Assembly (NCBI GenBank): GCA_038248345.1
Contig: JBBRXO010000002.1
Coordinates: 22,681-86,680 of the forward strand
Direction: 5' to 3'
DNA length: 64,000 nucleotides
Source of the DNA: Armatimonadota bacterium
Lineage (GTDB): Bacteria; Armatimonadota; Hebobacteria; CAIYQO01
Shown piece after piece: positions 1 through 64,000 of the stretch (within the stretch, counting starts at the first letter, position 1; each line of letters begins with the position of its first letter). A program made the position numbers and the translations under genes. The notes under the pieces are model-generated. The model was not told where the DNA came from. It was given only the letters and a program-made list of their open reading frames with translations, and made no database searches.

Positions 1-331
1 CAGGCTCCAACATCGGAGTATAGACACTTAGATCACCGTCGATGCGGAAGGAATAAGACTGCCCCGGCTGGGCTTTGGCTAGATTAACATCACCCTTTAT
101 GAAGCGACGCCCATCGATGGTAGTCTCGTAATGATTAATTTGTGCGTCAATGGGATTGACGAACTGCACGGCCACCGGAAAGGCCGAAGTGGAGATGGGA
201 TTATTGGGCAACGGCAGTAATAACTGCATTTGCATGCCACCATCTTGTGCCTGCACCGGAACGACCACGGCTAATAACGTGAGCGCGAGGGCAACTACAA
301 ACAACCCGAACTGAGATCGACTTCCCATCAT
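1..331 (-). CDS. Secreted hypothetical protein (N-terminal part; runs off window start)
   Basis: Manual translation MMGSRSQFGLFVVALALTLLAVVVPVQAQDGG...; signal-peptide-like N-terminus ending VQA; GGAGG RBS at 336-340; open to the window edge. Confidence 0.75.
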   Translation of the reverse strand, partial: MMGSRSQFGLFVVALALTLLAVVVPVQAQDGGMQMQLLLPLPNNPISTSAFPVAVQFVNPIDAQINHYETTIDGRRFIKGDVNLAKAQPGQSYSFRIDGDLSVYTPMLEP

Positions 332-500
332 AATTCCTCCTGGCGGCGCGGCTTACACCTGCGATCTATGACGTCTATTTTCCGACTCATAGCGGTTTGC
401 CGATCCACTGGTTGTACACTATTGTTTAAATTATCATAAGAACGGGTCTAAGTCAATATCTTTTTCAATGTTTGAGAAAATAGACAAGTCTTCATTTTTT

Positions 501-611
501 GTTGGGGCACATGGCATGTGCCCTCTATACGGGATATGGGATTATATGACCAATTGTAAGGTATGATTACGACATGGGCACAAGCCTTTTGCCCCTATAA
601 TCGGGTTGTTG
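501..611 (+). repeat. REP doublet (REPIN-like), family A
   Basis: GGGCACA-TGGCA-TGTGCCC ... GGGCACA-AGCCT-TTTGCCC; close copy at 27291-27397, inverted copy at 3688-3786. Confidence 0.85.
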
Positions 612-681
612 TTTGCTTGCCGCTCAATTTTTCGGCTTACAATTATGTACAGATTCTCTGCGTGCCGATATTTCAACCCCA

Positions 682-1785
682 CTACCCCAGCACCTTCTCC
701 AACGCGGCAACGAATTTTTTATTTTCCGCTTCCGTCCCGAAGGTCACCCTGATCATTGTCGGGTAGCCGAAGATGTCGCCAGTGCGTACGATCACTCCCT
801 GTTTCAGCAACTGCTGGAACACCTCACGGCACGGTTTGCCGGTATCTACCAGCACAAAGTTGGCCTCACTGGGGACGTAGGTAAGACCCAGCCGATCAAA
901 CGCGCCATAGAGCAGCACCTTGCCCGCTTCGTTGGCGGCGATACTACGCGGGATCTGCTCGGGATCGTTGAGGCTGGCGATGGCCGCCCACTGCGCCAGA
1001 TTCGCCACGTTGAATGGCTCGCGCACCTGGTTCAACGCCGTCATCACCTCCGGGCGGCTACTCACTCCATAGCCGACGCGCAAACCTGCGAGGGCGTAGA
1101 TCTTCGAAAAGGTGTGCAACACGATGACGTTTTTGCCCGCCTTCACATACTCCATCGCCGAACCAAAGGCCGGGTTGGTCGCATACTGATAATATGCCTC
1201 GTCCAGCACCACCAGCACGTGCTCCGGCACGCGTGCAATGAAGGAATCCACTTCCGCCTTAGTATTCACCGCTCCAGTGGGGTTGTGCGGGTTGGCGATA
1301 TACAACAGTTTTGTGTTGGGGGTGATCGCTGCCAGCATCCCCTCCAGATCATGAGCGAAATCAGCGCGCAGCTCCACCTTCACCGGGACAGCGCCCATCA
1401 ATAAGGTGCTGATCTCGTACATACTGAAAGGCGGGTCGCCCATCACCACTTCGTCGCCCGGCTCCAGATAGGCAGTGGCGAGGAAATGCATTACCTCGTC
1501 GCTGCCGCGTCCGGCGATTATCTGCCCGGCTTCCACGCCGAGAGTAGCCGCCAGTGCTGTGCGTAATTCAAAGCTATCGTTATCGGGATAGAGGCGGACA
1601 TCACGCAGGTGCTCCTGCATCGCCGCAACTGCCAGCGGTGACGGCCCCAGCGGGTTCTCGTTCGACGCCAGTTTGATGATCGACTTCGGATCCAGTCCCA
1701 ACTCACGTGCCACTTCCTCAATCGGCTTCCCCGGCGAATACGGCGTAATCGCGTCAATAGCTGCTCTGTATGATGTCTTACTCAT
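682..1785 (-). CDS. hisC: Histidinol-phosphate aminotransferase
   Basis: KLASNENP, NPHNPTG, DEAY, TFSKIYALAGLRVGY motifs. Confidence 0.95.
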   Translation of the reverse strand: MSKTSYRAAIDAITPYSPGKPIEEVARELGLDPKSIIKLASNENPLGPSPLAVAAMQEHLRDVRLYPDNDSFELRTALAATLGVEAGQIIAGRGSDEVMHFLATAYLEPGDEVVMGDPPFSMYEISTLLMGAVPVKVELRADFAHDLEGMLAAITPNTKLLYIANPHNPTGAVNTKAEVDSFIARVPEHVLVVLDEAYYQYATNPAFGSAMEYVKAGKNVIVLHTFSKIYALAGLRVGYGVSSRPEVMTALNQVREPFNVANLAQWAAIASLNDPEQIPRSIAANEAGKVLLYGAFDRLGLTYVPSEANFVLVDTGKPCREVFQQLLKQGVIVRTGDIFGYPTMIRVTFGTEAENKKFVAALEKVLG

Positions 1786-1890
1786 TGGTTCTCCTATCGC
1801 ATAACTCTTTGCACTATTTTATCTCTTTCTCCTTTTAGAAGCAAACCATAAGGTCTGGTCAATCATTCAATAAAATGCTCTCTGTGCTTC

Positions 1891-1985
1891 TAATTCACAG
1901 GATTTCAGGATACGACAAAGATATCAAGGATAAAATATATATCTTATCCTTCCAATACACACTATCCTGTATATCCTGTGAATTA
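1891..1985. repeat. Long imperfect inverted repeat with GGAT/ATCC periodicity (family F)
   Basis: TAATTCACAGGATTTCAGGATA ... TATCCTGTATATCCTGTGAATTA; related copy at 58044-58157. Confidence 0.8.
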
Positions 1986-2139
1986 AAACTATACAATCAA
2001 CTGCTACGTAACAAACATTTAACAATTCGACACATCCCGGCAATCTGCGTACACAGCCGCGCAACATTGAGTGGATATCATATAAACGTAACCTTCACAC
2101 TTGCGTGGAGATATTGTATCCAGAAAGGGAGGAGTAACG

Positions 2140-3666
2140 ATGAAAAAGATGAGAGAACACCTTGAAGGTATCTCGATGTGGCGACTGGCAATTCTGGTCG
2201 CTATGCTGCTGACGCTGGGCGCGGTAGCGATGGCACAGGGGGCAGGCGCTGATGTGCTGCCTATGGATGCGCAAGCCATTACCGATGCTGTAAAAGATGC
2301 GAAGTCCGCTGGTGTTTCAGCGGGAGATACCGCGTGGATGCTCATGGCCACCGCGCTGGTACTCCTCATGACTCCGGGGCTGGCGCTCTTCTACGCAGGT
2401 ATGGTACGCCGCAAGAATGCACTCGGAACTATCATGCAAAGCTTTATGGCCATGGCAGTCATCAGCATTCAATGGGTATTGATCGGCTACACGCTGGCCT
2501 TTGGCCCCACCATTAACGGGTGGATCGGCGGCATGTCGTGGGCAGGTTTGAACGGCGTCACCGGCGTGCCCAATGCCGATTATGCGGCGACCATTCCGCA
2601 CTTGGTCTTTATGGCGTTCCAAATGATGTTCGCCATCATCACCCCGGCGCTCATCTTCGGCGCAGTGGCAGAACGTATGAAGTTCAAGGCTTTCATAATC
2701 TTCCTGCTGCTCTGGGCGACCATTATCTATGATCCGCTGGCACACTGGGTATGGGGCTTCAACGGCTTGTTGCGCCCTGGGCAATTATTCGCCCAACTTG
2801 GCTTCGGCAGTGGCGCCATGGCTTTGGACTTCGCTGGTGGTCTAGTAGTGCACATCTCGGCTGGTATCACCGCACTGGTGGCAGCGCTGGTACTCGGCAA
2901 GCGCCGCGGCTATCCGCATGAACCAATGCCACCGCACAACCTGCCCATGACCGTTCTCGGCGCTGCTCTCTTATGGTTCGGTTGGTTCGGCTTCAATGCC
3001 GGCTCTGCTCTGGGAGCCAATGGATTGGCGGGCTACGCCTTCGTCAACACCAATACCGCCACTGCCGCTGCAGTACTGGCCTGGGTATTTATCGAATGGA
3101 TGCACCATGGCAAGCCGACTGTCCTCGGTGCGGCCTCCGGCGCGGTGGCTGGCCTGGTCGCCATTACCCCTGCTGCTGGCTTTATTCAACCGTGGGCGGC
3201 CATCCTTATCGGCCTGGCGGCTGGTGGTATCTGTTACGGAGCCGTCAATCTGCGCTTCAAGCTCGGATACGATGACAGCCTCGACGCTTTTGGCGTACAC
3301 GGCATCGGTGGTATGCTCGGCGCTATTCTCACCGGTGTCTTCGCCACCACCGCAGTCAACCCGGCGGGCGCCAACGGACTGCTCTACGGCAACCCGGCGC
3401 AATTGGGAATCCAATTGTTATCGGTTTTGATCTCGGTAGTATTCTGCGGCGTGGGCGCATTCCTGCTGCTCAAGCTTACCAGTCTGGTCACCGGCGGCCT
3501 GCGCCTCTCCAAGGCCGAGGAAGCCGAAGGTATGGATATCAGCGAACACGGCGAGAATGGCTACAACCTGGGCGACATCCCACTGGGACACGGCGGCAGC
3601 CCCGCCCCGGTAGGCCATCACCCCGCCCCCATTCCCTCGCTGGCAGCAGCGAAGGCCATGGAGTAA
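2140..3666 (+). CDS. amtB: Ammonium transporter
   Basis: GDTAWML, FQMMFAIITPALI, DFAGGLVVH, WFGWFGFNAGS, DDSLDAFGVHG; GGAGGAG RBS before ATG 2140. Confidence 0.97.
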   Translation: MKKMREHLEGISMWRLAILVAMLLTLGAVAMAQGAGADVLPMDAQAITDAVKDAKSAGVSAGDTAWMLMATALVLLMTPGLALFYAGMVRRKNALGTIMQSFMAMAVISIQWVLIGYTLAFGPTINGWIGGMSWAGLNGVTGVPNADYAATIPHLVFMAFQMMFAIITPALIFGAVAERMKFKAFIIFLLLWATIIYDPLAHWVWGFNGLLRPGQLFAQLGFGSGAMALDFAGGLVVHISAGITALVAALVLGKRRGYPHEPMPPHNLPMTVLGAALLWFGWFGFNAGSALGANGLAGYAFVNTNTATAAAVLAWVFIEWMHHGKPTVLGAASGAVAGLVAITPAAGFIQPWAAILIGLAAGGICYGAVNLRFKLGYDDSLDAFGVHGIGGMLGAILTGVFATTAVNPAGANGLLYGNPAQLGIQLLSVLISVVFCGVGAFLLLKLTSLVTGGLRLSKAEEAEGMDISEHGENGYNLGDIPLGHGGSPAPVGHHPAPIPSLAAAKAME

Positions 3667-3687
3667 CCGGGGGAACCAAAAGGACGT

Positions 3688-4144
<457 letters not shown>

Positions 4145-4167
4145 CGAACAACTGAATACGGTCTGAA

Positions 4168-4206
4168 CAGCAGGGTCTACTCCATCGGGGTAGGCCCTGC
4201 TGGTTT
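4168..4206 (+). terminator. Probable terminator hairpin after glnK
   Basis: CAGCAGGGTCTACTCC-ATC-GGGGTAGGCCCTGCTG followed by GTTT. Confidence 0.6.
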
Positions 4207-4215
4207 GATGAACCC

Positions 4216-4301
4216 CTGAGAACGCCAATCTCCGCATTGGCCCGTAGCCCGCGCCCGCCGTGGCGCGTGTCAAGTTGCACGCAGGATGCGTGCGCTCCCA
4301 G
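4216..4301. repeat. Nested REP cluster (CTGGGAGCGC-type inverted pair enclosing a GTAG REP)
   Basis: GCCAAT..ATTGGC hairpin; GTAGCCCGCGCCCGCCGTGGCGCG (also at 45269-45293 on minus strand); GCACGCAGGATGCGTGC hairpin. Confidence 0.65.
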
Positions 4302-4322
4302 CAACCTACCTCCCACCTCCAG

Positions 4323-4352
4323 TTGACGTCACCCCCTCATTACCCGCATAAT
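4323..4352 (+). promoter_or_regulatory. sigma70-like promoter of iorAB
   Basis: TTGACG-N18-CATAAT. Confidence 0.5.
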
Positions 4353-4369
4353 TTACCGGGGGACTTATT

Positions 4370-6118
4370 GTGGATTTAATATTGACGGGGAATCAGGCTA
4401 TTGCGCGTGCTGCACGCGATGCGGGGGTGGCGTTGGGGGTCGGGTATCCGGGCACGCCCTCTACTGAGGTTTTGGAGACGCTGGTGACACTGGAGGGTGG
4501 ACACGCGCAGTGGGCACCCAATGAGAAGGTGGCGCTGGAGGTGGGCATCGGGGTATCCTTCGGCGGGGCGCGCGCGCTGGTGACGATGAAGCATGTGGGC
4601 GTGAATGTCGCCGCGGACCCGCTTTTCACCGCTGCCTACACGGGCGTTGCCGGTGGACTGGTGGTGATGGCCGCCGATGACCCCGGCATGCACTCCTCGC
4701 AGAATGAGCAGGACAGCCGCCACTTCGCCCGCGCGGCCAAGCTGCCGATGCTGGAGCCGTCGGACTCGCAGGAGGCCTACGATTTCACCCGCCTGGCTTT
4801 CCAGCTCTCCGAAGAGTACGACACCCCGATAATGCTGCGCACCACCACACGCCTCTCGCACGGCAAAAGCACCGTCCACGAGGCACCCGCGGAGACTGAC
4901 CTGCCGGCACCGGTAGCGCCGCAGAACCCGCAGAAATACGTGATGGTCCCCGGCTTTGCCCGCGCCCGCCACCTGGTGGTGGAAGACCGGCAGGTGCGTA
5001 TCCAGGAATGGGCGGAGAGCGCGGATATCACCAAAACCGAATACCGCGATAAAAAGATCGGCATCATCACCAGCGGCGTCACCTACCAGTACGTGCGCGA
5101 TGTCGCCCCGGAGGCGAGTACGCTGAAGCTGGGCATGGTGAACCCGCTGCCGATGGCGGCAATTATCGCTTTTGCCAAAGAGATTGAAACCTTATATGTA
5201 GTAGAGGAGCTGGACCCGATTATTGAAGAACAGGTACGCGCTGCCGGTATCACTGTCATCGGCAAGGCGAACTTCCCCATCTTCGGCGAGCTGCTCCCCG
5301 GCATTATTGCCAAAGGCTTGGGGCTAGAAGTGAAACCCTCTGCTACTGCCACCTCTGGTCTGCCCACGCGCCCGCCCAGCCTCTGCCCCGGCTGCCCGCA
5401 TCGTGGCGTTTTCCTGCTGTTAAAGAAAAACGGGCTGACGGTGAGTGGTGACATCGGTTGCTATACGCTGGGCGTCTTCGCCCCTCTCAATGCCATGGAC
5501 ACCTGCGTCTGCATGGGCGCATCGGTCGGCGTGGCGCATGGGCTGGAGCGCGCGGGGCTGGATCCCGCGAAAATCGTTGGCGTCATCGGCGATAGCACTT
5601 TCCTGCATAGCGGCATCACCGGCGTGCTGGATATGGTGTACAACGGCTCCCACGGCACTATCATGATCCTGGACAATAGCATCACCGCCATGACGGGGCG
5701 GCAGCAGCATCCAGGCACCGGCAAGACCCTCGACGGCATGCCCGCCCCCTCTGTTGACCTGGAAGGCCTACTGAAATCCCTCGGTGTACAGGATGTGACA
5801 GTGCTCGACCCCTACGATTTAGCCAACACCGAGGCAGAGCTTAAGCGCGCGCTGGCCTATCCCGGTGTCTCGGTAATCATCGCCCGTCGTCCGTGTATGC
5901 TCATCCCGCATGAGATTCGGCCCAAGCTCACGGTAGACGCCGACCTCTGCAAGCGCTGCGGCAAGTGCCTACGCCTGGGGTGCCCGGCCACCGGCAAAAT
6001 AGCCGAGGAGTACAACGGCAAAACCCGCTACCTGCCGGTAATTGACGCGCAACTCTGCAACGGTTGCGGCGTCTGTGCGCAACTGTGCGCCTTTGGGGCG
6101 TTGAAGGTAAAGGAATAA
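4370..6118 (+). CDS. iorA: Indolepyruvate:ferredoxin oxidoreductase alpha subunit
   Basis: GYPGTPSTE, MKHVGVNVAADP, SSQNEQD, RPPSLCPGCPH, GDIGCYTL, C-terminal 2x[4Fe-4S] Cys motifs. Confidence 0.95.
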   Translation: MDLILTGNQAIARAARDAGVALGVGYPGTPSTEVLETLVTLEGGHAQWAPNEKVALEVGIGVSFGGARALVTMKHVGVNVAADPLFTAAYTGVAGGLVVMAADDPGMHSSQNEQDSRHFARAAKLPMLEPSDSQEAYDFTRLAFQLSEEYDTPIMLRTTTRLSHGKSTVHEAPAETDLPAPVAPQNPQKYVMVPGFARARHLVVEDRQVRIQEWAESADITKTEYRDKKIGIITSGVTYQYVRDVAPEASTLKLGMVNPLPMAAIIAFAKEIETLYVVEELDPIIEEQVRAAGITVIGKANFPIFGELLPGIIAKGLGLEVKPSATATSGLPTRPPSLCPGCPHRGVFLLLKKNGLTVSGDIGCYTLGVFAPLNAMDTCVCMGASVGVAHGLERAGLDPAKIVGVIGDSTFLHSGITGVLDMVYNGSHGTIMILDNSITAMTGRQQHPGTGKTLDGMPAPSVDLEGLLKSLGVQDVTVLDPYDLANTEAELKRALAYPGVSVIIARRPCMLIPHEIRPKLTVDADLCKRCGKCLRLGCPATGKIAEEYNGKTRYLPVIDAQLCNGCGVCAQLCAFGALKVKE

Positions 6119-6121
6119 ATC

Positions 6122-6712
6122 ATGCCATTAACAACGAACATCTTGATAGTAGGCGTAGGCGGGCAGGGGATTGTGCTGGCCGGGGATGTCATCGGGCTGG
6201 CGGCGCGGCTGAGTGGGTTGGAGGCGAAAGCTTCCGAGATTCACGGTATGTCGCAACGCGGCGGGTCGGTGGTCTCCGAGGTGCGCTATGGGATACATGT
6301 CTCCTCGCCGCTGATTCCCCCGCCCGGCGCCAACTTTGTGCTGGCTTTCGAGATGCTGGAGGCGCTGCGCGGGCTGGAGCGGATGCGCCCCGGCGGGCTG
6401 GTTATCGCCAACCGGCAGCGCATCACCCCGGCGTCGGTCACCTACGGCAGCGCCGTCTACCCGGAGGACGCCGAGGAGCAACTGCTGGCCGCCTGCCCCA
6501 AAGCGGTGATCATCGACGCACTGGCGGAGGCGCAAGCCGCGGGCAACGCGCGCGCCGTAAATAGCGTACTGCTGGGGATGCTGGCGCACCACACGGCACT
6601 ACCGCGCCAGAACTGGGAAACAGCGCTGGCGCAGACCGTGAAGCCACAGTATGTAGAGGTAAACCTCGCCGCTTTCGCGCGCGGGTATGAGCGGGCGGAG
6701 CGTAATGTATAG
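6122..6712 (+). CDS. iorB: Indolepyruvate:ferredoxin oxidoreductase beta subunit
   Basis: GVGGQG, EIHGMSQRGGSV; adjacent to iorA. Confidence 0.95.
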   Translation: MPLTTNILIVGVGGQGIVLAGDVIGLAARLSGLEAKASEIHGMSQRGGSVVSEVRYGIHVSSPLIPPPGANFVLAFEMLEALRGLERMRPGGLVIANRQRITPASVTYGSAVYPEDAEEQLLAACPKAVIIDALAEAQAAGNARAVNSVLLGMLAHHTALPRQNWETALAQTVKPQYVEVNLAAFARGYERAERNV

Positions 6713-6847
6713 TGCATAACAGACCCAACTACCGCTATGCGGTAGTTGGGTTCACTGCACATAGCGATGATTTTTTGCCATTTCCTCCACAAACTTTTAA
6801 ATACCGTGATATAATATTGCATTAGTATCCTACCCGGGAGGTCTATC

Positions 6848-7624
6848 ATGCGATACAAGATATCCATGCCACGCGGCTTCGGCGTTGTAGAGGCGATTAT
6901 TGTCGTTGCTGCGTTGGTGATAGTAGCCGTTATCCTGTTCCCGGTATTAACGCCAAGCAATCAAAAAAATACCACGGCACTTCACTGCACGAATAACCAA
7001 CGCCAGATCGCCCTTGCATGGTCGGAGTATGTCCAACGACATGATGAAACCTTCCCTGATGCCAGTATTGCCTGGACCCTATTTAAAAAAGAAAATGCAC
7101 CAGTTTATAGATGCCCAGATCATAGTGCTGCAGTGAATGGATACGTGTTCAATGCGAGACTCAGCTAAAGAAAGCTGAGCGATCTTAGCTATCCCCTCTC
7201 AACCACTTGTTTCTTAACTGCTGACGGAAAAAGCAGTGAAATTTCTGGGACATACGCCAATGTAGCCTATGATCAAACGAATATTGATATGAAGCGGCAC
7301 AAACCTTATTTTTGTAGTAGCTTCTTAGATGGTCATGTAGAATATTTGAAGGGGAAGGATATCACCACCTGGCTCTCAGCAAAGAGCCAGCAATACACGT
7401 CGCAGACTTGCCCAGCCGGGGTGGCACAGCCGGTTACCACCACCTTCGCATCGGCAACCTGGGCTGTGACCAGTGGCGTGGTGGATGACGTGAGCGGGCT
7501 GCCGAAGGCGGATATGCTGGGTGGGGACGTGACCTTTAGCAAGGCGGGTAGCTATACCATTACCGCCACCGGGTCGGCGGTGGTTGCGCCACCTACTACG
7601 GTTTATGAGTTCAGGGTGAAGTAA
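6848..7624 (+). pseudogene. Prepilin-type N-terminal methylation / H-X9-DG protein interrupted by one in-frame TAA (7166-7168)
   Basis: G|FGVVE plus hydrophobic helix, CTNNQRQIALA..Y.Q.HDETFP, and H-KPYFCSSFL-DGH in the same frame after the stop. Confidence 0.8.
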
Positions 7625-7633
7625 GAAGTCCCC

Positions 7634-7814
7634 GTAGCATGGGCGTCCCACCCATGAGAACGGGGATTAACACCACGCGCTAAAGCACGTGGCTATAAGA
7701 TCATGCATCCTGAAGGGCGCTGGACATTCGATTCCGAAAAGTCCGCGAAGGCGAACGAACGGCGCGTAGCGCCCTGCAGCCGGGATTTCAATCCCAGCGG
7801 AAAGAGGTTTTGCA
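7634..7814 (+). repeat. Composite multi-hairpin element, copy 1 (modules B-C-E)
   Basis: Collinear with the reverse complement of 15757-15946 and 25271-25409. Confidence 0.85.
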
Positions 7815-7839
7815 TTTACCTCAAATGTGGTATGGCAGG

Positions 7840-7924
7840 AATATCGTTTTTAGCGATAATCCGTCCTCCCTGGCCTGACCATGAACGACCAGGCGAACAG
7901 GAGGGACGCTAAAAAATCTATACT
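7840..7924. mobile_element. Small TIR-bounded MITE-like element
   Basis: ATATCGTTTTTAGCG ... CGCTAAAAAATCTATACT; internal CCTCCCTGGCCTGACCATGAACGACCAGGC matches 62041-62070 on minus strand. Confidence 0.65.
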
Positions 7925-8150
7925 TGGGGGAGGTATGGACAGTATCTCATATTGCTGATATTCTATCCTTATTATGTGGACGAGATATCTCTATATAATG
8001 TTATTGTTATATTTCTCTATGGGGTGAAAATCTGATGTCGCAGAAACCCTTAGCCCAGCCGTTCACGAATATGCGCCAGGCTATCGTATTGAACACTCGA
8101 AAACCAGCCTTGAAACTTGGGACTTAAAACTGTCTTGCAGGAGAAAAGCC

Positions 8151-9470
8151 ATGTCAAACACCGGCCATAGTTCAACCATTTACAACCCTCTATATGAATG
8201 CATGGAACGCGAGGAGATGCGGGCGCTGCAACTGCGCCGCATGAAGGACGTGGTCTCGCGCGTCTACAATCATATCCCGGCCTACCGCCAGAAATGCGAG
8301 GAGCTGGGCGTCACTCCGATGCACATGCAGACGCTGGCCGATATCGCTCACTTTCCCTTCACCATCAAGACAGACTTCCGCGATAATTACCCCTACGGCA
8401 TGTTCAGTGTGCCCATTGAGGAAGTAATCCGCATTCACATGTCCAGTGGCACCACCGGCAAACCCACAGTGGTAGGCTATACCAGGAACGACATCGACCT
8501 GTGGTCACAGGTGATCGCGCGTTCCCTCGGATGCGCAGGCGTCACCCGCAAAGACATCGTGCAAGTATGCTACGGCTACGGGCTTTTTACCGGTGGCCTG
8601 GGCATACATTACGGGGCGGAGTTGTACGGCGCCACCGTTATCCCGGTTTCGGGTGGTAACACTGCCCGCCAGGTGATGTTGATGGAGGATTTCGCCTCCA
8701 CCGTCATCGCCTCCACTCCCAGCTATGCGCTGTATCTGGCCGAGGTCGCCGCCGAAGCGGGGGTACTCGACAAGCTGAAACTACGCATCGGCATCTTCGG
8801 CGCCGAGCCGTGGTCAGAGGGGATGCGCCGGGAGCTGGAGAGCAAACTGAAGCTGAAGGCGCTGGATATTTACGGCATGTGCGAGCTGATAGGCCCGGGA
8901 GTGAGCAATGAATGCGAACACCAGCAGGGACTGCACATCTTCGAGGATCACTTCTACCCGGAGATCATCAACCCGGATACCGGTGAAGTACTCCCCGAAG
9001 GGAGCATCGGTGAGCTGGTGGTGACCACCATGACCAAAGAGGCGGTGCCCATCATCCGCTACCGCACGCGCGATATCACCTCGCTCAACTACGAGAAATG
9101 CTCCTGTGGCCGCACCATGGTGCGTATGGATCGCGTCACCGGGCGCAGCGATGATATGCTCATCATTCGCGGCGTCAACGTCTTCCCGTCGCAGATTGAG
9201 GATGTCTTAACAACCATCGAAGGAACCGCACCGCACTACCAGCTACATGTGCGTCGCGAAGGCAACCTGGATGAGATGGAGCTATGGGTAGAGGTAACCG
9301 AGGCGGTGCTCAACGACGAAATCCGCTCGCTGGAAACCCTCAGCCGTCGTATCGGCAACGCGCTACAAAGCGTCCTCAACGTCTCCTGCCGCATAAAACT
9401 GGTAGAGCCAAAGTCAATCCAGCGCAGCGAAGGCAAAGCGAAACACGTTATTGACCATCGCGTGCTGTAA
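8151..9470 (+). CDS. paaK: Phenylacetate--CoA ligase
   Basis: [47 protein letters not shown]. Confidence 0.93.
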
Positions 9471-9568
9471 ATCATGTTTGAAGGTTCGGAGACATGACCA
9501 CTTGAAATATACGGTAACAACCAGGGTAACAGCCATCGATAACCACCTCGTATGCGGGGTGGCATAAA

Positions 9569-10153
9569 GTGAGTCAGTTACTCTTCCCTTGCGCAGTTAT
9601 CATCTTTTTTGGCATCACCTTTTTTCTGCGTTGGCGTCGAAAACAAATAGAAGATGCTATGCGACGGGAAGATTATGCCAAATGCCAGCGTATTCTGGCG
9701 CGTGATCCACGCAACGCAGCGGCCTACGCTATGCTGGGGGAGTTACTGGAACGGGACGGCAAACCTGCAGAGGCGTTGAAGGCCTACGAGGCGTCGTTGG
9801 CTAACGACCCCAAACAAATAAATATGAATTACCGTGTGGAGTGCCTGCAGGATGAGCAGGCATTGCGGGAAAGTGGGCAAATACGGTGCCCGCTTTGCCG
9901 CACCATTCAGGTAAAAAGCCCCGGCAGATGCTGGCAATGCGGCACTGTGTTGCACATGCGCGGTGCCGTGCTGCAAAGCTTGGGGTATCGCGGTATTATT
10001 ATATTCGCTCTGCTGCTTATTTGCCTGGTTTCAGCATACGTTTTTGCTGCTCTGCATAAACCTGATCTGGCTTATGGAGCAATAGGCGGCTTTCTCTTCT
10101 GCATATTGGGGTTGATCATCAACCATAGATTTGGACGACGTAAAAACAATTAG
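9569..10153 (+). CDS. Membrane protein with TPR repeat and double zinc ribbon
   Basis: N-terminal TM, TPR-like DPRNAAAYAMLG..EALKAYEASL, CPLC..CWQCG, two C-terminal TMs. Confidence 0.7.
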   Translation: MSQLLFPCAVIIFFGITFFLRWRRKQIEDAMRREDYAKCQRILARDPRNAAAYAMLGELLERDGKPAEALKAYEASLANDPKQINMNYRVECLQDEQALRESGQIRCPLCRTIQVKSPGRCWQCGTVLHMRGAVLQSLGYRGIIIFALLLICLVSAYVFAALHKPDLAYGAIGGFLFCILGLIINHRFGRRKNN

Positions 10154-10163
10154 GAGGCTAGTT

Positions 10164-10829
10164 ATGCGCTACTTGTATATACTTTTGCTTTTCACCTGTG
10201 GAATAATCGTCGATGCTATACCCACCCAACTTGGCCCCACCGGCGCGGTAACCCTGCCGGGGGCAGAGTGTCTCACCGGCTTTGTGACGGCGGCAGATAT
10301 CATCGATAATACTAACCAACGCGGGCGTTTATTGCGCGTCAATTATGGCACAGGTGATGCCGAGGTCGGCCTGCTCTATGGCGCAGATGACGGCAGCACT
10401 AGCGGTGTGAATGGCAAACTACGCCTCACCCCGCACAACGCCGAATTCCCGGCTGCCGTTGGGATTGCCTACCGTGAATACCCCTATTTCAATGAACGCG
10501 TCATCTATGCGGCGGTCGAGCATCAGTTCATCTCCGATGTCAAAGCCACCGTCGGCGTCCAACACGCCCAGATTCATGCCATAACTGGAAATGTCACCGG
10601 AACCCGCGGCTACCTCGCCGTGACCGTGCGAATGCCACGTAACGAAGAAGTCTGCGGAGAAATCCAGACCTTTGGCGATTCACTCTATGAAAGTAGGGCC
10701 ATCGCCTCAGTGCGCTACACCAAACATTATCGCCTTTATGACTATTCCATCGGCACCACCAACGCCAACGGAATCCTCGGTGGCGACCGCCAGAACCTCT
10801 TCGCCGGGATGAGCGTGGCGTGGCGCTAG
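10164..10829 (+). CDS. Exported hypothetical protein, possibly outer-membrane beta-barrel
   Basis: AGGAGG RBS, signal peptide, GPTGAVTLP start, amphipathic beta-like segments, near-terminal aromatic residue. Confidence 0.6.
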   Translation: MRYLYILLLFTCGIIVDAIPTQLGPTGAVTLPGAECLTGFVTAADIIDNTNQRGRLLRVNYGTGDAEVGLLYGADDGSTSGVNGKLRLTPHNAEFPAAVGIAYREYPYFNERVIYAAVEHQFISDVKATVGVQHAQIHAITGNVTGTRGYLAVTVRMPRNEEVCGEIQTFGDSLYESRAIASVRYTKHYRLYDYSIGTTNANGILGGDRQNLFAGMSVAWR

Positions 10830-10877
10830 CGCTTTTCTCTACTTGCCCTTTCCCTCCCCGCATGGGTACAATGAAAC

Positions 10878-11930
10878 ATGCTTATCGATGCCAATGGATT
10901 GTGTTTGCGGGAGCAGATTGAAGCGCGGGAGGATCTTATGCTGGCGCCGGAAGCTGCGCGCAGCATCTACTCGCGTGGGCGGCAACGCCCTGAGCTACCC
11001 TGTCCTTTTCGCACCGACTTCCAACGTGACCGTGACCGGATATTGCATAGCAAATCATTTCGTCGCCTGGCGGGGAAGACGCAGGTCTTCGTCTCCCCGC
11101 GCAATGACCACGACCGCACCCGCCTGACACACAGCTTGGAGGTATGCCAGGTGGCGCGCACGGTAGCGCGGGTATTGCGACTGAACGAAGATTTAACCGA
11201 GGCAATAGCGCTGGGACATGATCTGGGACACAGCGCCTTCGGTCATGCGGGCGAGACGGCGTTGAATTTAATTTATCAGGAGTATGACCCGGACGCGCAC
11301 TTCCACCATGCCGAGCAGAGCCTGCGCATGGTAGACCTGCTGGAGCGTGACGGGCGCGGGCTGAACCTTACCTGGGAAGTACGCAACGGCATTGCCCATC
11401 ACAGCAAAGGTGAAAAAGACTGGCCACAAAAGAGCAGCTGGCGTGCGGCAACACTAGAGGGGCAGCTGGTCGCACTGGCAGATCGTATCGCCTACAGCAG
11501 CCACGATATCGACGACGCCATGCGTGCCGGGCTGCTCACCCTCGATCAATTCCCCGCTTTCATCGTGAATAGCCTGGGCACCACCCACTCCGCCCGCCTC
11601 ACCGCGATGATCGGCGATATCATCAATGCCAGCCGTGACCTCTTCTTCATCCGCATGACGCCGGAGATGACGGAGATCACCAACGAATTGAAGAACTTCA
11701 TGTATCTGAATCTCTACCTGTCCCGCAGCATGGCCCCCCGCGTGCGCCGTAGCGTGGATGAGACCATCACTGGCCTCTTCCGCCATTACATGGATCACCC
11801 CACCGAGGCAGACATCTCCCCCGATAACGACACCAGAGCCCGTGCCCGCCTGGTCTGCGACTTTATCGCCGGGATGACCGATGACTATGCCCGCGACGCC
11901 TGGCGCGGGGTGAAAAGGAAAACACGGTGA
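10878..11930 (+). CDS. dgt: Deoxyguanosinetriphosphate triphosphohydrolase-like HD protein
   Basis: FQRDRDRILHSKSFRRLAGKTQVF, RTRLTHSLEV, LGHDLGH, DFIAGMTD. Confidence 0.93.
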   Translation: MLIDANGLCLREQIEAREDLMLAPEAARSIYSRGRQRPELPCPFRTDFQRDRDRILHSKSFRRLAGKTQVFVSPRNDHDRTRLTHSLEVCQVARTVARVLRLNEDLTEAIALGHDLGHSAFGHAGETALNLIYQEYDPDAHFHHAEQSLRMVDLLERDGRGLNLTWEVRNGIAHHSKGEKDWPQKSSWRAATLEGQLVALADRIAYSSHDIDDAMRAGLLTLDQFPAFIVNSLGTTHSARLTAMIGDIINASRDLFFIRMTPEMTEITNELKNFMYLNLYLSRSMAPRVRRSVDETITGLFRHYMDHPTEADISPDNDTRARARLVCDFIAGMTDDYARDAWRGVKRKTR

Positions 11931-12583
11931 GTTTACCAACAATAAAATCCCCTCTCATCCTCACCGGCGCTTATGGCAGCGGGAAGACGGAGTGTGCGCT
12001 GGCGCTCTCGATTACACTGGCGCGTGATGAAGCGGTGACATTGATCGATATGGATTTCGTCACCCCCTATTTCCGTGCGCAGGATCTGCGGGCTGAGTTG
12101 GGCGCGGAGGGCGTTACGGTAATTTCGTCGGATCTGCGCACCGCTGCCATTGATTCTCCCAGCATCCCCCCGGAGGCGGCGGAACATATCCTGCATCCGC
12201 GCGGGCACACGGTGATCGACCTGGGCGGTGACCCGACGGGCGCGGTGGTGCTGGGGCAATACGCGCCCTACCTGCACAACTATGATATGTGGGCGGTGGT
12301 GAACTTCAGCCGCCCCACCACCCCTACCCCGGCCATAGCCTCAGTACTGCTGCAGGAGATTATGTCGCAAACCCGCATGAAAATCACCGGCATCGTCAGC
12401 AACACCCACCTTGGCCAATTCACCACCGCTGAAGATGTGCTGGAAGGGCTGGCGGGTGCCCAAATTCTGGCCAAACTCCTCCACATACCGGTGAAACTAT
12501 TATGCCTGCCACCGCATATTACGGTAGAAACTGACTTGCCCACACTACCTATTACACCGCGATTACTAAGGCCGTGGGAATAG
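11927..12583 (+). CDS. P-loop NTP-binding protein (MinD/ParA-like, uncharacterised)
   Basis: GAYGSGKTE Walker A, DMDFVTPYFR, IDLGGD, VSNTHL. Confidence 0.75.
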   Translation: MSLPTIKSPLILTGAYGSGKTECALALSITLARDEAVTLIDMDFVTPYFRAQDLRAELGAEGVTVISSDLRTAAIDSPSIPPEAAEHILHPRGHTVIDLGGDPTGAVVLGQYAPYLHNYDMWAVVNFSRPTTPTPAIASVLLQEIMSQTRMKITGIVSNTHLGQFTTAEDVLEGLAGAQILAKLLHIPVKLLCLPPHITVETDLPTLPITPRLLRPWE

Positions 12584-12710
12584 TCTTAACCCGGATTTTC
12601 TTGATTATTAGGATTTTCCTGATAATTTACTGCTTGGGGGAGTATCTCATCGACCCAACGGTCCAGTTATCAGGTAAATCCTTAAAATCCTACAAATCTG
12701 GGTTCTGACA
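12583..12710. repeat. Long imperfect inverted repeat with 9-nt GATT/AATC periodicity (family G)
   Basis: GTCTTAACCCGGATTTTCTTGATTATTAGGATTTTCCTGATAA vs TTATCAGGTAAATCCTTAAAATCCTACAAATCTGGGTTCTGAC. Confidence 0.75.
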
Positions 12711-12791
12711 AAATCCTACCCACCACTAGTGTCTCCCACGCCTAGCGCGCACATTAGTAGCGTATCAAAAGAATAAAATGGTTTGCAAAGC

Positions 12792-12821
12792 TTGACTCGT
12801 GCATCCGCTACGTGCTAAGCT
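12792..12821 (+). promoter_or_regulatory. Extended -10 promoter of the NlpC/P60 gene
   Basis: TTGACT-N18 with TGn-TAAGCT. Confidence 0.5.
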
Positions 12822-12893
12822 AATACTGGTTTGGGCGATTTAGAGATCGTCAAAACCATCGTGTTGAGGTATTTTTCTCAACACAATTAGGAG

Positions 12894-13652
12894 GTGCAAG
12901 TTTTGCATTTGGTAAAAAATAACAGTAAGCTCGCCGCGATTTACGGCGTTTTTGTAATATTGATGATGATCTTAAGTCCGTTTCTCACGGACATTGACAC
13001 TACCGTTAAGCATGGTGGCGCACTGGCGATGATCTCCCAGGGATTCGCTGCTCCCATCGAACCATTACAGGCGGAAAACATAGCTCCCATAGCCGGGCCG
13101 CAAATGACGGCATCAGCAACCTCAACTGTCACCGTCGCCCTTCCCTCTGTAGATACCGCTACTCCAGTAACTGTCGCCCCGCCGGCACCAGTTGCCGAGG
13201 TGATTCCTCCAGAGGCTAAAAAGACCATCGTATCTGCTAGTGAGCTCTTTGCCGAACGTACCCGCATAATTCAGGAACGGGCAGCTAAAGACAGCGGTGA
13301 AGTACTGGTAGCCAGCGCCCGTGAATTCACCGGCACACCCTATTCGTGGGGCGGCACTTCTTCACGCGGCATTGACTGCAGCGGTCTGGTAGTGCGCGCC
13401 ATGCAAGCACAAGGGATCGAAGTCCCCCACCGCGCCGCCGAACTATACAACATGGGCACCTCCATCTCCCGCAGCGACCTTAAAGCCGGCGATCTGGTCT
13501 TCTTCGAGACCGGCGGCAACGGCGTCTCCCATGTCGGCATCTACATCAGCAACAACACCTTCATCCACGCCAGTTCCAAAGCAGGCGTGAAGGAATCGGA
13601 GTTAAGCGGCTACTACGCCGATCATTACCTGGGAGCAAGAAGGCTGAATTAG
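12894..13652 (+). CDS. NlpC/P60 (C40) cell-wall peptidase
   Basis: GTPYSWGG, GIDCSG, LKAGDLVFF, SHVGIY, FIHASS; N-terminal TM. Confidence 0.92.
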   Translation: MQVLHLVKNNSKLAAIYGVFVILMMILSPFLTDIDTTVKHGGALAMISQGFAAPIEPLQAENIAPIAGPQMTASATSTVTVALPSVDTATPVTVAPPAPVAEVIPPEAKKTIVSASELFAERTRIIQERAAKDSGEVLVASAREFTGTPYSWGGTSSRGIDCSGLVVRAMQAQGIEVPHRAAELYNMGTSISRSDLKAGDLVFFETGGNGVSHVGIYISNNTFIHASSKAGVKESELSGYYADHYLGARRLN

Positions 13653-13751
13653 TTCCAAATTCCAAATTCCAAGTTCCAAGGGGCGGCGCGTATGCGCCGC
13701 CCTTTTTTTATTATTTGAATCAGCACATGGCTTGGAACTTGGAACTTGGAA
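13653..13751. repeat. Inverted pair of heptamer tandem tracts (TTCCAAR)4 ... (CTTGGAA)3 flanking the terminator
   Basis: Directly visible at 13653-13680 and 13731-13751. Confidence 0.85.
13681..13709 (+). terminator. Rho-independent terminator
   Basis: GGGCGGCGC-GTAT-GCGCCGCCC-TTTTTTT. Confidence 0.9.
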
Positions 13752-13773
13752 CCAAATATGCTACCATACCTCC

Positions 13774-15147
13774 ATGCCGAAGAACATCATTTATGTCTGC
13801 TCGGAATGTGGCTGCCAGCAACCGCGCTGGGCGGGGCGCTGCCCGGACTGCGGGGCGTGGGGCGCGCTGGTAGAGGAGGCCGTTGCGGCTGTGGTGAAGA
13901 CCAAGTCCGTCAGCGGCAAGCCGATAAATGTCCTCCGCGCCTCCTCCGCCATTGCCATCAGCGATGTGCCGCCGGGGACAGAGCCACGCCGTGAAACAAA
14001 GCTGAGCGAGTTTGACCGCGTGCTGGGCGGCGGCGCGGTGCCGGGGTCATCCATCCTGCTCGCCGGTACTCCAGGGGTGGGCAAATCCACTTTATTGCTC
14101 CAGGTGGGCTACGCGCTGGCGTGTGCCGGGCATCGTGCGCTCTATGTCACCGGGGAGGAATCGCTGCCGCAACTGCGCATGCGTGCGGAACGGCTGCGCA
14201 CCATCCATGAGGAAATGCTGGCACTGGCGGAGACCGAGCTGGAGTCTATCCTGCAGCACATCGCGCTGCTGCAGCCGGCCTTTGTGGTGGTGGATTCCAT
14301 CCAGACCACCTTCGACGCCGATATCGAATCCGCGCCGGGCGCAGTGAGCCAGGTGCGCAATGCCGCTATGCGGCTCATCCGCGCCGCCAAAGAATCGGGG
14401 GCGACAATCCTGCTCATCGGGCATGTTACCAAAGAGGGGCAGATCGCCGGGCCGCGCGTACTCGAGCATATGGTCGACGTAGTGCTGGAGCTGGAGGGCG
14501 ACCGCGACTTCAGCTACCGCATCTTGCGCGCGGTAAAGAACCGCTTCGGCTCCACGCATGAGCTGGGCATCTTCACCATGAATGACCGCGGTATGGTGGA
14601 GGTCCCCAACCCCTCCGCCGCTTTCCTCAGCGAGCGCCAGACTGGCATGAGTGGTTCGGCGGTGGTGGCGATGATGGAGGGGACGCGGGCATTGCTAGCC
14701 GAGGTGCAGGCGCTGGTGACGCCCAGCGGTGGGTTCGGCGCACCACGGCGCAACGCCAACGGCATCGACATCCGCCGCGTAGCGCATATCCTGGCCGTGC
14801 TGGAGAAGCGCGCGGGGATGCCACTCGGGCAATACGATGTATTCATCAATGTTCCCGGCGGGTTGAAATTGACCGAGCCGGCCGCTGACCTGGCGGTGGC
14901 GCTGGCGGTGGCGAGTAGTTTCCGTGACGTACCGGTGCAGGCGGGCATGGTCTGCTTCGGCGAAGTAGGGCTGACCGGGGAGATCCGCACAGTATCGCAC
15001 GCCGACCGCCGCCTCGCCGAGACTGCGCGGCTAGAGTTCACCAGCTGCCTGACCCCGCCGGGCAAATACCCCGGCAAAAAACCCGGCGTCAAATGCCATG
15101 CTCTCCACAATATCGAGCAGGCCTTTGAGCTGGCATTGATAAGGTGA
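13774..15147 (+). CDS. radA: DNA repair protein RadA/Sms
   Basis: CSECG..WAGRCPDCGAW zinc finger, GTPGVGKSTLLLQ, KNRFG, Lon-like C-terminus. Confidence 0.96.
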   Translation: MPKNIIYVCSECGCQQPRWAGRCPDCGAWGALVEEAVAAVVKTKSVSGKPINVLRASSAIAISDVPPGTEPRRETKLSEFDRVLGGGAVPGSSILLAGTPGVGKSTLLLQVGYALACAGHRALYVTGEESLPQLRMRAERLRTIHEEMLALAETELESILQHIALLQPAFVVVDSIQTTFDADIESAPGAVSQVRNAAMRLIRAAKESGATILLIGHVTKEGQIAGPRVLEHMVDVVLELEGDRDFSYRILRAVKNRFGSTHELGIFTMNDRGMVEVPNPSAAFLSERQTGMSGSAVVAMMEGTRALLAEVQALVTPSGGFGAPRRNANGIDIRRVAHILAVLEKRAGMPLGQYDVFINVPGGLKLTEPAADLAVALAVASSFRDVPVQAGMVCFGEVGLTGEIRTVSHADRRLAETARLEFTSCLTPPGKYPGKKPGVKCHALHNIEQAFELALIR

Positions 15148-15149
15148 GG

Positions 15150-15320
15150 AATTAGTGGTAAAGTACGCTTTATTACTTGGCAATAATAATCTGATGTCGC
15201 GGAATCCCTTCTCCCCGCCCTGAAGGACGATCGGCGTAGCCCACTAGCCCTGTCGTTTACGGCTGGGCGATAGGCTGGCGGGTTTGAACACTATAAAACC
15301 TGACTTGGAACTTGAAACTA
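15150..15320. repeat. Mosaic leader: degenerate H hairpin + D module + TTGAACACT box + heptamers
   Basis: 15219-15280 is the reverse complement of 61924-61987; see findings. Confidence 0.7.
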
Positions 15321-15340
15321 TTTTAACAAGGAGGAAACCC

Positions 15341-15730
15341 ATGAAGATCACGAGTAAACTAACTGGCCCGATGCGCTTCGACACCGATATCCGTGGCCAT
15401 ACAGTAATCGTCGGGCAACCGATGAAGAGTGGCGGTGACGACTCCGGCCCCACCCCACCGGAGCTGCTCGCCACCTCTCTCGGCACCTGCGTCGGCGTCT
15501 ATGCGCTCTATTTCTGCACTAAACACGACATCGACCCTACCGGCATGGAGGTCACCACCGAGTACGCCAAAGCCGAACATCCCGCCCGCCTGGTAGACTT
15601 TGTAGTGACCATAACCGTACCGGCTGGCATCGCCGAAGAAATGAAAGAGCCGTTTTTAGCGACGGTAGAAAAATGCCTGATCCACAATACCCTGCATGAG
15701 CCACCGGCGGTGGAGATTAAGGTGGGATGA
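15341..15730 (+). CDS. OsmC/Ohr family protein
   Basis: GPTPPELLATSLGTC ... KCLIHNTL; AAGGAGG RBS. Confidence 0.88.
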   Translation: MKITSKLTGPMRFDTDIRGHTVIVGQPMKSGGDDSGPTPPELLATSLGTCVGVYALYFCTKHDIDPTGMEVTTEYAKAEHPARLVDFVVTITVPAGIAEEMKEPFLATVEKCLIHNTLHEPPAVEIKVG

Positions 15731-15756
15731 AGGGGTAGATCATAAGAGAGAGGTGT

Positions 15757-15946
15757 TTGCAATACTCTTTCCCGCTGGGATTGAAATCCCGGCTGCAGGG
15801 CGCTGCGCGCCGGTCGTCCGCCTTCGCGGACTTTTCTGAATCGAATGATAGCGCGCTTTAGCGTACTTGCCGTTGTTAGCCACCTCTTTCAGGGGGTGGC
15901 GCCGGGAATCGCAATCCCGCTCTAATGGGCGGGACGCCACTGCTAC
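15757..15946 (-). repeat. Composite multi-hairpin element, copy 2
   Basis: Reverse complement of 7634-7814 with substitutions. Confidence 0.85.
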
Positions 15947-15988
15947 GGGTAGCGGAACCATGACCATTTGCATTGACGTGGTCTATCC

Positions 15989-17701
15989 TTAGCTCAACCC
16001 CACAATCTCCCCGTTCTCATCGATATCAATATGCGTGCCAGCCGGGTTGCTGGGCAACGAGGGCATGGTGGCCATTTCTCCGACTAGCGGGTAGAGGAAG
16101 CCGGCACCAGCGGCGGGGCGGATGTCGCGGATGGGGATGGTGAAGCCGGTGGGACGGCCTTTCAGCTTGGGGTCATGCGAGAGCGAGAGGTGGGTCTTGG
16201 CCATGCAGATGGGCAGTTTGTCCAGTCCCCAGGCGGTGTAGCGTTTGATGCGCTCCTCGGCCAGCGGGGTGTAGCTGACGCCTGCAGCGCCGTAGATATT
16301 CGTGGCGATGGCTTCGATCTTCTCCTTGATGGTGTCATCGTCGGCGTAGAGCAACTTGAACTCCGATGGTTGTGCGCAGGCGGCGACCACGGCGTCCGCC
16401 AGCTCGATACCACCTTCTCCGCCACGTGCCCAGACATCGCTGACGCAGGCGGCAAATGCCCCGGCGGCCAGTGCGCGCTCGCGGATGTAGGCCACCTCGG
16501 CAGGGGTGTCGGTGGGGAAGCTGTTGAGCGCTACCACCACCGGGATGCCGAAGAGCAGCATGTTCTCCACCTGCTTCTCCAGGTTGCCGATACCGGCGGC
16601 CAGCGCCTCCATATCCTCCTGGCCCAGGCGTGGGTCGAGCGGTTTACCCGGCGTCACAGTATATTTGCCGCTATGCATCTTCAATGCGCGCACTGTCGCC
16701 ACCACCACCGCGCAGCTGGGGCGCAGCCCGCTCTGCCGGCACTTGATATTGAAGAACTTCTCGGCACCCAGATCCGCGCCGAAGCCCGCCTCGGTGACCA
16801 CGTAGTCGGCCAACTTCAGAGCGATGCGGTCGGCCAGTACGCTGTTGTTGCCGTGGGCGATGTTGGCGAATGGGCCGGCGTGTACCAGCACCGGCGTACC
16901 CTCCAGCGTCTGGATCAGGTTCGGCTTGATGGCGTCGCGCAACAGCACCGTCATGGCTCCGGCACAGCGCAAGTCCTCGGCAGTCACCGGTTCGCCGTCG
17001 ACGTTAGTGGCGACGATGATGCGCCCCAGACGTTTGCGCAGGTCGTGGATATCGCTGGTGAGCGCCAGCGCCGCCATGGCCTCGCTGGCGACGGTGATAT
17101 CAAAACCGGTCTCGCGCGGCACCCCGCCACGCCGCTGTACCGGCAGATCAGCACCCAGCCCCACTACGATGTTGCGCAGCGCCCAGCCGTCGCTGATATC
17201 CACCACGCGCTTCCAGGTGATTGTTTGCGGGTCAATGCGCAGGGGATTGCCGTGCTTCAGCGAGGCATCGATGAAGGCGGCCAGCAGGTTATTGGCTGCG
17301 CCAATAGCATGGATATCGCCGGTGAAGTGCAGGTTGACATCCTCCATGGGCAGCACCTGTGAATATCCGCCCCCCGCCGCCCCACCCTTGATGCCGAAGA
17401 CCGGCCCCAGCGAGGGTTGCCGCAGCGTGATGCAGGCGCGCCGCCCGGTCTTCGCCAACGCCTGCCCGAGGCCTATTGTGGTTACGGTTTTGCCCTCGCC
17501 CAGCGGCGTGGGGGTGATGGCGGTGACCACCACCAGCTTCCCCTCCGGCACCTCCGCCAGCCGCTGCAGGATGCTCAGCTCAATCTTCGCCTTCACACGT
17601 CCATATTGCTCCAGCTCCGTGTCCAGAATCCCCAGCACCCCGGCGATCTCGGTGATAGGCCGCGCGGTGTGCGCATGTACGATATCTAAATCAGTCAGCA
17701 A
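15989..17701 (-). CDS. fhs: Formate--tetrahydrofolate ligase
   Basis: TPTPLGEGKT, GIKGGAAGGGYSQV, HAGPFANIAHG, EAGFGADLGAEKF. Confidence 0.97.
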   Translation of the reverse strand: MLTDLDIVHAHTARPITEIAGVLGILDTELEQYGRVKAKIELSILQRLAEVPEGKLVVVTAITPTPLGEGKTVTTIGLGQALAKTGRRACITLRQPSLGPVFGIKGGAAGGGYSQVLPMEDVNLHFTGDIHAIGAANNLLAAFIDASLKHGNPLRIDPQTITWKRVVDISDGWALRNIVVGLGADLPVQRRGGVPRETGFDITVASEAMAALALTSDIHDLRKRLGRIIVATNVDGEPVTAEDLRCAGAMTVLLRDAIKPNLIQTLEGTPVLVHAGPFANIAHGNNSVLADRIALKLADYVVTEAGFGADLGAEKFFNIKCRQSGLRPSCAVVVATVRALKMHSGKYTVTPGKPLDPRLGQEDMEALAAGIGNLEKQVENMLLFGIPVVVALNSFPTDTPAEVAYIRERALAAGAFAACVSDVWARGGEGGIELADAVVAACAQPSEFKLLYADDDTIKEKIEAIATNIYGAAGVSYTPLAEERIKRYTAWGLDKLPICMAKTHLSLSHDPKLKGRPTGFTIPIRDIRPAAGAGFLYPLVGEMATMPSLPSNPAGTHIDIDENGEIVGLS

Positions 17702-18049
17702 ATTATTACCTCCAAAAATAGTTCAGGTTCCAATTTCCAAGTTTCGAGGTTGGTTTTGAGTGTTCAACTCGCCCAGCCGTGAACGATAGGGCTTGTGGGC
17801 TACACTTATTATCCGCCTATGCGGACTTTTTTGCTACTACGATTACCTGTGTCTATTTGTTCGCCACCATGCACGTCGGTTCCTGTTTTTTAAATGTGGG
17901 CTTCGCGCTACCCGGTATTCTATTATCTTTTACCTATTTTTCAGAAATATCGTTGAAAATAGTGGCAAATATTGACCCAAAATACCCGCCATTTTATCGA
18001 CAAAACCGTTATAATATAAGCAATCAGTAACCAGAAAGTATTTGTTGTC

Positions 18050-18982
18050 ATGATAAAATTACAAGTTGCAGTAATAATGGGCGGAGTATCCAGCGAACGG
18101 GCGATTTCACTGCGTAGCGGGGCAAATGCCGCCGCCGCGTTAGATCGGGAAAAATTTGACGTTACCATGGTGGATTTTACCGGTGATGTTGCACAGATTA
18201 CCGCGTTGGCCGGGGTGGTCGACGTGGCATTGCTGATGTTGCATGGCCCCGGAGGGGAAGACGGGCGTATCCAGGGGCTGCTCGATTTATTACATATCCC
18301 CTACACCGGCAGTGGTGTACTCGGGAGCGCATTGGCTATGCATAAGGGTGTAGCAAAGGCGATCTACCGCGATGCAGGGATACCGACACCCCGCGGTATA
18401 GTGGCAGAAGCGGGTGACCGATGTCTATCCGAGGCGGTCTTTAGTAATATCGGCTACCCCTGTGTGGTGAAACCCGCCAACGAAGGATCAACTATCGGCA
18501 TCTCACTGGTGCAGGATGTCGAAGAGCTGGAGGAGGCGCTGGAGCGAGCTTTCCAGTTCGACAGCGAGCTGGTGATCGAGGAGTTCGTGCGCGGCATGGA
18601 GATCAGCGTACCGGTGCTGGGCACTGAGGTATTGCGTGCATTACCAGCAGTAGAGATCATCCCGCAAAGCGGGTGGTATGATTACGAGATGAAATACACT
18701 GCCGGAGCCACCGAGGAGATATGTCCGGCACGGCTGACGGAAGAGCAGGCAGCACGCGCCGCGGAATTGGCGCTGAAAGCACACCGCGCCTTATGCCTGA
18801 AGGGTATCTCACGGACTGACATGATCGTCACCGATTATGACCTCATTGTGCTGGAGACTAACACCTTGCCGGGGATGACCGACACCAGCTTGGTGCCGCT
18901 TTGTGCGCGTACTGTGGGTATCAGTTTCAGTGAATTACTAGAAATACTTATCGCCGATGCGCGGGGAATACATAACGGATAA
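18050..18982 (+). CDS. ddl: D-alanine--D-alanine ligase
   Basis: GGVSSER, LHGPGGEDG, YDYEMKY, ETNTLPGMT. Confidence 0.95.
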   Translation: MIKLQVAVIMGGVSSERAISLRSGANAAAALDREKFDVTMVDFTGDVAQITALAGVVDVALLMLHGPGGEDGRIQGLLDLLHIPYTGSGVLGSALAMHKGVAKAIYRDAGIPTPRGIVAEAGDRCLSEAVFSNIGYPCVVKPANEGSTIGISLVQDVEELEEALERAFQFDSELVIEEFVRGMEISVPVLGTEVLRALPAVEIIPQSGWYDYEMKYTAGATEEICPARLTEEQAARAAELALKAHRALCLKGISRTDMIVTDYDLIVLETNTLPGMTDTSLVPLCARTVGISFSELLEILIADARGIHNG

Positions 18983-19926
18983 TGCGACACAATAACGGGT
19001 ATAAGCAAAATACGCCATCGGGTAATACTGTAGCTCGTGAGCTAGGGGATCGTGGTATGTCTACCGCTGGTGAGGAAAATAATAATATACCGGGGGAATA
19101 CCTGGAATCACAACAGGTAACCGCTAACATGCGCTGGCGTCGCCAGCGGTTGGCGTTGTATCGCCGCGTGTGGGCAGTGGCATGGACATTGATACTCGCC
19201 TTCCTGGTGGAGGCATGGATCGCGGCGTGGTTTTCGCCGCGCAATTACATCTATCGATTGGAGACACGTAATACTGACTCCATGACGGAAGAAGAAGTTA
19301 TCCGTCTCGCGGCTGTGAAACCGAAGACAAACTACTTCCGTGTTCCCTTGCAGGAAATCGCTACCCGGATCAAGTCGCAAGATCCGCGCGTGGATAACGT
19401 CATCGTTGAGCGTGGAGCCATGGGGACGCTGATATTGACGGTGAACGAGCGCAAAGCGGTATGCCGTCTGGGTACCAGCGAACCGCCGATGTACCTGGAT
19501 GAAAAGGGCTACCTATTCACGCGACCAATACCAACGCCAAACCTGGTGCCAATTGTCACCGCCATTGAAGCGCCCACGGAGAAAAAAATGGGAGAAAAGC
19601 TGACAGAGGCCTACGTTGTGCCGGTGTTGAAAGCGGTCGTGGCATTGCCCGCCAAAACTAACAAAGGCTTCCTTATTGAAGCTGCCAGCTTGAAGGTAGA
19701 CGAGAAGAGTGGCGCCACCTATGAATTAAGCAATGGCATCATCATCGAATATGGTACCCTCACCTACCCGGAACAGAAGGCGGAGGTAATTAAGAACTTG
19801 ATCGACAATGCGATAGAAGCAGGCAATGCACCGGAGAATATATTATCCTTGAATGTCACCGGCGTGGATAACAAAATGTTAAGAGGGTCGTACACCCCGC
19901 GGACCCCGACTGGGGGGACAAATTGA
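18982..19926 (+). CDS. ftsQ: Cell division protein FtsQ/DivIB-like (start may be 19057)
   Basis: Basic cytoplasmic region, single TM, POTRA-like segment; position after ddl. Confidence 0.75.
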   Translation: MRHNNGYKQNTPSGNTVARELGDRGMSTAGEENNNIPGEYLESQQVTANMRWRRQRLALYRRVWAVAWTLILAFLVEAWIAAWFSPRNYIYRLETRNTDSMTEEEVIRLAAVKPKTNYFRVPLQEIATRIKSQDPRVDNVIVERGAMGTLILTVNERKAVCRLGTSEPPMYLDEKGYLFTRPIPTPNLVPIVTAIEAPTEKKMGEKLTEAYVVPVLKAVVALPAKTNKGFLIEAASLKVDEKSGATYELSNGIIIEYGTLTYPEQKAEVIKNLIDNAIEAGNAPENILSLNVTGVDNKMLRGSYTPRTPTGGTN

Positions 19927-20696
19927 TGAGAGTTTATGTTCCTATAAGTAAACCACAACCATGGGTGTTGCCGGTGACGTTAGTCTGCCTAGCGTTGGGT
20001 GCCCTGATCGCCTTGATGATCATCAGCTCCAGCGTGAAAGATGACGCCACCACTAGCGCTTCACTCGGTAAAACACCACAGGAGATCACCGCGCTGCAAC
20101 AGGAGAACAAGCAGTACGAAGATGAGATCGCCAAGCTACGGGCAGAAAAAGATGAAGCCGTGAAAAAATCATCCACCGCCGCCGAGACCAACCAAGGGAT
20201 TCAAAAGGAGATGGACGATCTGCGCATGCGCGCTGGCACCGCCTCCATGATCGGCCCGGGCATCGCCATCACTCTCGACGACACCAATAACACCAAATTC
20301 CCCTCGGATACCGGAGGCATGAAGGCATTGATCGTGCACGACTGGGACATGCTGATGCTGGTTAATGAGCTGCGTGCCGCTGGCGCAGAGGCCATCAGCG
20401 TCAACAACGAACGCGTGGCGGGCGAAAGCCCCATCCGCTGTGTCGGCCCGGTAATAATGGTAAATAGCCACCAGGTGGCCCCCCCTTTCAAGGTTTTGGC
20501 CATCGGTAAAACGGACACCCTCTACGGTGCAGTGAAACTGCCGCAAGGGGTGCTGGACAATCTGATGCTGCTGGGCATCCAGGTGCAGGTAGACAAAAAA
20601 ACCAACATCACCATACCCGCGCTGAATGTGCTACCTCCTATCGAATCCGGTAAAATAGCAACTGACGTTAAGAAGGAGGGTGGCCCCGGCCGTTGA
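19926..20696 (+). CDS. DUF881 family protein
   Basis: TM + coiled coil, GPGIAITLDD, LVNELRAAGAEAISVN, IRCVGP, PPFKVLAIG. Confidence 0.9.
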   Translation: MRVYVPISKPQPWVLPVTLVCLALGALIALMIISSSVKDDATTSASLGKTPQEITALQQENKQYEDEIAKLRAEKDEAVKKSSTAAETNQGIQKEMDDLRMRAGTASMIGPGIAITLDDTNNTKFPSDTGGMKALIVHDWDMLMLVNELRAAGAEAISVNNERVAGESPIRCVGPVIMVNSHQVAPPFKVLAIGKTDTLYGAVKLPQGVLDNLMLLGIQVQVDKKTNITIPALNVLPPIESGKIATDVKKEGGPGR

Positions 20697-20719
20697 CGCC
20701 GCTGCCAATACTAATATAA

Positions 20720-21109
20720 ATGTGGCTCCCCATCCTTGCACTTTTCATCGGCTTTATGGCGGTATTCCTGCCGCAACAGCATCTGAATAATATGCTGAAG
20801 CCGGAATATACCCCGTACATCGGCATCGCCCTGGTGGCGGGCATCGACTCGATCGTCGGTGCCATCCGCGCGCTGGCCGAGGGGCACTTCAACGACCGCG
20901 TCTTCGTCAGCGGCTTTTTCACCAACGCCATTCTGGCCGCTGGCCTGCTTTACCTGGGAAATACACTCCGTATCGAACACGTGGCCGTGGCCATCATGGT
21001 GGCACTGGTCTTCCGGATATTCAACAACTTTGGCTTCGTCCGCCGCTTCGTCTTCGCCCGCCTCTTCGAAAAGAAACTAAGCGCAGACAATTCATTCCCG
21101 GAGCCGTAG
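20720..21109 (+). CDS. Small basic protein, DUF1290 family
   Basis: YIGIALVAGIDSIVGAIRA, FVSGFFTNAILA, RIFNN; follows DUF881. Confidence 0.88.
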   Translation: MWLPILALFIGFMAVFLPQQHLNNMLKPEYTPYIGIALVAGIDSIVGAIRALAEGHFNDRVFVSGFFTNAILAAGLLYLGNTLRIEHVAVAIMVALVFRIFNNFGFVRRFVFARLFEKKLSADNSFPEP

Positions 21110-21134
21110 CATGGGGAAAGTGAAAAGGCTTTAA

Positions 21135-22529
21135 ATGGGTATTCTCACCAGTCAGGGAAGGATTATCGGCATCTGGTTCCTCGTAACCAGCCTGATCGGC
21201 TTCGTGCATGCATCAGCCATCATGTACATCTTTTCTGTCGTCATCATTGGCGGCTTACTTACCGCCTGGGTGCTGGCCTTATGGGGGGCCAAAGACATTA
21301 CTATCTCACGTGAGGTTCACGCTTCCACCGTCACCAGTGGTGATCCACTGCCCACTAAACTGAGTATCCATGAGTCCAAAGCGCGCTGGCGCATGCTGGA
21401 ATTGCACGATAACCACACAAACCTGATTAACAATGAAGCCAGCCATCGGCAGCTGACGCTATTATTGGAAGATACCCGCTCCACCACCGCCACCATTGGC
21501 GGCAAAAGACAGCAGATGACGCAACTGGGTGGGAAGAAGCGCGAACTGCTGATACCTGACATGCTCCGCTTCCCCTACCGCGGCCTCTATCGCCTGGGGC
21601 CGATTGAACTGCAGAGCTATGACCCCTTCGGCCTTATCTACGTTGTCCGTAAGATTGAAATAAATAAGGAAGTGATCGTCTACCCACGCGCGCTCTCCAT
21701 GCCCGACGCCCTCCTCACCGGGGCGGGCGGACGGCAGGAATCGGCTATTCGCCCCTCCGGGCGCGCGGGCGAAAGTGCGGAGTTCCACAGTATCCGCCCC
21801 TACACCGAAGGCGACGACCTGCGCCGCGTACACTGGAAAGCCTCGGCCCACTCGGATAAAATGGTGGTAAAAGAGTACGAATATCGCAACGCCGGGGCAG
21901 TACAGGTGATCCTCGACTTGCAGGGGAACGTCCACGCGGGCAGCAGCTACAATTCGACACTGGAGAAGGCTATCACTCTCTCCTCCTCAATTCTCACCCA
22001 CGTCATCGCCGCAGGCAACCAGATAGGTCTGTTCACCACTGGCGAGAAGATCATCCAGCTACCGCAGGAATCCGGGCAGCGGCAACTACACCGAGCATTG
22101 GAGACGCTGGCGTTGGCAAAAGCCGACGGCACCGCCACCTTGGCACAAACACTATTGAGCAATGAGGCCCCTTCCTCACGTCGCTGTACCACCATCGTTA
22201 TCACACCTTCGCTGGATGTCAATCTCATTGGCGCACTCTTAAATCTACGCGGCAAATCCGCCCAGCTCTTGTTAGTGCTCCTTGATCCCAGTCAATACCT
22301 GATCAATGAGCAACCCGATCCCGCCGCCCGCCCCAATACGCTGAAGGGCATAAGCAATTATTTCGAGGGCCTTGACCTGTTGAAAACCGATTCAAAAAAA
22401 GTTGAAGCCCAACGCAATGAACACAAACGCCTGCTGAACGCCGCCATCGCCGCTGGCATCGAGGTAGTATCGCTGGATTCCGAAGCACCGCTAAATAAAG
22501 CGCTGCAAGCGATTGGACGGTTTACCTGA
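21135..22529 (+). CDS. DUF58 domain membrane protein
   Basis: RGLYRLGP..DPFGL, EFHSIRPYTEGDDLRRVHWKASA. Confidence 0.88.
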   Translation: MGILTSQGRIIGIWFLVTSLIGFVHASAIMYIFSVVIIGGLLTAWVLALWGAKDITISREVHASTVTSGDPLPTKLSIHESKARWRMLELHDNHTNLINNEASHRQLTLLLEDTRSTTATIGGKRQQMTQLGGKKRELLIPDMLRFPYRGLYRLGPIELQSYDPFGLIYVVRKIEINKEVIVYPRALSMPDALLTGAGGRQESAIRPSGRAGESAEFHSIRPYTEGDDLRRVHWKASAHSDKMVVKEYEYRNAGAVQVILDLQGNVHAGSSYNSTLEKAITLSSSILTHVIAAGNQIGLFTTGEKIIQLPQESGQRQLHRALETLALAKADGTATLAQTLLSNEAPSSRRCTTIVITPSLDVNLIGALLNLRGKSAQLLLVLLDPSQYLINEQPDPAARPNTLKGISNYFEGLDLLKTDSKKVEAQRNEHKRLLNAAIAAGIEVVSLDSEAPLNKALQAIGRFT

Positions 22530-22605
22530 TTCAGGTCTGCAAGTTGATTCTATCATTGTACTCCAACTCCTTGCCTTCCAATCGCCCAACGGGTACACTG
22601 AATGT

Positions 22606-24453
22606 GTGAATGATATAGAAGTTCTTGATTCCTCATGTTGGCGCGTGCCTGGTACCACTCCGCCGGTCAATTCTCCAGCGTTGCCGATGACGCGGGCGGA
22701 GATGACGGCGCGGGGGTGGGAATGTTGCGACATTATCCTCGTCACCGGTGATGCCTACGTCGATCACCCATCTTTCGGCACGGCGATTATCGGACGCTGG
22801 CTGGAATATCTGGGTTACCGCGTGGGGGTTATCGCGCAACCAGACCCCAAAAATGTCGATGCTTTTCGCGCGTTAGGACGACCTGCCCTCTGCTGGGGGG
22901 TAACTGCAGGGAACCTGGACAGCCAACTGATGAAATACACTGCTATGCGCAAAATGCGTAGCGATGACGCCTACACCCCCGGCGGGCAAGCAGGAAACCG
23001 CCCCGCCAATGCCTCTATGGTCTACACCAGTTGCGTACGGCACGCCTACAAGGGTGTACCGGTGATCCTCGGTGGCGTGGAGGCCTCATTGCGGCGCTTC
23101 GCCTATTACGATTTCTGGTCGGATGCTGTACGCCGTTCGGTGCTGGTGGATGCCAAAGCCGACCTCATTGTCTACGGGATGGGCGAGCGCGCCATGGCGG
23201 AGATCGCGCAACGCCTGCGCAACAACGAACCACTGACCGACATCCGCGGCACCGCCGAGATGCGCAAGTCACTGGACGACCTAACCGACGTGCATGTACT
23301 ACCTGCCTTTGAAGAGGTAAGTCAGCCGACTCCGGAAGGTAAGCTGGCCTTCTCGCGCATGGCACGTGATATCGACAACTTCACCAATCCTGACCTGGCT
23401 ACCATGTTGGCACAGCGCCATAATGAGCGCTATCTGCTGGTGCATCCGCCCGCGGCGCCGCTGAGCACCGCCGAGATCGACGTGGTCTATGACTTGCCCT
23501 TCACCAGACACCCACACCCGGCCTACGCGGGGAAGAATATCCCCGCCTATGAGATGATCAAGGACAGTATCACCACCCACCGTGGCTGCTACAGCGGGTG
23601 CAGCTTTTGCGCATTGGGGGCACATCAGGGTACGGCGATCAGCTCACGTAGCGCGGATAATGTGCTGCATGAAATAGCCCGGTTGACGCATGACCCCGAA
23701 TTCCACGGCACGGTGAGTGACCTGGGCGGCCCGACCGCCAACATGTATGGTACCGGTTGCACACTGGGGCGCGCACGTTGCGCCGAGAAGAGCTGCCTCT
23801 TCCCCACCCTTTGTACAAATTTGCGCACCGACCACGGCCCACTGCTAGCGCTAATGCAAGCGGCCAGTGCGGTACCGGGGGTCAAGCATCTCTTCATCAC
23901 CAGCGGTATCCGTTGCGACCTGGCTTTGTCGCCGGGCGGAAAGGGATACATCGAGGAGCTGGTAAAGTCACACGTTGGAGGGCGGTTGAAGATCGCCCCG
24001 GAGCATATCTCCACGCGCGTGCTACGTGCCATGCACAAATATCCGCCGGAGATCTACCGGCAATTTCTATCACACTTCCGTAGTTGCGCCACAAAATCAG
24101 GCCGCCCCTATCAGGTGATAGAATATTTCATCAGCGGCCACCCTGGCAGCACACTGGCCGATATGATCGAGCTAGCCGTTTACCTACGTCGTGAGCGCAT
24201 CGCCCCCGAGCAGGTGCAGGACTTCTACCCCACCCCGCTCACGCTGGCAACGGCAATGTTCTACACCGGCCTCGACCCCACCACCGAGAAGCCCATCTAT
24301 GTGGCGCGTAGTGACCGGGAAAAGGCCCTGCAGCGTGCCCTGCTGCTCTGCCAGAAGCCGGAATTCCACAACAAAGCCCGCACCGCCCTCCGCGCCGCTA
24401 AACGCGGGGATTTAATCGGAAACGGGCCTAATTGCCTGGTGCCAGAAAAGTAG
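22606..24453 (+). CDS. YgiQ (UPF0313) family radical SAM protein
   Basis: VTGDAYVDHPSFG, RGCYSGCSFC, SDLGGPTANMYG, KIAPEH, YFISGHPG; GTG start inferred from promoter TTGCCT-N17-TACACT. Confidence 0.92.
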   Translation: MNDIEVLDSSCWRVPGTTPPVNSPALPMTRAEMTARGWECCDIILVTGDAYVDHPSFGTAIIGRWLEYLGYRVGVIAQPDPKNVDAFRALGRPALCWGVTAGNLDSQLMKYTAMRKMRSDDAYTPGGQAGNRPANASMVYTSCVRHAYKGVPVILGGVEASLRRFAYYDFWSDAVRRSVLVDAKADLIVYGMGERAMAEIAQRLRNNEPLTDIRGTAEMRKSLDDLTDVHVLPAFEEVSQPTPEGKLAFSRMARDIDNFTNPDLATMLAQRHNERYLLVHPPAAPLSTAEIDVVYDLPFTRHPHPAYAGKNIPAYEMIKDSITTHRGCYSGCSFCALGAHQGTAISSRSADNVLHEIARLTHDPEFHGTVSDLGGPTANMYGTGCTLGRARCAEKSCLFPTLCTNLRTDHGPLLALMQAASAVPGVKHLFITSGIRCDLALSPGGKGYIEELVKSHVGGRLKIAPEHISTRVLRAMHKYPPEIYRQFLSHFRSCATKSGRPYQVIEYFISGHPGSTLADMIELAVYLRRERIAPEQVQDFYPTPLTLATAMFYTGLDPTTEKPIYVARSDREKALQRALLLCQKPEFHNKARTALRAAKRGDLIGNGPNCLVPEK

Positions 24454-24476
24454 AATCGGCGTATCACATTGATCCA

Positions 24477-24935
24477 TCATTGCGTGAGCGGCAGATACTC
24501 ATCCAGCGTGATAACCATATGCTGCGTCCCTATCAGCTTGCGTGCGAGCGCCATATCTGCTGTCAATAATGGTACACTCTTCTGCTCCGCCAGCGCCACA
24601 TAAACGGCGTCGTAGGCAGAGATATTCAACTCGCAGGCCAGCTGCAGCGCGCGTTTGCTCAATTGTTTGAGTGGGGTGGTTATCAGTCCTAAAGCTGATA
24701 ATTCATCAACTCTGCTCGCTCCAGTTGCGGTATCAATTTCCCCACGCTGAGCTTTTTTCCAGAGAATGTTAGCACATTCAATATAGAGGAGATCTGGGAC
24801 AAAAAGAACAAATCCGTCACTCTCAAACATGTTTTCGAGAAGTTCGCGAAGTTCATGACTTCCGCGCTCTGGCGCTACATACTTGATAAGTACGCTGGCA
24901 TCATATACACAACGCGGTGGCAACTCAGTTCTCAT
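24477..24935 (-). CDS. vapC: VapC PIN-domain toxin
   Basis: VYDASVLIK, ECANILWK, SAYDAVYVALA, LLTAD. Confidence 0.9.
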   Translation of the reverse strand: MRTELPPRCVYDASVLIKYVAPERGSHELRELLENMFESDGFVLFVPDLLYIECANILWKKAQRGEIDTATGASRVDELSALGLITTPLKQLSKRALQLACELNISAYDAVYVALAEQKSVPLLTADMALARKLIGTQHMVITLDEYLPLTQ

Positions 24936-25180
24936 CGTTCCCGATCCTCACGCAACAAATCAGTTGTAGTTTTGCCATCAATTGAAGGCTTAAACAGGTA
25001 GTCGCTCTCTCTAAGACGTGTTAATGATGCCAGACGCTCACTTTTTATCCGCTTCTTCTCCAATTCGACTTCCACGAGTTTGATTACTTCAGTACCGACA
25101 GATTTTTTTTCTGCTTTCGCCATCGCTTTCAACGCCTGATACATCTCATCAGGAAAGTCTCGTACATATAATGTCGCCAT
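24932..25180 (-). CDS. Ribbon-helix-helix antitoxin (FitA/VapB-like)
   Basis: MATLYVRDFPDEMYQALKAMA..., C-terminal LLREDRER; AAAGGAG RBS; ATGA overlap with toxin. Confidence 0.85.
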   Translation of the reverse strand: MATLYVRDFPDEMYQALKAMAKAEKKSVGTEVIKLVEVELEKKRIKSERLASLTRLRESDYLFKPSIDGKTTTDLLREDRER

Positions 25181-25270
25181 AGTAGATTCTCCTTTGACAG
25201 TATTATACCCATAATAATTGCAAATGTGCAATCGTATTTGTGTGATAATGCAAGCAATAGTAAAGAGTTA

Positions 25271-25409
25271 CGCTGGGACTAAAGTACCGGCTGCGTGGCA
25301 TTAATGCCGGTAGTCCGCCTTCGCGGACTTTACATATATGGTAATAGCGCGCTTCAGCGTGCTTGCAGTTGTTAGCCACCTCGTTTACGGGGCGGGACGC
25401 CCATGCCAC
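25271..25409 (-). repeat. Composite multi-hairpin element, copy 3 (shortened)
   Basis: CGCTGGGACTAAAGTACCGGCTGC..GTCCGCCTTCGCGGACTTT..AGCGCGCTTCAGCGTGCTTG..GGGCGGGACGCCCATGCCAC. Confidence 0.8.
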
Positions 25410-25411
25410 GA

Positions 25412-27205
25412 CTATCTCTTCGTCTGTGCCCACACCTCTTCTGCCTTTGTCACCAGCTCGTCGATCATCTGCAGGCCGTCGTCCCAGAAGGTGGGGTCGT
25501 TGATGTCGATGCCTGCCTTTGCCATGATGTCTGCCGGGCGCGCGGAGCCGCCGGCGCGGAGGATATCCTGGTAATGCGGGACGAAGGAGGCGCCCTCTTT
25601 TTTATAGCGTGCGTAAAGCGCCATCACCATCAGCTGGCCGAAGGCATAGGCGTAGACGTAGAAGGGCGTGTGGATGAAGTGCGGGATATACATCCAGAAG
25701 CAGGCGTGTCCTTCGCCTAACTCTACCGAGTCGCCGAACATCTCTTGCAGGTTCGTCTGCCAGATTTCATTTACCTGTGCGGGGGTCAGCTCTCCCTTTG
25801 CACGGCGTTCGGTGTGTACCCCTTGCTCGAAGCGGTACATGGCGGTCTGGCGGAAGACAGTGGCGAAGACGTCCTCGATTTTGCCGGTGAGCAGTGCCAA
25901 CTCCGCCATCGGCTCATGCTCTTCGGCTAAAAGTTCGTTGAAGGTGAGCATCTCGCCGAAGACGCTGGCCGTCTCCGCTGCTGCCAGCGAGGGGTAGTAC
26001 TGCAGGAACTTCTGCCCGCCCGCGTAGAGGTCGTGGATGCCGTGGCCCAGCTCATGCGCCAGCGTCATCACGTCGCGCTTTTTGCCGAGGAAGTTCATCA
26101 GCACGTAGGGGTGCCAGTCCGGTGCCAGCCCGGCGCAGAAGGCTCCGCTGCGCTTGCCGTGACGCGGTTCGGCATCCACCCACTTCTCATTGATAAAGCG
26201 ATCGACCATCTCACCCATCTCGGGGGCAAAGGCAGTGTAGGAATCGCGCACAATCTTCACCGAGTCATCCCAGCTTATGGTGGCGGTATCGCTGAGAATA
26301 GGCGCGTAGCGGTCATAATGGTAGAGCTTATCCAACCCCATGATCTCGCGCTTCAGCTTATAGTACCGGGCCACAGTATCATAGTGTTCTACCACCGAGT
26401 TGATCATAGTGTGTACGGTATCGGTATCCACTTCGTCAGAGAGGTGACGTGATTCCTCCGCGTGATTGAAGTGTGTCAGGCGGTCGTTCACCGATTTGTC
26501 ATAGGCCAGCACGTTGGTAACGTAGGTGAAGAACTTCTCATTTTTGCTCAACGCGGCGGATATCCCCTCAGCGGCGGCTTTGCGCACGGCGCGGTCGGGA
26601 TCGTAGGATTTATTCAGGATCTCGGACTCAGATAGTTCGACGGTCTCACCATTCAGCGTCATGGTGAAGGTCATGGCGGCGATGGTCTCATCGAAGAGGC
26701 GCGAGAAGGCCTGCCCGCTGGTGACGGATTTCTCCATCAGGATTCGCTCTTCCGCCTCGCTCAGACGGTGCGGACGTGCAGCGCGCTCATGCTCCAGGTA
26801 GTGCCGATAGGCAGCGGTACCCGTATCGGAGAGCAATTCGGCAAACTTCTCCTCGGATAACTCCACTAGCTCCAACTCAAAGAATAGCAACTGCTGCGCT
26901 GCTGCTACCGACCGCTCCTGCATCCGCTGCATCAGCGCCCCATGCGCCGGGTTACTCGTATCGCCACTGAAAAGCAACTCGGAATAAGCCGCCGGAAAGG
27001 CCAACGTCCGCTGAATCCCCTCATATTCACCCAGGGCTACCGCGAACTCCGCCGGCGACAACTGCCCCACCCGCCCCGCGCAGGAGACAGCAAATGACGC
27101 CACGCGCACATCCACCTCCGCTAGCGCACTATCAATCTTCGGGTCCGTCACCCCCGCAAACAAATCCGTCAAATCCCAGGTAACTGGTGTATTACTCATC
27201 ATCAT
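25412..27205 (-). CDS. Oligoendopeptidase F (M3B)
   Basis: WDLTDLF, GKRSGAFC, TLAHELGHGIH (HEXXH), AETASVFGE, PFYVYAYAFG. Confidence 0.93.
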   Translation of the reverse strand: MMMSNTPVTWDLTDLFAGVTDPKIDSALAEVDVRVASFAVSCAGRVGQLSPAEFAVALGEYEGIQRTLAFPAAYSELLFSGDTSNPAHGALMQRMQERSVAAAQQLLFFELELVELSEEKFAELLSDTGTAAYRHYLEHERAARPHRLSEAEERILMEKSVTSGQAFSRLFDETIAAMTFTMTLNGETVELSESEILNKSYDPDRAVRKAAAEGISAALSKNEKFFTYVTNVLAYDKSVNDRLTHFNHAEESRHLSDEVDTDTVHTMINSVVEHYDTVARYYKLKREIMGLDKLYHYDRYAPILSDTATISWDDSVKIVRDSYTAFAPEMGEMVDRFINEKWVDAEPRHGKRSGAFCAGLAPDWHPYVLMNFLGKKRDVMTLAHELGHGIHDLYAGGQKFLQYYPSLAAAETASVFGEMLTFNELLAEEHEPMAELALLTGKIEDVFATVFRQTAMYRFEQGVHTERRAKGELTPAQVNEIWQTNLQEMFGDSVELGEGHACFWMYIPHFIHTPFYVYAYAFGQLMVMALYARYKKEGASFVPHYQDILRAGGSARPADIMAKAGIDINDPTFWDDGLQMIDELVTKAEEVWAQTKR

Positions 27206-27290
27206 CCGCCTTTATTGGTTTACTGTTGGGTTTATAATTGGCTGTTGATGTGGGGAACTCCTGCTGATTTTATATTTTGGAGATAAATGG

Positions 27291-27397
27291 GTAGGGGCAC
27301 ATGGCATGTGCCCTCAATACGGGGTATGAGATACATGACCAATTGAAGGTATGGTTACGATGTGGGCACAAGCCTTGTGCCCCTACAATCGGGTTGT
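27291..27397 (+). repeat. REP doublet family A (best copy, GTAG ... CTAC)
   Basis: GTAGGGGCACATGGCATGTGCCC ... GGGCACAAGCCTTGTGCCCCTAC. Confidence 0.9.
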
Positions 27398-28504
27398 GGG
27401 CGAAGACCACTTTAGTACATCTCTCCCTGTTGTAGCACATACCTCTTCTGCTGGCGTCAGTACCTCCCCGCGTCCCTGCACGCGCAACGCTATCCCACGC
27501 AGCCAGGGGGTGAACATGGGGGTGCATTTGAGTATCTCTGTCTTGATCGCCTGCCGCAACGGCTGGGTGGCGGTGGCGTAGCGGGGGGCGGCGAACTCCA
27601 GTGCGGGCTCTAGCGCGGCGGCCAGTGCCTGCGCGCTGCGAAAGGCGTAGCTGAAGCCTTCGGCGGTGCTGGGGCTAATCCATCCTGCCGCCTCGCCGAC
27701 CAGCAACACGCGGCCCGCGCCGGTGCAGAGCTGGCTGCCGTGGCGGGGACGCTCCAGCAGCGCGCCTTCACGCCAGCGCAGTTTGCCAGGAGAGATGCCA
27801 TATTCCGCCAGTTTTACCAACAGCGCGGCGAAGTGTGCGTGGGGATTATCATGCGGGGTGAAGGCCGCTCCTATAGCCAGCAGGCCGCCTTTGGGGATTG
27901 CCCAGCCATAATAGTTGGTGACAGCGCGATCGAAGATGGCGATGTGGTCGGCAGGCAGCGCATCCATCTCATACCACCCCTGCAATGCAATGTACTTCTG
28001 CGGGGCGGTGGCCGTCGGGAAACAGCGCCACCGCACCTGCGAGTTAGCGCCATCGGCGCCGATGAGCAACCGCGTCCGCTCGCTATAGTTGTGCCCACCG
28101 GCGGTGAAATGAACCGTCACCCCATCGGCGTCAGTCTCGATGTTACCTGTTACCACACCGCAACGGATATCCACCGTTGCCGGCGCCAGCGAGAGCAGCC
28201 AGCGGTCGAGCAACTCGCGGTGGCAGTTGATGTACGAACGCGGGTGCGTGCCGGTGATGCCGTTGTCCGCGTCGATCAAGTACACCTGCTGCGGTTGTTC
28301 ACGTGTCATGATAGCGGACGGCGCCGCCAGCCCCATATCCGCCAGCGCCCGCTGCGCATTGGCGCTCAGCAACCCGCCACAGCACTTGCCCGGCTTCTCC
28401 GGCACCGGCGGTGTATCCAGCGTCCGCCGCTCCAGCAGCAACACCCGGTATTTCTCCCCCAACAAACGGGCCAGCGTCGCCCCGATAATCGCTATATCGT
28501 ACAC
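27383..28504 (-). CDS. FAD-dependent oxidoreductase (CbrA/geranylgeranyl reductase-like) lacking its GxGxxG motif; possibly inactive
   Basis: KCCGGLLS, LIGADGANSQV, YGWAIPK, LVGEAAGWISPSTAEG; N-terminus reads IAIIGATLARLL. Confidence 0.8.
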   Translation of the reverse strand: MYDIAIIGATLARLLGEKYRVLLLERRTLDTPPVPEKPGKCCGGLLSANAQRALADMGLAAPSAIMTREQPQQVYLIDADNGITGTHPRSYINCHRELLDRWLLSLAPATVDIRCGVVTGNIETDADGVTVHFTAGGHNYSERTRLLIGADGANSQVRWRCFPTATAPQKYIALQGWYEMDALPADHIAIFDRAVTNYYGWAIPKGGLLAIGAAFTPHDNPHAHFAALLVKLAEYGISPGKLRWREGALLERPRHGSQLCTGAGRVLLVGEAAGWISPSTAEGFSYAFRSAQALAAALEPALEFAAPRYATATQPLRQAIKTEILKCTPMFTPWLRGIALRVQGRGEVLTPAEEVCATTGRDVLKWSSPTTRL

Positions 28505-28554
28505 ATCTGCCTCCTTCGAGAAAATATTTTGCGGACACTTTGCCCCACTAGTCT

Positions 28555-28668
28555 ACCTAACCCCCAGCCCCTTCTCTGCGCGGGAAGGGGTGTCGATTCA
28601 ATGATTATCTATTGAAGAACGATCATTCTCCCCCTTCCCGCGCCGGGAAGGGGGTCGGGGGGTTAGGT
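28555..28668. repeat. Inverted REP-like pair (CCCCTTCCC-N-GGGAAGGGG type)
   Basis: ACCTAACCCCCAGCCCCTTCTCTGCGCGGGAAGGGG ... CCCCTTCCCGCGCCGGGAAGGGGGTCGGGGGGTTAGGT. Confidence 0.8.
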
Positions 28669-28694
28669 CGACCAAGGCTTTTCATCCCCAAACT

Positions 28695-28751
28695 ATGATA
28701 GCGCGCTTCAGCGTGCTTGCCGTTGTTAGCCACCTCCTTCAGGGGGTGGCT
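28695..28751. repeat. Isolated C module of the composite element
   Basis: ATGATAGCGCGCTTCAGCGTGCTTGCCGTTGTTAGCCACCTCCTTCAGGGGGTGGC, nearly identical to the C module within 15757-15946. Confidence 0.85.
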
Positions 28752-28818
28752 TTCCCTATCCCTCATAATCCTACCGCTTCCCTCTCCCCCGTTCCACCCA
28801 CTGAGGCCACTATTTCGC

Positions 28819-28868
28819 GCACTTGGGTGCTTGGTGGCTGGGGTGGTTTGGCATATACTATTGGCATG
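28819..28868 (+). promoter_or_regulatory. Palindrome + leaderless promoter of the response regulator
   Basis: GCAC-TTGG-GTGC, TTGGTG-N17-TATACT-N6-ATG; duplicated at 31304-31353. Confidence 0.7.
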
Positions 28869-29600
28869 TACGATATTCTGCTGGTGGAAGATAACGCGCG
28901 GTTGCGCCCGGCGCTGGTGAGTGGATTGAACGCTACCGGCAAAGTGCGGTTGGCGCACGCCTGCGCGAGCGGGGAAGAGGCGCTGGCGTGGTGTCGCGAG
29001 CACACGGCGCAGGCGATATTGATGGACGTGCAACTGGCCGGGGAGATGAACGGCATCGCGGCGGCGGTGGCAATACGACGCGAATATGCGCGTATGCCGG
29101 TAGTCTTCTACAGCATCCAGGATGACGACGCCTACTACCGCGCCTTCCGCCACGCGGGCATCCTCAGCCATTACGCCTACGTGCGCAAGTCGAACTACTT
29201 GCTACCGCAGTTGATCGTGCCCTTGCTGCAGGATGCCATCTCCGGGCGCAGTTTCATCGACCCGGATATCGAGGCGCGTGTGCAGGAAGTACGCCACAAA
29301 GACGCGCGCGACCCGATGGCGCTGCTGGAGCCGAACGAGCAAGAGGTGGCGCGCATGATCGCACGGGGGATGACCAACGAGCAAATCGCCGCGCAACTGG
29401 GCTTCCGCGATAAGCGCACCATCAGCCGCACCGACGGGCAGATATATGCCAGTTGGGGGCTGGACGCCAGCAACACTGATGAAAAAATAGCCCGCACCCG
29501 CGCAGTGATTATCATGCAGTCAGGCCGGTTGCTGGCCTGGGATACCGACGGCACCCCACGCGTGGAGGCAGAGAATGGCGAATGGGTGGTGTGGGAGTAG
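28866..29600 (+). CDS. NarL/LuxR-type response regulator
   Basis: ILLVED, ILMDVQL, YVRKS receiver; EVARMIARGMTNEQIAAQLG HTH. Confidence 0.9.
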   Translation: MYDILLVEDNARLRPALVSGLNATGKVRLAHACASGEEALAWCREHTAQAILMDVQLAGEMNGIAAAVAIRREYARMPVVFYSIQDDDAYYRAFRHAGILSHYAYVRKSNYLLPQLIVPLLQDAISGRSFIDPDIEARVQEVRHKDARDPMALLEPNEQEVARMIARGMTNEQIAAQLGFRDKRTISRTDGQIYASWGLDASNTDEKIARTRAVIIMQSGRLLAWDTDGTPRVEAENGEWVVWE

Positions 29601-29615
29601 GTTATGCCTTCACCT

Positions 29616-30401
29616 TCACCGCAATTGCTGCGCTGCAGTGAAGCTCTGTCGGATAGTGCCGATGATGGCAATTACCGCGGTAAACATGCTGGCGGCGGTG
29701 ATCATATAGACCACCATGATCTGGTAATGCACCGCCTGCAACGGATTCTGCCCGGCGATTATCTGCCCGGTCATCATGCCGGGGAGTGAGACAATCCCCA
29801 CCACCAGCATACTATTGACGCTGGGCATGATGGCTGTGCGCAACGCGTCGCGGCGCAGCGGATGTACTGCCTGCGCGGGAGTGGCACCCAGCGCCAGCGC
29901 CGTCTCCACCTCATTGCGGCGCGTGCGCAGGTCGCCGACAAAGCGGCTCACCGCTACCGCCCCGGCGTTCATGGCATTGCCGGTGATCATCCCCGCCAGC
30001 GGCAGCACGTACTGCGCCTTCAGCCATGGTTGATACTGGTGCAGCACCAACACCAGCACAAAAAGCAGCACCGAGACGCTGCCGCTGACAATGGCGACGG
30101 TGAAAACCAGCGCCTTGCCGGGCAACGGCTCTTTGATACGCCCCTGCGCGGTATGCACCGCCACCCCCAGCATGATGCCCAACGCCAGCAACACCCAGTA
30201 CCACTCGCCCAGCCCGGCACGATTGATGACGAAGAGTAACACGTAGCCGGTGGCGGAAAGCTGCAGGAAGGAACGGATGATCCCCCAGAACAACTCCTTC
30301 TCCAGCCCCAGTTGCAGCCGCCAGGAGACGGCCATACTGGCGAAAACGAGCGTACCGGCAATGAGCAAATCCAGGTAACTGATGGGGATAGTCGGTTCCA
30401 T
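29616..30401 (-). CDS. fetB: UPF0014 ABC permease (FetB/YbbM-like)
   Basis: RSFLQL, PLAGMITGNAMN, VETALALGAT, GIVSLPGMMTGQIIAG. Confidence 0.88.
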   Translation of the reverse strand: MEPTIPISYLDLLIAGTLVFASMAVSWRLQLGLEKELFWGIIRSFLQLSATGYVLLFVINRAGLGEWYWVLLALGIMLGVAVHTAQGRIKEPLPGKALVFTVAIVSGSVSVLLFVLVLVLHQYQPWLKAQYVLPLAGMITGNAMNAGAVAVSRFVGDLRTRRNEVETALALGATPAQAVHPLRRDALRTAIMPSVNSMLVVGIVSLPGMMTGQIIAGQNPLQAVHYQIMVVYMITAASMFTAVIAIIGTIRQSFTAAQQLR

Positions 30402-31130
30402 CTATGCCACCTCCAGCCGACGTTGTGTCACCACTGCCAGCGCGCTCTCCGCATCGGGGTAAAGCTCTGCCGTGCCCCCGCTCAGCAGCAACGTGGGGCA
30501 GGCCAGTCGCAGCAACACCTCACGCGTGTGTGTCACCATCACCAGCGTCAGCCCACTCTCCGCATTACGGCGCAACAACGCGGCCAGCAACGCAGCGGTG
30601 GACTCCTCGTCCAGCGCCGAGGTCGGCTCGTCGAGGAGCAACACCTCCGGCGACAGCGCCAGTGCCCGCGCCAGCGCCACCCGCTGCTGCTGCCCGCCGG
30701 ATAATTGCCGCGCACGGCGTTCCAGCAACTCATCTGGCAGGCCAACCTCAACCAGCAGCGTCGCCGCCTCCTCCGTTGACAACGTCCGCCCCGCCAGCTT
30801 CAGTGGATAGGCGAGGTTGGCGAGCACGGTATCATCGAAGAGCGTCGGCTGCTGAAATAACATGGCCACCCGGCGGCGCAGCGCCACCGGCTCCAGTTGT
30901 GGCAGGGGTACGCCGTCAAGGAGGATCTCCCCGCTCGCCGGGTCATCCAGGCGGTTCAGTAGCCGCAGCAGACTGCTCTTACCACTGCCCGAAGGCCCGA
31001 TAATCGCCAGCCTGCCGCCCGCTGGCGCCACGAGCGAGACGTCGCGCAGGATCTGCAACACCTGCATCTCCTCCCCCACCAGCGCCGGACGCGCCACTGT
31101 CACCCCCCGCAAAGTTATCTTATCAGCCAT
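30402..31130 (-). CDS. fetA: ABC ATP-binding protein (FetA-like)
   Basis: [27 protein letters not shown]; adjacent to fetB. Confidence 0.85.
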   Translation of the reverse strand: MADKITLRGVTVARPALVGEEMQVLQILRDVSLVAPAGGRLAIIGPSGSGKSSLLRLLNRLDDPASGEILLDGVPLPQLEPVALRRRVAMLFQQPTLFDDTVLANLAYPLKLAGRTLSTEEAATLLVEVGLPDELLERRARQLSGGQQQRVALARALALSPEVLLLDEPTSALDEESTAALLAALLRRNAESGLTLVMVTHTREVLLRLACPTLLLSGGTAELYPDAESALAVVTQRRLEVA

Positions 31131-31303
31131 GCTGTTTATTTTCGGGTATGCGGTGGGGTTCTCCTGCAAATGGGGAGACGTATCTGGTATCCACCGCTTC
31201 GCGGTGGATACCATGTATTTATATATTATTCTCTCTTCGTGTCTTCGTGCCTTCGTGGTTCACAATAACTAGGAACTAGGAACTAGAAACTACGAACTCC
31301 CCC

Positions 31304-31353
31304 GCACTCAAGTGCTTGGTAACTCCCGCTGATTCTCCTATACTATGGGCATG
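31304..31353 (+). promoter_or_regulatory. Palindrome + leaderless promoter upstream of the histidine kinase
   Basis: GCAC-TCAA-GTGC, TTGGTA-N17-TATACT-N6-ATG. Confidence 0.7.
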
Positions 31354-31382
31354 TACACTAACATCGGGCAGGTAGGTGGATA

Positions 31383-33464
31383 ATGGACGTGCTGGGTTGG
31401 GGGTTGCTGGCTATCTCGCTCTTTATCGTCTGCCTGCTCGTCTGGCTGGCGGTCACCGTGTTCCTCACCGCAGAGCGGCGTGATCGGTATGTCTGGCTTA
31501 TCTGTCTGGCCATGCTGGTGGGGGCGGCTTTCTTCGGCGTGCATGCCGTGTTGATGAGCAATGGGCATAACTCGGGCACCGCGCTGGCGCTGGCCCAGTG
31601 GCCGCTGGTATGGGTGGTGGGGGTGCTATTGCCCTGCGCCTGGTATATGGCGGTGCTCTGGCACACCGGCTTCTGGGAAAGTCGCCGTGCTATGCGACAC
31701 CGGGCGCTGCACACCATCGCCTATTATGCGCTAGTGGTTTTTCTCTTCACCTGTGCCATACTGGTGTTCTCTGATCCCACTATCCGTGCTCATCCCTGGG
31801 CATTGTTATCCCCTTTCAACCCGGCATACATCCTCGCCGGGCCATATTTTCACCGGGTGCCGGTGCTGGCGCTCATCTTCATCACCGTCATGGTGCTCTG
31901 CATTGCGCTGGCGCTCGATGTGCTCTATCATCCGGCACCCTCGGCACGGCTGATGGGCGACACCGCCCGCATGCGCGCACGGCCATATCTGGTGGGCATC
32001 ACTCTGGCGCCCTTTGCCGTCAGTCTGCTGGTGTGCGGTACGTTGCTGCACTTCATGCCGGAGATACTCTACATTCACTCACGTACCCTCGCACCGGCGA
32101 CCGCCCTGCAGATGAGTTGGATTGACCTCGCTATTGTCACGCTGATTGCAGCCACCGTCTTCCTTATGGGGCAGGCCATCGTCTCCTACGAGATCTTCAC
32201 CGGCAATGCGCTGTTACGTCAGGGGTTGCGCCGGCGCTGGTACAGCGCGGTGACGCTGGCCGCTGGCTTCAGCGCACTGCTCGGCGCACTGGTGGTTTTT
32301 GATTTGCCCATCGTCTTCGGCGCGCTCATCATCTGCGCGGTGGTGGGGGCGCTCTACGCCGTCAACACCTGGCGCAGCTTCGCCGAACACGAGGCCGCTA
32401 TCGCCAATATCCGCCTTTTTACCACCGGGAACCTCGCCTACGACGCCCCCGCGGAGCATGAGCTGTACTTCCAGCAACTCTGCGAGAAGTTCCTCGGCGT
32501 GCGCAGCGCCGGCCTGCTACCGCTGGGGTCGTATGCGCTGCTCCTGCGCCCGCTGGCCTACCCGACGGATAGCCAGTTGCCGGATTCCGTGACCGCCCTC
32601 GCTGCGCAGTTCACTGACCCACAGACGCTCTGCCTGCCGATTGCGACGCCTCCATTTTCCTGGGCCGTGCCGCTCTGGCACGAGCGCGGTCTGAATGGAC
32701 TGCTGCTGCTGGGCGCGAAGCGCGACGACGGCCTCTACACGCAGGAGGAGATGGAGGTGGCGCGCGCCATCGGCGAGCAATTGCTGGAACGGCTGGCGGG
32801 CAATGAATTGACGCGGCGGTTGGTGCTGCTGCAACGCACGCGCATGATGGAGGAACAGGTGGTAGATCAGCGCACGCGGCGCACGCTGCATGATGAAGTG
32901 CTACCCAGTGTGCAGACGCTGATGATCGCCTTGAGCGCCGGGCAACTGGACACCCCGGCGCTGCTGACACAACTTACGGAGGTGCATCAGCAGATCGCCG
33001 ATATCCTGCACGCCATGCCCACCGCCAGCAACAACACCCTGCAGGAGAAAGGCATCGTCGGCGCGCTGCAGCAGTTCATCGAGGTCGACCTGCGCGACAG
33101 TTTCGCGAACGTCAGCTGGGAGCTATGCCCCGGCTACGGTGAGCGGCTGGCCGCCCTCCCTCCGCTCACCACCGAGGTGCTCTTCGGCGCCGCGCGCGAA
33201 GCCGTGCGCAACGCCGCCCGCCACGCCGCCGGTGGCGATACCTCTCGCCCCATTCAGCTGCACCTGCGTGTAACGGATACCGACGGCCTGCTACGCCTCA
33301 TCATCGAAGACGACGGCATCGGCCACGCCGCCCCCCAGGTAACCACCAGCACCGGCCACGGCGTCATGCTGCACAGCACGCTGCTGGCGGTAATTGGAGG
33401 TAGCTGGGAGATGACCAGTACGGCAGGAACGGGTACGCGGGTTTCATTGCGAGTGAGTGGGTAA
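31383..33464 (+). CDS. Multi-pass membrane sensor histidine kinase (HisKA_3 type, GAF-like region)
   Basis: Many TM helices, RRTLHDEVLP H-box, REAVRNAARHA N-box, IEDDGIG, GHG, GTGTRV. Confidence 0.88.
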   Translation: MDVLGWGLLAISLFIVCLLVWLAVTVFLTAERRDRYVWLICLAMLVGAAFFGVHAVLMSNGHNSGTALALAQWPLVWVVGVLLPCAWYMAVLWHTGFWESRRAMRHRALHTIAYYALVVFLFTCAILVFSDPTIRAHPWALLSPFNPAYILAGPYFHRVPVLALIFITVMVLCIALALDVLYHPAPSARLMGDTARMRARPYLVGITLAPFAVSLLVCGTLLHFMPEILYIHSRTLAPATALQMSWIDLAIVTLIAATVFLMGQAIVSYEIFTGNALLRQGLRRRWYSAVTLAAGFSALLGALVVFDLPIVFGALIICAVVGALYAVNTWRSFAEHEAAIANIRLFTTGNLAYDAPAEHELYFQQLCEKFLGVRSAGLLPLGSYALLLRPLAYPTDSQLPDSVTALAAQFTDPQTLCLPIATPPFSWAVPLWHERGLNGLLLLGAKRDDGLYTQEEMEVARAIGEQLLERLAGNELTRRLVLLQRTRMMEEQVVDQRTRRTLHDEVLPSVQTLMIALSAGQLDTPALLTQLTEVHQQIADILHAMPTASNNTLQEKGIVGALQQFIEVDLRDSFANVSWELCPGYGERLAALPPLTTEVLFGAAREAVRNAARHAAGGDTSRPIQLHLRVTDTDGLLRLIIEDDGIGHAAPQVTTSTGHGVMLHSTLLAVIGGSWEMTSTAGTGTRVSLRVSG

Positions 33465-33472
33465 GCCTCTCA

Positions 33473-33513
33473 GGAGTATCGTTTTTAGCGCCAGTCACTA
33501 AAAACGATACTCC
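33473..33513. mobile_element. Minimal (empty) TIR pair of the MITE family
   Basis: GGAGTATCGTTTTTAG-CGCCAGTCA-CTAAAAACGATACTCC. Confidence 0.7.
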
Positions 33514-33530
33514 GGGGTTTCCGATCCTTT

Positions 33531-33711
33531 ACCACGCGCTAAAGCACATGGCTATAAGATCAAGCACCCTGAAGGGCGCTGCTAATCCAATAATTACTTC
33601 CTTTATCTGCCCATGCCACGAAAAGCCATAACGTTTATTCTCAATTAGATGATAGAGCGCTTTAGCGTGCTTGATCTTATAGCCACGTCCTTTAGGGCGT
33701 GGAGGTGTCAC
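33531..33711. repeat. Inverted doublet of C modules with an IS200/IS605 right-end-like terminus
   Basis: ACCACGCGCTAAAGCACATGGCTATAAGATCAAGCAC... and ...GTGCTTGATCTTATAGCCACGTCCTTTAGGGCGTGGAGGTGTCAC. Confidence 0.8.
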
Positions 33712-33788
33712 AGCATCGGGGTGCGGATATCTAAATACGATAATCCCTCACCCTTGCGCCTCGCCCCCGCCAGTGATAAAATATTCAT

Positions 33789-34412
33789 ATGGCTGACTAC
33801 ATCGTTATCGGTGATATCCACGGCATGGATGGAATGCTGGACAAGCTGCTGGGGTGCCTGCCGGAGGCGGGGACACTGGTGTTTCTCGGCGACTATATCG
33901 ACCGCGGGCCGGGATCGCGCAAAGTGCTTGAGCGGCTGCTGGAGCTGGAACAACAGCGCACGTGCGTCTTCCTGCGCGGCAACCATGAGATGCTGGCGCT
34001 GGATGCCCTGAAAGGTGACCAGCAGGCGGAGCTGACCTGGATATTTAACGGCGGCGCAGAGACTATCACTGAATACGACGACGGGATTTTTCCGCCCGAG
34101 CACCTTGATTTCATCAAGCGCACGCAGCTTTACCACCTCACCCCCGAGACGATATTTGTCCACGCTGGGCTGGAGCCGGGTATCCCGATAGAATTGAATG
34201 AAGAGCGTACCTTCTGCTGGATGCGCGAACCATTCCTGAGCAGCGCCTATCACTGGGGCCGTCTGGTCGTTCACGGCCATACGCCTAACCATGCTTATAA
34301 AACAGAAATTCGCCCCAACCGCATTAACATCGACACCGGGGCCGTATACGGTGGGGCGCTGACAGCGCTACTGCTCCCAGAACGTGAGTTCATTGCAGTG
34401 ACGAGTGGATAG
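33789..34412 (+). CDS. Ser/Thr protein phosphatase-like metallophosphoesterase
   Basis: GDIHG, GDYIDRG, RGNHE, FVHAG, HGHTP, IDTGAVYGG. Confidence 0.92.
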   Translation: MADYIVIGDIHGMDGMLDKLLGCLPEAGTLVFLGDYIDRGPGSRKVLERLLELEQQRTCVFLRGNHEMLALDALKGDQQAELTWIFNGGAETITEYDDGIFPPEHLDFIKRTQLYHLTPETIFVHAGLEPGIPIELNEERTFCWMREPFLSSAYHWGRLVVHGHTPNHAYKTEIRPNRINIDTGAVYGGALTALLLPEREFIAVTSG

Positions 34413-34452
34413 CAAATATACTTCTGACGTGAGCGTATAACCTTTTAAGCAG

Positions 34453-35547
34453 CTACCGCCCCATCCCAGCGAGGTCGCGCTCCACTGTCCCACAGATGCA
34501 ATGCAGTAGCGCCATGTGCGCCAACTGAATATTGGGGGTATCCGTGGTGGGCACATCAAAAATGATATCACACATACCCGCAAGGGCGCTTGGATTCCCA
34601 CCGGTAAAGGCGATCACTTTCATTTGCCGTTCCCGTGCTGCTTCGGCGGCGGCGACGATATTGGGGGTGTTGCCGCTGGTGGAGACCGCAATTAATATGT
34701 CACCTGCATAGCCCAACGCCTCCACCTGGCGGGAGAAGATATGCTTAAACCCGTAATTATTGCTCAATGAAGTCACCACCGAGGAGTCAGCAGTGAGGGC
34801 AATCACAGGCCAGCCACGCCGCTCCAGCTTATGGCGCCCCACTAGCTCTGCGGCGAAATGCTGGGCTTCCGCTGCACTACCGCCGTTGCCACAGGTAAGG
34901 ACTTTGCTGCCTGTCCGCAGTGCTGCTGAAATTACTTCCGCCGCGCGCGCCACTTCGCCCGCCAGCTTATAGGCCGTCTGGCGTAGCATATTACTCGCGG
35001 TGAGTAATTCATCGGAGATTGAACAGATCACCTCGGCATCAGCATCCTCGGGCGCCAGCAATCTACTGATGATCTTCGAGGTGCTCACGCCCTCAATCAA
35101 CGGAAGAATACAAACTTCCCCACCCCCGGCGCGGACTACGGATGTCTCCGGCAGACTCTCCACCGTGTAGTCACCGGATTTGCAGTGAATATGCGGCATA
35201 ATCGCGGCTAGCCACGCATCTGGCACGGCATCGCTGAAGACAATCACATAATCCACCGCCCGCAACGCCGCCAGCTGGATAGCCCGATCCTGCTCATTGA
35301 TGATAGGGCGCCCGGCCCCCTTCAACCGCTGTACCGAGCTGTCACTGTTCAGTCCCACAATCAGCAAATCGCCCTGCGCGCGCGCCGCTTGAAGCGAGGA
35401 GATATGCCCGGCATGGAGCAGGTCAAAGCATCCGTTAGTAGTAACGATCACTTCACCGCGCTCACGACGAGTAGCGATTTCCCCCAGCAATTCATCCAGG
35501 GGGAGCGGCAGCGGGTTAATAGCGGATATCACATATGGGTAGTTCAT
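34453..35547 (-). CDS. Fusion: heptose-1-phosphate adenylyltransferase (RfaE domain II) + phosphoheptose isomerase (GmhA)
   Basis: TNGCFDLLHAGH, GLNSDSSV, GVSTSKII, then CGNGGSAAEAQHFAAELVG, FSRQVEALG, STSGNTPN. Confidence 0.88.
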   Translation of the reverse strand: MNYPYVISAINPLPLPLDELLGEIATRRERGEVIVTTNGCFDLLHAGHISSLQAARAQGDLLIVGLNSDSSVQRLKGAGRPIINEQDRAIQLAALRAVDYVIVFSDAVPDAWLAAIMPHIHCKSGDYTVESLPETSVVRAGGGEVCILPLIEGVSTSKIISRLLAPEDADAEVICSISDELLTASNMLRQTAYKLAGEVARAAEVISAALRTGSKVLTCGNGGSAAEAQHFAAELVGRHKLERRGWPVIALTADSSVVTSLSNNYGFKHIFSRQVEALGYAGDILIAVSTSGNTPNIVAAAEAARERQMKVIAFTGGNPSALAGMCDIIFDVPTTDTPNIQLAHMALLHCICGTVERDLAGMGR

Positions 35548-35625
35548 AGTTAGTATATTTCCCCATCAAACCACAAAATCCTTTTTATCATTATTCCTCT
35601 TCTATTCGCTTTTGTCTGTGGTTAA

Positions 35626-35782
35626 TTAACAGTTTCCTAACAGATAGTCCAGCTTGTATATCGTCAAATTCACGCGTGGTTGAACGGTTCTTAACATAAC
35701 AAATACCAGCATCATTCTATGTCAACAAAATACGAATTAAAAATTAACATGCGCACAATGATGTGCTAACCGAGTCCTAACA
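35626..35782 (+). promoter_or_regulatory. Putative Pho-box array upstream of the porin
   Basis: YTAACA-like hexamers at 35626/35637, 35691, 35744, 35766/35777 with 11-bp phasing. Confidence 0.7.
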
Positions 35783-35878
35783 AAACTCTTGCATTCTACT
35801 AATGTAGCAACGCGGAAGGTGAATTTTGAAAACATCCGCACGTCAAAAAACTCTGGCTTTTTGAAAGGAGCAGAAGAG

Positions 35879-37036
35879 ATGAACAGATCATGGAAAATAG
35901 CCGTCGTTCTCGGCATGGCACTTGTTGCCGCCGGGGCAGTACAGGCACAGTCGGCCACGGCGGCCAAACCGGTGGCCGTGGCCGTGGTTCCGTCAGTTGA
36001 CACCACCATCATTAAAATTGATGGCCGGATGTACTCCGGGCTAGTAGTCACGGGCCGCGATGGCGCGTACAGCAATCGCAGCATCATTATCCCTGATGCC
36101 AAGCTTCGCTTTACCATCAACCCAAGCAAGAACATAACCATCGTCAACCGTTTCGACACCAAAAACGCTGCAACTAATGGATTTGATTACTTCTATATGG
36201 ACGTAAAAAACTATGATGGCGCCAAAACCGGCAACGTGCTCCGCGTTGGCAAAATTAAAGCCGACTTCGGCGAAGAGACCTGGACCGACAATCCGGTAGA
36301 AAACTACCTGGTTTCCAACTCCGTGGCCTCGATAGGCGGCTATGATGAAGGCGTGAACTTCCGCGGCGCCATCCCCGGTTCCACCCCCGCCACCTACTCC
36401 TTCGCCCTGCTCAACGCCAGCAAGGATGTCGCTATCTCTGCAAAAGGTATGGCCACTGCTACCAAGGTATCTGTTGCCCCTACCAAGGATCTGTACTTCT
36501 CCGGCAGCTATTATCAAACCGGCGACCTGGTAAAGACTGATGGCACGCTTGCCGATAGCGATCTAAAAATTGCCGGTATGCAAAAGGCCCCGGCCGGAGC
36601 CACCAGCTGGAAACGGAATGTATGGGAAGCCGATATGCGCTGGAACTACGGCGCCACCGGGCAGAAAGCGGCCATCGGCGGCAAATTCACCACCCCATTT
36701 CAGTTCGCCGCCGCCTTCGGTCAATTCGATGACCAGGCTACCGGGACGGCCACAGCCGACCGTAAAGGCGACTACTGGTATGCCGAAGGTCAGTATAACG
36801 TTAACAAAAAGCTTTACTTCGCCACGCGTTACAGCGTAACCAGTCTTAAAAATGGCGCTAAAGAAAAATTGGCCGACAGCCCGGTGGCCGTTAGCGAATA
36901 TCGCCGCTTTTCCGTAGGCGGTGGGTACCGCATGAGCGCTATGACCCAGCTAAAACTGGAAGTGAGCAACAACGACGCACGCGACAGCAAAAAGATGCTG
37001 AACCAGTATTCCCTCGGCATCGCAACAAAATTCTAA
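35879..37036 (+). CDS. Putative phosphate-regulated outer-membrane porin
   Basis: Signal peptide (VQA), LRVGKIKADFG, beta-strand pattern, C-terminal Phe; first gene before pstS. Confidence 0.7.
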   Translation: MNRSWKIAVVLGMALVAAGAVQAQSATAAKPVAVAVVPSVDTTIIKIDGRMYSGLVVTGRDGAYSNRSIIIPDAKLRFTINPSKNITIVNRFDTKNAATNGFDYFYMDVKNYDGAKTGNVLRVGKIKADFGEETWTDNPVENYLVSNSVASIGGYDEGVNFRGAIPGSTPATYSFALLNASKDVAISAKGMATATKVSVAPTKDLYFSGSYYQTGDLVKTDGTLADSDLKIAGMQKAPAGATSWKRNVWEADMRWNYGATGQKAAIGGKFTTPFQFAAAFGQFDDQATGTATADRKGDYWYAEGQYNVNKKLYFATRYSVTSLKNGAKEKLADSPVAVSEYRRFSVGGGYRMSAMTQLKLEVSNNDARDSKKMLNQYSLGIATKF

Positions 37037-37048
37037 CGACACCTACAA

Positions 37049-37091
37049 CTCACACTGCCCTAACAAATCCCTAACATTACAACTTTAAAAT
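37049..37091 (+). promoter_or_regulatory. Putative Pho box and -10 upstream of pstS
   Basis: CTCACA-N5-CTAACA-N5-CTAACA then TAAAAT. Confidence 0.75.
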
Positions 37092-37206
37092 ATGGTTGTA
37101 ATCAATACAGTGTCAGCATAGGTGAGTACGGCATCGCCGACCACCATCCCATGAATGACCGCTAACGGTCATTCATGGGAAACGAAACAAACGGAGGAGA
37201 GATCAG

Positions 37207-38328
37207 ATGAAGACCCTGAAATTGGCTGGATGGATGAAAGTATCAGCTATCGCAGCAATCTGCTTACTAACCGCATTTATCTTGAGTTCATGCGGCGAAA
37301 AGCCAACCCCAACCCCTGGAAGCGAAGGCGCCACCGGGACGCCCGTTGAATTGATGGGCGCCGGCGCTACCTTCCCTAATCCGCTGTACGTCAAGTGGAT
37401 GGATGCCTACGCCAAGGCTAATCCTGACGTAAAGATCAACTACCAGTCCGTTGGCTCCGGCGCGGGCATCAAGCAACTCCAGGAAGGCACCGTCGACTTC
37501 GGCGGCAGCGATGCTCCCCTGAACGCTGAAGAAACGACTGGTATGAAGGGCGGCTCGGTAGTCCATTTACCGATGGTTGCTGGCGCAGTGGTACTGGCTT
37601 ACAACCTCCCGGGAATTAATTCCGGCCTGAAGCTGACCCCTGAAGTTGTTGCAAACATCTACCTCGGCAAAATTAAAAAATGGAATGACAAGCAGATCAC
37701 CGCGCTGAACCCGGACATGAAGTTACCTGATTCTGAAATCGGTACTGTACATCGCAGCGACGGTTCCGGCACCACCTACATCTTCACTTCCTACTTGGCC
37801 GCTGTGAACGATGACTGGAACAAAATCGGCGCCAATAAATCACCAAAATGGCCAGAAGGCATCGGCATCGGCGGCAAAGGCAACGACGGTATTGCTGCTG
37901 AACTGAAGAAGGGTGAAGGCTCTATCGGCTACGTAGAATTATCCTACGCCGTGCAGAACAAGTTGACCTTCGCTTCGATCAAAAATAAGGCTGGCAACTT
38001 CATCGAGCCAACCATCAAGTCAACCACCGCCGCTATGGCCGGTAAGGCTGCCGATTTGGCAAAAGACATCAAGTCCCCGATCATCAATTCGGATGACAAA
38101 GATGCTTATCCCATAGCTGGCATCACCTATATCATGATCTACACCGACCAGAAGGATCCCAAAAAAGGCCAGGCACTGGTTAATTACCTGAACTGGGCAA
38201 TTCACGACGGCGAGAAGATGGCCGAAGAATTACTCTATGCGCCACTACCTGACGCGCTGGTGAAGGTAAACGAGAAAACCCTGGAAACCATCACTACCGG
38301 TGGCAAGCCCATCAAAGCCGGGAAATAG
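37207..38328 (+). CDS. pstS: Phosphate ABC transporter substrate-binding lipoprotein
   Basis: LSSC lipobox, GAGATFP, YQSVGSGAG, RSDGSGTT. Confidence 0.97.
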   Translation: MKTLKLAGWMKVSAIAAICLLTAFILSSCGEKPTPTPGSEGATGTPVELMGAGATFPNPLYVKWMDAYAKANPDVKINYQSVGSGAGIKQLQEGTVDFGGSDAPLNAEETTGMKGGSVVHLPMVAGAVVLAYNLPGINSGLKLTPEVVANIYLGKIKKWNDKQITALNPDMKLPDSEIGTVHRSDGSGTTYIFTSYLAAVNDDWNKIGANKSPKWPEGIGIGGKGNDGIAAELKKGEGSIGYVELSYAVQNKLTFASIKNKAGNFIEPTIKSTTAAMAGKAADLAKDIKSPIINSDDKDAYPIAGITYIMIYTDQKDPKKGQALVNYLNWAIHDGEKMAEELLYAPLPDALVKVNEKTLETITTGGKPIKAGK

Positions 38329-38353
38329 TTTATCATAGCAATATGATCAGACT

Positions 38354-38387
38354 GGGTGAGGGTCGGTATAACTACCTTCCCTCACCC
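38354..38387 (+). other. Intercistronic hairpin after pstS
   Basis: GGGTGAGGG...CCCTCACCC stem with no U-tract; could stabilise pstS mRNA (inference). Confidence 0.55.
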
Positions 38388-38445
38388 GCTAACTTGCCTG
38401 ATAACACAAAAATGTAATATTATAGGATGTTCACGCGGAGGTTTT

Positions 38446-39411
38446 ATGGCACTAGATGCGGACAAGCGAAGTTTAAAACGTCAGGGGATTTTCGGTTCCG
38501 GTATTGTAGACCGCTATTTTCGTTCCATAACCTTTCTACTAGCTATTATCGTACCTATCCTGATCATTGTGTTGGTGTATGTGCTAGGTAAAGAGTCTTC
38601 AGCTGCCTGGTTCAAATTCAACTGGTCATTCCTCACTTCTTCCAATTGGGATCCGGGTAAAAACGACTATCACGTCTTTTTTGCCATCTATGGTACCATC
38701 GTTTCTTCGATACTGGCGTTGATCATCGCCGTACCACTTAGTCTGGGGGCAGCCGTCTGTCTGTCCGAGCTAGCACCCCGCTGGCTTCGTGAGCCGGCCT
38801 CGTTTTTTATCGAATTACTTGCTGCTGTTCCTAGTATCGTCTATGGTCTCTGGGGTATCTTCGTGATGGCGCCTGTCCTTAAAAACTGTGAAGTGTGGTT
38901 AGGACAGAAATTCCCCTATATACCACTTTTTGCAGGCACGCCACGTGGCGCTGACATGCTTGCCGCTGGGGTTATCCTGGCTATCATGATATTGCCCTAT
39001 ATCACCAGTGTCTCACGTGATGTAATCCAGGCAGTACCTGCCACCCAACGCGAGGCAGCCCTGGCGCTTGGCGCCACACAATGGGAAGCTATCCGCGGAC
39101 CGGTATTTAAATATGCACGCTCCGGTATCATCGGGGCTATCATCCTGGGGCTGGGGCGGGCGCTGGGCGAAACTATGGCGGTGACGATGGTGATCGGCAA
39201 TATGCCCAATGTCTCCGCCTCCCTCTTCAGTCCGGCCTATACCATGCCCAGCTTGCTGGCTAACCAATTCAACGAGGCCTCGAACATGCAATTATCCGCG
39301 CTGACGTTAGTGGCGCTAGTGCTGGTGGTGATAACGATAATAATCAATATCATCGCCCGACTGCTTATCTGGAGCGTCTCCAGCAAGGGCGAAAATAAGG
39401 GGGCCTGCTGA
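38446..39411 (+). CDS. pstC: Phosphate ABC permease
   Basis: ELLAAVPSIVYGLWG, GRALGETMAV. Confidence 0.95.
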   Translation: MALDADKRSLKRQGIFGSGIVDRYFRSITFLLAIIVPILIIVLVYVLGKESSAAWFKFNWSFLTSSNWDPGKNDYHVFFAIYGTIVSSILALIIAVPLSLGAAVCLSELAPRWLREPASFFIELLAAVPSIVYGLWGIFVMAPVLKNCEVWLGQKFPYIPLFAGTPRGADMLAAGVILAIMILPYITSVSRDVIQAVPATQREAALALGATQWEAIRGPVFKYARSGIIGAIILGLGRALGETMAVTMVIGNMPNVSASLFSPAYTMPSLLANQFNEASNMQLSALTLVALVLVVITIIINIIARLLIWSVSSKGENKGAC

Positions 39412-40280
39412 TGAATAGACCGCCATTGCGACAGGCAGGGTTGGCGTTCCGCCGGAATCTCACCAATAAACTGATGTGGATATTCTGCATCGGCGCGACG
39501 TTGATTGCCATCGTCCCGCTGGGGATGATCCTCTTCTACTTGCTCGAAAAAGGGCTTCCGAATCTCTCGCTTAACTTCTTCACCCAGCTTCCCAAACCGA
39601 TGGGAGAGACCGGCGGAGGCATGAAACACGCCATCATCGGGACGATAGAGTTGATCGCCATAGCCAGTTCTTTCGGGCTGCCTACCGGCCTACTGGGTGG
39701 GATATATCTGGCTGAATTCGGCAATAATAAGATTGGCGGCATAATCCGCTTCACTGCCGATATCCTCGCCAGTGTCCCTTCTATTGTCATCGGTATGCTC
39801 GTATATACCATCGTAGTACTCCCCCGGCATCAATTCTCCGCACTAGCAGGCGGCATCGCACTGGGCATCATGATGATCCCCACGGTGACGCGCACTACCG
39901 AGGAGATGGTAAAGATGGTACCGATGGAACTGCGCGAGTCAGCGCTCTCCCTGGGCGTTACGCGTGTGCGTACTATCTTCACCGTGGTGATAACCGCCGC
40001 ACGCGGTGGTATTATTACCGGGGTGTTGCTGGCAATTGCTCGTATCGCTGGCGAGACCGCGCCATTGCTGTTCACAGCTTTCGGTAGTAGGTATTTGAGT
40101 ACGGATATCAACAAACCTATTGCCAGTCTACCAAAACAAATCTATGATTATGCATCTGGTCCCTATGAGGCTGAACATGCACAAGCTTGGACTGGTGCGC
40201 TGGTTCTGGTAACATTGATATTGGTGTTAAGCGCAACGGCCAGATATGCGACACGCGGCCGTTATCGTATGGTGAGGTAA
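39411..40280 (+). CDS. pstA: Phosphate ABC permease
   Basis: [19 protein letters not shown]. Confidence 0.95.
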
Positions 40281-41095
40281 TGATGAGTCTTACGATAAAT
40301 CCGGTTATGAGTACCATTATGAACGAAAACAATGTTGAAACTGATGTTAAGATGTCAATTAAGAATCTGAACTTCCTCTATGGGAAGAAACAGACGCTTT
40401 TTGATGTCAATATCGAAATCCGCGAACGGGAGATCACCGCTTTGATCGGGCCTTCCGGCTGCGGTAAATCGACTTTTCTTCGTACGCTGAATCGCATGAA
40501 TGATGTCATCGAAGACACACATGTGCAAGGTACGGTGCTGCTGGATGGCGAGGATATCTTCGCCCCGGATGTCGACGTGGTAGCGCTTCGTCGCCGCGTG
40601 GGCATGGTCTTCCAACGCCCTACCCCCTTCCCCATGTCTATCTTCGACAACGTCGCCTATGGCGCCCGCATCAACGGGTTGGCAAAAGGCGCAAACCTTC
40701 GTGACCTGGTCGAGAAAAGTCTGAAGCGCGCCGCCCTCTTTGATGAGGTTAAAGACCTGTTACATCAGCCCGCCACCGCACTGTCCGGCGGACAACAACA
40801 ACGGCTGTGCATCGCCCGTGTGCTGGCGGTAGAGCCGGAGATGGTGCTGATGGACGAGCCGTGTTCGGCACTGGATCCTATCTCGACGGCGCGTATTGAA
40901 GAGCTAATGGTCGAGTTGAAACAGGAATATACTATCGTCATCGTCACGCATAACATGCAGCAAGCGGCGCGTGTCTCCGACCGTACCGGCTTCTTCCTCA
41001 CCGGCGAACTGGTGGAATTCGACTACTCCACAAAACTATTCACCGACCCTCGCGACAAACGCACAGAAGATTATATAACTGGTCGCTTCGGCTGA
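40280..41095 (+). CDS. pstB: Phosphate ABC ATP-binding protein
   Basis: [32 protein letters not shown]. Confidence 0.96.
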
Positions 41096-41111
41096 TCCAG
41101 ATTGGAGAAAA

Positions 41112-41780
41112 ATGATATCTCGTCATCTAGACCGTAGTATGGAAAAACTGAAAAAAATGATTTTGGAGCTGAGTGCCGCCGTGGAACAGGATGTGCAAAT
41201 GGCGGTGCAAGCTGTGAGCGAGCGCAGCCCGCGCCTGGCGCAACAGGTGATCGACAGCGATAATGATATCGACAAGCTGGAGGTGGATATCGAAGAGGAA
41301 TGTCTGCAAATCCTCGCCCTCCATCAACCGGTAGCCATAGACCTGCGTTTCGTCATCTCCGTACTCAAAATTAATAATGATCTGGAACGCGTCGGAGATG
41401 AAGCGGTAAATATCGCCGAACGCGCCTTATATCTGGCACACAGCCAGGTATTTGAGATACCTTTCGACTTCACCATCATGCTGGAAAAAACGAAACTGAT
41501 GCTCCAGCATTCACTTGATGCGCTGATGGATATGAATGCCAAACTGGCGCACCAGGTAGGTGCACAGGATGAAGAAATTGATGAGTTGAACCGACAGATG
41601 TACGCCTATGTACAGGATAGCATCCGTGCCCAGCCTGAGCATGTGGAAGCCCTCATCCACTTGCTCTCCGTCTCACGGCACCTGGAGCGCATCGCCGATT
41701 ACGCCACCAACATCGCGGAAGATATCATCTACATGATCGAAGGTGAAATCATCCGCCATAAGCCAGAAATATTCGGCTGA
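41112..41780 (+). CDS. phoU: Phosphate signalling regulator
   Basis: QPVAIDLR, DLERVGD, LERIADYATNIAE. Confidence 0.95.
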   Translation: MISRHLDRSMEKLKKMILELSAAVEQDVQMAVQAVSERSPRLAQQVIDSDNDIDKLEVDIEEECLQILALHQPVAIDLRFVISVLKINNDLERVGDEAVNIAERALYLAHSQVFEIPFDFTIMLEKTKLMLQHSLDALMDMNAKLAHQVGAQDEEIDELNRQMYAYVQDSIRAQPEHVEALIHLLSVSRHLERIADYATNIAEDIIYMIEGEIIRHKPEIFG

Positions 41781-41785
41781 AGTTA

Positions 41786-41817
41786 AAGTCCCAGGCATTC
41801 GCCTGGGACTTACTTTT
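41786..41817. terminator. Terminator between convergent genes
   Basis: AAGTCCCAGGC-ATTC-GCCTGGGACTT-ACTTTT. Confidence 0.75.
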
Positions 41818-43098
41818 CTATGCCGGATAGAATTTGTCTATCTCCTGTCGAGCAATATCCACCGCGCGGCGCGGCTTGTCGAGGTTACCGTGCATGGTGT
41901 AGACATCTCGCACCACGAATTCGAGCATGACGTTTTTGCCGGCAGTAAGCTCCAGCGTCTCGCGGATCTCCGCCGCCCAGGCTTCTTCATTCAATTCCAC
42001 ATCCAGCCCCAGTAGATTGGGATTGGGTTTGCGTGAGAAGATAATGCCAGTACCGGCAAGCTCATCTGCCATATAGCTTTGGTCGGCCCAGCGGGAGATT
42101 GACACCGCTTTGAGATTCGGCAACTTACATAGGGAGGTCGCCCAGATGGGATCCGCCGGTTCGCAACACCCCCAATATACCAGCCCGAACATCTCCGCCA
42201 TATCGCGATAATACGGAAAGACAAATTCATGGAAGAGTTCGGGGGAAACGCCTACTGTCTCCTGACTATCCATTCCGACCCACATGTCTGACAGCTTCAC
42301 ATGGCCGGGTTTAACTTCATTTTTGGGGAGTAGCGTGGTGAAATTGAAACAACTTCCACATGTTTGCTGGTTGCCATTGTTCAGCTCCAGTAGACCCTCC
42401 GCCTCGGCCCAGCGCGCCATGCTGATGGCGTTATCGCGCAGATAGCCCATCAATGCGTGCAGCTTATCCGGGCAGTCGTACATGGCCATGAAGAAGGTCT
42501 CCATACTCATCAGCCGCATCATCCGCTGCGTCAGGCAGGTGTTGGCATAGACGCCAGAACGCAGTACTACCGGCAGAATATCGCCAAAAGTAACCTCCAG
42601 AAATGCCTTCTCCGCCAACGTTCCTTCCCGGTCAACACCGAAGGTAGAAGGTTTCACCATCTCGAAACCATCATCCAGATCAGTGATCGGACATTCGAAA
42701 TGGTAACCAGTGGTGACCCCTTCAGCGTCCTTGGCATAGTCGGTAGGAATGTCGATACCAAATTCATTACTCCAGACGTGCCAGCTTATATCGAGAGTAG
42801 AAGGGCAGACATGGTCATCGTTGAGTAGCTCATGATGGCGAATATTGCGCAGAAAATGCGACTCCCAGCGTTTGCCATAATCTGAGGTACACTGATAGAT
42901 GGAATCGGGCATGAAGTCGCGATCGAACGTCCAGGTTTCAATCACAAACGGTGGGCGTGTGCCAGGTTTGCCGTCGTTCATGTCCGTCCACATCTGCTCC
43001 CGCTGTCGCATTACCGGCATCGCAGCGATCTCCGCCTGCCTCCGGGCCAACTCACGCAAGTACGCCCGCTCGCTATCGGGGAAATAGAAATCAGTCAT
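41818..43098 (-). CDS. Conserved hypothetical protein, distant URO-D/MtaA-like TIM barrel
   Basis: METFFMAMYDCPDKLH, QETVGVSPELFHEFVFPYY, WGCCEP, FSRKPNP. Confidence 0.65.
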   Translation of the reverse strand: MTDFYFPDSERAYLRELARRQAEIAAMPVMRQREQMWTDMNDGKPGTRPPFVIETWTFDRDFMPDSIYQCTSDYGKRWESHFLRNIRHHELLNDDHVCPSTLDISWHVWSNEFGIDIPTDYAKDAEGVTTGYHFECPITDLDDGFEMVKPSTFGVDREGTLAEKAFLEVTFGDILPVVLRSGVYANTCLTQRMMRLMSMETFFMAMYDCPDKLHALMGYLRDNAISMARWAEAEGLLELNNGNQQTCGSCFNFTTLLPKNEVKPGHVKLSDMWVGMDSQETVGVSPELFHEFVFPYYRDMAEMFGLVYWGCCEPADPIWATSLCKLPNLKAVSISRWADQSYMADELAGTGIIFSRKPNPNLLGLDVELNEEAWAAEIRETLELTAGKNVMLEFVVRDVYTMHGNLDKPRRAVDIARQEIDKFYPA

Positions 43099-43110
43099 AG
43101 CTTCGTCCCT

Positions 43111-44457
43111 TTATACCATACTCTTTTTAACAATGTCCGCGGTCAACGGCGTCCAGTAGTCTACTTTAGCCTGGTCTAACGCCTCGATCATCACGCGTAT
43201 CTTCGGCTCGGTGCCGCTGGCGCGTACCAATATACGACCCTCGTCGCCCAGGTCGGCTTCGGCTGCGGCAATGGCGTTGGTGATGTCGGTGTGCTTTTCC
43301 CAGCCTTTCACCGAGGCTACCGTGACGTTGATGAGCTTTTGCGGGTAGTCCTTCATTAGGTCATGGAAATGCGAGAGGGGTTTGCCGGAGGCGCGCAGCA
43401 TGGAGAGCAGCAGCAGCGCCGTCACCAGCCCGTCGCCAGTGGTGCTTTCCTGCAGGAAGATCAGATGGCCGGACTGCTCACCGCCGATGATCGCCCCACG
43501 GCGCTGCATTTCCTCCAGCACGTAGCGGTCGCCCACCTGCGTGCGCACCATCTCGATGCCCATCCCCTGCAACGCGCGCTCGAAGCCCAGGTTGCTCATC
43601 ACCGTGCCCACGATGCAGTCGCACGCCAGCTTCCCTTGTTGATGCAGGATGTAGCCGGCCATCGCCATGATATGGTCGCCGTCCATCTTCTGCCCCAGCT
43701 CATCTGCCATCATCAGCCGGTCAGCATCGCCGTCGAAGGACAGCCCGGCGTCCGCGCCCAGCTCCTTCACCTTGTTCATCACCACGTCAACGTGGGTCGC
43801 GCCGCAACCGTCATTGATATTGATGCCGTCCGGGTCGCAATGCAGCGCGGTGACCTTGGCGCCAAGTTCGCGCAGTAACTGCGGGGCAATGTGCGACACC
43901 GCGCCGTTGGCGCAGTCCACCACCAGGTGCAACCCGTGCAGCCCTTCGGGGGCCAGTTTGCGCAGGTAGTCCAGGTACTTCTCCGCGTAGCCATCAGCGG
44001 GGATCAAACGCCCGATCCCTATGCCCGTCGGGTGATCCAGATGCTCGGTAGAATTGACCTTCTCTTCGATTGCCAACTCGACGTCATCGGGCAGCTTAAA
44101 GCCTTTGTGGCTGAAGAATTTGATGCCGTTGAACTCATAGGGATTATGCGAAGCGGAGATCACCGCGCCCAGATCGACATCCAGCACCCGCGCCAGGTAG
44201 GCGATGCCTGCGGTCGGCATCACGCCCAGGTCGATGACATCCGCGCCCGCGGAGCAGAAACCCGCCGTCATCGCCGCGGCGATCATCTCGCCGGAGATGC
44301 GCGTGTCACGCCCCATCACCACGCAGGGCCGGGCATCCCCCTGCCGCCGCAACACTGTAGCTGCAGCGCGGGCGATGCGCAGACTCAGGTGTACGCTCAG
44401 CTCTTTGTTAGCCACGCCGCGCACGCCGTCAGTGCCAAACAATTCACGTTTCTTCAT
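43111..44457 (-). CDS. glmM: Phosphoglucosamine mutase
   Basis: FGTDGVRG, ISASHNP, FDGDADR, GGEQSGH, RASGTEP. Confidence 0.96.
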   Translation of the reverse strand: MKKRELFGTDGVRGVANKELSVHLSLRIARAAATVLRRQGDARPCVVMGRDTRISGEMIAAAMTAGFCSAGADVIDLGVMPTAGIAYLARVLDVDLGAVISASHNPYEFNGIKFFSHKGFKLPDDVELAIEEKVNSTEHLDHPTGIGIGRLIPADGYAEKYLDYLRKLAPEGLHGLHLVVDCANGAVSHIAPQLLRELGAKVTALHCDPDGININDGCGATHVDVVMNKVKELGADAGLSFDGDADRLMMADELGQKMDGDHIMAMAGYILHQQGKLACDCIVGTVMSNLGFERALQGMGIEMVRTQVGDRYVLEEMQRRGAIIGGEQSGHLIFLQESTTGDGLVTALLLLSMLRASGKPLSHFHDLMKDYPQKLINVTVASVKGWEKHTDITNAIAAAEADLGDEGRILVRASGTEPKIRVMIEALDQAKVDYWTPLTADIVKKSMV

Positions 44458-44552
44458 ACTATATACCAATCTTTCATGGGTGAAATACTCACCCGATAAT
44501 AACTTCTCTTATTGTTATTCTCTCTCCGCACAGGTTTTTCCTGCAGGAATAT

Positions 44553-44999
44553 TTAACGCTCCGGCGTCTCCACCAGCAACGTCACCGGGCCATCATTGGT
44601 CAACGTCACCGACATGTGCGCCTGGAAGACGCCCCTTGCTGTATATATTCCATATCCAGCCAGCAACTCGCAGAACAACTCATACAGCCGATTCGCCTCC
44701 TCCGGCCCCGCTGCATCAGTAAAAGATGGCCGCCGCCCCATGCGCGCGTCGCCGTAGAGGGTGAATTGTGATACCACCAGCGCGGATCCACCGGTCTCCA
44801 GCAGGCTCAGATTCATCTTCCCCTGCGCGTCGGTAAAGATGCGCAAATTAGCCACCTTCTCCGCCAGCCAGACAGCCTCAGCAGTGTCGTCCCCCTGCCC
44901 CACTCCCAACAAAACCAGCAACCCAGCCTCGATCTCGCCGACGACCACGCCGTCAACCTCCACCTTCGCCACAGAAACCCGCTGCACCAACGTCCGCAT
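44553..44999 (-). CDS. dtd: D-aminoacyl-tRNA deacylase
   Basis: VQRV, SQFTL, GRRPSF, NDGPVT. Confidence 0.96.
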
Positions 45000-45052
45000 G
45001 ATATTACCTCGTGATGATTATACGATATTTGTGATTAGGTTCCAACGAGGCT

Positions 45053-45230
45053 ATTGTCTTAGAACCTTGATTCACCTGATTAGAGGATTAGCATAAGGAT
45101 ATTGCCTCTGCTGTTGGATAGCGCATAATTGAATGTAGGTAAAAACATTACTGCAGAGGCTATCCAACAGTGTAGACAAATAGCGCAGCAATAAATCCTT
45201 TAATCAGGCGAATCAAGGTTCTAAGACAAT
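45053..45230. repeat. MITE-like long hairpin (family G) with ~37-bp arms
   Basis: ATTGTCTTAGAACCTTGATTCACCTGATTAGAGGATT ... AATCCTTTAATCAGGCGAATCAAGGTTCTAAGACAAT; nested CTGTTGGATAGC/GCTATCCAACAG. Confidence 0.85.
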
Positions 45231-45423
45231 GAAGGCGTTCCCAGGGAGTTATATACCCCCCATTTTTAACGCGCCACGGCGGGCGCGGGCTACAACTCTT
45301 TGTACGCCGCCGTCCCTATTTTCTATTTTCTACTTTCTACTTCCTCTCGCCCCCCATTGCCGAACCCCCACCATAAGATGAATCATCAGCCAAATACTAT
45401 TCTAGAAATGGAGGAACCATACC

Positions 45424-46487
45424 ATGCAATTCCGAACTCTGCTGACCATCGCTCTGCCTCGCCAGTGCCCTCGCCTGGGGAGCCACAGCTCCGACGATCA
45501 CCACCTGCGTTATCGAAGATAGGTCATTCGGACGAGTAGCGCTAATATCAGGAACAACCTCAGTGGGGTGAAGGAAGTTAAATTCAATGAGTTTGCCACC
45601 GTTCATATCGTTAATAACGCCACCTCATTGTCTACTATTGTTCCTGCGGATGTCATCTACAAGGATTACACCATCACCCTTATCTCACAGGATGGAACTG
45701 CAACCGCAACTGTCAAACCGCCAGTGAACTATAACTGAGTAGACGGTGCCGAGATGATCTGGGTACCCGGCGCTACCTTCACCATGGGAAGTGCTGATGG
45801 TGTAGGTTTCGCTGATGAACACCCCGCTCAACAGGTCACCCTCTCCAGCTACTGGATATACAAATATGATGTCACTGTAGCACAGTATCGCACCTTCTGT
45901 GTCGCCACCGGGCGGGCGATGCCACAGTGGCCAGGTGATGGCTATAGTTGGAAAAATAAAAAGAGCTGGGAGCACGACGATTTACAACAAAACCCCATCG
46001 TCAATGTCAGTTGGAACGATGCCAAAGCCTACGCCGAGTGGGCGGGAGTGAAACTACCCACTGAAGCACAATGGGAATACGCCGCCCGTGGGCCGAAAGG
46101 CAACAACAACCCAAGGGCGGTAATGCTACAAAAGATGACCGCTACAACGGGTGGGATGCGACAAAGTGTGCTAACAGCAAAAACTCACATCAAGTTGGTA
46201 TGAGCACCTGGTCGGTTGGCAGTTTCCCCGTGGGTGGCAGCTGGTGCGGGGCGCAGGATATGGCGGGTAATGTCTGGCAGTGGTGTGAGGACTGGTATGG
46301 CGCTAACTCCGCCACCCTTGGCAATGACCCAACAGGGCCGGTAAGTGGCAAATACCGCGTGTTACGAAGGCGGTTCGTGACTTACATCCGCAACGACTAC
46401 CGTGGCGCGTATCGCGTCGAGTCTCGCCCTGATGAGGGTGTCTTCTTCTTCGGCTTCCGTTGTGCATCAACTGCGCCGGGGCCGTAG
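45424..46487 (+). pseudogene. Frameshifted secreted IPT/TIG-like + FGE-sulfatase (SUMF1/CLec) domain gene
   Basis: GGAGG RBS; fragments in different frames: signal peptide, ISGT.LSGVKEVKF, FTMGS..DEHP, PIVNVSWNDA, LPTEAQWEYAARG, DMAGNVWQWC, GFRC. Confidence 0.85.
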
Positions 46488-46488
46488 T

Positions 46489-47087
46489 CTAAACCCAGAT
46501 TTACTGGATTTGAAGGAAGGCATCGTTCGCTGGCAGAGTGCCTACGGCAAGGATAAGATCAAAATGGTGGTCACCGACCGTGGCTTCGACGGTGAGGATT
46601 CGCGAAATGCGCTGGCGGAAGCGGGTATCGGCAATGGTATGTGCCCGCGCAGCCCAAATCTGCTGGCAGATAAGTTGGCCGATCCGGTCTTTCGCGAGTT
46701 GCAACGTCGCCGCAGCCAGACCGAAGGACGCATCGCCATCATCAAAAACAACTTTTTAGACGGCAGATTGAGTACAAAATGGCATGAGAATCACGAAACC
46801 GAGGTAGCCTGGGCGATCCTATCGCACAATCTATGGGTGCTAGCCCGCCTTCCGACAGTCAGAAAGCAATAACCGAGGGTCGGAAACGGAAAATAGAATA
46901 GAAATCAGACACAAAAAGCGCCAAACCAAAGGCGCTGTTGATGAAACACGCCTATCCGGCGGTAAAAACTGGAATATTGGGCATAAGCAAGCCATTTTGG
47001 GGATGGCGAGCTTAAAAATAAGCCAAAATTAAACAACTCGCCACCCCCAAACGAATCCCAAGGTGGGGACTCTGGGACAGTGCCTAG
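46489..47087 (+). mobile_element. Truncated IS remnant: DDE transposase C-terminus and right end
   Basis: VVTDRGFD, RRRSQTEGRIAIIKN, VAWAILSHNL; candidate end ...CTGGGACAGTGCC-TAG; N-terminal part absent. Confidence 0.75.
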
Positions 47088-47382
47088 GGACGACAAACAG
47101 CAGAAAACTAAAAATTATTATTTTGAGTTTTAGTGATGTGCAGGGCGTCCGTTTATTTTCCTGCCACCTTTGTAGCGATAACGTTAACCAATGTGAGGTG
47201 ATAGCAAACCTCATTAGCGCTGAAATAGAAATGAACTGATGCCCAGCATCGTCTCATTTTTTGACAAAATGCACCAAAAACCGGTAAGCTAAGGTATCTT
47301 TTGCATTTTTGGCAGGACAAACACGTTCGTGCTGGAAAATAGTAATGGGAAATCGAAAGAAATCCGACGGAGGATAGAAATT

Positions 47383-48378
47383 ATGGTAACTGTTTACTAC
47401 GACAATGATGCGGATCTGAAATTGCTCGCGGGCAAAAAAGTCGCGATCATTGGCTATGGCGCTCAAGGGCGCTGCCAGGCGCTAAACCTGCGCGACAGCG
47501 GTGTTGACGTTATCGTCTCGGAATTACCCGGCACGGTGAACTATGCCCAGGCGGTGGAAGACGGCTTCACCCCGGTAACCGCTATCGAAGCGGCCAAAGA
47601 GGGAACCCTAATCCAGATGCTGGTGCAGGATCACGTGCAGCCGATCGTGTACAAAGCGATTCTGGAGCACCTGGGCAAAGGCAAAACGCTCATCTTCTCC
47701 CACGGTTTCAACATCCATTACAACCAGATTCTGCCGGCTGCTGATGTAGACGTCTTCATGGTCGCTCCGAAGAGCCCGGGCACCCTGGTACGCAGCGAAT
47801 ACGAAGCCGGCCGCGGCGTCCCCTGCCTTATCGCCATCCACCAGGATGCCAGCGGCAGCGCCAAGGCCATGGCACTGGCCTATGCCAAGGGAATCGGCGG
47901 CACCCGTGCCGGCGTCATCGAGACCACCTTTAAAGAAGAGACCGAGACCGATCTCTTCGGCGAGCAGGCAGTACTTTGTGGTGGCGTCAGCGCCCTCATC
48001 CATGCTGGTTTCGAGACACTGGTAGAAGCCGGTTATCAGCCGGAGATGGCTTACTTTGAATGCTGCCATGAGCTGAAGCTGATCGTTGACATCATCTACA
48101 GCAAGGGTATCGCCCAGATGGACTACGTCGTCAGCGACACCGCCGAATGGGGCGACTATGTGGCCGGCCCGCAGATCATCAACGCTGAATCCAAAGCTGC
48201 CATGCGCAAACTGCTCAAAGACATCCAGGATGGCTCTTTCGCCAGCACCTGGCTGCAGGAGAACCTGGGCGGCCGCGCCAAGTTCCTCGCCCATCGCCGC
48301 CTGCGCAGCGAACACCAGATCGAAGAAGTGGGCAAGAGCCTGCGTAGCATGATGTCCTGGATGCGCGAATCCAACTAG
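47383..48378 (+). CDS. ilvC: Ketol-acid reductoisomerase
   Basis: [33 protein letters not shown]. Confidence 0.97.
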
Positions 48379-48400
48379 TTAATCTCGTAACAAGTGAAGG

Positions 48401-48436
48401 AAGCGCCGACCGAAGCTTTTCGGTCGGCGTTTTTTG
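48401..48436 (+). terminator. Rho-independent terminator
   Basis: CGCCGACCGAA-GCTT-TTCGGTCGGCG-TTTTTT. Confidence 0.88.
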
Positions 48437-48475
48437 TGCCCATCCTACCCCCCATTTCTGCTATAATTACATGAT

Positions 48476-49600
48476 ATGATAGACCTGAATGAAATGAAGA
48501 AGCAGACTGCCGATACCTGCGCGACAGCCCGAGCGCTATATACACAGTTGCGCATTCCTGCCCGCGAGGAAAAGCTGGCAGATGAGGTGGTAAAGACTGA
48601 AGAACCCAACCTATGGGATGACCCGGAGACCGCCCAGAAGTTGATGGCTGACGTGGGCAGGAGACGCAATGCACTTGCCCCCTGGCGCAAGCTCATAAGC
48701 ATGGCAGACGATGCGATGATAATGGCGGAGATGGCGGAGGAAGCTGACGACCAGGAAAGCGCACACGAAGCGGAACAACTGACGGAAGAAGTGCGCCTCT
48801 TACTGGAACGACTAAATACCGAAGCGCTTTTTGCCGATCCGCTGGATGCCAGCAACGCTATTATTGAAATCAACGCCGGCGCGGGAGGCACCGAAGCCTG
48901 TGACTGGGCGGGGATGCTCGGACGCATGTATTTGCGCTGGGCAGAAAGGCGCGGCTTCCAGGCGGATGTTATTGACCAGCTGGACGGTGAGCAAGCAGGC
49001 GTAAAGTCGATGACGATAGAAATAACCGGGGACTTTACCTATGGTTACCTGAAATCCGAGCGCGGCGCGCACCGGCTCATCCGTTTCTCCCCCTTTAACT
49101 CCAAAGGCAGCCGGGAGACCTCGTTCGCCTCGGTCAGCGTCATCCCTGATGTCGGCGATGATGCCGATGTGGAATTGAAGGAAGACGACCTGAAGATCGA
49201 TACCTACCGTGCCAGTGGGGCCGGTGGACAGCATGTAAACAAGACTGAATCAGCGATCCGAATCACCCATTTACCTACTAACACAGTGGTTACCTGTCAG
49301 AATGAACGAAGCCAGCAGAAGAACAAAGTCTCGGCAATGCGCGTGCTGAAGTCGCGCCTGCTGCAGAAGCAGCGAGAAGAGCAGGAAGCGGTGATGGCGA
49401 AGCTGCAGGGTGTCAAAACCGATATCGCTTTCGGTAACCAGATCCGTACCTATTTTCTACAACCCTATACTCTGGTGAAGGATCACCGCACCGATTATGA
49501 AACCGGCAACGCTAATGCCGTGCTGGACGGCGACCTGGATAATTTCATGATTGCCTACCTGCGGCAACTGGCAGATATTCGGTCAGTAGTAACTGAATAA
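48476..49600 (+). CDS. prfB: Peptide chain release factor 2
   Basis: GAGGTEACDWA, SPF tripeptide anticodon, GAGGQHVNKT. Confidence 0.96.
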   Translation: MIDLNEMKKQTADTCATARALYTQLRIPAREEKLADEVVKTEEPNLWDDPETAQKLMADVGRRRNALAPWRKLISMADDAMIMAEMAEEADDQESAHEAEQLTEEVRLLLERLNTEALFADPLDASNAIIEINAGAGGTEACDWAGMLGRMYLRWAERRGFQADVIDQLDGEQAGVKSMTIEITGDFTYGYLKSERGAHRLIRFSPFNSKGSRETSFASVSVIPDVGDDADVELKEDDLKIDTYRASGAGGQHVNKTESAIRITHLPTNTVVTCQNERSQQKNKVSAMRVLKSRLLQKQREEQEAVMAKLQGVKTDIAFGNQIRTYFLQPYTLVKDHRTDYETGNANAVLDGDLDNFMIAYLRQLADIRSVVTE

Positions 49601-49621
49601 TCCACAGCCGAAAATAAATAC

Positions 49622-49661
49622 AAAAAACGCCGTGTGGTATAAACCACACGGCGTTTTCTTT
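49622..49661. terminator. Bidirectional terminator
   Basis: AAAAAACGCCGTGTGGT-ATAA-ACCACACGGCGTTTTCTTT between convergent genes. Confidence 0.9.
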
Positions 49662-49674
49662 GTCATTACCTGAC

Positions 49675-52600
49675 CTAGAAGGTACCGGTACCAGTGTCGG
49701 TCGTATCGATAGCAACCGCGTCCGTCGGGATAAGGATGCTGAGGGTGAATGCAGAAGCAATCACCTTGATCATGTTGTTCTCTGGCGCCAGACCTACGAC
49801 ACTACCGAGGTTATTGAAGTTTTGTGCCCCGATAATTTTGCCGTCCGTCAGGTTGATCATTTCGATCCGTGAGATGAATGCCCCTTTGGAGTTGCGCAAT
49901 CCGGCGATAATGCCGATGTTGCCAACAGCCAGGAAGCGATCATATCCTCCGATAGCAACCGAGCCAGAATCTTTAACAGTCCAGCCCAATTCGGATTTCG
50001 TCAGATCGAGATATTGCGTTTTATCCGGCAGTGAAGCGACCAGGCCGGTGGGGCCTGCGGCGGCTAAACTGCGTGGCGCGATATTATTGAACTCAATTAC
50101 ATCTACCGATGTCTTGGAATATACCAACACATGCGGATCGGTGGCCGTCTGCTTCGGATCCGCCGTGGCAATGGCGATATAATCGCTGGTAGGGCTGACC
50201 GCGATGGCGGTGACCGGTAGGTTGTCTGAACGTGTGCCCGCCAACGATAATCTATCACCACTGGCCGAGTAGAATTCAACGCCCATCTCTGTGTTGGCGA
50301 CTGCCAGATTGCCATCAGGTGTCAAAGCGATGAATGGGCGTCCAGCCTGAAAAGATTCTAACTTGATTATCGGAGTATCGGCATTGTCTTTGCTGTAGAA
50401 CAGTATCGCTGGATTGGTATTCTTTGCTTCCGAAGTGATAACGGCGATACTACCCGCCTGGCTGGCTATCTGTGCTTCCAGCATATGCCGTCCGGTATTG
50501 AGCGCAAAAGCTACTTTACGCGCTTCGGAGCCATCCGGATTCAGCACAACGATAGTGGCATTGCCGTCGGTTTCTGTTGCATAGCCACGTGCTTTTCCGT
50601 ACTGGTCGCGCAGCAGGATACCATAAGCGCCCAGTTGAATGTCCTGTTTGGGTGCCTTCGTTATCGGGTCAAGTATGGTCAGTATTGACCATGCTGAAGA
50701 GGTTACGCCTGTGGCGGTAATGGTCTTTGTCTGCAATTGTCGCAAGTTATCGGATACATAGTCGGAAGCCATACCGCTATAGCCTGCCAGAGCAAGTGGT
50801 TTAACTGGGATCGTAACGGTTGGTTTATATGCCGTGAAGTTCAATGTCACAGTAGCGGTGAAATCGCCCTTCACCCCTGCCGTGGCAGTCACAGTAACTA
50901 CAGCCGGTTTGTCCGGCGCGATGAGATAGGTGATAGCACGGCCATCAGCTGCTGAGTACATCAGGCTTCTACCTAATTTGAATTTACCTGCGGTTGTGGC
51001 GAACGTCACCGGCACACCGCGCAATGCTGTCCCACCCTTTGGAGCTGCCGGTGGCGCTGCACCAGCGCCGCCACCGGCCATCGGGTCAGTTGCCTGGACT
51101 TTTGCCATTTTAACTACTTTATAGTCTATGGCGAATTTCGGGGATACTTTTGCATTTGCTGGCAAGGCACCTAAAGCACCCATACCACTTCCACCTGCAC
51201 CAGTACCACGGCCTCCTGCACCCCCGCCAGCACCCGCTCCGCCACCTGCTGCGGCACCGCCGCCGGTGGCTGAACCGATAACCGTTGCGATGATCATATA
51301 TTCGGTTTCACCATCGGCAATGCCCTCACTCGGGGTTGCTGCGAGGTCAATCTGTGCGACAGTAACTGCCAGCCCAGCATTTTGGCCACCTTGCTGGTTG
51401 TTGTTACCATTGTTATTGTTATTGTAGCCGTTGTTGTTGTAGTTGTTGTTGTTGTAGCCACCGTTATTATTGTTATAGCCGCCGTTGTTGTTGTTGTTGT
51501 AGCCACCGTTGTTATTGTTGTTGTAGCCACCGTTGTTATTGTTGTAGCCACCGTTGTTGTTGTTGTAGCCACCGTTGTTATAACCGCCGTTGTTATAGCC
51601 ACCGTTGTTGTTGTTGTTGTTGTAACCACCATTATTGTTGTTATAGCCGCCGTTGTTATAGCCACCGTTGTTATAGCCACCACCATATGGTTGGTTATTG
51701 CCAATCGAGGTGAAGTTTATCATTGTGTTGCCGCGTAGACCGCCCGCATCTACCGCTATTACCGCTGAGCCAGCGATATTAGAGGCCATGATCTCATTGT
51801 CGATATTGCCATAGCTATCGGTGATCCCTTGAATACTGCGTAGTCGTCCGCCGGTAGTCGAGAATATTACTGGGCGATTGCTCAAGTACATGCCCCCCTG
51901 ATCTATCAGGTTAACATGAATGAGCGCGCGGCTATTACCATCTGCCGGGATGTTATTGGGGGTAACGGATACCGTAACGCCCGGGCTATTCGCCGGTAGA
52001 TTGTTAACATTCCCATTGTTGGGGTTTGCCAAAGTGGAGCCAAGGACAGTAATACGAGTAGAAGCGCCGACCGGCCCATTAAATGCGTACGCCGTCACCG
52101 TACCTACATTTTCCGCAGCCAGAGAAACGTCGAGGGTGACAATACCAGTAGTATCGGTGGTTGTCTGTCCCTGCTGCAAGCGTCCACCACTTGTCCAGAA
52201 GGTGATATTTTGCCCGGACAACGTTCCACTACCGCCCAGACGAGCTGTCAGTGTGGAACTGCTACCCTGGGTACTGGCCCGATTGAGATCGACAGTCGAA
52301 GGATTGGCCGAAAGAGATAACGTATTATTCGGTGCCGATGTTCCTCCTGTCACTGTAAAGACTACGATTTGTGATGTTGGAGGATCCTGGAAGTAACGTC
52401 CACCATCACGCGCGGTGAACATCACTGCGTAGGTACCATTCTGTGCCGGTGCATACCAGTACCAATCTCCCGTATAGGAGGTGGCATTGAAGTTGTTGTT
52501 ATTGCTTGGCTGCTCTGTAACTGTGCCGGTACTTGCCTGCGCCGAAACAATCACCTGGTCGTTCACGATGCCACCCAAGCCACTCTGGCCTGAGGAAACA

Positions 52601-52773
52601 TCCGTATCGGTGGCCGTAACGGTGATGCGGACACTACGCCCGGCAGTCACCGACGTGGCATTCGGTCGTGCCGTCACTGTAATCGGATTGCCTCGGCTAT
52701 ATTGCTGGGCAAACGCGGCTGAAGTCACTAAAAATAGTGACAAGCATAGGAATACCATCATGCGAGTTCTCAT
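49675..52773 (-). CDS. Large secreted protein: Ig-like (Big_1/invasin-type) domains, N/G/Y low-complexity tract, G/A linker, probable C-terminal beta-propeller
   Basis: AFA signal peptide; IPADGNSRALIHV..VIFSTTGG and IADGETE..GVPVTFATTAG repeats; ALTPDG and IAVSPTSDYIAIA blades. Confidence 0.8.
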   Translation of the reverse strand: MRTRMMVFLCLSLFLVTSAAFAQQYSRGNPITVTARPNATSVTAGRSVRITVTATDTDVSSGQSGLGGIVNDQVIVSAQASTGTVTEQPSNNNNFNATSYTGDWYWYAPAQNGTYAVMFTARDGGRYFQDPPTSQIVVFTVTGGTSAPNNTLSLSANPSTVDLNRASTQGSSSTLTARLGGSGTLSGQNITFWTSGGRLQQGQTTTDTTGIVTLDVSLAAENVGTVTAYAFNGPVGASTRITVLGSTLANPNNGNVNNLPANSPGVTVSVTPNNIPADGNSRALIHVNLIDQGGMYLSNRPVIFSTTGGRLRSIQGITDSYGNIDNEIMASNIAGSAVIAVDAGGLRGNTMINFTSIGNNQPYGGGYNNGGYNNGGYNNNNGGYNNNNNNGGYNNGGYNNGGYNNNNGGYNNNNGGYNNNNNGGYNNNNNGGYNNNNGGYNNNNYNNNGYNNNNNGNNNQQGGQNAGLAVTVAQIDLAATPSEGIADGETEYMIIATVIGSATGGGAAAGGGAGAGGGAGGRGTGAGGSGMGALGALPANAKVSPKFAIDYKVVKMAKVQATDPMAGGGAGAAPPAAPKGGTALRGVPVTFATTAGKFKLGRSLMYSAADGRAITYLIAPDKPAVVTVTATAGVKGDFTATVTLNFTAYKPTVTIPVKPLALAGYSGMASDYVSDNLRQLQTKTITATGVTSSAWSILTILDPITKAPKQDIQLGAYGILLRDQYGKARGYATETDGNATIVVLNPDGSEARKVAFALNTGRHMLEAQIASQAGSIAVITSEAKNTNPAILFYSKDNADTPIIKLESFQAGRPFIALTPDGNLAVANTEMGVEFYSASGDRLSLAGTRSDNLPVTAIAVSPTSDYIAIATADPKQTATDPHVLVYSKTSVDVIEFNNIAPRSLAAAGPTGLVASLPDKTQYLDLTKSELGWTVKDSGSVAIGGYDRFLAVGNIGIIAGLRNSKGAFISRIEMINLTDGKIIGAQNFNNLGSVVGLAPENNMIKVIASAFTLSILIPTDAVAIDTTDTGTGTF

Positions 52774-52902
52774 TGTGCTACACCTCTCCTAGTTATTTTA
52801 CTGCATAATACGCAGAAAGTGCAAAGGTAGTTGCAATTTCATGGTAATATTTCGCCACATATACGAGAAGGCCTTTTTTCATTGACGCTGAATATACAGA
52901 AT

Positions 52903-54048
52903 ATGGAAAAAAATAATGAGTATGGGCAGATAATTCGTGCTGGAATAACCATTGCAGCGGTTGTTCTTGCCGTTTTGCTGTTCGTCTATCTCGTGCATCA
53001 GCTGGTCGCGCTGATTATGTTGGTGCTTTTCGCCGTGGTTATCGCCACCGGTATCGATCCGTTTGTCACCCGGCTACAACAGTTGACGCAAAGATGGTGG
53101 AAGATGACACGTGGTCAGGCTACTCTGATTATCATTCTGAGTATGCTGGCAATATTAGTAGGTATCTCCTCCTTTCTGCTGGTCACCGCCATCAAAGAGT
53201 CGCTCACTTTCGTAGAAAAGACCTTGCCTGTACTCCAGGCGGAGTTGACGAGGTGGAGCGGCCAAAAACAATATCTACCCGATGCAGCGCAGATCTTTGA
53301 AAAACTCAGTATGCAATCGGGGCAAGTATTGGAATACCTCTTCTCTACGACTCGCGCCATCTTCGGGATTCTCGGCGGAGTCTTCACCGTCATCATACTG
53401 CTGGTGCTGACGTACTTTTTCACCAGCGGCAAAGATGACCTCGTTTATTTACTCACCCAGTTCGTCCCGACACCCTATCAGCGGCGTGCACGTGCGGTGG
53501 CACACCTGGCAGCGCAGAAGATGGGGGGCTGGATCCGCGGGCAATTCACTATCGCGGGCATTATCCTCATCACCATCTCGCTGGGGATGACTGCATTACG
53601 GATAGATTACCCTATCCTTATCGGGTTAGTGGGCGGCTTTGGTGAGCTGATCCCCATGGTGGGTGCCTACGGCGCTTTTTGGGTGGCGCTCACTATAGTG
53701 CTGGTCAATCATGCTCCATTGTGGCAGGTTATCGCAGTCATAGTCTTCTTCGGCATTCTTACCCAGTTGGATAACTATGTGTTGGCTCCGCGCGTAATGG
53801 AGAAAAATGTCGATATGCCTCCCATCACATCTATAATGGCAGTACTTTGCGGCGCCAGCCTTCTCGGTCTGGCTGGCGCTCTCATCGCCATTCCCATCTC
53901 CGCCGGGATCAGAGTGGTAATGTACGAGGTAATTTTCCCCCTTATTCAAGGCAAAACATATGATCAGATAGTCGAAGCTTCGCCGAAATATCGCCGAAAG
54001 AAACTGCAGGAGAAGAAAAAGAGCGACAAATCCGAAAAGAATAGCTGA
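52903..54048 (+). CDS. AI-2E family transporter
   Basis: WIRGQ, ELIPMVGA, QLDNYVLAPRVM, GALIAIP. Confidence 0.9.
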   Translation: MEKNNEYGQIIRAGITIAAVVLAVLLFVYLVHQLVALIMLVLFAVVIATGIDPFVTRLQQLTQRWWKMTRGQATLIIILSMLAILVGISSFLLVTAIKESLTFVEKTLPVLQAELTRWSGQKQYLPDAAQIFEKLSMQSGQVLEYLFSTTRAIFGILGGVFTVIILLVLTYFFTSGKDDLVYLLTQFVPTPYQRRARAVAHLAAQKMGGWIRGQFTIAGIILITISLGMTALRIDYPILIGLVGGFGELIPMVGAYGAFWVALTIVLVNHAPLWQVIAVIVFFGILTQLDNYVLAPRVMEKNVDMPPITSIMAVLCGASLLGLAGALIAIPISAGIRVVMYEVIFPLIQGKTYDQIVEASPKYRRKKLQEKKKSDKSEKNS

Positions 54049-54149
54049 TTACCCGCTACGTTTGCAGGTAATAGCTTCACTGTATGGTATTATTATACCA
54101 TTGCCCGGTGGCGCTAAAGGCTGGCTATGCCGGGTAAATTTTTGTGAAA

Positions 54150-54270
54150 GATCAGTAATGAAGCGAGCTTCATTACTGGGGAATGAAAAAATCATGGCGC
54201 AGGAGGATACGCTCCGCTTCACTCCGGTATAAATACCGGAGTGCCGGCCTTGGAACTTGGAACTTGGAAC
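54150..54270 (+). repeat. H element + heptamer tract
   Basis: CAGTAATGAAGC-GA-GCTTCATTACTG, CACTCCGGTAT-AA-ATACCGGAGTG, (CTTGGAA)3; homologous to 56692-56813. Confidence 0.8.
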
Positions 54271-54295
54271 TTTTTTCGTAGGAGTAAGCAGAATC

Positions 54296-55309
54296 ATGAT
54301 TAACATCGGCATAATCGGCATGGGCGGAATCTCCGGCTGCCATCTGGGCGCATATGCGACGCTAGCAGATAAAGCGCATATCGTCGCCTGTTGCGACATC
54401 ATCCCCGAACGCGCTGCGGGCAAGGCGAAAGATTTCACTATCAATATCGGTAGCGGCTCCAGCGCCGACCTGAATGCGAAGGCCTACACGGATTACCGCG
54501 ACTTGCTGGCTGACCCGGAAGTACAGATGGTAGATATCTGCCTGCCGACGGATTTGCACGCCGAGGTGGCAATTGCCGCATTGCAGGCAGGCAAGCATGT
54601 GCTCTGCGAGAAGCCAATGGCGCTGAATGTGGCTGAATGCGACCAGATGGTCACAGCTGCTACCGCTTCCAACCACTTCCTGATGGTGGCGCACTGCATC
54701 CGCTTCTGGCCGGAATATGTCTATCTGAAGGAACTGGTGGCAAATAACACCTATGGCGCGCTGCACCACGGGCATTTCACCCGCGTCTCTGCTTCGCCAG
54801 CCTGGGTAGCAGATAACTGGTTCTTGCAGCAACGGCGCAGTGGCGGTGTCATGCTCGATATGCACATCCATGATACCGACTATATCCTCTACTTGCTTGG
54901 CAAACCGTCACAGGTATCGGTACGCGGTTTAGAAAATGCCGATGGTTTGAACACTTATGGCATCGTTGATTACCACTACGCTGATGGCCCGATCATCACC
55001 GCGGAAAGCGGCTGGGATTATGCACCACATTTCCCCTTTCGTATGACTTTCCGCTGTGTTTTTGAGGGGGCTACTGTCGAGTTAGATGATTCCCGTGCCC
55101 CATTCACCGTCTACCCGAAAGATGGCGTACCGTTTGTGCCAGAGCTATTACCGGGCGATGGCTACCAGCGGGAGATCGCATATTTCATCGACTGTATTGA
55201 ACGTAACGTGGCTCCTGCAATTGTCACCCCCGCAGCGGCACGCGATAGTCTCGCAGTAGTAATCGCCGAAATTGATTCCTTGCGTAGCCGCCAATCGGTC
55301 GCGTTGTAA
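54296..55309 (+). CDS. Gfo/Idh/MocA oxidoreductase
   Basis: GIIGMGGI, HVLCEKP, GGVMLDMHIHD. Confidence 0.92.
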   Translation: MINIGIIGMGGISGCHLGAYATLADKAHIVACCDIIPERAAGKAKDFTINIGSGSSADLNAKAYTDYRDLLADPEVQMVDICLPTDLHAEVAIAALQAGKHVLCEKPMALNVAECDQMVTAATASNHFLMVAHCIRFWPEYVYLKELVANNTYGALHHGHFTRVSASPAWVADNWFLQQRRSGGVMLDMHIHDTDYILYLLGKPSQVSVRGLENADGLNTYGIVDYHYADGPIITAESGWDYAPHFPFRMTFRCVFEGATVELDDSRAPFTVYPKDGVPFVPELLPGDGYQREIAYFIDCIERNVAPAIVTPAAARDSLAVVIAEIDSLRSRQSVAL

Positions 55310-55342
55310 CTATTCAACTAAAACCACCTGGGAGTTTGCTTA

Positions 55343-56164
55343 ATGACTACATTGTCGCTGGGAGTTATCGTCGGTTTAACCGATACTCCGGAAAATCTAT
55401 TCGCCCCTGTCCGTGAGATGGGGCTGACTACCTGCCAGCTATGCTCATGGAAACCCAATGAGCTTACGCCGGAACTGCTGGAGCGTACCAAAGCGGCCGC
55501 CAGCGCCGCTGGGGTGACGATTACCCTCTTCTGGTGCGGCTACAGCGGTCCCGTGGCGTGGAACTACATCGATGGCCCGGCTCTTACCGGCCTGATGCCG
55601 CCTGAAATGCGTGCCTTGCGCACCCAGGAGTTGAAACGTGGGGTCGATATCGCCGTCACGTTGGGCGTTCCCGATATCGCCACCCACGTGGGGTTCCTGC
55701 CGCTCGATTCCAAAGATAAAAACTACCTGGATGCAGTAGCCGCCCTCAAAGAAATCGCCGAATATGCTCACGACAAGGGAATCTATTTCAATTTCGAGAC
55801 CGGCCAGGAAACCCCCATGGTACTGCTCCGCTGCATTCAGGATATCGGCATGGATAACGTAGGCATCAACCTTGATCCAGCGAACCTGCTCATGTACGGC
55901 AATGCCAACCCGGTAGACGCGCTAGACATTTTTGGCAAATATGTCCGCGGCGTCCATGCAAAAGATGGCGAATACCCGGTAGATGGCTATGAGCTGGGGG
56001 TAGAAAAAGCCCTTGGGGAAGGGCGCGTAAACTTCCCCGCCCTGGTGGCGAAGTTAAAAGCCGGTGGCTACACCGGTGCCCTCACCATCGAACGTGAAAT
56101 CAGCGGCCCCAAGCAAATCGATGATATCAAAAAAGCAATGGAGTTGCTGACGCCGTTGCTCTGA
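55343..56164 (+). CDS. Sugar phosphate isomerase/epimerase (AP_endonuc_2 fold)
   Basis: FETGQE, NLDPANL, VHAKDG, LTIERE. Confidence 0.9.
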   Translation: MTTLSLGVIVGLTDTPENLFAPVREMGLTTCQLCSWKPNELTPELLERTKAAASAAGVTITLFWCGYSGPVAWNYIDGPALTGLMPPEMRALRTQELKRGVDIAVTLGVPDIATHVGFLPLDSKDKNYLDAVAALKEIAEYAHDKGIYFNFETGQETPMVLLRCIQDIGMDNVGINLDPANLLMYGNANPVDALDIFGKYVRGVHAKDGEYPVDGYELGVEKALGEGRVNFPALVAKLKAGGYTGALTIEREISGPKQIDDIKKAMELLTPLL

Positions 56165-56177
56165 TGAAGAAAGACTT

Positions 56178-56744
56178 ATGACTCACGAACACACCCATGA
56201 GCGGCGCTACGATTTGCCCTTTACCTGGCCGTCGCCCGCATATTCTGTGGTACTGGTAGAACCGGAGATACCCCCCAACACTGGGAATATCGCCCGGCTC
56301 TGCGCGGCCACTGGTACGCCGCTGCACCTGGTGGGGCATCTGGGGTTCCATCCGCATGACCGCAATCTGCGCCGCGCGGGCGTCGATTACTGGGATGAGG
56401 TTAATATTCACCGGCATGTGAGCATTGACGCCTATCTGGAGTCTGAGAGACCGCCGCACTTTTACCTTTTCAGCACCCGCGGTGAGCGTTCGCATTTCGA
56501 GGTAAATTTCCAACCCGGAGACGCTTTCATCTTCGGGAAGGAGAGCGCCGGACTGCCCGATGAATTGCTCGACAAATACCCGGACAACGTACTACAAATA
56601 CCCATGCGCATAGATAAGGTGCGCTCGCTCAACCTGGCTAACTCCGTCAGTATCGTCCTGTATGAGGCGCTGCGGCAGCATAATTATCGAGGATCAGTAA
56701 TGAAGCACGCTTCATTATGTGGGGATGAAAACCTGCAATTATAG
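56178..56744 (+). CDS. trmL: tRNA (cytidine(34)-2'-O)-methyltransferase
   Basis: EPEIPPNTGNIARLC, RRAGVDYW, FGKESAGLP, RSLNLANS. Confidence 0.93.
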   Translation: MTHEHTHERRYDLPFTWPSPAYSVVLVEPEIPPNTGNIARLCAATGTPLHLVGHLGFHPHDRNLRRAGVDYWDEVNIHRHVSIDAYLESERPPHFYLFSTRGERSHFEVNFQPGDAFIFGKESAGLPDELLDKYPDNVLQIPMRIDKVRSLNLANSVSIVLYEALRQHNYRGSVMKHASLCGDENLQL

Positions 56745-56813
56745 CATCTCTTTTCCCCAGAGTAAATACCGGGGTCGCTGGCTTTGGAACTAGGAACTAG
56801 AAACTAGAAACTA
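56692..56813 (+). repeat. H element + heptamer tract (overlaps the trmL 3' end)
   Basis: GATCAGTAATGAAGCACGCTTCATTA..GGGGATGAAA..AAATACCGGGG..TTGGAACTAGGAACTAGAAACTAGAAAC. Confidence 0.8.
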
Positions 56814-56831
56814 TTATCAAGGAGAATAACA

Positions 56832-57902
56832 ATGACACCACGCGAGAACTTTCTCTCATTATTGCGCCGTCAGGGCTATGAATATGCCCCGGTACAACTG
56901 GAATTCTGCCCGTCTTTGATAGAGCGATTCCACGCCGAAATCGGGGAAGGCATCAACTACGAAGAATATTTCCACCACCCCTATCAGCATGTAGCTGGCC
57001 AGTGGTGGGGCGGATCAGATCGGGATTGGAGCAGTTATTATCCCGAGGGGTTCGGTGCTGGCACCACCTTTAGCCATTGGGGTGTCGGGGCTGAACCAGG
57101 TAGCGCCGAGGCAATGCACATGCACCGAATGCTACATCCACTGCTGAACGCGGAGACGCTGGAAGATATCGAGAATTATCCTTATCCTGACATGGCCAGT
57201 GCCGACACCAGTAAAATGGCCGGTGAAGTAGCCGCTGTTCACGCACGCGGGCTGGCGAGCATGGTGAGCATGGCCTGCACTATCTGGGAGACGGCGTGGT
57301 ATATGCGTGGAATGGAACCGCTGATGATGGATATGCTTGGCGAAGATGATATGGCCACTGTGCTTTTCGATAAAATCACTGACCGAGCCTGTATCTGTGC
57401 CGCATTCGCCGCGACCGCGGACGTCGACATCGTCTTCCTGGGGGATGATGTGGGGATGCAACACAACCTGATGATGGCACCCGAGCTGTACCGCACCTGG
57501 ATCAAGCCGCGGCTGGCACGCGTTATCGCCGCCGCCAAAGACATCAAGCCCGACGTGATCATCGCCTACCATAGTTGCGGCTACGTTACCCCGCTCATCG
57601 GCGACCTGATGGAAGCAGGAGTAGAAGTGCTCAACCCGGTGCAACCCGAATGTATGGACTTCGCCGACCTCCACACCGAATTCGGCGACCGCCTCTCCTT
57701 CTGGGGCAGCGTCGGCACGCAGACCACCATGCCCTTCGGCACCCCCGCCGAGGTGGCCGCAGTAGTCAAGCGCAACCTCGACATCGCCGGCCCCCAAGGC
57801 GGCCTCTACTGCACCCCCACCCACCTGCTGGAGCCGGAAGTTCCGTGGGAGAATATCCTTGCATACGTTGAGGCATGTGGGGAGTATAATGTGAGGAAGT
57901 AG
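56832..57902 (+). CDS. Uroporphyrinogen decarboxylase-family protein (MtaA/CmuA-like)
   Basis: MTPRE, WYMRGME, GDDVG, YHSCG, LNPVQPECMD, PFGTPAEV. Confidence 0.85.
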   Translation: MTPRENFLSLLRRQGYEYAPVQLEFCPSLIERFHAEIGEGINYEEYFHHPYQHVAGQWWGGSDRDWSSYYPEGFGAGTTFSHWGVGAEPGSAEAMHMHRMLHPLLNAETLEDIENYPYPDMASADTSKMAGEVAAVHARGLASMVSMACTIWETAWYMRGMEPLMMDMLGEDDMATVLFDKITDRACICAAFAATADVDIVFLGDDVGMQHNLMMAPELYRTWIKPRLARVIAAAKDIKPDVIIAYHSCGYVTPLIGDLMEAGVEVLNPVQPECMDFADLHTEFGDRLSFWGSVGTQTTMPFGTPAEVAAVVKRNLDIAGPQGGLYCTPTHLLEPEVPWENILAYVEACGEYNVRK

Positions 57903-58043
57903 GGGGTAATTGTAAAGCCTAATTTCAATCCCTGGGGCTTTGCCGCAGGTCTGAATTATTGTATAGGAAAAAACGGCACGTTCTGGGTTTATCGTAACTC
58001 CTATTTTCAAGCCGGGTGGTGCGAAGAGGTTATCCTCTACCGT

Positions 58044-58157
58044 TTTAATTCACAGGATAGAAGGATAATATGGATAAAAAGGGCAGAGAAGTATTATCAT
58101 GCAAAGCTAATTCCTTCACCTTTTTATCCTGACTATCCTCATATCCTGTAAATTAAA
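58044..58157. repeat. Long imperfect inverted repeat, family F
   Basis: TTTAATTCACAGGATAGAAGGATAATATGGATAAAAAGG ... CCTTTTTATCCTGACTATCCTCATATCCTGTAAATTAAA. Confidence 0.8.
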
Positions 58158-58299
58158 GCATTGGGGCAGAATGCCATAACACGATTGCTTGCAGGCCAGA
58201 TAATTATATTGGGTTATCGGTGGAACCCACATTAGGGTTGATGATCATTGCATACTATTCATCCTGTAGCGCGTATAAGTAGCATAAGAGGTTATACTC

Positions 58300-60387
58300 A
58301 TGAAGTCTACAGTTGCCCTGGCGTTCTTTGTGCTCTTCGCCACCACGCTGGTGGTGGGGGCGGAGCCGCCGTATGACATCCCCAAACTGGATAACATCAC
58401 CATCGACGGCAAGGGGGACGACTGGGGGGAGCGGGGCTTCCGGGTCGCTGCCTTCATCAATACCGACGCCCCGGCGAACCGCACTACCCCGGGCAGCGTG
58501 TTGCGTATCGGGTGGGATAAAGACGGGTTGCTGGCGCTGATAACGGTGGCCGACGACAACATCATTGAAGGTGACAAACGAATTTTTGACGGTGCCTCAG
58601 TAGAGATGCTCTGCGCTGTCGATACCGGGTCACCCGATCTCTACTACACTGGCATCACCCCCGGATTAGATCCGAAGCACCCGAACTTACGGCAACAATT
58701 CATTGATCTGCGGAATACACCGAGATTAAAAAAACTTGATGTTGATGTGGTCGCACAACCAAGAGCGGGCGGCTACAATGTTGAACTGCGGCTCCCCTGG
58801 GCGAACCTGGGGATGACGGCTGCGGAAGGCAAACTGACCGCCTTTACCTTGTGGTTCAACAGCAAGGATACCCCCGAAACTACCCGCACCCGGAGCATCT
58901 GGTCGCCGTACCAGTGGTCATATGACAGCAACAAACTGCACCGTCTACGCTTGAGTCGCGAGGCCAGCAATCCGGTCGCGTTAGCGGTAAGCGCCGATTA
59001 TTACCGCTTGCATCATATGCGGGTGGAGATCAACAGCGGAAGCGAACTCGCCGGAAAAACAGTTACCATTCTGGAGGGTGAGACTGCCCTAGGCACCTGT
59101 AAATTGGCAACTTCAGACGGGGGGGCCTCCACTCTGGTGGAAATACCGCTACCGCCGTATGGCGCCAACTACGCTAAACTTACGGCAAAAACCGATGATG
59201 ACAACGTCGTTAGCTTCACAGTCCCCGACATTCAAACCGCACGTGCTGCCGCCCTGACCAGTCTGGCGGTTCGCCCGAAATATTACGTCTCGGATGCCGA
59301 TACATTCCCCGCAATCGACTTTGAACTCCCATTTGCCGCCGAAGATTTAATTGGAGATTATCAGCTGCGGGTGAGCTATTACGATAAAAATTATCATCTG
59401 GTGACTAAGCCCGGCAAACCAGGTCGCTACGGTGCAGTAGTTGAGATTATCGGGAAAAATGGCGACGTTACGTATCGGTTCATCACCCTGTACCACACTG
59501 CCCAACCCGTCAAATGGGATAATATCAAAATTGAATTGAACTCACCCTTGCCGGATGCGCTGGGGATCGACCCGGACGTTGTCACCGCGCAGAGTAAGCA
59601 ACTGAATACTTACCTTCGTATCTACGTCACCCGACAACTGGCCGACAGCGAGAAAAGCTCTATAATCTTCGCCGGTTTGCAGGAGACGAAGACAGGCGCC
59701 ACGAAGCAGGATACTATCACCAACCCCCGTGAAATGAACACCGCCTGGTGGTTCGGGCTGAAGAAGAAATTAGCGCTGTTGGAGCACAAATACCGCGTCT
59801 TTCTTCCCCATAACTATGGCGTAGACACAACACAAAAATACCCGCTGATCCTCTTTCTGCATGGCTCCGGCCAGCGCGGCGACAATCTGGCTACCGCCCA
59901 GCAATACGGGCCACAACATTACCTCGCTACCCACCAGGAGCTGCCATTCATCACGGTGGTGCCGCAATGCCCCTTGGATCAGTGGTGGTACAGTGAGGAT
60001 ATCATCGACTTACTGGACGAAATTCTGGCCAAGTACCCCGTCGATATCGGCCGCGTGATCCTCACTGGTCTGAGCATGGGCGGCTTCGGCACCTGGCGTA
60101 CCGCTGCGTTGCACCCGGAACGATTCGCAGCCATCGCCCCCATCTGTGGCGGTGGGCAACCGCTGCTTGCCCCCGCCATGAAGAACCTGCCCGTCTGGGT
60201 TTTCCATGGTGGCCGCGACACCACCGTACCATTGGCGCGCAGCCAGGAGATGGTAGACGCACTGAAGAAAGCCGGCGGCAATGTAAAATTCACCATCTTC
60301 CCGGAGGACGGCCATGATTCCTGGACAGATACCTACAACACCCCGGAGCTGTACACGTGGTTTCTGGCGCAACGGCGGGGGAAATAA
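58300..60387 (+). CDS. Secreted CBM9-like domain + alpha/beta-hydrolase esterase
   Basis: ITIDGKGDDW, YNVELRLPW; YPLILFLHGSG, GLSMGG, WVFHGGRD, GHDSW. Confidence 0.82.
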   Translation: MKSTVALAFFVLFATTLVVGAEPPYDIPKLDNITIDGKGDDWGERGFRVAAFINTDAPANRTTPGSVLRIGWDKDGLLALITVADDNIIEGDKRIFDGASVEMLCAVDTGSPDLYYTGITPGLDPKHPNLRQQFIDLRNTPRLKKLDVDVVAQPRAGGYNVELRLPWANLGMTAAEGKLTAFTLWFNSKDTPETTRTRSIWSPYQWSYDSNKLHRLRLSREASNPVALAVSADYYRLHHMRVEINSGSELAGKTVTILEGETALGTCKLATSDGGASTLVEIPLPPYGANYAKLTAKTDDDNVVSFTVPDIQTARAAALTSLAVRPKYYVSDADTFPAIDFELPFAAEDLIGDYQLRVSYYDKNYHLVTKPGKPGRYGAVVEIIGKNGDVTYRFITLYHTAQPVKWDNIKIELNSPLPDALGIDPDVVTAQSKQLNTYLRIYVTRQLADSEKSSIIFAGLQETKTGATKQDTITNPREMNTAWWFGLKKKLALLEHKYRVFLPHNYGVDTTQKYPLILFLHGSGQRGDNLATAQQYGPQHYLATHQELPFITVVPQCPLDQWWYSEDIIDLLDEILAKYPVDIGRVILTGLSMGGFGTWRTAALHPERFAAIAPICGGGQPLLAPAMKNLPVWVFHGGRDTTVPLARSQEMVDALKKAGGNVKFTIFPEDGHDSWTDTYNTPELYTWFLAQRRGK

Positions 60388-60405
60388 AGCTAACCAAAAA
60401 ATAAA

Positions 60406-60435
60406 GCGGCCGCGATCTGAAAGATCAACGGCCGC
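60406..60435. terminator. Hairpin between convergent genes
   Basis: GCGGCCG-CGATCTGAAAGATCAA-CGGCCGC with upstream A-run. Confidence 0.55.
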
Positions 60436-60450
60436 CTGTACCCTCTTCTC

Positions 60451-61731
60451 CTATTTCACCGGAATAGACGCCTTCATAACTTTGAAGATATCGGTGTTAT
60501 CAACGACCTGCACTGTCCCCAGCAGGAAGTCAGTATTCTTCTTAGCGTACTTATCGAATAACTCGGAACCCTCGCCCATGGTGTAAAGGTCTACTATGCG
60601 GTTGGTGTGTCCACCCCATCCTTTGCCATCGTTGCCCCATTTTACCAGCGGAAGTTTATTTGCTTCTGTGGGTTGCACATCATTCAGGTATCCAGTGTCG
60701 TGGTCGGCTGTGATAATCAGCAGATTCTGCTCCCAACCGCCGTTTTGGGCAATCCAATCTATCGTAGCGGCAATGGCCTCATCAAATGCCAGCACCTCAC
60801 CAATGGTGCCGTCCAGATTGTTGCCGTGAGCGATCTTATCGATATTACCGCCCTCTATCATCACTATAAATCCGGCAGGATTGTTCAATGTGCTCAAGGT
60901 GGCCTGTGTCATCTCTTTCAATGTCGGCTGATTGGGGTCAGCACTTTTACCATCAGCATTGCGTGGTTTCAACGGACTATCGCCGTGCACCAAGCCCAAA
61001 ATCCTACCCGGCGCCGGCTTTGTAATCAGTTGCTGAAAATCTGCTCTACTCTCCATGTAAGTGTATCCGGTTTTTCCGGCCAGCACACCATCCCAGTTTT
61101 CTTTAGAGATATTTTTAAATGCCGTCTCCAACGGTGTATTGCCCAGCCCACCGGTACCCATCAGTACATCGGGTTGCGTCACATTAAACATCTCCTGCGA
61201 TATCTCTTTTGCATTACCACGACCGCCATTATGTGCGGAGAAACCAGCTGGGGTTGCATCGTAAAAATATACGCTTGTGACAACACCAGTCTTTTTTCCC
61301 ATTTTGCGTGCATACTCGGTGATTATTTCCACCGGTTTCTTGTCGGTATCTACACTCACATAGCCATCATTAGTTTTAACACCAGTGGCCATTGCCGTGG
61401 CGGCGGCGGCGCTGTCAGTTGCTCCATTTTTTACATATGCAGTATCACCGTTGTTCCAAGTATAATCGTACCCCTTGCCTGACGCGCTGAAGGTGGTCAT
61501 ATAATAGTGCTTACTCAAGGTCTCCAGCGTCAGTTTCTCCTTGCCGCCGAATTTGAAATAGTCGGTACCATATTTGTATGCCCCGGCAGCCGTGACTACA
61601 TCCGGCCCCATGCCATCACCGATCATCAATATGACATTGCGCGGCGAGGCAAACACAAGAGAGGAAGCAAGCGCCAGCAACAAAAGTAGCTGCGCTAACC
61701 GTCCAGATAACTGATATATTTTTTGATTCAT
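60451..61731 (-). CDS. Alkaline phosphatase (PhoA family)
   Basis: NVILMIGDGMG, TDSAAAATAMATGVKT, EGGNIDKIAH, TADHDTG, GGHT; signal peptide. Confidence 0.92.
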   Translation of the reverse strand: MNQKIYQLSGRLAQLLLLLALASSLVFASPRNVILMIGDGMGPDVVTAAGAYKYGTDYFKFGGKEKLTLETLSKHYYMTTFSASGKGYDYTWNNGDTAYVKNGATDSAAAATAMATGVKTNDGYVSVDTDKKPVEIITEYARKMGKKTGVVTSVYFYDATPAGFSAHNGGRGNAKEISQEMFNVTQPDVLMGTGGLGNTPLETAFKNISKENWDGVLAGKTGYTYMESRADFQQLITKPAPGRILGLVHGDSPLKPRNADGKSADPNQPTLKEMTQATLSTLNNPAGFIVMIEGGNIDKIAHGNNLDGTIGEVLAFDEAIAATIDWIAQNGGWEQNLLIITADHDTGYLNDVQPTEANKLPLVKWGNDGKGWGGHTNRIVDLYTMGEGSELFDKYAKKNTDFLLGTVQVVDNTDIFKVMKASIPVK

Positions 61732-61802
61732 CGGAACTCCTCTTTATTGAAATTATACCATAGTTTTTCTCTTGTTTCAAAAACAGTATGTGGAGGAGGT
61801 GA

Positions 61803-61848
61803 TTGCAAAACCTTTTTCTCGCTGGGATTGAAATCCCGGCTGCAGGGC
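61803..61848. repeat. Isolated E module of the composite element
   Basis: TTGCAAAACC..CGCTGGGATTGAAATCCCGGCTGCAGGGC, matching the E module within 15757-15946. Confidence 0.8.
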
Positions 61849-61905
61849 ACTTTTGTCCCAGCATAAATATGGGGTTTTGAAATCACCTTGTGGGAGATGC
61901 CCAGA

Positions 61906-62095
61906 AGTATCTTTTTTAGCGTCCGGCCTATTCGCCCAGCCGTGAACGACTGGGCTAGTGGGCTTCGCCGAACGTCCTTCGGACGGGAACGCTAGTTTTT
62001 AACCGTCCCACCCGAAGGGCGATTGGCCGAAGGCCCTCCAGCCTGGTCGTTCACGGCCAGGCCAGGGAGGTCGGCTTGTCGCTAAAAACGATACT
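61906..62095. mobile_element. Full-length TIR-bounded MITE-like element carrying D hairpins
   Basis: AGTATCTTTTTTAGCG ... CGCTAAAAACGATACT; flanked by TGTGGGAGATGCC direct repeats. Confidence 0.75.
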
Positions 62096-62204
62096 ACTGT
62101 GGGAGATGCCTTTTGGCAGCTACCCCACTTTCATGTTAAACTATGAGTGAACAAAGAAATTATTATTTTCAATCCGCCTTATGGTGAAATAGAGGTATGT
62201 ACAA

Positions 62205-63716
62205 TTGGCAAACGACAAGTTACAGGAATTGATGGATCTGCGTCGCGAAAAAGGCGAGGCACTGACTGCGCTGGGAAAAAACCCCTTTCTGCACACCACC
62301 TACGAGCGCACGCACAACGCCGGGCAGATCCTCGGTGACTTCGAAGCGCACGATGGTGTGACAGTGAAGATTGCCGGGCGGCTGATGGGGCGACGCGGCC
62401 AGGGCAAGGTGACCTTTGCCGATATCCAGGATTTATCTGGGCGCATCCAGGGGTTCTTCCGCATCAATGACCTGGGCGAGGAGCTTTACGGCCTGCTGAA
62501 GCTGGTGGACGTGGGCGATATCCTCGGCGTCGAGGGCTACGTCTTCAAAACGAAGATGGGCGAAATCTCCATCCATGTAACGAAATTCGATATATTGGCC
62601 AAATCCATGCGTCCGCTACCCGACAAGTGGAGCGGTATGAAGGATGTGGAGGCACGCTATCGCCAGCGCTACGTGGACTTGATCATGAACCCGGAGGTGC
62701 GCGACACCTTCATCATGCGCAGTAAAGCCATCAAGTCCATCCGCGCCCTGCTGGATGGCAAGGATTTCCTCGAAGTCGAGACGCCCATGATGCAGTCCAT
62801 CGCCGGTGGCGCTGCCGCGCGCCCCTTCGTCACACATCACAACGCGCTGGATATGGACCTCTTCCTGCGCATCGCCCCGGAGCTATACCTGAAGAGATTG
62901 ATCGTCGGCGGGCTGGAGCGTGTCTACGAGATCAACCGCAACTTTCGCAATGAAGGGATGAGCACCAAGCACAACCCGGAATTCACCATGATGGAGTGCT
63001 ACCAGGCGTACACCAACCTGGATGGCATGATGCGTCTGTGTGAGGAGATATTCACCACCGCCGCCCTGGCCACCCGCGGCACGCTGGAGCTGAACTATCA
63101 GGGGCAAGAGATAAGCCTGGCTACCCCGTGGGAACGCATCAGTCTCTACGACGCGCTGCAAAAATATGGCAACGTCGACACCAGCAAGCTGAATGATTTC
63201 GAATCCGCCAAGGAAGTCTGCATCCAACTGGGCGTACATGTGGATCCGCGCGCCCACCTCTCCACGCTCATCAACAACCTCTTCGAGGAGTTCGTGGAGC
63301 CGAACCTGATTCAGCCGACCTTCATCACCGATTACCCGACGCTGATCTCACCGCTGGCGAAGCGCCGACCGGATAACCCCGATCTCACCGAACGCTTCGA
63401 GATATTTATCTGCGGGCGCGAGCTGGGCAATGCCTTCAGCGAGCTGAATGACCCCATCGACCAGCGCGGACGCTTTGAAGAACAGATGCGCGAAAAGGCC
63501 GCCGGCGACGACGAAGCGCAGCCGATGGACGAAGACTACCTGCGCGCTATGGAGTACGGCATGCCCCCCACCGGCGGGCTGGGCATCGGCATCGACCGGC
63601 TGGTGATGCTGCTGGCCGACGCCGCCAGCATCCGCGACGTCATCCTCTTCCCGCAACTGAAGAAAGAAAGCGTGGATGTGGACGAAGAGATGGATGAGCT
63701 GTACGTAGATATGTGA
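62205..63716 (+). CDS. lysS: Lysine--tRNA ligase (class II)
   Basis: RYRQRYVDL, GGAAARPFVTHHN, RIAPELYLKRL, YGMPPTGGLGIGIDR. Confidence 0.97.
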   Translation: MANDKLQELMDLRREKGEALTALGKNPFLHTTYERTHNAGQILGDFEAHDGVTVKIAGRLMGRRGQGKVTFADIQDLSGRIQGFFRINDLGEELYGLLKLVDVGDILGVEGYVFKTKMGEISIHVTKFDILAKSMRPLPDKWSGMKDVEARYRQRYVDLIMNPEVRDTFIMRSKAIKSIRALLDGKDFLEVETPMMQSIAGGAAARPFVTHHNALDMDLFLRIAPELYLKRLIVGGLERVYEINRNFRNEGMSTKHNPEFTMMECYQAYTNLDGMMRLCEEIFTTAALATRGTLELNYQGQEISLATPWERISLYDALQKYGNVDTSKLNDFESAKEVCIQLGVHVDPRAHLSTLINNLFEEFVEPNLIQPTFITDYPTLISPLAKRRPDNPDLTERFEIFICGRELGNAFSELNDPIDQRGRFEEQMREKAAGDDEAQPMDEDYLRAMEYGMPPTGGLGIGIDRLVMLLADAASIRDVILFPQLKKESVDVDEEMDELYVDM

Positions 63717-63729
63717 GGAGTCGGGCCGC

Positions 63730-64000
63730 ATGGTGCAAGCCCCACATAAACCACAATATGGCGCGCTGGAGATCCTCAAATACATCGGGCCGGGGCTGCT
63801 GGTCACCGTCGGGTTCATCGACCCGGGCAACTGGGCGACTAACGTGGCCGCGGGGGCGCAGTTCGGCTATGCGCTCCTCTGGGTAATCAGCTTATCCACC
63901 GTCATGCTCATCCTGTTGCAGCGCAACGCTGCGCATCTGGGGATAGCCACCGGGCTGTGCCTCTCGGAGGCCAGCACGCGCTACTTCCGCCCGTGGGTGA
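63730..64000 (+). CDS. mntH: Nramp-family divalent metal transporter (partial, runs off window end)
   Basis: Manual translation ...IGPGLLVTVGFIDPGNWATNVAAGAQFGYALLW. Confidence 0.9.
   Translation, partial: MVQAPHKPQYGALEILKYIGPGLLVTVGFIDPGNWATNVAAGAQFGYALLWVISLSTVMLILLQRNAAHLGIATGLCLSEASTRYFRPWV

Follow-up and report, generated by a model that had tools for sequence, protein, structure and literature searches.

Mosaic hairpin repeats of an Armatimonadota genome probably derive from the ends of separate Y1 transposase genes

The window (the whole 64-kb stretch of DNA that was analysed) contains three long copies of a multi-hairpin element assembled from modules designated B, C and E. We conclude that these modules are probably transposase ends, together forming a mobile, mosaic, non-autonomous repeat of the REP/BIME type that is spread by Y1 (HUH) enzymes. 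Each module flanks a Y1 gene and arms have been exchanged at orthologous sites, so the suggestion in the initial annotation of a non-autonomous, HUH-linked repeat made of interchangeable cassettes is upheld. We regard it as likely that the element is mobile and gene-less, and not a regulatory RNA. The host genome (G000) comprises 2.98 Mb on 185 contigs, with a GC content of 54% and a completeness of 95.7%; G001 denotes its congener.

Long copies and solo modules in the window

The three long copies first described are all present in the sequence, with the module order B-C-E (Table 1). The length of about 190 nt given for them does not apply to copy 3, which spans only about 140 nt and in which a truncated B is fused to part of the first C hairpin. 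Over 98 nt, copies 1 and 2 show 88% complementarity, far above chance. Copy 2 lies between the convergent genes fhs and osmC, and copy 3 follows a pepF-like gene. Pfam confirms both fhs (PF01268) and the M3 oligopeptidase (PF01432); the label "prepilin-like" for the ORF at 7289-7624 is without a Pfam match at 1e-5. Module B begins just after a sense stop codon in the three window copies (at 9, 42 and 2 nt), as had been noticed, but this does not generalise genome-wide.

The solo modules reported alongside the long copies are also real, C and the outer hairpin of E being recovered by HMM and the fragment at 17811-17830 by eye. The ORF that contains the solo C has no Pfam match and reads through this module and a second palindrome before its stop.

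Table 1. Repeat features of the window, with coordinates counted from its first nucleotide
Feature	Position	Strand	Basis and remarks
Copy 1, module B (GTAG REP, 8-bp stem, 3-nt loop)	7633-7659	+	HMM; family also flanks class-2 RAYT gene at G000:C54
Copy 1, module C (double hairpin, second C subtype)	7672-7721	+	HMM; end type of Y---Q--HH tnpA at G000:C33
Copy 1, C-E linker	7722-7737	+	Begins at CT, foot of C hairpin 2
Copy 1, module E	inner hairpin 7738-7763, outer hairpin 7771-7799	+	HMM; end of tnpA at G000:C11/C96
Conserved tail 3' of copy 1 E	7800-7822	+	Common to copy 2 and the 61.8-kb solo E
Copy 2	15757-15947	-	HMM; B 15921-15947, C 15849-15899, E 15809-15834 and 15773-15801
Copy 3	25271-25410	-	HMM; B 25390-25410, C 25345-25392, E 25306-25331 and 25271-25299
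Solo module C	28699-28749	-	HMM; inside the last codons of ORF 28623-29171 (-)
C-C homodimer (gene-less version of C-tnpA-C)	33532-33580 / 33653-33702	inverted pair	HMM
Solo outer hairpin of E plus tail	61803-61848	-	HMM match 61820-61848
Partial E (degenerate inner hairpin)	17811-17830	-	By eye, no HMM match; beside F-family repeat
Family F repeats	7836-7900, 8048-8081, 15222-15271, 17767-17814, 61912-62099		Also flank Y---Q--HH gene at G000:C117
Family G GTAG REP (96 copies)	4244-4268, 45269-45294		Flanks class-2 gene at G000:C6
Family K GTAG-type REP doublets (96 copies)	502-597, 3689-3784, 27291-27386
Further palindromic repeat families	15150-15189, 54150-54189, 56692-56731; 28561-28660; 45053-45230; 58044-58157; 12679-12709, 46487-46517
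Heptamer tandem tracts	13657-13754, 15295-15320, 31267-31292, 54247-54272, 56788-56813		At gene borders

Cognate Y1 transposase genes

A PF01797 search of the host genome gave 11 matches at nine loci. Modules B, C and E each bracket, in inverted orientation, a different Y1 gene. Three copies of B lie upstream of the gene on contig C54 and an inverted copy lies downstream; an inverted pair of C surrounds the intact gene on C33; and an inverted pair of E surrounds the gene on C11, with E also following a gene fragment on C96. Thus, Y1 genes flanked by the modules, which the initial annotation had advised looking for, are present for all three.

The proposed link of GTAG-hairpin REPs to RAYT/TnpA enzymes stands for B. 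The C54 gene has the signature Y---NP (YIIKNP) and its best NCBIfam match is the RAYT model NF047646 (69.3 bits against a cut-off of 80); it is broken by one stop and one frameshift. The link does not extend to C and E, which lack GTAG and whose genes are IS200-like rather than RAYTs. The C33 gene encodes 138 aa from the ATG, includes the motifs HVH and YIKNQKIHH, and is the sole intact gene of the three. The E gene on C11 has an internal deletion and that on C96 (YINNQQKHH) is missing its 5' part. Against the IS200 TnpA model NF033573 (cut-off 55 bits), C33 and the truncated C11 score 46.4 and 54.3 bits. The C33 profile matches IS608 and ISDra2-type TnpA structures in the PDB (E 4e-15 to 2e-11), and the single C33 sequence gave no match there. 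There is one C gene, as well as two partial E genes whose DNA is 93.6% alike across 109 nt. Apart from this pair, the nine Y1 loci show no DNA similarity to one another.

A tree of 76 proteins, from which two short rows (C54 among them) were left out, separates 62 Y---Q--HH proteins from three IS200-like plus the NP proteins (support weak, 88/62). By a pattern of our own, C33 and C11 fall within short-tailed subclades that lack the C-terminal extension of other Y---Q--HH proteins. Judged from their sequences, the C and E genes appear to be 1.2-like members of the TnpA-Y1 family. Subclass 1.2 is characterised by Y---Q--HH and is entered as "REP: no", with typical terminal structures generally lacking, in the description by Quentin et al. 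(2018, PMC6006769). The C and E genes resemble it in the Y---Q--HH signature, in a length of about 140-150 aa, in low copy number and in being near to but apart from IS200 TnpA. They differ in having inverted ends that are repeated genome-wide. IS200-like Y---Q--HH transposases, published without REPs, therefore keep large double-hairpin families that mix with GTAG REPs.

Homologues of these genes also have inverted flanks. For the E gene, inverted flanks occur at 18 of 24 homologues across the phylum compared with 1 of 23 control windows, and several homologues show the E layout by eye. For the C gene, they occur at 14 of 19 homologues, a count made without control windows. Five loci of C-gene homologues from Acidobacteriota (46% protein identity) carry C hairpin 2, which has the opposite direction relative to the gene compared with the host genome.

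Copy 2 finds matches in 9 of 41 genomes. The congener has 36, many of them spanning C-E or B-C-E; G009 has only C-like matches, and G011 and G032 have only E-like ones. Among the 41 genomes, the C-E fusion is confined to the host and its congener, with C-like and E-like repeats occurring apart in other genera. No close homologue of the C or E gene was found among the three Y1 matches of the congener (77% complete). That hybrids are present in this genome although no C or E gene was detected there is consistent with repeats outlasting their gene, as described for RAYTs (PMC3686654), but is no proof of cause.

Genome-wide census and the C-E hybrid

Across the host genome, B, C and E are separate repeat families. 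Profile searches identified 142 copies of B, 123 of C, 76 of the inner and 103 of the outer hairpin of E; together with models for four other families, all eight span 0.75% of the genome. Only 7 copies of B, 8 of C, 3 of inner E and 6 of outer E were scored inside a called gene, using a crude gene caller. Among 122 full-length copies of B, the foot tetranucleotide is GTAG in 67 and GTGG in 51. We saw no GT[AG]G at the stem foot of any copy of C or E.

C and E are joined in a fixed geometry. Where they are neighbours, E follows C on the same strand in 40 of 41 cases. Pairs within 30 nt, here termed C-E hybrids, number 36, and the gap is 15-16 nt in 31 of them, compared with 12 C-C inverted pairs (24 copies) and 8 E-E pairs (16 inner-E copies). 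The unit just before inner E (n=76) is C in 37 cases, inverted E in 20, inverted G in 4, inverted B in 4 and another in 2, with none in 9. B stands ahead of the C-E core in 11 cases, and the fullest form is B-C-E-inverted B. Further partners of B are B itself, C in the other orientation, E, G and K. Many other family pairings are present at low counts.

The hybrids are diverse. Among 24 parsed copies, six combinations of C subtypes were counted, and the main C and E subtypes are found in each of their four possible pairings. E is in its left-end form in 26 hybrids and in its right-end form in 5. As a test of descent from a B-wrapped ancestor, we looked for B remnants on either side of the C-E copies and found them in 18 of 36. 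The hybrid cores have a mean identity of 83%, and 30 of 31 are distinct; thus, there is no sign of a recent burst, and most of the spreading of the hybrid is probably old.

Turnover and arm exchange at orthologous sites

The site that holds C-tnpA-C in the host genome is occupied in the congener by a 140-nt E-C hybrid, with the right C arm and the downstream flank in common. Because the arms differ at orthologous sites in this way, we conclude that arms are swapped. A comparison of L117 with the C49 site shows the same E retained with different partners, B-C in the one and inverted B in the other, joined right at CT. Two-sided orthology could be established for 7 of the 20 top-scoring congener loci, which were chosen for carrying the element: two share C-E, one has E with an inverted-B partner and four have no element in the host genome.

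The window copies are also subject to turnover. Copy 2 is absent from the orthologous fhs/osmC gap of the congener, where unrelated repeats are found, and two of the further palindromic families of Table 1 occupy that gap. In the pepF gap of the congener, B is in the same place as in copy 3, followed by different cargo and a closing inverted B. Around copy 1, the congener shows no synteny upstream of about window position 7935. A clean target site or a target duplication could not be read at any site.

A hybrid at G000:C152:2091-2394 includes 305 nt that match, at 95% identity, the right end of the C11 element together with the beginning of the neighbouring NAD synthase gene; the crossover lies within E. 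This piece with the 5' part of the NAD synthase gene is possibly a transduced fragment. A screen for gene fragments beside modules yielded 49 duplicated segments, nearly all at contig ends, and the C152/C11 segment is the only one that begins at E and enters a host gene. In two genera, the gap that separates the CN-hydrolase gene from the NAD synthase gene is occupied by a Y---Q--HH tnpA element (L003, G000:C11:32757-35212; L043, G005:C273). These elements belong to different clades and have different ends, and in three g3 genomes the gap measures only about 170-300 nt.

The arms may have been swapped by single-strand cleavage and strand transfer at C|T, by analogy with the TnpA-REP of E. coli, although we put this mechanism forward tentatively. 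In vitro, the E. coli enzyme cleaves at CT and carries out strand exchange between iREP sites (PMC3333891, PMC8266576); this biochemistry stems from class-2 enzymes, a clade other than that of the C and E genes. When DNA is single-stranded, TnpA would bind a hairpin and cut C|T at the inner foot of the arm, and the linker-plus-E part would be joined to the arm of another family. The resulting C-E hybrid could then spread as a unit, recombining further with other copies. B and other families have been added around the C-E core. Of 63 partnered copies, 58 have a CT 13-21 nt ahead of E, although the count is circular, given that all partner arms end in CT by consensus. The C33 gene, as the sole intact one of the three, is the first candidate for the enzyme.

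Host recombination, by gene conversion or micro-homology exchange of abundant repeats in shared gaps, could in principle have made the mosaics, with TnpA spreading single families only. In its favour, junctions share a short sequence at the hairpin foot, the C152 hybrid has its crossover within E, and many other family pairings occur in low numbers. However, chance pile-up would not place nearly all C/E neighbours in one of four arrangements, nor would it hold the gap so constant, and we regard this explanation as unlikely. A single recombination event followed by TnpA-driven spread is conceivable, and overlaps with our preferred reading.

Stem changes, folding and the possibility of a structured RNA

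The compensatory stem changes previously noted are partly substantiated. Two-sided changes are real in C and E, but B barely covaries; its 8-bp stem is almost invariant and has GTAG or GTGG at the foot. In 73 parsed copies of C (73/123), two-sided changes affect pairs 5-16 in 27, 7-14 in 19 and 26-33 in 33, and in E the outer pair 8-13 is changed on both sides in 16 of 82 parsed copies (82/103), these being counts of copies rather than of events, with a shuffle test that ignores relatedness. The changes represent a few subfamily-level events inherited by many copies.

Three stem irregularities are fixed. On its B strand, C has C.A in 69 of 73 and A.C in 70 of 73 copies, and E has T.G in 79 of 82 copies on the strand opposite to B. 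Read on that opposite strand, each of the three is a G.T wobble. Folded as DNA, that strand is more stable than the B strand for both C (-11.7 vs -8.6 kcal/mol) and E (-15.0 vs -12.2 kcal/mol). DNA folding gave z = -4.35 and -2.90, and copy 3 folded as RNA reached z = -1.30 only.

Another reading is that the hairpin cassettes make up a structured 3'-UTR RNA, as suggested in the initial annotation, or a small RNA, and that it acts on transcripts; we judge this very unlikely. The stems of C and E covary, their layout resembles that of Rfam Acido-Lenti-1, the three window copies all follow a sense stop, and genome-wide B starts within 30 nt of the sense stop in 41 of 83 such cases; proximity of B to stop codons would be expected of the outermost module. 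However, there is no strand bias between co-directional genes for B (39:29, p=0.27), C-E (12:8, p=0.50) or B-C-E (4:2), and only 7 of 11 B-C-E copies come after a sense-strand gene end; these strand and stop-codon counts rest on the crude gene caller, which miscalled some window ORFs. The genome-wide orientation bias anticipated in the initial annotation is thus absent from the host genome. The orthologous sites at fhs and pepF either lack the element or hold other cargo. Rfam returned 0 matches over the whole window at the gathering score, so a known RNA family is not directly matched here, no terminator pattern was found at copy 1, and for both C and E the more stable fold is that of the strand opposite to B. 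The lack of strand bias and the ortholog data together argue against an RNA dedicated to the 3'-UTR, though the element may affect mRNA secondarily, as REPs are known to do.

An origin of C and E as decayed IS605/TnpB or IscB ends, or as the guide-RNA scaffolds of such elements, is extremely improbable. The C hairpin resembles IS605 right ends and the cognate proteins are IS200-like, but the ends are inverted repeats around tnpA alone, and TnpB (PF01385) was not detected in the host genome by a search whose control matched in 8 of 14 genomes. A search of this genome for IscB was likewise empty, but carries no weight, as its control gave no match either.

Within the preferred reading of transposase ends spread by Y1 enzymes, we also considered whether the C-E hybrid represents a novel mobile unit of higher fitness that arose from two unrelated transposase systems, which seems rather doubtful. 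The ends of pure elements are mirror images, so that one strand shows only one end in wobble-paired form. If the idea were true, the hybrid would set an E left end and a C right end, with all three G.T-wobble hairpins, on one strand, like IS200 ends, and a Y---Q--HH TnpA (or two cooperating) could peel C-E off as one single-stranded unit. This would explain why C-E outnumbers the pure dimers, and the hybrid would then capture a stage in the change from a symmetric REP-like system to a strand-specific miniature element resembling IS200.

Comparison with known systems

The closest parallel is the REPtron (REP/BIME/REPIN plus RAYT). Shared with it are a single-copy Y1 gene between inverted hairpins and hundreds of extragenic copies, as well as dimers, mosaics, several families per genome and dimers that mix the REPs of two RAYTs. 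Module B has the same GTAG, 8-bp stem and 3-nt loop as the group-3 REPs of S. maltophilia. C and E differ from REPtrons in having no GT[AG]G foot, in being double hairpins and in having class-1-like genes.

Hybrid BIMEs that contain the REPs of two RAYTs are described from Stenotrophomonas (Nunvar 2010, PMC2817692), and in S. maltophilia, hybrids joining two GTAG families are given as about 10% of dimers (Di Nocera 2013, PMC3733652). In contrast, the cross-family hybrid described here exceeds both pure dimers and is wrapped further in a class-2 REP. The statement that the element is not a described family therefore needs qualification: its general kind, the hybrid BIME, is already published, and the dominant cross-family hybrid is what is new here. 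In the open-access literature that was searched, we found neither such a dominant hybrid nor anything linking subclass 1.2 genes to repeat families.

Elements of the IS200/IS605 group (IS608, ISDra2) share the HUH/Y1 enzyme family and subterminal imperfect hairpins. They differ from the present system, whose ends form inverted repeats of each other and whose gene does not occur in many identical copies; TnpB was not detected here. TIRtrons, compared by their published description, are similar in that Y1 genes (TIRYT) lie between non-GTAG inverted repeats, some of them double palindromes, with dispersed dimers (PMC3733652). The 26 TIRYT examples are assigned to class 2 in Quentin et al. (2018, PMC6006769), unlike the class-1-like C and E genes.

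The Acido-Lenti-1 motif (RF01687) has two hairpins, GGCU[AG], a short linker and a final CU (Weinberg 2010, PMC2864571). C read forward and E read backward have the same layout of hairpin, GGCT[AG], linker, hairpin and CT. RF01687 (cut-off 37 bits) gave no match to C or E in the window, nor at the C33, C11 and C96 loci at E<=1, and none of the 40 matches listed for the host genome, where 150 of 735 candidates were scored, falls on C or E. The RF01687 matches of this genome are a family separate from C and E.

Annotation is affected because covarying multi-hairpin motifs of this kind can be mistaken for structured RNAs. The host genome offers cognate enzyme-repeat pairs, one with an intact gene, which together with the orthologous states before and after an arm swap allow direct tests of how REPs and BIMEs spread and diversify.

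Other repeats and neighbouring genes

Acido-Lenti-1 matches above the cut-off flank a Y---Q--HH tnpA, in inverted orientation on both sides, at L030 (G001:C19; 52.9/50.7 bits) and L027 (G011:C19; 45.7/42.7 bits), and at L010 (G000:C106) they are just below it. In the host genome the motif also occurs as gene-less inverted pairs. Acido-Lenti-1 is called a family of unknown function in a 2026 preprint (10.64898/2026.10.21.760802). Rfam E-value scans of the Y1 loci gave, beyond Acido-Lenti-1 at other families, only chance miRNA or intron matches. A partial group II intron D1-D4 match (L001:3165-3324, G000:C117) scores 46.5 bits against a cut-off of 49 and lies near the F-family tnpA. No cognate Y1 gene for family K was found among the nine loci inspected.

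Right after copy 3, window positions 24477-25231 (-) encode a PIN-domain protein and a small upstream ORF, likely a toxin-antitoxin pair; the 5' part of the PIN-domain gene is seemingly duplicated in the congener. A 1032-aa protein with Ig-like domains is encoded at 49675-52773 (-), and its gene includes a tandem repeat of 21-24 nt units at 51376-51678.
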